From: the human T2T-CHM13v2.0 reference genome, Homo sapiens
Strand: one strand, 5' to 3'
Assembly (NCBI RefSeq): GCF_009914755.1
Contig: NC_060936.1
DNA length: 64,000 nt
Made by a program: the position numbers and the translations under genes. This document shows positions 1-64,000 of the stretch, piece after piece; the stretch's first letter is position 1, and the number at the start of each line of letters is the position of its first letter. The notes below the pieces were generated by a model that was given only the letters and a program-made list of their open reading frames with translations, had not been told where the DNA came from and searched no databases.

Positions 1-12635
<12,635 letters not shown>

Positions 12636-14373
12636 TCCAGTTTTTATCTGCAGATGTTTCCTTTTTCACCCTAGCATTTTTGAGCTACCTAATATTGCTT
12701 TGGAGATTTTGCAAACACGGTGTTTCTAAACTACTTAGTCAAAAGAAACTTAACACTGTGAGATGAATGTATGTTTCACAAAGCAGTTACTCAAAAAGCT
12801 TCTTTCTAGTTTTTATCCAAAGATATTTCCTTTATCAGCATAAGCTTCAATGCGCTCTTAAATATGCCATAGCAGATTCTACAAAAGCACTGTTTCCAAA
12901 CTGCTCAATCTAAAAAAAGGTTTAAAATTGTGAGTTGAATGCAACATCACAAAGAAGTTTCTCAAATAGCTTCTTTCTAGTTTTTATCCAAAGATAATTC
13001 CTTTTTCACCATAGGTCTCATGCACTGCCAAATATCCATTTGCAGATTCTACAAATACAGTGTTTCCAAACTGCTCAATCAAAATAAAGGTTTAACTCTG
13101 TGAGACGAATGCACACATCAAAACTCAGTTTCTCAAAAAGCTTATTTGTAGTTTTTTTCGAAGATTTTTCCTTTATCACCATAGGCTTCCATGCAGTCCC
13201 AAATATGCCTTTGCAGATTCTATAAATACAATTTTTCCAAACTGCTCAATCGGAAGTTTTAGCTCTGTGAGGTTAATGCTGACATCACAAAGCAGTTTCT
13301 CAGAAAGCTTCTGTCCTGTTCTTCTCTGAAGTTATTTCCTATTCCACCATAGGCCTTAATACACTACAAAATATCCCTTTGCAGATTCTATAAAAAGAGT
13401 GTTTCCAAACTTTTCCATCAGAAGAAGGACTTAACTCGGTTAGATGAATACACCCATCAGAAAGCAGTTTCTCATAAAGCTTCCTTGCAGTTTTTATCTG
13501 AAGATATTTCCTTCTTCACCATAGGCCTTTTTGCACTACCAAACATTGTTAAGCATATTATACATAAAAAGTGTTCCCAAATTGCTCAATCAAAAGAAAG
13601 GTTTAGCTCTGTGAGATAAATGCACACTTCATAAAACAGTTTCTCAAAAAGCTTCTTTCAAGTTTTTATCTGAAATAATTTCCTTTTTCACCATAGGCTT
13701 AAATGCACTCCAAAACATCCCTTCACAGATTCTACAAAAACAGAGTGTCCAAACTGCTCAATCAAAAGAAATATTTAACTCTGTGAGATGAATACTCACA
13801 TCACAAAACTGTTTCTCATAAAGCTTCAGTCTAGTTAATCTCCATAGATATTTCCTTTCCACCACAGGCCTCAATGCGCACTGAAATATTCCTTCACAGA
13901 TTCTACAAAAACAGTATTTCAAAACAGCCCAATCAAAAAACCAGTTTAACTCTGTGAGTTTAATGGATGCATCACAAAGCATTTTATCAAAAAGCATCCT
14001 TCTAATTTTAATCCGAAGATATTTCCTTTTTCACCACAGGTCTCAGTGAGCTTTCAATTATGCCTTTGTAGATTCTACAAGAACATTGTTTCCAAACTGC
14101 TCAATCAAAAGAAAGTTTTACTCTGTGAGATGAATGCACACCTCACAAAGCAGTTCCTCTGAAAGATTCCTTCTAGTTCATATCTGGAGATAATTCATTT
14201 TTCAACACAGGCTTCCATGTGCCCAAATATCCTTTTGCAGATTGTATACAAACAGTGTTTCTAAACTATTCCATCAAAAGAAGGATTTAAATCTGTGAGA
14301 AGAAAGAATATATCAGAAAGCAGTTTCTCATAATGCTTCTTTCCAGTTTTTTCTGAAGATATTTCCTTGTTCA
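12636..14373 (-). repeat. Monomeric alpha satellite
   Basis: 171-bp alphoid motifs. Confidence 0.98.
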
Positions 14374-15393
14374 GAGGAACTCAAATATGGCTGAATAGGA
14401 ATAGCTCCAGTCTACAGCTCCCAGCCTGTGTGACACAGAAGATGGGTGATTTCTGCATTTCCAAATGAGGTACTGTGCTCATCTCACTGGGGAGTGCTGG
14501 ACAGTGGGTGCAGGACAGTGGGTGCATCCCACTGTGTGAGAGCCAAAGCAGGGTGAGGCATCACCTCCTCTGGAAAGGGCAAGGGGTCAGGGAGTTCCCT
14601 TTTATAGTCAAAGAAAGGGGTGACAGATGGCACCTGGAAAATCGGGTGACTCCCACCCTAATACTGTGCTTTTCCAGTGGCCTTAACCAATGGCACACCA
14701 GGAGATTATATCCTGCACATGGCTCAGAGGGTCCTATGCCCAAGGAGTGTCACTCATTGCTAGCAAATCAGTCTGAGATCAAAGAGCAAGGTGGCAGTGA
14801 GGCTGGAGAAGGGGTGCCCACCTTTGCCAAGGCTTGAGTAGGTAAACAAAGCAGCTGGGAAGCTTGAACTGGGTGGAGACTGCCACAGCTCTAGGAGGTC
14901 TGCCTGCCTCAGTAGGCTCCAACTCTGGGGACAGCATAGAGACAAACAAAAGGCAGCAGTAACCTCTGCAGACTTAAATGTCCCTGTCTGAGAGCTTTGA
15001 AGAGAGTAGTGGTTTTCCCAGCATGCAGCTGGAGATCCGAGAATGGGCAGACTGCCTCTTCAAAGGGGGCCCTGACCACTGAGTAGCCTAACTGGGAGGC
15101 ACCCCCTGGTAGTAGCAGGCTGACACTTCACAAGGCCCAGTACTCCCCTGAGACAAAACTTCCAGAGGAAAGATCAGGCAGCAGCATTTACAGTTGACCA
15201 ATATACGTGGTTCTGCAACCACCACTTCTGATACCCAGGCATACAAAGTCTGGAGTGGACCTCCAGCCAACTCCAACAGACTTGCAGCTGAGGGTCCTGA
15301 CTGTTAGAAAGAAAACTAACAAACAGAAAGGAAATCCACAACAAAAACCCATCTGTACATCACCATCACCAAAGGTAGACAAAAACCACAAAG
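14374..15393 (+). promoter_or_regulatory. L1 5'UTR internal promoter, decayed: YY1 site altered, CpGs largely deaminated, ZNF93-type ~128-bp segment retained (15147-15274)
   Basis: caaatatggctg replaces CAAGATGGCCG. Many CG->TG/CA changes. Extra sequence between tactcc and ctccaacaga relative to L1HS. Confidence 0.8.
14561..14824 (-). pseudogene. L1 antisense ORF0 remnant (start lost, internal stop)
   Basis: Translation GPSEPCAGYNLLV...IRVGVTRFSRC matches ORF0. ATG changed to AAG at 14824-14822; in-frame TGA at 14770-14768. Confidence 0.8.
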
Positions 15394-16408
15394 ATGGGGA
15401 AAAAGCAGAGCAGAAAAACTGGAAACTCTAAAAAACAGAGCACTTCTCCCCATCCAAAGGAATGCAGCTCCTCACCAGCAATGGAACAAAGCTGGATGGA
15501 GTATGACTTTTACGAGTTGAGAAGAAGGCTTCAGAAGATTAAACTGCTCTGACCTATGGGAGGAAGTTTGAACCAATGGCAAAGAAGTTAAAAACCTTGA
15601 AAAAAAATTAAATGAATGGCTAACTAGAATAACTAATGAAGAGAAGCCCTTAAAGGACTTGAAGGAGCTGAAAACCATGGCACAAGAACTACAAGACAAA
15701 GGCACGAGCCTCAGTAACCGATGCGATCAAATGGAAGAAAGGTTATCAGTGATGGAAGATGGAATGAATAAAATGAAGCGAGAAGAGAAGTTCAGAGAAA
15801 AAAACAATAAAAAAAAACGAACAAAGCCTCCAAGAAATATGGGACTATGTGAAAAGACCAAATCTACGTCTGATTGGTGTACCTGAAAGTGACGGGGAGA
15901 ATGGAACCAAGTTGGGAAAACACTCTGCAGGATATTATCCAGGAGAACGTCCCCAGTCTAGCAAGGCAGGCCAACATTCATATTCAGGAAATACAGAGAA
16001 TGCCACAAAGATATTCCTCGAGAAGAGTAACTTCAAGACACATAATTGTCAGTTTCACCAAAGTTGAAATGAAGGAAAAAATGTTAAGGGCAGCCAGAGA
16101 AAGGTCGAGTTAACCACAAAGGGAAGCCCATCAGACTAACAGCTGATCTCTTGGCAGAAATTCTACCAGCCAGAGGAGAGTGGGAGCCAATATTCAACAT
16201 TCTTAAAGAAAAGAATTTTCAACCCAGAATTTCATATCCAGCCAAACTAAGTTTCATAACTGAAGGAGATACAAAATACTTTACAGACAAGCAAATGCTG
16301 AGAGAATTTGTCACCACCAGGCCAGCACTGAAAGAGCTCCTGAAGGAAGCAATAAACATGGAAAGGAACAACAGCTACCAGCCACTGCAAAAACATGCCA
16401 AATTTTGA
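15394..16408 (+). pseudogene. L1 ORF1p (RNA-binding coiled-coil protein), frameshifted
   Basis: ATG GGG AAA AAG CAG at 15394. Fragments KRPNLRLIGVPESDGENGTKL, ENTLQDIIQEN and KEKNFQPRISYPAKLSF fall in different frames. Confidence 0.93.
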
Positions 16409-16471
16409 AGACCACCAAGGCTAGGAAGAAACTGAATCACCTAACGAACAAAATAACCAGCTAACATCATA

Positions 16472-20298
<3,827 letters not shown>

Positions 20299-20353
20299 AC
20301 AATGAGAACACATGGACACAGGAATGGGAACATCACACACCGGGGACTCTTGT

Positions 20354-20374
20354 GGGTTGGGGGAGGGGGTAGGG
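20354..20374 (+). other. L1 3'UTR G-tract, potential G-quadruplex
   Basis: gggttgggggagggggtaggg: four G runs of at least 3 with short loops. Confidence 0.6.
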
Positions 20375-20522
20375 ATAGCATTAGGAGATATACCTAATAC
20401 TAAATGACGAGTTAATGGGTGCAGCACACCTACATGGCACATGTATACATATGTAAAAATCCTGCACGTTGTGCACATATACTCTAAAATTTAAAGTATA
20501 ATAATAATAAAATTTAAAAAAA

Positions 20523-23500
20523 TGATAATTCCTTATTCACCATTGGCCTTTTTGCACATCCTAACATTGCATTGCTGATTATACAAAAACAGTGTTTCCA
20601 AACTTCTCAGTCAAAATTATAGTTTAACTCTGTGAGATGAATGCATACATCTAAAAGCAGTTTCTCAAAAATCATTTTTCTACTTTTATTGAAGGTATTA
20701 CCTTTTTCATCATAGGCATTAGTGAGCTCCCAAATATCCCTTTGCAGATTCTAGATAAACAGTGTTTTCAAACTGTTAAATGAAAAGAAAGGTTTAAATC
20801 TGTGGGAGGAATGCACACATCACAAAGCTGTCCCTCAGAAGGCTTCTTTCTTACTTTTATATGAAGGTATTTCCTTTTTCACCATAGGCCTCATACACTC
20901 CCAAATATCCCTTTGCAGATTCTACAGAAACAGCGTTTTCAAACTGATCAATCAAAAGACAGGTTTAACTCTGTGAGGCGAATTCACACATCACAAAGAA
21001 GTTTCTCAAAAAGCTTATTTCTAGTTTTTATCCAAAGATATTTCCTTTTTTACCATAGGATTCAATGCACTCCTAAATGTCCCTTCTCAGATTCAACAAA
21101 AACAGTTTTTCAAAACTGCCCAATCAAAAGAATGGTGTAACTCTTTGAGATGAATTCACACATCACAAAGAAGTTTCTCAGAAAGTTTTGATCTAGTTCT
21201 TCTCTGAAGATATTTCCTTTTACACCATAGGCCTCAATGCGCTCCTAAATATCCCTTCGCAGATTCTACACAAACAATGCTTCCAAACTGTTGCATCAAA
21301 AGAACGACAACTCTGTGAGATGAACACACACATCTGAAATCAGTTTCTCAATACACGTCTTTCCAGTTTTTATCTGAAGGTATTTCCTTGTTCACCATAA
21401 GCTTTTATGCCCTTCCTGATATCGCTTTGCCAAATTTGCAAAAACAGTGTTTCCAAACTGCTCAGTCATAAAAAAGTTTCAGTATGTGATATCAATGCAC
21501 ACAACCAAAAGCAGTTTCTCAAAATGATTCTTGCTGCTTTTTATCCAAAGATATTTCCTTTCTCATTATAGGCTTCAATGAGCTCCCAAATATCCTGTGG
21601 CAGATTCTACAAAAAGACTGTTTCCCAACTGCTCAATCAAAAAACTGGTTTAACTCTGTGATTTCAATGCCCACATCACAAAGCAGTTTCTCAAAAAACT
21701 TCTTCCTAGTTTTTATCCAAAGGTATTTCCTTTTTCACCAAAGGCCTCTGGGCACTCTGAAATATACCTTTGCAAATTCTACAAAAACATTGTTTCCAAA
21801 CTGCTCAATCGAAAGAAAGGCTTATCCCCGTGAGATGAATGCACACACCACAAAGCAATTTCTCGCACAGCTTCTGTCTTTTTCTTCTCTAAAGATATTT
21901 CCTTTTCCACCATAGGCCTCATTTCACTCCCAAATTTCCCTTTGCAGATTCTAGAAGACCTGTGTTTCCGAATTGTTCCATCAAAAGAAGGACTTAACTC
22001 TGTAAGAGAAATGCAGACATCAGAAAGCAGTTTCTCATAACGCCTCTTTCCAGTATTTATCAGAAGATATTTTCTGTTCACCATAGGCCTTTTTGCAATG
22101 CTTAACATTACTTCACAGATTATACAAAAACAGTGTTTACAAATTGCTCTGTCAAAAGAAAAGCTTAATTTTGTGAGATGAATGCATACTTCACAAAGCA
22201 GGTTCCCCAAAAGCTTCTTTCTAGTTTATATCCGAAGTTATTTCCTTTTTTACCACAGGCATCAGTGTGCTCCCAAATATCCCTTTGCAGATTCTACAAA
22301 AACAGTGTTTCCAAACAGCTCAAAAAAAAAAAAAAAAAGAAACATTCAACTCTTTGGAAGGAATGCACACATCACAAAGCGGTTTCTTAGAAAGTTTTTC
22401 TAGTTGTTATCTGAAGTTATTTCCTTTTTCACCATAGGCCACTTGCACTCCCAAAACTCCCTTAGCAGATTCTGCAAAAACAGTGTTTTGAAACTGTTCA
22501 ATGAAGAGACATGTTTAACTCTGTGAGATATATGCACACATCACAAAGCAGTTTCTCAGATAGCTTCTGTCTAGTTCTTCAGTGAAGGTATTTATTTTTC
22601 CACCTTATGCCTCAATGCATGCCCAAATATCCCTTCACAGATTCTACAAAACAGTATTTCCAAACTGTTCCATCAAAAGAAGGACTTAACTCTGTGAGAT
22701 GAACACACCCACCAGAAAGCAGTTTCTCTTATGCCTCTTTCCAGTTTTTATCTGAAGATATTTCCTTTCTCACAATAGGCTTTTTTGCACTACCTAATAT
22801 CACTTCACAGATTTTGCAAAAACAATGTTTGCAAATTTCTCTCTCAAAAGAAATGTTTAACTCTGAGAAGAATGTGCATATCACAAAGCAGTTTCTCAAA
22901 ACATTTCTATCCAGTTTTTATCTGAAGGTATTTGCTTTTTCACCATAGGCTTTCACGTGCTCAAAAATATCCCTTCGCAGTTTCTACAAAAACAGTGTTT
23001 CCAAACTGCTCAATCAAAAGGAAAGTTGAACTCTGTGAGGTGAATGCACAAATCACAAAGCGGTTTCTCAGAAAGCATCTGTCTAATTCTTTTCTGAAGA
23101 GATTTCCTTATCCACCATAGGCCTCAATGTTCTCCCTAATATACCTCTGCAGATACTACAAACACAGTGTTTTCAAACTGCTCAATCAAACAAAGGTTTA
23201 ACTCTGTGAGATGAATGCACACATCAAAAAGCACTTTCTCATAAAGATTCTGTCTAGTTCTTGTGTGAAGATATTTCCTTTTCCACCATAGGTCTAAATA
23301 CACTCTCAAATATCCCTTCACGCATTCTACAAAACCGTGTTTCCAAACTTTTCCATGAAAAGTAGAACGTAACTCTGTGAGAGGAAGGCACCCATCAGGA
23401 AGCAGTTTCTCTTAACAATTCTTTCCAATTTTTATCTGAAGATATTTACTTTTTCACCATATGCTTTTTTGCACTACATAATATCACTTCACAGATTTTG

Positions 23501-26500
23501 TGAAAACAGTGTTTCCAAACAGCTGAGTGAAAAGAAAATTTTAACTCTATGAGATGAATGCACACATCACAAAGCAGTTTCTCAAAGAGCTTCTTTCCAG
23601 TTTTTATCTGAAGATATTTCCTTTTTCAACATTGGCATCAGTGCTCTCCAAATTATCCTTTGCAGATTCTAGAAAAACAGTGTTTACAAAGTGCCCAATC
23701 AAAAGATATTAATAACTCAGTGAGAAGAATGCACACATCAAAAAGAAGTTTTTCAGAAAGCTTCTCTCTTGTATTTATCTGAAGTTATTTCCTCTTTCAC
23801 CATAGGCCTCATGCCCTCACAAATATCCGTTTGCAGATTCTTCAAAAACCGTGTTTCCAAACTGATAAATCAAAAGAAAGTTTTATCTCTGTGAGGTGAA
23901 TGCACACATCACAGAGCAGTTTCTCAAAAAGCTTCTTTCTAGTTTGTATCTGTAGATATCTCCTTTTTCAACATAGGCTTTAATGCGCTCTCAAAAATCC
24001 CTTCACAGATACTATAAAAACAGTGTTTCCAAACTGCTAAATCAAAAGAAAGTTTTAACTCTGTGAGGTGAATGCACACATCACAAAGCAGTTTCTCAGA
24101 AAGCTTCTGTCTAGTTTTTCTCTGAATATATTTTCTTTTCCACCATTGGTCTCATTGCACTCTCAAATATCCCTTCGTGGATCCTACAAAAACAGAGTTT
24201 CCAAAGTATTCCATCAAAAGAAGGACTTAACTCTGTGAGAAAAACGCACACATGAGAAAGTAGTCTCTCATAAAGCTTCTTTCCAGTTTTTATCTCTACA
24301 TATTTCCTTTTCACATAGACTTTCTTGTGCTACTTTATATCACTTCGTAGATTTTTGAAAAACAGTGTTTCTGAACTGCTCAGTCAAAAGAAAGGTTTAA
24401 CTCTGTGAGATGAATGCACACATCACAAAGTAACATCTCGAAAGGCTTCTTTCCAGTTTTCATCTGAAGATATTTCCTTTATCACCCTAGGCTTCAATAC
24501 TCTCCCAAATAATCCGTGGCAGATTCTACAAAATCAGTTTCTCCAAACTGCTCAATCAAAAGACAGGTTTACCTCTCTGACTTGAACCCACACATCACAA
24601 AGCAGTTTCTCAAAAAGCTTCTTTCTAGTTTTAATCTGAAGATAATTCATTTTTCAACATAGGCTTAAGTGCACTCCCAAATATACCCTTGCAGATTCTA
24701 CAAAAACAGTTTTTCAAAACTGGTCAATAAAAAGAAAGGTTTAAGTCTGTGAGTTGAATGTACACATCACAAAGCAGTTTCACAGATAGCTTCTGTCTAT
24801 TTCCTCAATGAAGATATTTCTTTTTCCATCACAGACCTCTATGCTCTCTGAAATATCCTTTCACTGATTCCATAAAAACAGTGTCTCCTAACTGTCCCTT
24901 CAAAGAAGGATTTAACTCTGTGAGATGCATGCACTCATCAGAAAACAGTTTTTCATAACTCATCTTTCCAGTTTTTATCTGAAGATATTTCCTGCTTCAC
25001 CATAGGCCTTTCAGTGCTACCTAACATCTTTTCGCAGATTATACAGAAACGTGTTTCCAAACTACTCAGTCAAAAGCAAAGTTTAACTCTGTGAGATGAA
25101 TGCATACATCACATAGCAATTCCTCAAAGAGCTTCTTTCTAGTTTTTATCTGAAGATAATTCCTTTTCACAATTGGCCTATCTGTGCTTTCAAGTATCCC
25201 ATTGCAGATTCTATAAAAATAGTGTTTCCAAACTGCTCAATCCAAAGAAATATTTAAATCTGTGAGAGAATTCACAATTCACGAAGCAGATTCTCAGAAA
25301 GCTTCTTTGTAATTTTTATCTGAATTCACTTCCTTTTTCACCATAGGCCTCAAAGTGCTCCCAAATTTTCCCTTTCAGATTCTATGAAAACAGTTTTTCC
25401 AAACTGATCAATCAAAAGAAAGGTTTAACTCTGTCACACAAATGCACACATCACAAAGTAGTTTCTCAGAAAGCTTCTTTCCAGTTTTTAACTTGAGATA
25501 TTACCTTTTTCACCATAGGCCTCAATGAGCTCCCAAATAACCCTTCGCAGATTCTGCCAAAATGTTTTACCAAATGGCTCCAGCAAAACAATGATTTAAC
25601 CCTTCAAAATGTGTGCAGACATCACAAATCAGTGTTTCAGAAAGATTCTTTCCAATTTTTATTTAAAGATATTTCCTTTTCCACTATAGGCCTCTTTGCA
25701 CTACATAATATCACTTTGCAGATTATACATAAACCGTGTTTCCAAACTGCTCTATCAAACAAAGGTTTAACTCTGTGAGATGAATGCACACATCAGAAAG
25801 CAGTTCCTCAAAAATCTCCTTTCTAATTTTTAAATGAAGGTAATTCCTTTTTCACAATAGCCATCTATGCACCCCCAAATATCCCTTCACAGATCCCACA
25901 AAAACAGTGTTTCCAAACAGCTAAAACAAAAAACAGGTTTAACTCTGTGAGTTGAATGCACACGTTTCAAAGCAGTTTCTCAAAAAGCTTCTTTCTAGTG
26001 TTTATCTGAAGGTACTTCCTTTATCACCCTAGGCCTCAATGCACTCCCAAATATCCCTTTACAAACTCTAAACCAGTGTTTCCACACTGCTGAATCAAAA
26101 GAAAGGCTTAACTCTGTGAGATGACTGCACATATCACAAAGCAGTTTCTCAGAAAGCTTCTGTCTAGTTCTTCTATGAGGATATTTCCTTTTCTACCTTA
26201 GTCCTCAATGCACTCCCAAATATCCCATGGCAAATTCTTCAAAATAGTGTTTCCAAACTCTTCCATCAAAAGAAGCATTTAACTCTGTTAGATGAACACA
26301 CACATCAGAAAGCAGTTTCCCATAATGCTTCTTTCCTGTTTTTATATGATGCTATTTCCTTTTTCACCATAGGCTTTTTGTAATACTTAATATCACTTTT
26401 TAGATTATGCAAAAAGTGTTCCCAAACAGCTCAGTGAAAGGAAACGTTTAACTCTGTGAGATGAATGGACACATCAAAAATCAGTTTCTCAATCTGTTTC

Positions 26501-29500
26501 TATCTACTTTTTATCCAAAAATACTTCCTTTTTTTTACCATAGGCCTAAATTTGCTATCAAATATCCCATTGCAGATTTTACAAAAATAGTGTGTCCAAA
26601 CTGCTCAACCAAAAGAAATGTTTAAATGCCTGAGAAGAATGCACACAACACAAAATGGTTTCTCAGAAAGCCTCTTTGTAGTTTTTAACCAAAGTTTTTT
26701 CCTTTTTCACCATTGGCCACCGTGAGCTCCCAAATATCCCTTCACAGATTCTACCAAAACAGTGATTCCAAACTGCTCAATGAAAAGAAGGGTTTCACTC
26801 GGTCAGATGAATGCACACCTCAGAAAGCTATTTCTCAGAAAGCTTCTTTCTGGTTTTTATCTGGAGATATTTCCTTTTTCACAGTAGACCTCAATGCACT
26901 CCCAAATAACTCTTCATACATTCTGCCAACAGGGCGTTTCTGAAAGGCTTCATCAAAGGAAAGATTTAACACTCTGAAATGAATGCACACATCACAAATC
27001 ATTTTCTCAGAAGCTTCCTTCCAGTTTTTATCTGAAGATATTTCCTTTTTCAGTATAGGCCTCTTTGTGCTACCTAATGTCACTTCGTAGGTTATACAAA
27101 AACAGTGTTTCCAAGCTACTCTATAAAAAGAAAGGTTTAACTCTGTGAGATGATTGCACATATCACAAAGCAGTTTCTCAAAAAGCTTCTTTCTAGTTTT
27201 TAATCTGACGTTATTTCCTTTTTCACCATAGACCTCGTGCACTCCCAAATATCCCTTTGCAGATTCTACAAAAAGTGTTTCCAAAATGATCAATCAAAAA
27301 AGGTTTAACTCTGTGAGATGAATGCACACATCACGAAGCATTTTCTCAGAAAGCTTCTGTCTAGTTCTTCTTTGAAGACTTTTGTTTTCCTCCATAGGCC
27401 TCTTTGCGCTCCCAAATATCCCTTTGCATATTCTAAAAAGAACAGTATTTACAAACTCTTCCATCAAAAAAAGCACTTAACACTGTGAGATTAACTTACA
27501 CATCAGAAAACAGTATCTCACAACGTATCTTTCCAATTTTTATCTGTAGATATTCCCCGTTCTACATAGCCTTTTTTGTGCTACATAATGTCACTTTGCA
27601 GACTTTTCAAAAACAGTGTTTACAAACTGCTCATTCAAAAGAAAGGGTTAACTCTATGAGATGAATGCACAAATCACAAAGCAGTTTCTCAAAAGGCTTC
27701 TTTCTAATTTTTGTCCGAACATATTTCCTTTATCACCATAGGTCTCAATGGGCTCCCAAATATCCCCTTGCAGAATCTACAAAAACAGGGTTTCCAAACT
27801 GCTCTATCAAAACAACGGTTTAACTCTGTGAGATGAATGCACACGTCACAAAGCAGTTTCTCAGAAAGCTTCTGTCTAGTTCTCCTCAGACTATATTTCT
27901 TTTTCCACCTTAGGCCTCTATGAGCTCCCAAAAATCCCTTCACAGATTCTATAAAAACAATGTTTCCAAACTGTTAGACCAAAAGAAGAACTTAACTCTG
28001 AGATGAACGCACACATCTGAAGGCAGTTTCTCATAACGCTTGTTTCCATTTTTTATCCAAAGATATTTCTTTATCACCATAGTCTTCAGTGGGCTCACAA
28101 ATATCCCACTGCAGATTCTACAAAAACAGTGTTTCCAAACTGTTGATACAAAAAACAAGTTTAACTCTGTGAGTTGAATACGCACATCACAAAGAAGTTT
28201 CTCAAAAAAGCTGTCTTCTACTCTTTATCTGGAGATATTTCCTTTTTCGCCATAGGCATCAGTGTGATCCCAAAAATAACTTGGAAGATTCTATAGAAAC
28301 AGTGTTTCCAAACTGCTCAATCAACACAAAGGTTAAATTCTGTGAGCTGAAGCCCCACTTCTCAAAACAGTTTCTCAGATAGCTTCTCTATAGTTCTTCT
28401 CTGAAGGTATTTCCTTTTCTACCATAGTCCTAAATTCAATCCCAAATATCACTTTGCAGATTCTATAAAAACAGTGTTTCCAAAATGTTCCATCAAAAGA
28501 AGGATTTACATCTGTGAGATGATTGCACACATCAAAAAGCAGTTTCTCATAACACGTCTTTCCAGTTTTTATCTGAAGATATTTCCTTGTTCAAAATAGG
28601 CCTTTTTTGCTACATAACATTGCTTCAAAGATTATACAAAAACAGTGTTTCCAAACTCCTCAGTCAAAAGAAAAGTTTAACACTGGGAGATGAATGCATA
28701 GATTGCCAAGCTTTTTCTCAAAAAGGTTCTTTCTAGTTTTTATCCAAAGAAATTTCCTTTTTCACCATAGGCATCAGTGTGCTCCCAAATATCCCATTGC
28801 AGTGTCCACAAAAACAGTATTTGCAAACTGCTCAATCAAAAGAAACGTTTAACACTGTGAAAAGAATGCACCCATCACAAAGCAGTTTCTCAGAAAGCTT
28901 CTTTCTAGTTTTTATCTGAAGTTATTTCGTTTTTCACCATGGGTGTCGTGTGTTCCCAAATATCCCTTCGCAGATTCTATAAAAACAGTGTTTCTGAACA
29001 CTTTCATAAAAAGAAGGATTTAACTCTTTGAGACTAATATATGCATCACAAAGCAGTTTATCAAAAGGCTTCTTTCTAGTTTTTATCTGAAGATATTTCA
29101 TGTATCACCACAGGCAAATTGTGCTCCCAAATATCCTTTCACAGATTCTACAAAAACAGTGTTTCCAAACTGCTAATTAAACAGAAAGCTTTAACTCTGT
29201 GAGATGAATGTACACAGGACAAAGCGGTTTCTCCAAAGACTCTTTCTAGTTTTGATCTAAAGTTGTTTCCTTTTTCACTATAGGCTTCAATGCACTCTGA
29301 AATATTCCTTCACAGATTCTTCAAAAACAGTGTTTCCGAACTGCTCAGTCAAAAGAAAGGTTTATCTCATTTAGACGAGTGCACACATCACAAAGCACTT
29401 TCTCAGAAAGATTCTTTCTAGCTTTTATTCTAAGATATTTCCTTTATCACCATAGGCTTCAATGTTCTCCCAAATACCCCACTGCAGATCCTACGAAAAC

Positions 29501-32500
29501 ATTGTTTCCAAACTGCTCAAACAAAAATTAAAAAAACATGTTTAAATCTCCAAATTTCAATTTGGCACACATCACAAAGCCGTTTCTCCAAAAGATTCCT
29601 TCTAGTTTTTATCTAAAGATATTTCCTTTTTCACCATAAGCCTCAATGCTCTCCCAAATATATGTTTGCAGATTTGACAAAAACAGTGTTTCAAAAACTG
29701 CTTGAAGGGAAGGTTTAACTCTGTGAGGTGAATGTGCACATCACAAAGCAGTTTCTCAGATAGCTTCTCTCTAGATCTTCTCTGAAGACATTTCCTTTTC
29801 CACCATAAGCCTCAAAGTGCTCCCAAATATCCCTTTGCAGATTCTGTAAAAACTGTGTTTCTGAGCTCTTCCACCAAAAGGATGATTTAATTCTGTGGGA
29901 TGAAAGCACAAATCAGAAAGCAGTTTCTCATAACCCTTCTTCCATTTTTTATCTGAAGGTAATTCCTTGTTCATCACAGGCCTTTTTGTATGAGTTAATA
30001 TCGCTTCACAGACTGTACAAAAACAGTGTTTCCAAACTCCTCAGTCAAAAGAAAAGCTTAATTCTGAGAGTTGAATGCATACATTACAAAGGAGTTGCAC
30101 AAAAACTTCTTTGTGAACCATTGGCATCAGTTCACTCCCAATATCCCTTTGCAGATTCCAGCAAAACTGTGTTTCCAAACTGCTCAGTCAAAATAAAAGT
30201 TTAACCCTGTGAAACGAATGCACACTTCACAAAACAGTTTCTCAAAAAGCTTCTTTCTATTTTTTTCAAAGTTATTTCCTTTTTCACCATAGGCATCAGT
30301 GCGCTCTCAAATATCCCTTTGCAGATTCTAGAAAAACTGTGTTTCAAAACTGCTCACACAAAAGAAATACTTAACTCTGTTAGAAAAATGCACACCTCAC
30401 AAAGCGGTTGCTCAGAAAGCTTCTTTCTAGTTTTTATCTGAAGTTATTTCCTTTTACACCATATGCCTCATGCACTACCAAATATCCCTTTGCAGATTCT
30501 ACAAAAACGGTGTTTCCAAACTTATCCACCAAAAGAAAGGTGTAACTCTGTGAGACGAATGCACACATCACAAAGCAGCTTCTCAAAAAGCGTCTTTCTA
30601 GTTTTTGTATGAAGATACTTCCTTTTTCATCATAGGCTTCAATTTGCTCCCAAATATTTCTTCGCAGATTCTACAAAAACAGTGTTTCCAAACTGCTCAA
30701 TCAAAAGAAAGGTTTCACTGTGTGAGATGAATGCACACATCACCAAGCAGTTTTGCAGAAACCTTCTGTTTAGTTCTTCTCTGAAGATATTTCCTTTCCA
30801 CCATAGGCCTGAATACACTCCCAAATATCGCTTTGCAGATTGTACAAAAACAGTGCTTCCAAACTGTTCCATCAAAAGAAGGACTTAACTCTGTGAGATG
30901 AACGCACACATCAGAAAGCAGTTTCTCATAACACTTCTTTCCAGTTTTGAATTCAAGACATCTCGGTTTCACCATAGCCCTTTTTACACTCCATATATCA
31001 CTTGGCAGATTCTGCAAAAACAGTGTTTCCAAACTGCTCAGTCAAAGGAAAATTTTAACTCTGTGAGATGAAGGCACACATCAAAGCAACTTCTCTAAAA
31101 GCTTCTTTCTAGTTTTTATCCAAAAATATTTCCTTTACCATCATAGGTTTCAATGTGTACTGAAATATCCCATTGCAGATTCCACAAAAACAGTGTTTTC
31201 AAACTGCCCAATCAAAAAAAAGGCTTAATTTTGTGAGATGAATGCACACATCACAAAGCAGTTTCTCAAAATGCTTCTTTCTAGTTTTTATCCAAAGATA
31301 TTTCCTTTTTCAAGAAAGGCCTAAGTGCACTCCCAAATATCCCTTTGCAGATTCTACAAAAACAGTGTTTCCAAACTGCTCAATCAAAAGAAACTTTTAA
31401 ACCTGTGATGAGAATACACAGATCACAAAACAGTTTTGCAGAAAACTTCCTTGTAGTTTTTATCTGAAGTTATTTCCTTTTTCACCATAGGCCTCATGCA
31501 CTCCCAAATATTCCTTTGCAGATTCTACAAAAACAGTGTTTCAAAACTTATCAACCAAAAGAAAGGTGTAACTCTGTGAGATGAATACACACATCACAAA
31601 ACAGTTTATCAGAAATCTCCTGTCTAGTTCTTTTCTGAAGACATATCCTTTTCAACCATAGGTTGAACCATGGGTTCGCAAATATCCCTTCACAGATTCT
31701 ACAAAAACAGTGTTTCCTAACCATTCCATCAAAAGTAGGATTAAATTCTGGGAGATGAACACACACATTAGGAAGCAGTTTCTCATAACCCTTCTTTCCA
31801 GTTTTTATCTGAAGATATTTTCTTTTTCACCATAGGCTTTTTTGCACTACCAAATATCGCTTCTCAGATTTTGGAAAAACAGTGTCTCCAAACTGTTCAG
31901 TCAAAAGTAAGGTTTAAATCTATGAGATGAACGCATACAACAGAAAGCAGTTTCCCAAAAAGCTTCTTTCTAGTGTTTATCTAAAGCTACTTCCTTTTTC
32001 ACTGTAGGCCTCTGTGAGCTCCCAAATATGACTTTGCAGATTCTACAAAAACAGTGTTTCCAAACTGCTCAGTCAAAAGAAAGGTTTAACTCTGTGACAT
32101 GAATGCACACAGCTAAAAGCAATTTATCAGATGCCTTATGTTTTGTTCTCCTCCGAAGATATTTGCTTTTAAACCCTAGGCCTTAATGCCCACCCAAATA
32201 TCTCTTCGCAGATGCTATGAAAACAGTGTTCCTGACCTTTTCCATCAAAAGAAGGAACTATCTCTGTGAGATGAAAGCACACATCAGAAAGCAGTTTCTC
32301 ATAATGCTTCTTTCCAGTTTTTATCTGAAGTTATCTCCTTATTGTCCATAGGTATTTTTGTGCTACTTAACAATGCTTTGCAGATTATACAAAAACAGTG
32401 TTTTCAAACTGCTCAGAAAAAGAAATGTTAAACTCTCTGAGATAAATGCATACAGCACAAACATGTTTTCTCAAAAAGCTTCTTTCTAGTTTTTATCTGA

Positions 32501-35500
32501 AGATATTTCCATTTCACCATAGGCTTCAGTGCACTCCCAAATATCCCTTTGCAGATTCCACAAAAAAAACAGTAAGTCCAAACTGCCCCATCAAAAAACA
32601 TCTTTAACTCTGTGAGAGGAATGCACACATCACAAAGCAGTTTCTCAAAATACTTCTTTGTAGTTTTTATCCTAAGATATTTTCTTTATCACCATAGGCT
32701 TCAATGTGCTCCCAAATATCCCATCGCAGATTCTACAACAACAGTGTTTCCAAACTCCTCAATCAAAAAACACGTTTACTCTGTGACTTTAATGCACACA
32801 TCACAAAGCAGTTTTTCAGAAAGCTTCTTTCTAGTTTTTATTTGAAGATATTTTTTTCAACATAGGCCTCAGGGTGCGCCCAAATATACCTTGACAGATA
32901 CTACAAACACAGTGTTTCCATACAGCTCAATCAAAAGAAAGGTTTAACTCTTTGAGATGAATGCATACGTAACATAGCAGTTTCTCAGATACTTTCTATC
33001 TAGTTCTTCTCTGAAGATATTTCCTTTTCCACCATAGGCCTCAATGTGCTCCCAATTATCCCTTCACAGATTCTTCAAAAACAGTGTTTCAAAACTGCTC
33101 AATCAAAAAACAGGTTTAAATCTGTGAGCTGAGTGCACCCATCACAGAGAAGTTTCTCAAAAACGTCTTTCTAGTTTTTATCTGAAGGTGTTTCCTTTTT
33201 CACTGTAGGCTTCAGTTTGCTCCCAAACATACCTTTGCAGACTCTATAAAAACAGCGTTTCAAAATGCTCAAACAAAAGAAAGGTTTAACTCTGTGAGAT
33301 GAATGCATACATCACAAAGAAGTTTATCAGAAAGCTTCTATCTAGTTCTTCAATGAAGATATTTTCTTTTCCATCTTAGGCCTCAATGCACCCCCAAATA
33401 TCCCTTCGCAGGTTCTACAAAAACAGTGTTTCCAAACTGTTCCATCAAAAGAAAGACCTCAATCTGTGAGGTGAACGGACATATCAGAAAGCAGTTTCTC
33501 ATAACACTACTTTCCACTTTTTATCTGAAGATATTTCCTTTTTCACCATAGGCTTTTTTTGCACTATGAAATATCGTTAAGCAGTTAATAAAAAGACAGT
33601 GTTTCCAAACTGCTCAGTCAAAAGAAAGGTTTAACTCTGTGAGATGAATGGACACATCACAAAACATTTTCTCAAAAAGCTTCTTTCTAGTTTTTATCCA
33701 AATATATTTCATTTTCTACCATAGGCCTAACAGTGCTTTCAAATATCCCATTGCAGATTCTATAAAGATCTTGTATCCAAACAGCCCAATCAAAAGAAAT
33801 GTTTAAATGTGTGTGAAGAATGCACACATCACAAAGTTGTTTCTCCAAAAACTTCTTTGTAGTTTTTATCTGAAGTAATTTCCTTTTTAACCATAGGCCT
33901 CAGTGCACTCCCAAATATCCCTTTGCAGATTCTACCAAAACAGGATTTCCAAACTGCTCAATCAAGGAAAGTTTTCACTCTGTAAGATGAATGCACATAT
34001 CAGGAAGCAGTTTCTCAGAAACCTTCTTTTTGGTATTTATCTGGAGATATTTCCCTTTTCTCCATATGATTCAATGTGCTCCCAAATAATTATTTGCAGA
34101 TTCGGTTAAAGGATGTTTCCAAAAGACTCCATCGAAGGAAAGATTTAACACTGTGAAATGAATGCACACACCATGTGTCAGTGTCTCAGAAAGCTTCTTT
34201 TCAGTTTTTATCTGAAGATATTTCCTTTATCACCATAGACCTCTTAGCACTACCTAATATCACTTCCCAGGTTATACAAAAGCAGCGTTTCCAAACTATT
34301 CTATCAAAAGAAAGGCTTAATTCTATGAGATGAATGCACACATCACAAAACAGTTTCTCAAAATGCTTCCTTCCAGTTTTTATCGAAAGAAATTTCTTTT
34401 TCACCGTAGGCTTCAATGTGTTCCCAAATATCCCTTCGCAGATTCTACAAAAAAAAAAGGGTTTACAAACTCCTCAGTCAAAAGAAACATTTAAATCTGT
34501 AAGATGAATGCACACATCACAAAGCAGTTTCTCAGAAAGCTTCTATATAATTCTTCTCTGAAGATATTTCCTTTTCCACAATACACCTCAATGTGCTCCC
34601 AAATATCCCTTTGCAGATTCTACAAAAAAAACTGCTTCCAAACTGTTCCATCAAAAGAAGGACTTAACCCTGAGAGATGAACACACACATCAGAAAGCAG
34701 TTTCTCATAACGCTTCTGTCCATGTTTTTATCTGAAGACGTTCCCTATATCAACACAGGCATTTTTGCGCTAACAAATATTGCATCACAGATATACAAAA
34801 ACGGTGTTTCCAAACTGCTCACTCAAAAGAAAACTTTAATTCTGTGAGATGAATGCACACATCACAAAGTAGTTACTCAAAAAACTTCTTTCTAGTTTAC
34901 ATCCAAAGGTATTTCCTTTTTCACCATAGTCCAAACTTCACTTTCAAATATCACATTGCAGATCCTACAAAAATGGTGTTTCCAAACTGCTCAGTCAAAA
35001 AGCAGGTTTATCTCTGTGAGTTGAACACAAACGTCACAAATCAATTTCTCAAAAGTTTTTTCTAGTTTTTTTGAAGATATTTCTTTTTTTCACCATAGGC
35101 ATCAATACAGTCCCAAATTTCCCTTTGGAGATTCTACAAAAACAGTGTTTCCATACTGCTCTATCAAAAGAAACGTTTAACACTGCGAGAAGAATGAACA
35201 CATCACAAAGCAGTTTCTCAGAAAGCTTCTTTCTTGTTTTTATCTGAAGTTATTTCCTTTTTCACCATAGGCCTCATGCTCTCCCAATTCTCCCTTAGCA
35301 GATTCTACAAAAACAGTGTTTCCAAAGTGCTCAATCAAACAACAGGATTAACTCTGTGAGATGAATGCACCCATAACAAAGCAGTTTCCCAAAAACGTCT
35401 TTCTAATTTTTATCTGAAGATATTTTATTTATCACCATAGGCCTCAGTGAGCTCCCAAATATGCCTTCGCAGATTCTACAGAAACAGTGTTTCCAAACTG

Positions 35501-38500
35501 TTGAATGAAAAGGAAAGTTTAACTCTGCGAGACGAACGCACACATCACAAAGCAGTTTCTCAGATAGTTTCTGTCTAGTTCTTCTCTGAAGATATTTCCT
35601 TTGCCACAGTAGGACTCAATGCACTCCCAAATATCCCTTCACAGATTCTTTAAAAACAGTGTTTCTGAACTATTGCATCAAAATAAGGATTTAACTCTTT
35701 GATATTGATGCACACATGAGAAAGCAATTTCTCCTAACGCTTCTTTCCAGTTTTTATCTGAAGATATTTTGTTGTTCACCATAGGCCTTTTTGTGCTACC
35801 AAACATGGCTTCGCAGATTCTATGAAAACAGTGTTTCCAAACTGTTCCATCAAAAGAAGGATTTAAAACTCTGAGATGAATGCACTCTTCATAAAGCAGT
35901 TTCTGTTAATACTTCTTTACAGTTTTTATCTGGAGGTGTGTGTTTTTTGCCATAGGCCTTTTTGCACTAACATCACTTCATAGATTATACAAAAACAGTG
36001 TTTCCAAACTGCTCATTCAAAAGAAAATCTTAACTCTGTGAGGTGAATGCATACATCACCAAGCAGTTTCTCAAAATTATTCTTTCTGGTGTTTATCCAA
36101 AAATATATCCTTTTTGACTGTAGGCATCAGTATGAACTCAAATATCCCTTGAAATCCCTTCAAAAACAGTGTTTCCAAACTGATCAATCAAAGAAATGTT
36201 TAACTCTTTGAGATGAATGCAAATATCACAAAGCAGTTTCTCAGAACAATTCTGTCTAGTTCTTCTCTGGAGGTATTTCCTTTTCCACTATAGACATCAA
36301 TGTGCTCCTAAATAACCCTTTGAAGATTCTGCAAAAACAGTGTTTCCAAACTGTCCCACCCAAAGAATGACTTAACAATGGGAGATGAATGCACACATCA
36401 AAAGGCCATTTCTCATAATGCTTCTTTCCAGTTTTTATCTGAAGATATTTCCTTGTTTACCACAGGCTTTTTTGTGCTACCTAATATGGCTTCACAAATT
36501 TTGCCATAACAGTGTTTCCAAACTGATCCATCAAAATAAAGTTTTAACTATGTGGATGAATGCACAAACCACAAAGCAGTTTCTCAGAAAGATTCTTCAT
36601 AGTTTTTATACAAAGTTATTTCCTTTTTCACCATAGGACTCAGGGTGCTCCGAAATATGCCTTTTCAGATTCTACAAACACAGTGTTTCCAAACCACTCA
36701 ATCAAAAGAAAGATTTTACTCTGTGAGATGAATGCACACATCACAAAGCAGTTTCTCATATAGTTTCTGTATAGTTCTGCTCTGAAGATATTTTTTCTTT
36801 TCCAAAAAAGGCCTCAATTCACTCCTAAATACCCCTTTACAGATTCTATAAGAACAGTGTTTCCAAACTGTCCCATCAAGAGAAGGATTTAACTCAGGGA
36901 GATTAATGTACACATCAGAAAGCTGTTTCACATAACACTTAATTCCAGTTTTTATGCGAAGATATTTCTTTGTTCACTATAGCCCTTTTTGTGCTACCTA
37001 ACATTGCTTCACAGATTATATAAAAACAGTGTTTCCAAACTGCTCCATTAAAAGAAAATTTTAAGTCTGGGAGACGAATGCACACTTCACAAAGCAGTTT
37101 CTCAAAAAGTTTCTTACTCTTTTTCTCTGAAGACATTTCCTTTTTTCACCATAGGCATCAGTGTGCTCTCAAATATCCCTTTGCAGATTCTGCAAAAACA
37201 GTGTTTCCAAACTGCACAATCAATAGAAATGTTTGACTCTGTGAAAAGAATGAACATATGGCAAAGCATTTTCTCAGAAAGCTTGTTTCCAGTTTTTATC
37301 TAAAGTTATTTCCTTTTTCAATATAGGTCTCATTCACGACCAAATATCCCTTCCCAGATTCTACAAAAACAGTGTTTCCAAACTCCTCAATCAAAAGAAA
37401 ATTTAAACTCTGTATGGTGAATGTACACATCACAAAGCAGTTTCTCAGAAAGTTTCTGTCAATTTCTTATCTGAAGATATTTCCTTTTCCACAATAGGCC
37501 TCAATGCCCTCCAAAATATCGCTTCACAGATTGTATAAAAACAGTCTTTCCAAACTGTTCTATCAAAGGAAGGGCTTAAGTCTATGAGATGAATGCACCC
37601 ATCAGAAAGAAGTTTCAAATAACCCTTCTTTCCAGTTTGTATCTGAATATATTTCCTTGTTCACCATAGGTGTTTTGCGTTACCAAATATTGCTTCACAG
37701 ATTTTGCAAAAACCGTGTATCCAAACTGCTCAAAGAAAGGTTTACCTCTGTGAGATTAATGCCCACATCACAAAGCAGTTTCCAAAAAGTTCTTTCTAGT
37801 TTTTATCTGAGGATAATTCCTTTATCACCATAAGCTTCAATGCACTTCCAAACATCACCTCACAGATTCCACACATACAGTGTTTCCAAACAGCTGAATC
37901 AAAAAACGAGATTAATTCTATGTGTTGAATGCACACATCACAAAGCAGTTTCTCAAAAATCTTCCTTCTGGTTTTTATCCGAAGATATTTTCTTTTTCAG
38001 CATAGGCCTCAGTGTGCTCCCAAATATACCTTTGCAGACTCTACAAAAACAGGGTTTCAAAAATGCTCATTCAAAAGAAAGATTTAACTCTGTGAGATAA
38101 ATGCACACTTCACAAAGGAGTTAATCAGATGGCTTCTGTCTAGTTCTTCTCTGAAGGTATTTCCTTTTCCACAATAGTCCTCAATGCACTCCCAAATATC
38201 CCTACACAGATTCTATAAAAACAGGGTTTTTGAACAGTTCCATCAAAAGAAGTATTTAACTCAGTGAGATGAGCACACTCATCAGAAAGCAGTTTCTTAT
38301 AATGTTTCTTTCCAGTTTTTATCTGATGACACTTCCTTGTTCACCATAGGCTTTTTTGAGCTACCAAAAATCACTTAACAGATTATACAAAAACAGTGTT
38401 TCCAAACAGCTCTGTCAAAATAAAAGTTTGACTCTGTGAGATGAATGCATGCATCAGAAACCAGTTTCTCAAAAACTATCTTTCTGTTTTTTATCAGAAG

Positions 38501-41500
38501 ATATTTCCTTTATCACCATAGGCTTCAACGTGCTCCCAAATATCCCTTTGCAGATTCTACAAAAAGAGTGTTTCCAAACTACTCAATCAAAATAAAAGTT
38601 TAACTCCATGAGAAGAATGCACACATCACAAAGCAGTTTCTCAAAATGCTTCTTTCTAGTTTTTCTCTGAAGTTATTTCCTTTTTCAGCATGGGCCTCAT
38701 GAGCTCCCAAATATCGACTCGTAGATTCTACAAAAACAGTGTTTCCAAACTGATCAATCAAAAGAAAGGTTTAACTCTGTGAGATGAATTCACACATCAC
38801 AAGGCAGTTTCTCAAAATGTATCTTTCTTGTTTTTATCCAAAGATATTTCCTTTGTCACCATAGGCTTAAATGCACTCCCAAATATCCCTCTGCAGATTC
38901 TACAAAAACAGCATTTCCAAACTGCTCAATCAGAAAAATGTTTAACTCTGCAAGTTGAATGCACACATCACAAAGCAGTTTCTCAGATATATTTTGTCTA
39001 GTTTTTTTCTGAAGATATTTCCTTTTCCACCGTAGACCTCAGTGTGCTCTGAAATATACCTTTGAAGATACTTCAAAAACAGTGTTTCCAAACTGCTGAA
39101 TGAAAAGAAAGGCTTAACTCTGCGAGATGAACACACACATCAGAAAGCAGTTTCTCATAACTACTCTTTCCAATTTTTATCTAAGAATATTTCCTTGTTC
39201 ACCAGAGGCTTTGTGCGCTACTTGACTGCACTTCACAGATTACAAAAAAATTGTTTCCAAAATGCTCAGTCAAAAGAAAAATTTAGGTCTGTGAGTTGAA
39301 TGCTTACATTACAAAAAAGTTTCTCAAAAAGCTTCTTTCCAGTTTTTATCTGAACTTATTTCCTTTTTCACCATTAGCCTTGAGTGCTCACATATATCCC
39401 TTCACAGATTCTAGAAAAACAGTAATTCCAAACTGATCAATCAAAAGAAATGTTTAACTCTCTGAGATGAATGCACACATTACAAAGCAGTTTCTCAAAA
39501 AGGTTCTTTCAGGTTTTTAATCCAAATATACTTCCTTTTTTTATCACCATAGGCTTCAATGCACTCCCAAATATCCCTTCGCAGATTCTCCAAACTAGTG
39601 TTTCCAAATTGCTCAATCAAAAGAAAGGTTTAACTCTGTGAGATGATTGCACTCATCACAAAGCAATTTCTCAGAAAACTTCTGTCCAGTTCTTCTCTTA
39701 AGATATTACCTTTTCCACAATAGGCCTCAATGCACTCCCAAATATCCCTTTGCAGATTCTACAAATCAGTGTTTCCAAACTGTCCCATCAAAAGAAGGAC
39801 TTCACTCTGTAAGATGAACAGACACATCAGAAAGCAGTTTCTCATAACGCTTATTTGCAGTTTTTATGTGAAGATATTTCCCTGTTTACTGTAGGAATTT
39901 TTGCACAACTTAACATCACTTCACAGATTGTACAAAAACAGAGTTTCCAAACTGCTCATTCAAAAGAAAAGTTTAACTCTGTGAGATGAATGCATACATG
40001 ACAAAGCAGTTTCTCAAAAAGCTTCTTTTTTGTGTTTATCTGAAGATAGTTCCTTTGTCACCAGAGGCATCAGTGTCCTCCCAAATATCCCTTTGCAGAT
40101 TCTACAAAAACAGTGTTTCCAAATTGCTGAATCTAAAGAAATGTTTAACTATGTGAGAAGAATGCACACATCACAAAGTAGATTCAGAGAAAGCTACTTT
40201 CTAGTTTTTATATGAAATTATTTCCTTTTGCACCACTGGCATCATGGGCTCCCAAATATCCCTTTGCATATTCTACAAATCAGTGCTTCCAAACTCATCA
40301 ATCAATAGAAAGGTTTAACTCTGTGAGATGAATGCACACATCACAAAGCAGTTTCTCAAAAACCTTCTTTCTAGTTTTTATCTGAAGATATTTCATTTTT
40401 CAACATAAGCTTTAGTGTGCACCAAAATACACCTTCACAGATTCTACAATAACAGTGTTTCCAAACTGCTCAATCAAAACAAAGGTTTAACTCTGTGAGA
40501 TGAATGCACATATCACAAAGCTGTTTCTCAAAAAGCTTCTTTCTAGTTTTTATCCGAAGATATTTCCTTTATCACCATTAGCTTCAATGTGCTCCCAAAT
40601 ATCCCATTGTAGATTCCACAATAACACTGTTTCCAAACTGCTCAATCAACAACAGGTTTAACTCTGTGTGGTGAACAACCAGAAGACAAAGCAGTTTCTC
40701 AAAATCTTCTTTCTGGCTTTTATCTGAAGATATTTCCTTTTTCACCATAGGCCTCAGTGCACTCCAAAATATACTTTTGCAGCTTCTACAAAAACAATGT
40801 TTGCAAACAGCTCCAACAAAAGAAAGATTTAAGTCTGTGAAATGAATGAGCATATCACAAAACAGTTTCTTCGATAGCTTCTATCTTGTTCTTCTCTGAA
40901 GGTATTTCCTTTTCCACCATAGGCCTCATTGTGCTCCCTAATACCCATTCGTAGATTCTACAAAACCAGGGTTTCTGAAATGTTCCATCAAAAGAGGGAC
41001 AAGAGGGACTTAAGTCTGTGATGTGAAGGCACACTTCATAAACCAGTTTCTCATAACGCTTCTTTCTAGTTTTTTTTCTGAAGATATTTCCTTATTCACC
41101 ATGGGCCTTTTTTACTATCATTTCACAGACCATAGAAAAACATTGTTACTAAATGGACCAGTCAAAAGAAAAGTTTAATTCTGTGAGATGAATGCATACA
41201 TCACAAAGTAGTTTCCCAGAAAGCTTCCATCTAGTTCTTCTCTGAAGATATTTCATTTTCCACTATAGGCCTCAATGAGATCCCAAATATCTCTTTGCGG
41301 CTTCTACAAAAACAGGGTTTCCAAACTCTTCCATCAACAGAAGGACTTAAGTCTGTCAGATGAATGCACACATCTGAAAGCAGTTTCCCATAATGCTTCT
41401 TTCCGGTTTTTATCTGAAGCTATTTCTTAGTTCACCATAGGCCATTTGGCACTACATAACATCGCTTCACAGTTAATAAAAGATGGTGTTTCCAAATTGC

Positions 41501-44500
41501 TCAGTCAAAAGGAAAGTTTAACTCTGTGAGATGAGTGTATATATCTCAAATCCATTTCTCTAAAAGTTTTTTTTACTTTTTATCCGAAGATATTTCCTTT
41601 TTCACCATAGGCATCTGTGCACTGCCAAATATCAGTTTGCAAATTCTACATAAATAGTGTTTCCAAAGTGCTCAGCCATAGGAAAAGTTAAATTCTGTGA
41701 GAAGAATGCACACATCAAAAAGCGGTTCCTCACAAAGCTGTTTGATTAAAAGAGGCACATAATCTGTGTGTTGAATGCACATATCAGAAAGCAGTTTCTC
41801 ATAATACTTCTTTCCAGTTTTTATCTGAAGATATTTCTTTTTTCACCATAGGTTCTTTGTGCTGTAAAATATCGCTTCTCAGATTTTGCAAAAATAGTGA
41901 TTCCAAACTTCTTAGACAAAAGAAAGGTTAACTCTGTGATATGAATGCATAGAGCACAAAGGAGTTTCTCAAAAAGATTCTTTCTAGTTTTTATCAGAAG
42001 ATATTTCCTTTATCATCATAGGCTTCAATGAGCTCCCAAATATCCTATCGTAGATTCTGCAAAAACAGTGTTTCCAAACTGCTCAATCAAGAAAACGGGT
42101 TTAACTCTGTTAGTTGAATGGACACATCATAAAGCATTTTCTCAAAAATCGTCTTTCTTATTTTTATCCAAATATATTCCTTTTTTCACCATAGGTCTCA
42201 TGCACTCCCAAATATGTCTTCTCAGATTCTGCAAAAACAGTGTGTCCAAACTCATCAATCAAAAGAAAGGTTTAACTCTGTGAGATGAATGCACACATCA
42301 CAAAGCAGTTTCTCAAAAGATTCTTTCTAGTTTTTATCCAAAGATATTTCCCTTTTCACCATAGGCCTCAGTGCTCTCCCAATTATACCATAGTGGATTC
42401 TCCAAAAACAGTGTTTCCAAACTGCTCCATCAAAAGAAAGGTTTAACTATGTGAGAGGAGAGGAACGCACTCATCACAAAGCAGTTTATCAGATAGCTTC
42501 TTTCTAGTTTTTATCTGAAGATATTTCTTTTTTCACCATAGGTTTCAAAGTGCTCCCAAATATCCCTTCGCAGATTCTACAAAAACAGAGATTCCAAACT
42601 GCTAAATCAGAAGAAAGCTTTAACTCTGTTAGGTGAATACACTCATGATAAAGCAGTTTCTCAGAAAGCTTCTGTCTACTTCTGTTTCAAGATATTTCAT
42701 TTTTCATCTTAGGCCTCAATGCACTCCCAAATATCCCTTCACAGATTCTACAAAAACAGTGATTCCAAACTGTTCCATCAATAGAAGGACTTAACTCTGT
42801 GAGATGAACACATACATCAGAAAGCAGTTTCTCATAACGTTTCTTTGCAGTTTTTATCTGAATATATTTCAGTGTTCATGATAGGCCTTTTTATACTGCA
42901 TAAAATTGCTTCGCAGATTATGCAAAAACTGTTTCCAAACTCCTCATTCAAAAGAAATGTTTAACTCTTTGAGATGAATGTGCACATCACAAAATAGTTT
43001 TTCAAAAAGCTTTTCTAGTTTTTATCTAAATATATTTCCTTTTTCATCATAAGCCTAATTGCCCTTTCAAATATCACATTGCAGATTCTACAAAAATAGT
43101 GTTTCCAAACTGCTCAATCAAAAAACAGTTTTAACTCTCTGAGTTGACTGCACACATCACAAAGCAGTTTCTCAAAAGGCTCCTTTCTAGTTTTTATCAG
43201 AATGTATTTCTTTTTTCACCATAGGCCACAGTGCGCTCCTAAATATCCCTTCACAGATTCTACCAAAACACTCTTTCCAAACAGCTCATTCAAAAGAAAG
43301 ATTTCACTCTGTCTGAGGAATACACACATCAGTTTTTCAGAAAGCTTCTTTCTGGTTTTTATCTGGAGATATTTCCTTTTTCACCATAGACCTTAATGAG
43401 CTCCAAAATAACTCTTCGCAGATTCTGCCAAAAGGGTGTTTCCAAATGGCTCCATCAAAGGAAAGATTTAACACTGTGAAATGTATGAACACGTCACAAA
43501 TCAGTGTGTCAGAAAGCTTCTTTCCAGTTTTTATGTGAAGATATTTAGTTTTTACCATATGCCTCTATCCGCTTCCTAATTTCAGTTCATAGATAATACA
43601 AAAACAGTGTTTCCAAACTGCTCTATCAAAATAAAGGTTTAACTCTGGTAGATGAATATGCACATCACAAAGCAGTTTCTCAAAAAGTTTCTATCTAGTT
43701 CTTCTCTTAAGATATTTCCTTTTCCACCATAGGCCTCAATGCACTCCCAAATATCCCTTCACAGATTCTACAAAAACAGTGTTTCCAAACTGTTCAATCA
43801 AAAGAAGGCCTTAACTCTGTGAGATGAAATCACGCATCAGAAAGTAGTTTCTCATAATGCTTCTTTCCAGTTTTTATATGAAGATATTTCCTTTTTCACC
43901 AAAGGCCTTTTTAGCTGCCTAACATTGCTTTGCAGGTTATACAAAAACAGTGTTTCCAAACATCTCAGTCAAAGGAAAAATTTAAATCTGTGAGTGGAAT
44001 GCATATATCACAAAGAAGTATCTCAAAAATTTTCTTTCTAGTTTTTATCTGAATATATTTCCCTTTTCACGAAAGGCATCAGTGATCTCCAAAATATTCA
44101 ATTACAAATTCTACAAAAGTTTTTACAAACTGCTCAATCCAAAGAAACTTTTATTTCTGAGACAAGAATGCACACTTCATAAGGCAGTTTCTCAGAAAAC
44201 TTCTTTCTTGTTTTATCTGAAGTTATTTCCTTTTTCACAAAAGGCCTCATGCACTCTCGAATATCCCTTCACAGATTCTACAAAAACAGTGTTTCCAAAT
44301 CACTCAATCCAAAGAAATGTTTACCTCTGAGAGAAAAATGTACACATCACAAAGCAGTTTGTCAGAAAGCTTCTTTCTAGTTTTATCTGAAGTTATTTCC
44401 TTTTTCACCATAGGCCTCATGCACTCCCAAATATCCCTGCACAGATTCTACAAAAACAATGTTTAAAAAACTGATCAATCAAAAGAAAGGTTTAACTCTG

Positions 44501-46690
44501 TGAGACAAATGCCCACATCACAAAACAGTTCTCAGAAAACTCCTTTCTAGTTTTTATCAGAAGATATTTCCTTTTTCAATGTTGGCGTCAGTGAGATCCC
44601 AAATATCCCTTTGCAGATTTTCCAAAAAAAGCAGTGTTTCCAAACTGCTCAATCAAAAGAAAGTTTTAACTTTGTGAGATTTATGTATTCATCCAAAGCA
44701 GTTTCTCAGAAAGCTTCAGTCTGTTTATCTGAAGATATTTCAATTTCCACAGTAGGTCTCAATGCATTCACAAATGCACCTTTGCAGATTCTACAAGGCA
44801 GTGTTTCCAAACTGTTCCATCAAAAGAATGACTAAACTCTGTGAGATGAATGCACACATCTGAAAGCAGTTTCTCATAATGGTTCTTTCCAGTTTTATTG
44901 GAAGATATTTCCTTTTTCACCATAGGCTTATTCTGCACTTCCAAATATTGGATCTCAGATTTTTGCAAAAACAGTGTTTCCATACAGCTCAATCAAAAGA
45001 AAAGTTTAACTCTGTCAGATGAATTCACACATCACAAAGCTGTTTCTCAAAAAGCTTCTATCTAGTTTTTATCTGAAGATATTTCCTTTTTCCACTATAG
45101 GCTGCAAAGCGCTCCTAAATATCCCTAAGCAGAGTCTATAAAAAGTGTTTCCGGACTGTTCCATGAAAAGAAGGATTTAACTCTGTGAGATAAAGGCACA
45201 CATCAGAGAGCAGTTCCTCATAATGCTTCTTTCCAGTTTTTATCTGAAGATATTTCTTTGTTCACCATAGGCATTTTTGCACTGTGTATTATTGCTTTGC
45301 AGATTTTGCAAAAACAGTGTTTCTGAACTGCTCTGTCAAAAGAAAGGTTTAACTCTGTAAGAGGAATGCACACATTTTGGAGCAGTTTCTCAAAAAGCTT
45401 CTTTCCAGTTTTTATCCCAAGGTATTTCATTATTAACCATAGGATTCCATGTGCTCCCAAATATGCCATTGCAGATTCTAGAGAAACCGTGTTTCCAAGC
45501 TGCTCAATCAAAAAACAGGTTTAACTATGGGAGTTGAACACAGACATAACAAAGCAGCTTCACATAAAACTTCTTTCTAGTTTTTATCTGAAGATATTTC
45601 CTTTTTCACCGTAAGCCTCATTGCTCTCCCAAATATCCCTTCACAGATTCTACAAAAACAGTGTTTCCAAACTGTCCCATCAAAAGAAGGAGTTAACTCT
45701 GTGAGATGAATGCACACATCAGTAAGAAATCTCTCATAGAGCTTTTTTCCAGGTTTTATCAAGATATTTCCTTGTTCACCATAGGCTTTTTTGGGGCTAA
45801 CTAATATCGCTTTGCAGAATTTGCAAAAACAGTGTTTCCAAACTCTCAGTCAAAAGGAAGGTTTAACATTGTAAAATGAATACACACATCACAAAGCAGT
45901 TTCTGAAAAAGCTTATCTCTAGTTTTAATCTGAAAAATTTCCTTTTTCACCATAGGCCTATCTGCGTTTTCAAATATCCCATTGCAGATTCTACAAAAGC
46001 AGTGTTTCCAAACTCCTCAATCAAAAAACAGGTTTAACTATGAGAGTTGAATGCACACATCACAAAGCAGTTTCTCAAAAAGCTTCTTTCAGGTTTTATC
46101 TGAAGATATTTCCATTTTCACAATAGGCCTTGGTGTACTCCCAAATATATCTTTGCAGATTCTACAAAAATAGTGTTTCCAAACTGTCCCATCAAAAGAA
46201 GGATTTAACTCTGTGAGATGATCAAACACATCAGAAATCAGTTTCTATTAACACTACTTTCCATTTTTATCTGAAGATATTTCATTGTTCTCCATAGGAA
46301 TTTTTGTGCTACCTAACACAGATTATGGAAAAATAGTGTTTCCAAACTTCTCAGTCAAAAGAAAAATTCAACTATGTGAGAAGAATGCAGACATCATGAA
46401 GCAGTTTCTCAAAGAGCTTGTTTCTAGTCTTTATCCAAAGATATTTCCTTTTTCACCATAGGCATAATTGTACTCCCTAATATCCCTTTGCAGATCCTAC
46501 AAAAATAGTTTTTCTGAACTGCTCAATCAATAGAAACGTTTAACTCTGTGAGAAGAATGCCCACATCACAAAGCACTTTCTCAGATAGCTTCTGTCTTGT
46601 TCTTCTCTGAAGATATTTATCTTTCTACCATAGGACTCAATGCACTCCCAAATATCCTTTCACAGTTTCTACAAAAACAGTCTTTCCAAC
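20523..46690 (-). repeat. Monomeric alpha satellite
   Basis: 171-bp alphoid motifs; several internally deleted monomers (~30115, ~41745). Confidence 0.98.
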
Positions 46691-46891
46691 AGTTTGGAAA
46701 CACTATTTTTCCATAATCTGTGTTAGGTAGCACAAAAATTCCTATGGAGAACAATGAAATATCTTCAGATAAAAATGGAAAGTAGTGTTAATAGAAACTG
46801 ATTTCTGATGTGTTTGATCATCTCACAGAGTTAAATCCTTCTTTTGATGGGACAGTTTGGAAACACTATTTTTGTAGAATCTGCAAAGATA
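46691..46891 (+). repeat. Inverted 201-bp alpha-satellite insert, exact reverse complement of 46148-46348
   Basis: Base-by-base comparison shows no mismatch, including private variants (gatgatcaaacac, ctattaacactac, acctaacacagattatgg). Confidence 0.96.
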
Positions 46892-49800
46892 ACTGTTCCA
46901 ATAAAAGCAGGACTTAACTCTGTGAGATGAATGCACACATCAGATAGCAGTTTCTCATAATGCTTCTTTCCAGTTTTTATCTGAAGATATTTCCTTTTTC
47001 ACCATAGGCTTTTTTGTGCTATGTAATATTGCTTCACAGGTTTTGTAAAAACAGTGTTTCCAAACTGTTCCATCAAAAAAAGGACTTCAGTCTGTGAGAC
47101 GAACGTACACATCAGTAAGCAGTTTCTCTTAACACTCCTTTCCAGTTTTTATCTGAATATATTTCCTTTTTAACCGCTGGCTTTTTTGCACCACTTAATA
47201 TCACTTCACAGGTTATACAAAAACAGTGTTTCCAAACTCTTCATTCAAAAGAAAGTTTTCCCCTCTGAGATGAAGGCACACATCTCAAAGCAATTTCTCA
47301 AAAATTATTTCTACTTTTTATCCAAAGATATTTTCTTTTTCATCATTGGCCTAACAGTGCTTTCAAATGTCCCATTGCAGATTCTATAAAAGCAGTGTTT
47401 CCAAACTGCTCAATAAAAAGAAAGGTTTAAATCTATGAGAAGAATGCACACATCAGCAAGCTATTTCTCAGAAATCTTCTCTGCAGTTTTCATCCAAAAT
47501 TATTACCACAGGCCTCACTGTGCTCCCAAAAATCCCTTCATAGATTCTACCAAAACAGTTTTTCTAAATGGCTTAATCAAAAGAAATGATTAACTCTGTC
47601 ACATGAGTGCACACATCACAGAGTAGTTTTTCAGAAAACTTCCTTCTTGTTTTTATCTGGAGTTATTTCGTTTTTCACCATAGGCCTCAATGTGCTCCAA
47701 AATAACCCTTCACAGATTCTGCAAAAAGGATGTTTCCAAATAGCTCCAATGAAGGAAAGATTTAACACTGTGAAGTGTATGCACACATCACAAATCACTG
47801 TCTCAGAAAGATTATTTACAGTTTTTATCTAAAGATGTTTCCTTTTTCACCATAGGCTCCTTCGTGCTACCTAATATAACTTCGCAGATTATAGAAAAAC
47901 AGGGTTTTGAAACTGCTCTATCAAAAGAAATGTTCAACTCTGTGAGATGAATGCACACATCAGAAAGTAATTTCTGATAATGCTTCTTTCCAGTTTTTCT
48001 CTGAGGATATTTCCTTTTTTACCATAGGCTTTTTTGCACTACTTATATCCCTTTGCAGATTACACAATAACTGTGTTTCCAAACTGCTCTGTCAAAAGAA
48101 AGGTTTAACTCTTTGAGATGAATGCACATATCACAGAGCAGTTTCTCAAAAACCTTCTTTGTAGTTTTTATCTGAACATATTTCCTTTTTCACCACAGTC
48201 CTAACTGTGCTTTCAAATATCCCATTGCAGATTCTACAAAAACACTGTTTCCAAACTGCTCAATCAAAAGAATGGTTTAAATCTTTGAGAAGAATGCACA
48301 CATCACAAACTGTTTCTCAGAAAGCTTCTTTGTAGTTTTTATCCAAAGTTAGTTATTTCCTTTTTCACCATTGGGTCAGTGCAATCCCAAATATCCTGTG
48401 TTAGATTCTACCAAAACAGTGATTCCAAACTGCTCAAACAAAGGAAAGGTCTAACTCTGTCAGATGAATGCACACATCAGAAAGTAGTTTCTCAGAAAGC
48501 TTCTTTTTAGTTCTTCTCTGATGACATTTCCTTTTTCATCAGAGGTCGCAATGTGCTCTCAAATATCTGTTTGTAGATTCTAGAAAAACACTTTTTCCAA
48601 ACTACTCAATGAAAAAACAGGTTTAACTCTGTGAGTTGAATGCACACATCACAAAGCAGTTTCTCAAAAAGCTTCTTTTTACTTTTTATCCGAATACATT
48701 TTCTTTTTCACCCCAGGCCTCAATGCACTACAAAATATACGTTTTCAGATTCTCCAAAAATAATGTTTCCAAACTGGTCAATCAAGAGAAAAGTTTAACT
48801 CTGTGAAATGAATGCATACTTCACAAAGATATTTCTGAGATAGCTTCTATCTAGTTCTTCTCTGAAGATATTTCCTTTTCCACCATAAGCCTCAATGTGA
48901 TCCCAAATATACCTTTACAAATTCTACAATAACAATGTTTCAAAAATGCTCAGTCAAAAGAAAGGTTTAACTCTGTGAGAAGAATGCACACATCACAAAG
49001 CACTTTCCCATATAGTTTCTCTATAGTTTCAATCTGAAGACATTTCCTTTTTCAACTTAGGCCTCAATGCACTCAAAAATATCCCTGCACTCAAAAATAT
49101 CCCTTTAAAGATTTAACAAAAACATTGTTTCCAAACTTCTCAATCAAAATAAAGATTTAGCTCCATGAGCTGAGTGAACACATCACAAAGCAGTTTCTCA
49201 GAAAACTTCTGTTAGTTTTTTTCAGAAGACATTTCCTTTTCCACAATAGGTCTCAATCCACTCCCAAATATCCCTTCACTCGCAAACCCTACAACTACAG
49301 TGTTTTCAAACTGCTCAATCAAAAGAAAGCTTTAAATCTGTGAAATGAATGCATGTATGACAAAGCTGTCTCTCAGAAAGCTTCTTACTTGTTTTTATCT
49401 GAAGATATTTCCTTTATCACTATTGGCTTCAATGTGCTCCAAAATATCCCATCACAGATTCTGCAAAAGCAGTATTTCCAAACTGCTCAATCAAAAGAAA
49501 GCTTTACATCTTTTAGATGAATGCAGACATCACAAAGAAGTTTCTCAAAAAACTTTTGTCTAGTTTTTTTCTAAAGGTATTTCCTTTCCAAACCTAGGCC
49601 TCAATGAACTCCCAAATAACCCTTCGCAGACCCTTCAAAAACAGTGTTTCCAAATTGCTCTAAAGAAAGGCTTAACTCTGTGAGATGAATGCTAACATCA
49701 CAGAGAAGTTTCTCAGAAAGCTTCTTTCTAGTTGTTCTCTGATGATATTTCCTTTTTCACCCTTGGGCCAAAGGCACTGCTAAATATCCCTTTGCAGATC

Positions 49801-50623
49801 CCACAAATACAGTGTTTAAAAACTGCTCAATCAAAAGAAATGTTTAACTCTGTGAAATGAATGCACACGTCACAAAGCAGTTTCTCAGAAAGCTTCTGTC
49901 TACTTCTCTGATGATATTTCCTTTTCCACCATAGGCCTTAATGGGCTTCCAAATATCCCTTTGCAGCTTCTACAAAAAACAGTGTTTCTGAACTGTTCCA
50001 CCAAAAAAAGGATTTAACTCTGTGAGATGAAAGCACACATCAGAAAGCAGTTTCTCATGAAACTTCTTTCCAGTTTTTATCTGAAGATATTTCCTTGTTC
50101 ACCATAGGCCTTTTTGCGCTACTTAACATCTCTTCGCAGATTATACACAAACTGTATTTCCAAACTGTTCTGTCAGATAAAAAGTTTAACTGTTTGAGAT
50201 GAATGCATATATCACAAAGCAGTTTCTCAAAAAGGTTCTTTCTAGTTTTTATCCACAGATATTCCTTTTTCAACATAGGCTTCAATGTGCTCCCAAATAT
50301 CCCTTTGCAGATTCTAGAAAGACAGTGTTTCCAAACTGCTCAATAAAAAAAAGCTTAACTCTGTGAGATGTACACACTCATAACAAAGCAGCTTCTCAAA
50401 AAGCTTCTTTCTAGAAAATATCCGAAGATATTTCCTTTTTCATAATAGGCCTCAATATGCTCCAAAATACACCTTTGCAGATTCTACCAGAACAGTATTT
50501 CCAACTGCTCAATCAATATAAAGATTTAACTCTGGGAGAAGAATGAACACATAACAGAGCAGTTTCCAGAAATCTTCTCTCTAGTTTTTATGTAAAGATA
50601 TTTGCTTTTTCAACATAGGCCTC
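46892..50623 (-). repeat. Monomeric alpha satellite
   Basis: Original orientation resumes at actgttccaataaaagcagg. Confidence 0.97.
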
Positions 50624-51408
50624 CATCAGAGAATTGCAAATCAAAAGCACAAGGAGATACCATCTCACACCAGTTAGAATGGCAATCATTAAAAAGTCAG
50701 GAAACAACAGGTGCTGGAGAGGATGGGGAGAAATAAGAACACTTTTACACTGTTGGTGGGACTGTAAATTAGCTCAACCATTGTGGAAGTCAGTGTGGCA
50801 ATTCCTCAGGGATCTAGATCTAGAAATACCATTTGATCCAGCCATCCCATTACTAGGTATATACCCAAAAGACTATAAATAATGCTGCTATAAAGACATA
50901 TGCTCACTTATATTTATTGTGGCACTATTCACAATAGCAAAGACTTGGAACCAACCGAAATATCCAACAATGATAGACTGGATTAAGAAAATGTGGCACA
51001 TATCCACCATGGAATACTATGCAGCCATAAAAAAGGATGAGTTCATGTCCTTTATAGGGACATGGATGAAATTGGAAATCATCATTCTCAGTAAACTATC
51101 ACAAGGACAAAAAACCAAACACCACATGTTCTCACTCATAGGTGGGAATTGAACAATGGGAACACATGGACACAGGAAAGGGAACATCACACTATGAGGA
51201 CTGTTGTGGAATGGGGGAGTGGGGAGGGATAGCATTAGGAGATATACCTAAAGCTAAATAAAGAATTAATGGGTGCAGCACACCAGCATGGCACATGTAT
51301 ACATACATAACTAACATGCACATTGTGCACATGTACCCTAAAACTTAAAGTATAATAATAATAAAATAAAATTAAAAAAGAATACAAGATAAATACCAAA
51401 AAAAAAAT
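50624..51408 (+). mobile_element. 5'-truncated LINE-1 (~785 bp), L1PA3-like
   Basis: ORF2 C-terminus ([23 protein letters not shown] ... MFSLIGGN). Variants aaattggaaatc, caccagcatgg, ataactaac. A-rich tail. Perfect 12-bp TSD aacataggcctc at 50612-50623 and 51409-51420. Confidence 0.95.
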
Positions 51409-54400
51409 AACATAGGCCTCAATGCACTGAAAAATATCCCTGTGCTCAAAAATATCCCTTCACAGATTCTAGAGAAACAGTGTTTCCAAACTTCTCCATC
51501 AAAAGAAAAGATGAACTCAGTGAGATGAGTGAACACATCACAAAGCAGTGTCTCAGAATGCTTCTTTCTAGTTTTTATCAGAAGATATTTCCTTTTTCAT
51601 TGTAGGCTTCAATGAGCTCCCAAATTTCCCATTTTGCAGAATCTACAAAAAAAGTTTTTCCAAACTGCTCAATCAAAACAAAGGTTTAAATCTGTGAGAT
51701 GAATGCAAACATCAAAAAGCAGTTACTCAAAAAATTTCTCTCTAGTTTTTATCTGAAGATATTTCTTTTTACATACTAGCCTTCAATGTGTGTCAAAATA
51801 TCCCTTCTGTTATTCTACAAAAACAGTATTTCCAAACTGCTCAATAAAAGGAAAGGCTTAAATCTGTCAGATGAATGCAAACAATGCAAAGAATTTTCTC
51901 AGAAAGCTTCTTTCTAGTTCTTCTCTGATTATATTTCCTTTTTCACCATAGGCCTCAATGCGTTCCGAAATATTCCTTTTCAGATTCTACAAAAACAGTG
52001 TTTCCAAACTGCTGAATCAGAAAACAGGTTGACCTCTGTGAGTTTAATGTGCACATCTCAAAGCAGTTTCTCAAAAACTTCCTTGTAGTTCTTATCTGAA
52101 GATATTTCCTTTTTCACAATTGGCTTAAGTGCACTCCCAAATATACCCTTGCAGATTCTACAAAAACAGTGTTTCCAAATTGCTCAATCAAAAGAAAGTT
52201 TAATTCTGTGAAATGAATGCACACATCAAAGAGCAATTTCTCAGATAGCTTCTGTCTACTTCTTCTCTGAAGTTATTTCCTTTTCCACCATAGCCCTCTG
52301 TGTGCTCCTAAATATCCCTTCGGAGATTCTATAAAAACAGTATTTCTGAACTGTTCCATCAAAAGAAGGATTTAACTCTGTGAGATGATTGCACTCATCA
52401 TAAAGCAGTTCCTCATAACACTTCTTTCCAGTTTTTATCTGAAGATATTTCCTTGTTCACCATACTCCTGTTGTGTGACCTGACATTGCTTCACAGATTA
52501 TACAAAAACAGTGTTTCTAAACTGCTGAGTCAAAAGAAAAGGTCAAATATGTGAGATGAATGCATACATCACAAAGCGCTTTCTCAAAAGGCTTCTTTCT
52601 AGTTTTCATCCGAAGATATTTCCTTTTACACCGTAGGCTTCAGTGCAAATTCAGTGAAATGTCCCTTTGCAGAATCTACAAATGCAGTATTTTCAAACTG
52701 CTCAATCAAAAGAAAGATTTAACTTTTTGAGAAGAATGCACACATCACAAAGCAGTTTCTCAGAAAGCTGCTCTCTAGTTTTTATCTGTAGATATTTCCT
52801 TTTTCAACATAGGCCTCAAAGTGCTCAAAAATATTCCTGGGCTAACAAATATCCCTTTGCTGATTCTACCAAAACAGTGTTTCCAAAGAGACCAATGAAA
52901 AGAAAGGGTTAATGCTGTAAGATGAATGCACACATCACAAAGCAGTTTCTCAAAAAGCTTCTTTCTAGTTTTTATCTAAAGATATTTCCTTCTTCACCAT
53001 AGGCTTTAATGCATCCCCAAATATGACTTCACAGATTCTACTAAAGCAGTGTTTCCAAACTGCTCCATCAAAAGAAAGTTTTAACTCTGTGAGACGAATG
53101 CACACATCACAAAGGAGTTTCTCAGGAAGCTTCTGTCTAGTTCTTCTCTGAAGATAATTCCTTTTCCAACATAGGCCTCAAAGCACTCCCAAATATCCCT
53201 TCACTGATTCTGCAAAAACAGTGTTTCCAAACTGTTCCATCAAAAGAAGGACTTAACTGTGTGAGACAAACACACACTTCAGAAAGCAGTTTCTCATAAC
53301 ACTTTTTTTCCAGTTTTTATCAGAAGCTATTTCCTTGTTCACCATAGGCCTTTTTGCACTACCTAATATCACTTTGCAGATTATACAAAGAAACAGGGTT
53401 TCCAAACTACTCAGGCAAAAGAAAAGTTTAACTCTGTGAGATGAGTGCATACATCACAAAGCAGTATCTCAAAATCTTCTTTCTAGTTTTTTTCCCAAGA
53501 TATTTCCTTTGTCACCATAGGCATCAGTGCACTTGCAAAAATCCCTTTGCAGATTCTACAAAAACAGTTTTTCCAAAGTGCTCTATCAAAAGAAACGTTT
53601 AAGTGTGTGAAAAGAATGCACACATCACAAAATGGTTTCTCATAAAGCTTCTTTCTAGTTTTTATCTGAAGTTATTTTCTTTTTCACCACAGGCCTCAAG
53701 CACTCCAAAATTTCCCTTCTCAGATTTCTACAAAAACATTGTTTCCAAACTGATCAATTAAAGGAAAAATTTAACTCTGTGAGATGAATGCACACATAGC
53801 AAAGCAGTTTGTCAAAAAGTTTCTCTCTTCTTTTTATCTGAAGATATTTCCTTTTTCACCATAGGCTTCAATGCACTCCCAAATATCCCTTCGCAGATTC
53901 TACAAAAACAGTGTTTCAAAACTGCCCAATCAACAGAAAGGTTTAACTGTGTGAGATGAATTCAGGCATCACAAAGCAGTTTATCAGAATGTTTCTGTCT
54001 AGTTATTATCTGAAGATATTTCCTTTTCCACCATAGGCCTCAATGAGCTCCCAATCTCCCTTCGAAGATTCTACAAAAACAGTGTCTCTAACTGATCCAT
54101 CAAAAGGAAGACTTAACTCTATGAGATTAATGCACACATCAGAAAGCAGTTTCTCATAATGCTTCTTCACAGATTTTATCTAAAGATATTTCCTTGTTCA
54201 TGATAGCCTTTTTTGTGCTACCAAATATTGCTTCACAGATTTTGCAAAAACAGTGTTTCCAAACTGCTCAGTCAAAAGAAAGTTTAACTCTGTAAGATGA
54301 ATGCATACATCACAAAGCAGTTACTCAAAAATCTTCTTTCTAGTTTTCATCTGAAGATATTTCCTTTTTTGCCATAGTCATCAGTGTATTCCCAAATATC

Positions 54401-54834
54401 CCTTTGCAGATTCTACAAAAAGAGTGTTTGCAAACTACTCAATCAAAAGAAACGTTTAACACTGTAAGAAGAATACAAAAATCACAAAGCAGTTTCTAAG
54501 AAACCTTCTTTCTGGTTTTTATCCGAAATTATTTAATTTTTCAGCATAGACCTCATGCACTCCCTAATATCCCATTGCAGATTCTAGAAAAACAATGTTT
54601 CCAAACTGATCAATCAAAAGAAAGTGTCAACTCTGTGAGATGAATACACACATCATAAAGCCGTTTCTCAGAAAGCTTCTTTCTAGTTTTTATCCAAAGC
54701 ATTTCCTTTTTCACCATAGGCTTTAATGTGCTCCCAAATATCCCTTTGCAGATTCTACAAAAACAGTGTTTACAAACTGCTCAATCAAAAGTTTCAACTC
54801 TGTGAGATGAATGTACACATCACAAAGCAGTTTC
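51409..54834 (-). repeat. Monomeric alpha satellite
   Basis: 171-bp alphoid motifs. Confidence 0.97.
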
Positions 54835-55135
54835 TTTTTTCTTTTCTTTTTTTTGAGATGGAGTTTCGCTCTGTTGCCCAGGCTGGAGTGCAGTGGCCCG
54901 AGCTCAGATCACTGCAAGCTTCACCTCCTGGTTTCTCACCATTCTCCTGCCTCATCCTCCTGAATAGCTGGGACTACAGGTGCCTGCTACCATGCCCAGC
55001 TAATCTTTTGTATTTTTAATAGAAATGGGGTTTCACCATGTTAGCCACGATGGTCTCGATCTCCTGACCTTGTGATCCACTTGTCTCGGCCTCCCAAAGT
55101 GCTGGGATTACAGGCATGAGCCACTGCACCTGGCC
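54835..55135 (-). mobile_element. Older, CpG-decayed AluY-family element
   Basis: Minus strand GGCCAGGTGCAGTGG..., GATCACAAGGTC, CTGTAGTCCC, AGCTTGCAG. Interrupted A tail; no clean TSD. Confidence 0.92.
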
Positions 55136-58100
55136 ACAAAGCTTCCATCTAGTTCTTCTCTGAAGATATTTTCTTTTCCACCATAGGCCTCAATGTGCTC
55201 CCAGGTATCCCTTCACAGATTCTACAAATACAGTGTTTCCAAACAGTTCCATCAAAGGACTTACCTCTGTGAGATGAATGCACACATCAGAAAGCAGTTT
55301 CTCATAACCTTTCTTCCAAGTTTTTATCTGAAGATATTTACATGTTCACCATAGGCTTTTTTGCGCTACCAAATATTTCTTAGCAGATTTTGCAAAAACA
55401 GTAATTCCAAAAGCCTCAGTCAAAAGAAGGGTTTAACACTGTGAGATAAATGCACACATCACAAAGCAGTCTCTCAAAAAGCTTCCTTCTAGTTTTTATG
55501 TGAAGATGTTTCCTTTATCACCATAGGATTCAATGCGCTCCCAAATATCCCATCGCAGATTCTACGAAAACAGTGTTTCAAAGCTGCTCAATCAAAAAAC
55601 AGGTTTAACTCTGTGAGTTCAATGCACACATCACAAAGCAGTTTCTCAAAAAGTTTCTTTCTAGTTTTTATCTGAAGATGCGGCCTTTTTCACCATAGGC
55701 CTCAGTGTGCTCCCAAATATCCCTTTGCAGATTATACAAAAACAGTGTTTCCAAAGTGCTCAGTCAAAAGAAAGGTTTAACCATGTCGGATGACTGCTCA
55801 CATCATAAGGCAGTTTCCCAGATAGTTTCTGTCTAGTTCTTCTCTGAAGATATTTCCTTTTTCACCATAGTCCTAACTATGCTTTCAAATATCCCATTGT
55901 AGATTCTAAAAAACAGTGTTTCCAAACTGCTCAATCAAAAGAAGGTTTAAATCTGTGTGAAGAAAGCACACATCACAATGGGGTTTCTCGAAACTTCTTT
56001 GTAGTTTCTACCCGAATTTATTTAGCTTTTCATCATTGGCCTCAGTGTGCTCCCAAGTATCCCTTCACAGATTCTACCAACAGAGTGTTTCCAAACTGCT
56101 CAGCCAAAAGAAATGTTTAACTCTGTGAGATGAATGTGCACATCACAGAGTAGTTTCTCTGAAAGCTGCTTCCTAGTTTTTATCTGGAGATATTTCCTTT
56201 TTCACTGTAGGCCTCAATGTGCTTCAAAATAACCCTTCGCAGATTCTGCCAAAAGGGTGTTTTCAAATGGCTCCACCAAAGGAAAGTTTAACACTGTGAA
56301 ATCAATGGACACATCACAAATCAGTGTCTCAGAAAGCTTCTTTCCAATATCTATCTGAAGATATTTCCTTTTTCACTATAGGCCTGTTTGGCTACCTGAT
56401 ATAACTTTGCAGATTATAGAAAAATAGTTTAACTCTGTGAGATAAATGTGCACATCACAATGCAGTTTCTCAAAAAAGCTTCCTTCTAGTTTTTATGCAA
56501 AGATATTTCCTTTATCACCATAGATTTCAATGCGCTTCCAAATATCCCATCACAGATTCTACAAAAATAGTGTTTTCAAGCTGCTCAATCAAATAAGAGG
56601 TTTAACTCTGTGAGTTGAGCACACGCATCACAAAGAACTTTCTCAAAAAGCATCTTTCTAGTTTTTATCTGAAGATATTTGCCTTTTCACCATATGCCTG
56701 AAAGCATTCAAAAATATGCCTTTGCAGATTCTACACATAGTGTTTCCAACTGCTCCTTAAAAAGAAAGTTTTACTTCTCTAAGATGAATGCACACATCAC
56801 ATACTAGTTTCTCAGAAAGCTTCTTTCTCGTTTTTCTCTGAAGATATTTCTTTTCACCATCAACCTCAATGTGCTCCCAAAAATCCCTTCTCAGATTCTA
56901 CAAAAACAGTGTTTCCAAGCTGCTCCATAAAAGCAAAGTTTTAAATATGTGAGGTGAATGCACACTTCACAAAGCAGTTTCTCACAAAACTTCTTTCTAG
57001 TTTTTATCTGAAGGCATTTCCCTTTTTATCATAGGTCTCAAGGTGCTCCAAAATATATGTTTGCAAATATTATAAACACAGTGTTTCCAAACTTCTCCAT
57101 CAAACGAAAGATTTTACTCTATGAGATGATTGCAAATATCTTTGCAATATCTTTGCACACATCACAAAGCAGTTTCTCACAAAGCTTTTTTTCAGTTTTT
57201 ATCTGAAGATATTTCCTTATTCAACATTGGCCTCAATGAGCTCCCAAATATCCCTACACTGATCCAACAAAAACAATGTTTACAAGCTGCTCCACATAAA
57301 TAAATGTTTAATTCTGTGAGAAGAAAACACACAACACAAAGCAGTTTCTCAGAACGCTTCTGTCTACTTTTTGTGTGAAGTAATTTCCGTTTTCACCATA
57401 AGACTGGAAGTGCCTCCAAATATGCCTCCGTAGATTCTACAAATACAGTGCTTCCAAACTGCTCCTTCAAAAGAAAACTTTAACTCTGTGAGATGAATGT
57501 CCACTTCACAAAGCAGTTTCTCAGAAAGTTTATTTCTAGTTTTTCTCTGAACATATTTCCTTTTTCACAATAGGCTTCAATGCACTCCAGAGTATCCCTT
57601 TGCAGGTTCTACAAAAACAGTGTTTCCAAGCTGCTCCACCAAAAGTAAGGATTAAATCTGTCACATGAATGCACGCATCACAAAGCAGTTTCTCAGAAAG
57701 CTTCATTCTAGTTTTTATGTAAATGTATTTCCTTTTTCACGATAGGCCCCAATGCACTCCAAAATATCCCTTCACAGTTTAAAAAAAAAAAACACGGTTA
57801 ACAAACAGCACCATCAAAAGAATGGTTTAACTCTGTGAGACGAATGCACACATCACAAAGTAGTTTCTCAGAAAGCTTCTTTCTAGATTTATCTGAAGAT
57901 ATTTCTTTTCACCATAGGCCTCAATGGACTCCTAAATATCCCTTTGCAGATACTACAAAAACAGTGTTTCCAAAATGCTCCACCAAAGGAAAGGTTTAAC
58001 TCTGTGAGGTGAAAGCACACATCACAAAAGTTTCTCAGAAAGCTTCTATCTAGTTTTTCCTGAAGTTATTTCCCTTTTCACCATAGTTCTGAAAGCGCTC

Positions 58101-61100
58101 CAAAATATGGCTTCACAGATTCTACAAATACAGAGTTTTCAAACTGATCTTTCAAAGGAAAGGTTTAACTCTGTGATCTGAATGGACATATCACAAAGCA
58201 GTTTCTCAGAAAGATTCTTTCTAGTTTTTCTCAGAAGATATTTCCCTTTTCACAATAGACCTCAATGTGCACAGAAGAATCCCTTCATAGATCCTACAAA
58301 TACAGTGTTTCCAAGCTGCTCCATTAAAAGAAAGCTTTAACTCAGTGAGTTGAAAGAACACATCACAAAGCAGTTTCTCAGAAAGCTTCATTCAAGTTTT
58401 AGTCTAAAGATATTTCCTTTTTCACCATAGGCCTCAATGTGCTCTGAAATATCTCTTTGCTGTTTCTACAAAAACAGACTCAACAAACTGCCACATCAAA
58501 AAAAAGATTTACCTCTGTGAGATGAATGCACACATCACAATGTAGGTTTTCAGAAATTATCTTTTTAGTTTTTCTCTGGGGATATTTATTTTTCAACACA
58601 GGACTCAATGCACTCCCAAATATCCCTTCACTGATTATACAAAAACAGGGTTTACAAACTACTCTATCAAAAGAAAGGTTTAACTCTGTGAGATGAAAGC
58701 ACACATCAAAAAACAGTTTCTCAGAAAGCTTCTGTCTAGTGTTTATCTGAAGGTATTTCCTTTTCACCATAGGCCTGAAACCATTCCCAAATATACCTTT
58801 GCAGATTGTAAAAATACACCGTTTTCAAACTACTCCTTCAAAGGTAACATTTAATTCTGTGAGATGAATGGACACATTACAAAGAAGTATCTCAGAAAGC
58901 TTCTTTCTAGTTTTTCTGTGAAGATATTTCCCTTTTCATCACAGGCCTTAATGCACTCCCAAATATCCCTTTGCAGATTCTATAAAAACACTGATTCCAA
59001 AGTGCTCCATCAAAAGAAAGGTTTAAATCTGTGAGATGAGTGCACACATCATAAAGCAGTTTCTCACAGGGCTTCTTTCTAGTTTCTCCCTGAAGATATT
59101 TCCTTTTTCACAAAAGTCCTCAATGCACTCCCAAATATCTCCATGCACATGCCACAAATAAAGTGTTTCCAAACTGCTCCATCAAAAGAAAGGTTTAAAT
59201 CTGTCAGATGAATGCTCACATCACAAAGCAGTTTCTTAGAAAGCTTCATTCTAGTTTTTGTCTAGAGATATCTCCATTTTCACAGTAGGCCTAAATGCAC
59301 TCTGAAATATCCCTTCACAGTTTATACAAAAAAAGGGTTTACAAACAGCTCCATCAAAAGAAAGGTTTAACTCCAGGAGACGAATGCACACATCACAAAG
59401 TAGTTTCTCAAAAGGTTCTTTCTAGTTTTTCTCTGTAGATATTTCCTTTTCACCATAGAACTCAAAGCTCTCCAAAATATCCATTCGCAGATTACACAAA
59501 AACCATGTTTACAAGCTGCTCCATCAAAAGAAATGTTTAACTCTGTGAGGTGAATGCACACATCATAGAATAGTTTCTCAGAAAGCTTCTTTCTAGATTT
59601 ATCTGAAAATATATCTTTTCACCATAGGCCTCAAGGCACTCCCAAATATCCCTTCACAGATTCAATGAAAACATTGTTTCCAAACAGCTCCACCAAAAGA
59701 AAGGTTTATCTCTGTGAGGTGAAAACACACATCACAAACCAGTTTCTCAGAAAGTTTCTATCTAGTTTATATCTGAAGTTATTTCCCTTTTCCCTATAGG
59801 CCTGAAAGTGCTCCCAAATACATCTTCACAGATTGTACAAATACAGAGTTTTTAAACTGCTCCTTCAAAGGAAAGGTTTCGCTCTCTGAGATGAATGCAC
59901 ACATCACAAAATAGTTTCTCAGAAAGCTTCTTTCTAGATTTAGCTAAAGATTTTTCTTTTCACCATAGGCTTTAATGAGTTCCCATATGTTCCTTCACAG
60001 ATTCTATGAAAAGAGTGTTTCCAAACTGCCACACGAAAAGATAGGTTTAAATCTGATAGATGAAAGCACAAATCACAAAGTAGTTTCTCAGAAAGCTTCT
60101 TTTTAGTTTTCTGTCAAGATATTTATTTTCACCATAGGCCTCAATGAGCTCCCAAATATCCCTTCACAGATTCTACAAAAACAGTGTTTCCAAACTGCCC
60201 CACCAAAAAAAAGGTTTAACTCAGTGAGATAAAAGCACACATCACAAAGCAGATTCTCAGAAAGCTTCTGTCAAGTTTCTCTCTGATGACAGTTCTCTTT
60301 TCACCAAGAGCCTTAATGTGCTCCCAAATATCCCTTTGCAGATTCTACAAAAACAATGATTCCAAACTGCTCCATCAATAGAAAGGTTTAGCTATGTGAG
60401 ATGAATGGACACATAACAAAGCAGTTTCTCAGAAAGCTTCTTTCTAGTTTTTCTCTGAAAATATTTCATTTTTCACAACAGGCCCCCATCCGCTCCCAAA
60501 TATCCCTTTGCAGATTCTAAAAATACAGTATTTCCAAACTGCTCGATCAAAAGTAAGGTTTAACTCAGTGAGATGAATGGACTCATCACAAAGCAGTTTC
60601 TCAAAATGCTTAATGCTACTTTTTTCTACAGATATTTCCCATAGGCCTCAATACATGCCGAAATATCTGTTTGCTGTTGACACAAAGACAGAGTTTACAA
60701 ACATCTCCATCAAAAAAAAGATTTAACTCTGTGAGATGAATGTGAACATCACTAAGTAGTTTCTCAGAAAGTTTATTTCTAGTTTTTCTCTGAAGATATT
60801 TCATTTTCACCATAGGACTCAAAGCTCTCCCAAACACCCATTCGCAGGTTAGACAAAAACAGGGTTAACAAACTGCTCCATCAAAGGGACATTTTAACTC
60901 ACTGAGATGAATGCACATATCATGAAGTGCTTTCTCAGAGAGCTTCTTTCTAGATTTATCTGAAGATATTTCTTTTCACCTTTGACTTCAATGTGCTCCC
61001 AAGTGTCCCTTCGCTGATCACACAAAAACAATGTTTCCAAGCTGCTACACCAAAACAAAAGTTTAAATCTGTGAGATGAAAGCACACATCATAAAGCAGT

Positions 61101-64000
61101 TTCACAGAAAGCTTCTGTCTAGTTTTTATCTGAAGATATTTCCCTTTTCACAATAGGCCTAAAACCACTCCCAAGTATGGCTTCACAGATTCTACAAACA
61201 CAGTGTTTTCAAACTGCTCATTCAAAGGAATGTTTAAACTCTGTGAGATGAATGGACACATCACAAGCAGTTTCTCAGAAAGCTTCCTTCTAATTTTTCT
61301 CTGGAGATATTTATCGTTTCACCACAGGCTTTAATGCACTCCCAAATATCCATTCCCAAATACTACAAAAACAATGTTTCCAAACTGCTCCATTAAAAGA
61401 ACAGTTTAACTCGGTGACATGAATGTACACATCACAAAGCAGTTTCACAGAAAGCTTCATTCTAGTTTTTGTCTAAAGATATTTCCCTTTTCACTGAAGG
61501 CCTCAAAGTGCTTCGAAATATACCTTCACCATTTTTACAAAAATAGGCTTAACAAATGGCTGCATCAAAAGAACGGTTTAACTCTGTGAGATGAATGCAC
61601 ACTTTACAAAGTAGTTTCTAAGAAAGCGTCTGTCTAGTGTTTATCTGAAGATATTTTCCTTTTCACTGTAGACTTGAAAACACTCTCAAATATGGCTTTG
61701 CAGATTCTACAAATACAGTGTTTTCTAAGTCTTCCTTCAAAGGAAAGTTTTAACTCTGTGAGATGAAGGACCCAGCTCAAAGCAGTTTCTCAGACACCTT
61801 CTTTCTAGTTTTTCTCTGAAGATATTTCTCTTTTCACTGCAGGCCTTAATGTGCTCCCAAATATCCCTTTGCTGATTCTACAAAAACAGTGATTCCAAAC
61901 TGCTCTATCAAAAGAAATGTTTAACTCTGTTTTTCTCTGAAGATATTTCCTTTTTCAAAATAGGCCTCAAGCACTCTGAAATATCACTTCACAGATTCTA
62001 CAAAAACGGTGTTTACAAACTACTCCATCAAAAGAAATCTTTAACTCTATGAGATGAAAGCACACATCACAAAGCAGTTTCTCAGAAAGCTTCTATCTAG
62101 TGTTTATCTGGACATATTTCCCTTTTCACCATAGGCCTGAAAGCACTACCAAATGTGGCTTTGCAGATACTACAAATACAGTGTTTTCAAACTGTTCCTT
62201 CAAAGGAAAGGATTAACTCTGTGAAATGAATGTGTACATCACAAAGCAGTTTCTCAGAAAGCTTCTGTCTAGTTTTTATGTGAAGATACTTCCTTTTTCC
62301 CCATAGGTCTCATACCGCTCACAAATATCCCTTTGCAGATAATACAAAAAGACTGTTTCCAAACTGCTCAATCAAAAGAAAGGTTCAACTTTGTGAGATG
62401 AATGCAAACATCACAAAGAGGTCTCTCAGAAAGCTTCTGTCTAGTTTTTATGTGAAGATATGTTCTTTTTCTCCATAGGCCTCAAACTGCTCACAAATAT
62501 CCCTTTGCAGATTCTCCATAAAGACTGTTTCCAAACTGTTGCAGCAAAAGAAATGTTTATCTCCGTGAGATGAATGCACACATCACAAAGCTGTTTCTCA
62601 GAATGCTTCATTATAGTTTTTGTCTAAAGATACTTCCATTTTCATCATAGGCCTCAATGTGCTCTGAAATATCACTTCGCGGTTTATAAAGAAACAGGGT
62701 TAAGAAACTGCTCCATCAAAAGAAATGTTAAACTCTGTGAGATAAATTCGCAAGTCACAGAGTAATTTCACAGAAAGTTTCTTTCTAGTTTTTCTCTGAA
62801 GATATTTCCTTTTCACCCTAGGACTCAATGAGCTCCCAAAAGTCACTTGGCCGATTATACAAAAACAGAGTCTACAAACTACTCCATCAAAAGAAAGGTT
62901 TAATTCTTTGAGATGAAAGCACACATCACAGAACAGGTTCTCAGAAAATTTCAGCCTAGTTTTCATCCGAAGATATTTCCCTTTTCACCATAGGCATGAA
63001 AGCGTTCCCAAATATGGCTTTGCAGATTGTGCAAATACAATGTTTTCAAACTGCTCCTTCAAAGGAAATGTTTAACTCTGTGAAATGAAGGGACACATAG
63101 GAAAGCAGTTTCTCAGAAAGCTCCTTTCTAGTTTTTCTTTGAAGATATTTCTCCTTCCACCACAGGCCTTAAGGTGCTCCCAAATATCCCTTTGCAGATT
63201 CTACAAAAACAGTGACTCCAAACTGCTCCAACAAAAGGAAGCTTTAACTCTGTGAGATGAATGCACACATCTAAAAGAAGTTTCTCAGAAAGCTTCATTC
63301 TAGTTTTTGTCTGAAGATATTTCCATGTTGACTGTAGGCCTCAAAGTGCTCTGAAATATCCCTTCACCATGTATACAAAAATAAGTGGAACAAACTGCTC
63401 CATCAAAAGAATGGTTTAACTCTGTGAGATGAATGCACACAACACAAAGAAGTTTCTCAGAAAGCCTCTGACTAGTGTTTATCTGAAGATATTTCCCTTT
63501 TCACCATAGGTTTGAAAGCGCTCCCAAATATGGCTTCACAGATTCTACAAATACAAAGTTTTCAAAGTCCTCCTTCAAAGGAAACATTTAACGCTGTGAG
63601 GTCAACAGACACATCTCCAAGCAGTTTCTCAGAAAGCTGCTTTCTAGTTTTACTGTCAAGATATTTCTCTTTTCACCACAGGCCTTAATGCGATAGCAAA
63701 TATCCCTTTGCAGATTGTACAAAAACAATGATTCCAAACTGTTCCATCAAAAGAAACGTTTAACCCTGTGAGTTGAATGCACACATCGCAAAGCAGTTTC
63801 TCAGAAAGCTTCTTTCTAATTTTTCTCTTAAGATATTTTGTTTCTCACAATGGGCCCCAAAGCACTCTTATATATCCTTTGGGGATTCTACAAATACAGT
63901 GTTTCCAAATTGCTCCATTAAAAGAAAGTTTTATCTCAGTGAGATGAGTGCACACAACACAAAGCAGTTTCTCAGAAAGTTTTATTCTAGTTTTTGTCTC
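55136..64000 (-). repeat. Monomeric alpha satellite; monomer subtype changes after ~56.5 kb
   Basis: 171-bp motifs continue. New recurrent variants (ggcctgaaagc...aatatggc...ctccttcaaagg) replace the earlier cassette. Confidence 0.96.

What the first reader, a model, noticed from the sequence alone, without database searches (positions are those of the whole stretch)
46148..46891. Perfect 201-bp inverted templated insertion exactly two monomers from its source, with a fold-back junction
Seen: 46691-46891 is the exact reverse complement of 46148-46348, whereas neighbouring monomers are visibly diverged. It is the only orientation flip I saw in ~56 kb of satellite. The spacer is 342 bp (2 x 171), so the insert begins at the position homologous to the end of its source (tttccaaact). 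The host monomer is split almost without loss (tttccaa | actgttcc). The left junction is itself a hairpin (tttccaa-cagt-ttggaaa, 46683-46700), and aacagtttggaaa is the reverse complement of the host site. Inference: a recent fold-back/template switch (FoSTeS/MMBIR or Pol-theta-like) primed on the host site, jumped in register to a homologous monomer, copied 201 nt and returned. The product is a 201-bp stem-loop plus a tight quasi-palindrome that could extrude or give dsRNA if transcribed, and may be an early stage of inversion formation in alphoid arrays.
Basis: partly seen in the sequence, partly recalled or inferred. Interest (0 to 1): 0.8.

Follow-up and report, generated by a model that had tools for sequence, protein, structure and literature searches.

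The report
Young inverted duplicate in alpha satellite
A 201-base piece of centromere-flanking satellite DNA on human chromosome 12 was copied backwards and inserted 342 bases away, a real but fairly ordinary copying slip that shows how such arrays acquire flipped segments.

Summary
46691-46891 is the exact reverse complement of 46148-46348 (201 nt, 342 nt between). It is the only reversed piece in the window (334 plus, 1 minus monomer hits). The only 100% match in the whole CHM13 genome is this local source; the next best is 83%. Other monomer pairs average 78% identity, with a maximum of 91.5%.

It is a 202-bp insertion: one odd C plus a 201-nt copy. It splits a host monomer with no loss and no target duplication.

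The most likely cause is a short-range polymerase template switch, a known kind of mutation.
- "342 = 2x171", "starts at the homologous position" and "hairpin junction" are one fact, with chance about 4%.
- Both junctions have 0-1 nt of microhomology.
- Zero differences in 201 nt only bounds the age to under about 7.5-15 Myr.

Flips are not rare outside the window. I counted 11 strand switches in 314 kb, 8 of them bounding four short flipped segments. Only this one is young. None of the other three shows an in-register junction where I could test for one. It is a new member of a known kind, of modest interest.

The parts
46148..46348 (+). Source arm. It is 201 nt, about one monomer plus 30 nt, in the array's own orientation and phase. 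It runs from HMM position about 170 of one monomer to position 36 of the next-but-one boundary. Both ends carry the same 20-nt block.
   Evidence: It is the only 100% match to the insert in the whole genome.
46349..46689 (+). Spacer of 341 nt, plus the odd base, between source and copy. It holds two monomer lengths in normal plus orientation.
46656..46689 (+). Left part of the split host monomer (HMM about 1-33), ending ...TTTCCAA.
   Evidence: The start coordinate is extrapolated from the neighbouring nhmmer hit, 46486-46652 = HMM 2-168.
46690..46690 (.). A single base, C, that neither the source (which would give A) nor the host plus strand accounts for. It is either untemplated or copied from a G that follows the motif in the host and in most other monomers.
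46691..46891 (-). Inverted copy: the exact reverse complement of 46148-46348. It is the only minus-oriented satellite in the window.
46892..47026 (+). Right part of the split host monomer (HMM 34-168), starting ACTGTTCC. With the left part it makes a monomer of about 172 nt.
46683..46700 (.). Quasi-palindrome at the left junction: a 7-bp perfect stem and a 4-nt loop, extended imperfectly to about 30 nt per arm. It arises because the host arm and the start of the inverted copy are homologous monomer positions.
   Evidence: -11.6 kcal/mol, z -4.35.

Best explanation
This is a real structural mutation in old, non-homogenised monomeric alpha satellite on the q side of the chromosome 12 centromere. 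It is a 202-bp insertion made of one odd base plus a 201-nt reverse-complement copy of sequence lying 342 nt upstream. It sits between two adjacent bases of a host monomer.

Most likely mechanism: a DNA polymerase extending the plus-sequence strand left its template after 46689. It landed on the strand of the same polarity behind it, the lagging-strand template of the same fork, opposite 46348. It copied leftwards for 201 nt to 46148, then returned to its own template at the next host base (now 46892). In the four-point template-switch notation the switch points are ordered 3-2-1-4, with point 4 directly after point 1.

Shown: the product, the intact local source, the exact junctions, and the lack of target loss.
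Inferred: that a polymerase switch rather than ligation made it, which strand and fork direction were involved, and that the odd C is an untemplated or misaligned base.

I put about 0.8 on the copy-choice class as a whole (fork or break repair) and 0.45 on the replication-fork version stated here. I see no evidence that the insert has a function. It is a neutral scar that creates a 201-bp inverted repeat.
For: - The copy is exact, inverted and local. The source is still in place and is the only 100% match in 3.1 Gb; the next best is 83%.
- The host monomer is split between adjacent bases with no deletion and no target-site duplication. This fits a switch and return.
- The source lies 342-543 nt behind the break and the copied tract is 201 nt. 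These distances are of the order of a lagging-strand gap, which is my recalled general knowledge and was not tested.
- The left junction lies in the most conserved 10-column block of the monomer: columns 25-34, mean conservation 0.914, the top window of the 170-column alignment.
- This event type is already described outside satellites. Opposite-strand non-tandem duplications made up 21 of 166 supported local rearrangements in one human genome (PMC5829575, passages). The four-point switch-and-return model is set out in PMC5453318 (passages).
- At least one older clean insertion of the same type lies in the same array: about 160 bp at chr12:37,916,196-37,916,356, with the host phase continuous across it.
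Against: - Junction microhomology is minimal: 0-1 nt at the right junction and one unmatched base at the left. Replicative switching is usually argued from 2 nt or more. Blunt joins with a 1-nt addition look more like end joining.
- An exact return to the next base without microhomology is hard to explain for a free 3' end.
- The copied tract (201 nt) and jump (342 nt) are larger than the 'few tens of base pairs' for which the four-point model was documented.
- Fork direction, strand and enzyme cannot be read from the sequence.
- No reads, other human haplotypes or ape genomes could be examined. The ancestral state, and even the insert's presence outside this assembly, are untested.
Confidence: 0.45

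Rival explanations
1. Double-strand-break repair with snap-back synthesis. The host monomer broke between 46689 and 46892 and the left end was resected by more than about 540 nt. Its 3' tail then folded back on itself with a 342-nt loop and was extended for 201 nt on its own upstream sequence. It unwound and was joined to the right end by end joining.
For: This gives the same product and explains three features: the blunt right junction, the single added base at the left junction, and the clean target. The template (plus strand, upstream) is exactly what resection of the left end would expose. The local inverted source is shown.
Against: Snap-back inserts attributed to polymerase theta are usually much shorter than 201 nt and use at least 2 nt of microhomology; both points are recalled, not tested. 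There is no microhomology between the 3' end (...CCAA, with or without C) and the bases beyond 46348 (flanks). A 342-nt loop is long for an intramolecular snap-back.
Confidence: 0.25
2. The nascent end first folded onto the host site itself, pairing its terminal AA with the TT just ahead, and copied about 11 nt. That made the C and the hairpin. It then re-annealed in register, through the conserved 10-nt block, to the monomer two units back, copied the rest, and returned.
For: It explains both the odd C at 46690 and the in-register relation, which has about 4% chance otherwise. The 13-mer at 46688-46700 is the exact reverse complement of the rejoined host site. The block is the most conserved part of the monomer.
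Against: - It rests on one informative base. That G follows the motif in 107 of 131 copies in the window, so it does not point to the host site.
- It needs an extra template jump.
- The one other clean short insertion (flip C) has its host break at HMM about 109, not in register.
- The oldest short flip shows no junction palindrome: z -0.70, with 39 of 200 shuffles folding as well.
- A genome-wide exact search for head-to-head copies of the block gave 30 hits against 20 for the control, with at most 4 in centromere-like positions.
Confidence: 0.12
3. Capture of a free DNA fragment by non-homologous end joining. A roughly 201-bp double-stranded copy of the neighbouring sequence was ligated in inverted orientation into a clean break. 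The fragment could have come from the sister chromatid or from a replication by-product.
For: Both junctions are blunt or carry a 1-nt addition, and there is no target loss. A fragment of 201 bp is about the size of a nucleosome plus linkers, which is recalled and not tested.
Against: A copy has to exist while the source stays intact. A fragment drawn at random from the genome would hardly come from 342 bp away, and the only 100% source in 3.1 Gb is local. This reading does not explain the in-register relation.
Confidence: 0.12
4. Assembly or sequencing artefact, such as a chimeric fold-back read built into the consensus.
For: Fold-back chimeras do occur in long-read libraries (recalled). I could not inspect any reads.
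Against: The structure has two precise junctions and returns to the original strand and phase after 201 nt. A library chimera would give a whole-read palindrome, not this. The consensus rests on many reads (recalled, not checked). Older inserts of the same form lie in the same array.
Confidence: 0.03
5. An old inverted insert whose arms are kept identical by gene conversion between them.
For: Arm-to-arm conversion is known for large palindromes (recalled). Perfect identity alone does not date the event.
Against: Arms of 201 bp with a 342-bp spacer are near the lower limit for efficient conversion (recalled). The match ends abruptly at both ends with no decayed homology beyond. The three older short flips in the region have no partner above background, 77-87%.
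Confidence: 0.02

Closest known systems
Short-range template-switch mutations, four-point model (Loytynoja and Goldman 2017, PMC5453318; passages read)
   Same: A single switch-and-return copies a nearby fragment in reverse complement, creates a perfect inverted repeat or hairpin in one step, and leaves the source intact. The focal event is described by four points: 46689, 46348, 46148 and 46892.
   Different: [quoted passage not shown] Here the copied tract is 201 nt, the jump is 342 nt, the context is satellite, and one base is unexplained.
Localized non-tandem duplication on the opposite strand (Frith and Khan 2018, PMC5829575; passages read)
   Same: A segment is duplicated and inserted nearby in the opposite orientation without target deletion. 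This is a recurring class: 21 of 166 supported rearrangements.
   Different: That survey discarded rearranged regions more than 50% covered by tandem repeats, so satellite cases were not covered. It also had read support and an ape outgroup, which I do not have.
FoSTeS / MMBIR replicative rearrangements
   Same: The nascent 3' end leaves its template, copies a nearby template (often inverted), and returns.
   Different: The defining junction microhomology is not seen here (0-1 nt). The described cases are usually kilobases to megabases and often complex.
Polymerase-theta snap-back templated insertions at break repair junctions (recalled; no paper read here)
   Same: A reverse-complement copy of sequence close to the break is inserted at the junction.
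   Different: As I recall, those inserts are typically tens of nt with at least 2 nt of microhomology. This one is 201 nt with none.
Strand switches ('inversions') in divergent or monomeric alpha satellite. Altemose et al. preprint 10.1101/2021.07.12.452052 (passages); 10.64898/2026.07.22.740206 (passages); PMC13684623 (passages).
   Same: It is an orientation change inside an alpha-satellite array. [quoted passage not shown]
   Different: Those works count switch points or analyse large events (over 20 kb in PMC13684623). The passages I read give no junction-level anatomy. This case is demonstrably a duplicative insertion, not a balanced inversion.
Large fold-back inverted duplications (Hermetz et al. 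2014, PMC3907307; search listing and start of abstract only)
   Same: An inverted duplication with a short spacer, ascribed to a fold-back.
   Different: Those are large, chromosome-end events. This is an interstitial 201-bp insert that returns to the original strand.

Membership tests
Short-range template-switch mutation (four-point model) | The new segment is the reverse complement of nearby sequence | tested here: met
   201/201 nt, source 342 nt upstream
Short-range template-switch mutation (four-point model) | One switch-and-return reproduces the product with no residual differences | tested here: inconclusive
   Everything is reproduced except one base, C at 46690
Short-range template-switch mutation (four-point model) | Event size of a few tens of bp, as in the defining study | tested here: not met
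   201-nt copy and 342-nt jump, against the wording of the paper
Short-range template-switch mutation (four-point model) | Ancestral (unswitched) state shown by a close relative | not testable with these tools
   No other human or ape assembly is available. The ancestral state is inferred only from the restored 172-nt monomer.
Non-tandem duplication, opposite strand (Frith and Khan) | Duplicate inserted nearby, inverted, with the source retained | tested here: met
Non-tandem duplication, opposite strand (Frith and Khan) | No deletion at the target (as opposed to the 'with deletion' class) | tested here: met
   The host is split at HMM 33|34 and the monomer is restored to about 172 nt
FoSTeS / MMBIR | Microhomology of 2 nt or more at breakpoint junctions | tested here: not met
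   The right junction has 0-1 nt and the left junction has one unmatched base. A 2-nt AA/TT pairing exists only under the three-step variant.
FoSTeS / MMBIR | Templated segment from a nearby template, possibly inverted | tested here: met
Polymerase-theta snap-back insertion | Short templated insert primed by microhomology next to the break | tested here: not met
   201 nt, template 342 nt away, no priming microhomology. The family's typical sizes are recalled, not looked up.
Balanced inversion within alpha satellite | A segment is flipped in place, with no gain of sequence and no second copy | tested here: not met
   The source copy persists and the host monomer is complete without the insert
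Alpha-satellite strand switch (as counted in centromere surveys) | Change of monomer orientation inside an array | tested here: met
   334 plus and 1 minus hits; MINUS segment 46690-46890

The most novel reading that the evidence does not exclude
Most strand switches in monomeric alpha satellite are not balanced inversions. They are short (under about 1 kb) duplicative inverted insertions made by polymerase template switching, with a preferred landing point at the most conserved, quasi-palindromic block of the monomer (HMM about 30-36).

The focal insert would be a rare fresh example in which source, junctions and register can still be read. In the 314 kb I examined, 8 of 11 switches bound four short flipped segments. 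Both clean insertions have the start of the inverted copy, in the host's frame, at HMM about 32-36. That is n = 2, and the older boundary is only good to about +/-5 nt.
Probability: 0.2. Interest if true: 0.5.

Novelty: new member of a known kind. Interest (0 to 1): 0.3.

Why it matters
Divergent alpha satellite is known to be full of orientation changes, but the passages I read treat them as counts of 'inversion breakpoints'. This insert is young enough that its source and both junctions can still be read to the base. It shows that at least some strand switches are duplicative inverted insertions of about one monomer, not inversions.

If it is polymorphic among human haplotypes, it gives a datable, junction-resolved example of the mutational process that decays dead centromere layers. 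The 201-bp perfect inverted repeat it creates could serve as a marker for testing whether such repeats are stable in heterochromatin. Nothing here suggests a cellular function.

Tried and rejected
One search failed on a missing field and I did not pursue it.
2. A gapped local alignment of junction regions to a tripled consensus used gap penalties that were too lax. It aligned straight through the junctions, so I discarded it. I replaced it with an ungapped k-mer orientation scan, which recovered the known focal junctions as a control.
3. By eye, the older 0.3-kb flip (chr12:37,794,070-37,794,372) seemed to carry a fold-back junction at the same block. Testing did not bear this out. There was no inverted repeat at its left junction other than an 11-nt overlap palindrome at 82%. 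The fold was no better than shuffles (-7.3 kcal/mol, z -0.70, 39 of 200 shuffles as good). I rejected the idea.
4. Searches for local sources of the three other short flips found nothing above background. Best inverted matches were 81-87% for the 0.3-kb flip, and 77-78% for the 1-kb flip and 77-83% for the 0.16-kb flip. The only hits at >=92% were 39-51 nt long.
5. A genome-wide exact pattern for head-to-head copies of the conserved block, 0-8 nt apart, gave 30 sites against 20 for the reversed control, mostly on chromosome arms. This is no sign of a hotspot. The test is insensitive in 20-30% diverged monomers, and the focal site itself, which has a variant base, is not matched by it.
6. I looked for priming microhomology between the host 3' end and the bases beyond either end of the source and found none.
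7. In-place inversion is excluded for the focal event because the source is retained. For the 1-kb and 0.3-kb flips, neither a clean insertion nor a clean in-place inversion fits the monomer phases.
A wider survey was therefore not possible.

Full report
**1. The observation**

Reading 45900-47200 and an inverted-repeat scan of 45000-48000 show arms 46148-46348 and 46691-46891. They are 201 nt, 100% complementary, with 342 nt between them. A script confirmed the exact reverse complement and that the next base on either side does not match. All 24 inverted pairs reported in that 3-kb stretch have one arm inside 46688-46891. The other 23 are 74-93% complementary, which is ordinary similarity between the flipped piece and plus-oriented monomers.

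In a self-BLAST of the whole window at >=93% identity, this pair is the only non-self hit on either strand.

Two independent orientation maps agree that this is the only flip in the window:
- BLAST of 171-bp probes cut from 45000-48000, leaving out the insert region (5,322 HSPs), gives one MINUS segment, 46690-46890.
- nhmmer with a monomer HMM built from 9 monomers gives 334 plus hits and 1 minus hit.

Satellite covers about 56.1 kb of the window. The rest is five non-satellite blocks.

Monomer identities in the window:
- All pairs: mean 78.2% (sd 3.5), over 40,399 pairs aligned for >=140 nt.
- Adjacent monomers: mean 78.0%, maximum 87.7% (n=261).
- Best pair apart from this one: 91.5%.

A perfect 201-nt match is therefore far beyond chance. 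By my arithmetic, 0.915^201 is about 2e-8.

**2. Anatomy**

In HMM coordinates, the source runs from about position 170 of one monomer to position 36 two boundaries on, so it is one monomer plus 30 nt. Both of its ends carry the same 20-nt block.

The host monomer ends at ...TTTCCAA (46689, HMM 33) and resumes at ACTGTTCC (46892, HMM 34). Nothing is lost or duplicated. Without the insert the monomer is about 172 nt.

The inserted DNA is 202 bp: a C at 46690, then the 201-nt copy. The source would have given A at that place.

That C is the complement of the G that follows the motif in the host. The same G follows the motif in 107 of the 131 copies of the 10-mer in the window. The source is one of only 9 copies with T there. 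The perfect match therefore stops exactly where the source departs from the consensus.

The right junction is blunt, with at most 1 nt of ambiguity. I found no pairing between the host 3' end and the bases beyond either end of the source.

**3. One coincidence, not three**

The host break is after HMM 33 and the source end is after HMM 36, two monomers upstream. The spacer of 2x171, the 'insert begins at the homologous position' and the junction hairpin all follow from that single fact. The hairpin has a 7-bp stem and a 4-nt loop, with an imperfect extension (-11.6 kcal/mol, z -4.35, 0 of 200 shuffles).

The chance of an offset within +/-3 nt is 7/171, about 4%. That is suggestive but post hoc. 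The junction does lie in the most conserved 10-column block of the monomer (columns 25-34, mean 0.914). The next block is nearly as conserved, at 0.911.

**4. Source and uniqueness**

A search of the whole assembly (3.1 Gb) with 46640-46940 found the locus itself and the source at 100%. The next best hits, on chromosomes 7, 5 and 12, were at <=83%. That tool scores only the best candidates. The copy is local and the junctions are unique.

**5. Context outside the window**

I fetched 200 kb to the left and 50 kb to the right.

In the resulting 314 kb of contiguous monomeric satellite (chr12:37,620,001-37,934,000) there are 12 orientation runs, so 11 strand switches. They include a 134-kb block, an 8.4-kb block and four short flipped segments:

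| Segment | Approx. position on chr12 | Size |
|---|---|---|
| Oldest short flip | 37,794,070-37,794,372 | about 0.3 kb |
| Focal insert | 37,866,691-37,866,891 | 0.2 kb |
| 1-kb flip | 37,908,215-37,909,211 | about 1.0 kb |
| 0.16-kb flip | 37,916,196-37,916,356 | about 0.16 kb |

The four short segments account for 8 of the 11 switches. So 'the only flip' is true of the window but not of the array.

Only the focal one is young. The others have no inverted partner above background: 81-87% and 77-83%. In the 264 kb tested at >=90% identity, 54 unique pairs were found. The focal pair is the only one above 93.7%, and all pairs at >=93% other than it lie in non-satellite (transposon) blocks.

The 0.16-kb flip is a second clean insertion. 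Its host phase is continuous across it (HMM about 110|109), and its inverted copy starts, in the host's frame, at HMM about 30-33. Its host break is not in register. The 0.3-kb and 1-kb flips fit neither a clean insertion nor a clean in-place inversion. The junction palindrome I suspected in the 0.3-kb flip was not confirmed.

**6. Age**

Zero differences in 201 nt gives a 95% upper bound of 14.9 Myr at 0.5e-9 per site per year, or 7.5 Myr at 1e-9. The medians are 3.4 and 1.7 Myr. The insert is much younger than the array, whose monomers differ by about 22%. It need not be recent on a human timescale. It could be private to CHM13, polymorphic, or shared with apes, and I could not test which.

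**7. Mechanism**

The product is a duplicative, inverted, local copy placed between two adjacent bases. This is what a polymerase switch-and-return gives (four-point model, PMC5453318, passages).

My preferred version is a switch at a replication fork. The strand growing rightwards leaves its template after 46689 and lands on the lagging-strand template opposite 46348. It copies 201 nt back to 46148 and returns at the next base.

The break-repair version gives the same product: the resected left end snaps back on itself, is extended, and is then end-joined. It explains the blunt junctions better.

Capture of a free fragment by end joining explains the junctions but not the 342-nt proximity.

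However, it rests on one base that most monomers share, it needs an extra jump, and neither the other inserts nor a genome-wide pattern search echoes it (30 sites against 20 for the control).

The near absence of microhomology means the event fails the defining test for FoSTeS/MMBIR and for polymerase-theta joining, although it may still work in a similar way.

An artefact is unlikely, given two exact junctions and older inserts of the same form nearby, but it is untested.

**8. What is known**

- Opposite-strand non-tandem duplications are a recurring class of local rearrangement in human DNA: 21 of 166. That survey left out tandem-repeat regions (PMC5829575, passages).
- About 89.6% of alpha-satellite strand switches lie in monomeric regions (10.64898/2026.07.22.740206, passages).
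- A pangenome study restricted its higher-resolution inversion summaries to events over 20 kb (PMC13684623, passages).

In four literature searches and the passages read, I found no junction-level description of sub-kilobase inverted duplicative inserts inside monomeric alpha satellite. This is not an exhaustive search. I could not see the supplementary strand-switch tables of these preprints, and they may already list this site.

**9. Verdict**

The insert is a well-preserved example of a known kind of mutation in a setting where it has not, to my knowledge, been dissected. Its value is as a datable exemplar, and as a hint that many 'inversions' of dead centromere layers are really short inverted insertions. 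Interest 0.3.

Noticed in passing
Outside the window: chr12:37,649,299-37,783,002 (loci L011-L025): A 134-kb block of monomeric alpha satellite lies in the opposite orientation to its flanks. Its breakpoints are near 37,649,267/299 and 37,783,002/055. They fall at different monomer positions (about HMM 87 at the first, about HMM 2 on both sides at the second) and neither is at the focal block.
   Followed up: partly
L026:4070-4372 (chr12:37,794,070-37,794,372): An old flipped segment of about 0.3 kb inside plus-oriented satellite. About 64 nt of the host monomer is missing (HMM 61-125). There is no source above 87% and no junction palindrome.
   Followed up: yes
L032:2196-2356 (chr12:37,916,196-37,916,356): An old flipped insert of about 160 bp that splits a minus-oriented host monomer without loss (HMM about 110|109). 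One end lies at HMM about 30-33, close to the position of the focal source end.
   Followed up: partly
L031:4215-5211 (chr12:37,908,215-37,909,211) and L030-L031 (37,899,794-37,908,221): A flipped segment of about 1 kb nested beside an 8.4-kb flipped block. Strand switches are dense here: 5 in 50 kb.
   Followed up: partly
window 14374-20520: A 6.1-kb non-satellite block with broken reading frames. One frame (18403-19137, plus strand) matches the reverse-transcriptase family RVT_1 (E 4e-20). It is about 90% identical to other blocks of similar size in the flanks. This is consistent with an old full-length LINE-1; the name is my inference.
   Followed up: partly
window 4979-5303, 12341-12634, 54839-55134, 50627-51436: Three non-satellite inserts of about 300 bp (Alu-sized; identity not checked against a library) and one 0.8-kb block that matches the 3' parts of the 6-kb blocks at about 90%.
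   Followed up: no
G000:C18:15914931, 15916641, 15926857: The pattern search hit the same 24-nt perfect palindrome three times within 12 kb in the chromosome 18 centromere region. It consists of head-to-head copies of a GTTTCCAA-type half-site with an 8-nt centre. It may be a repeated inverted junction in a higher-order array.
   Followed up: no
G000:C2:20973810-20973829: A chromosome-arm site carries the same core as the focal left junction, including the same 4-nt loop. It is probably chance: 30 hits against 20 for the control.
   Followed up: no
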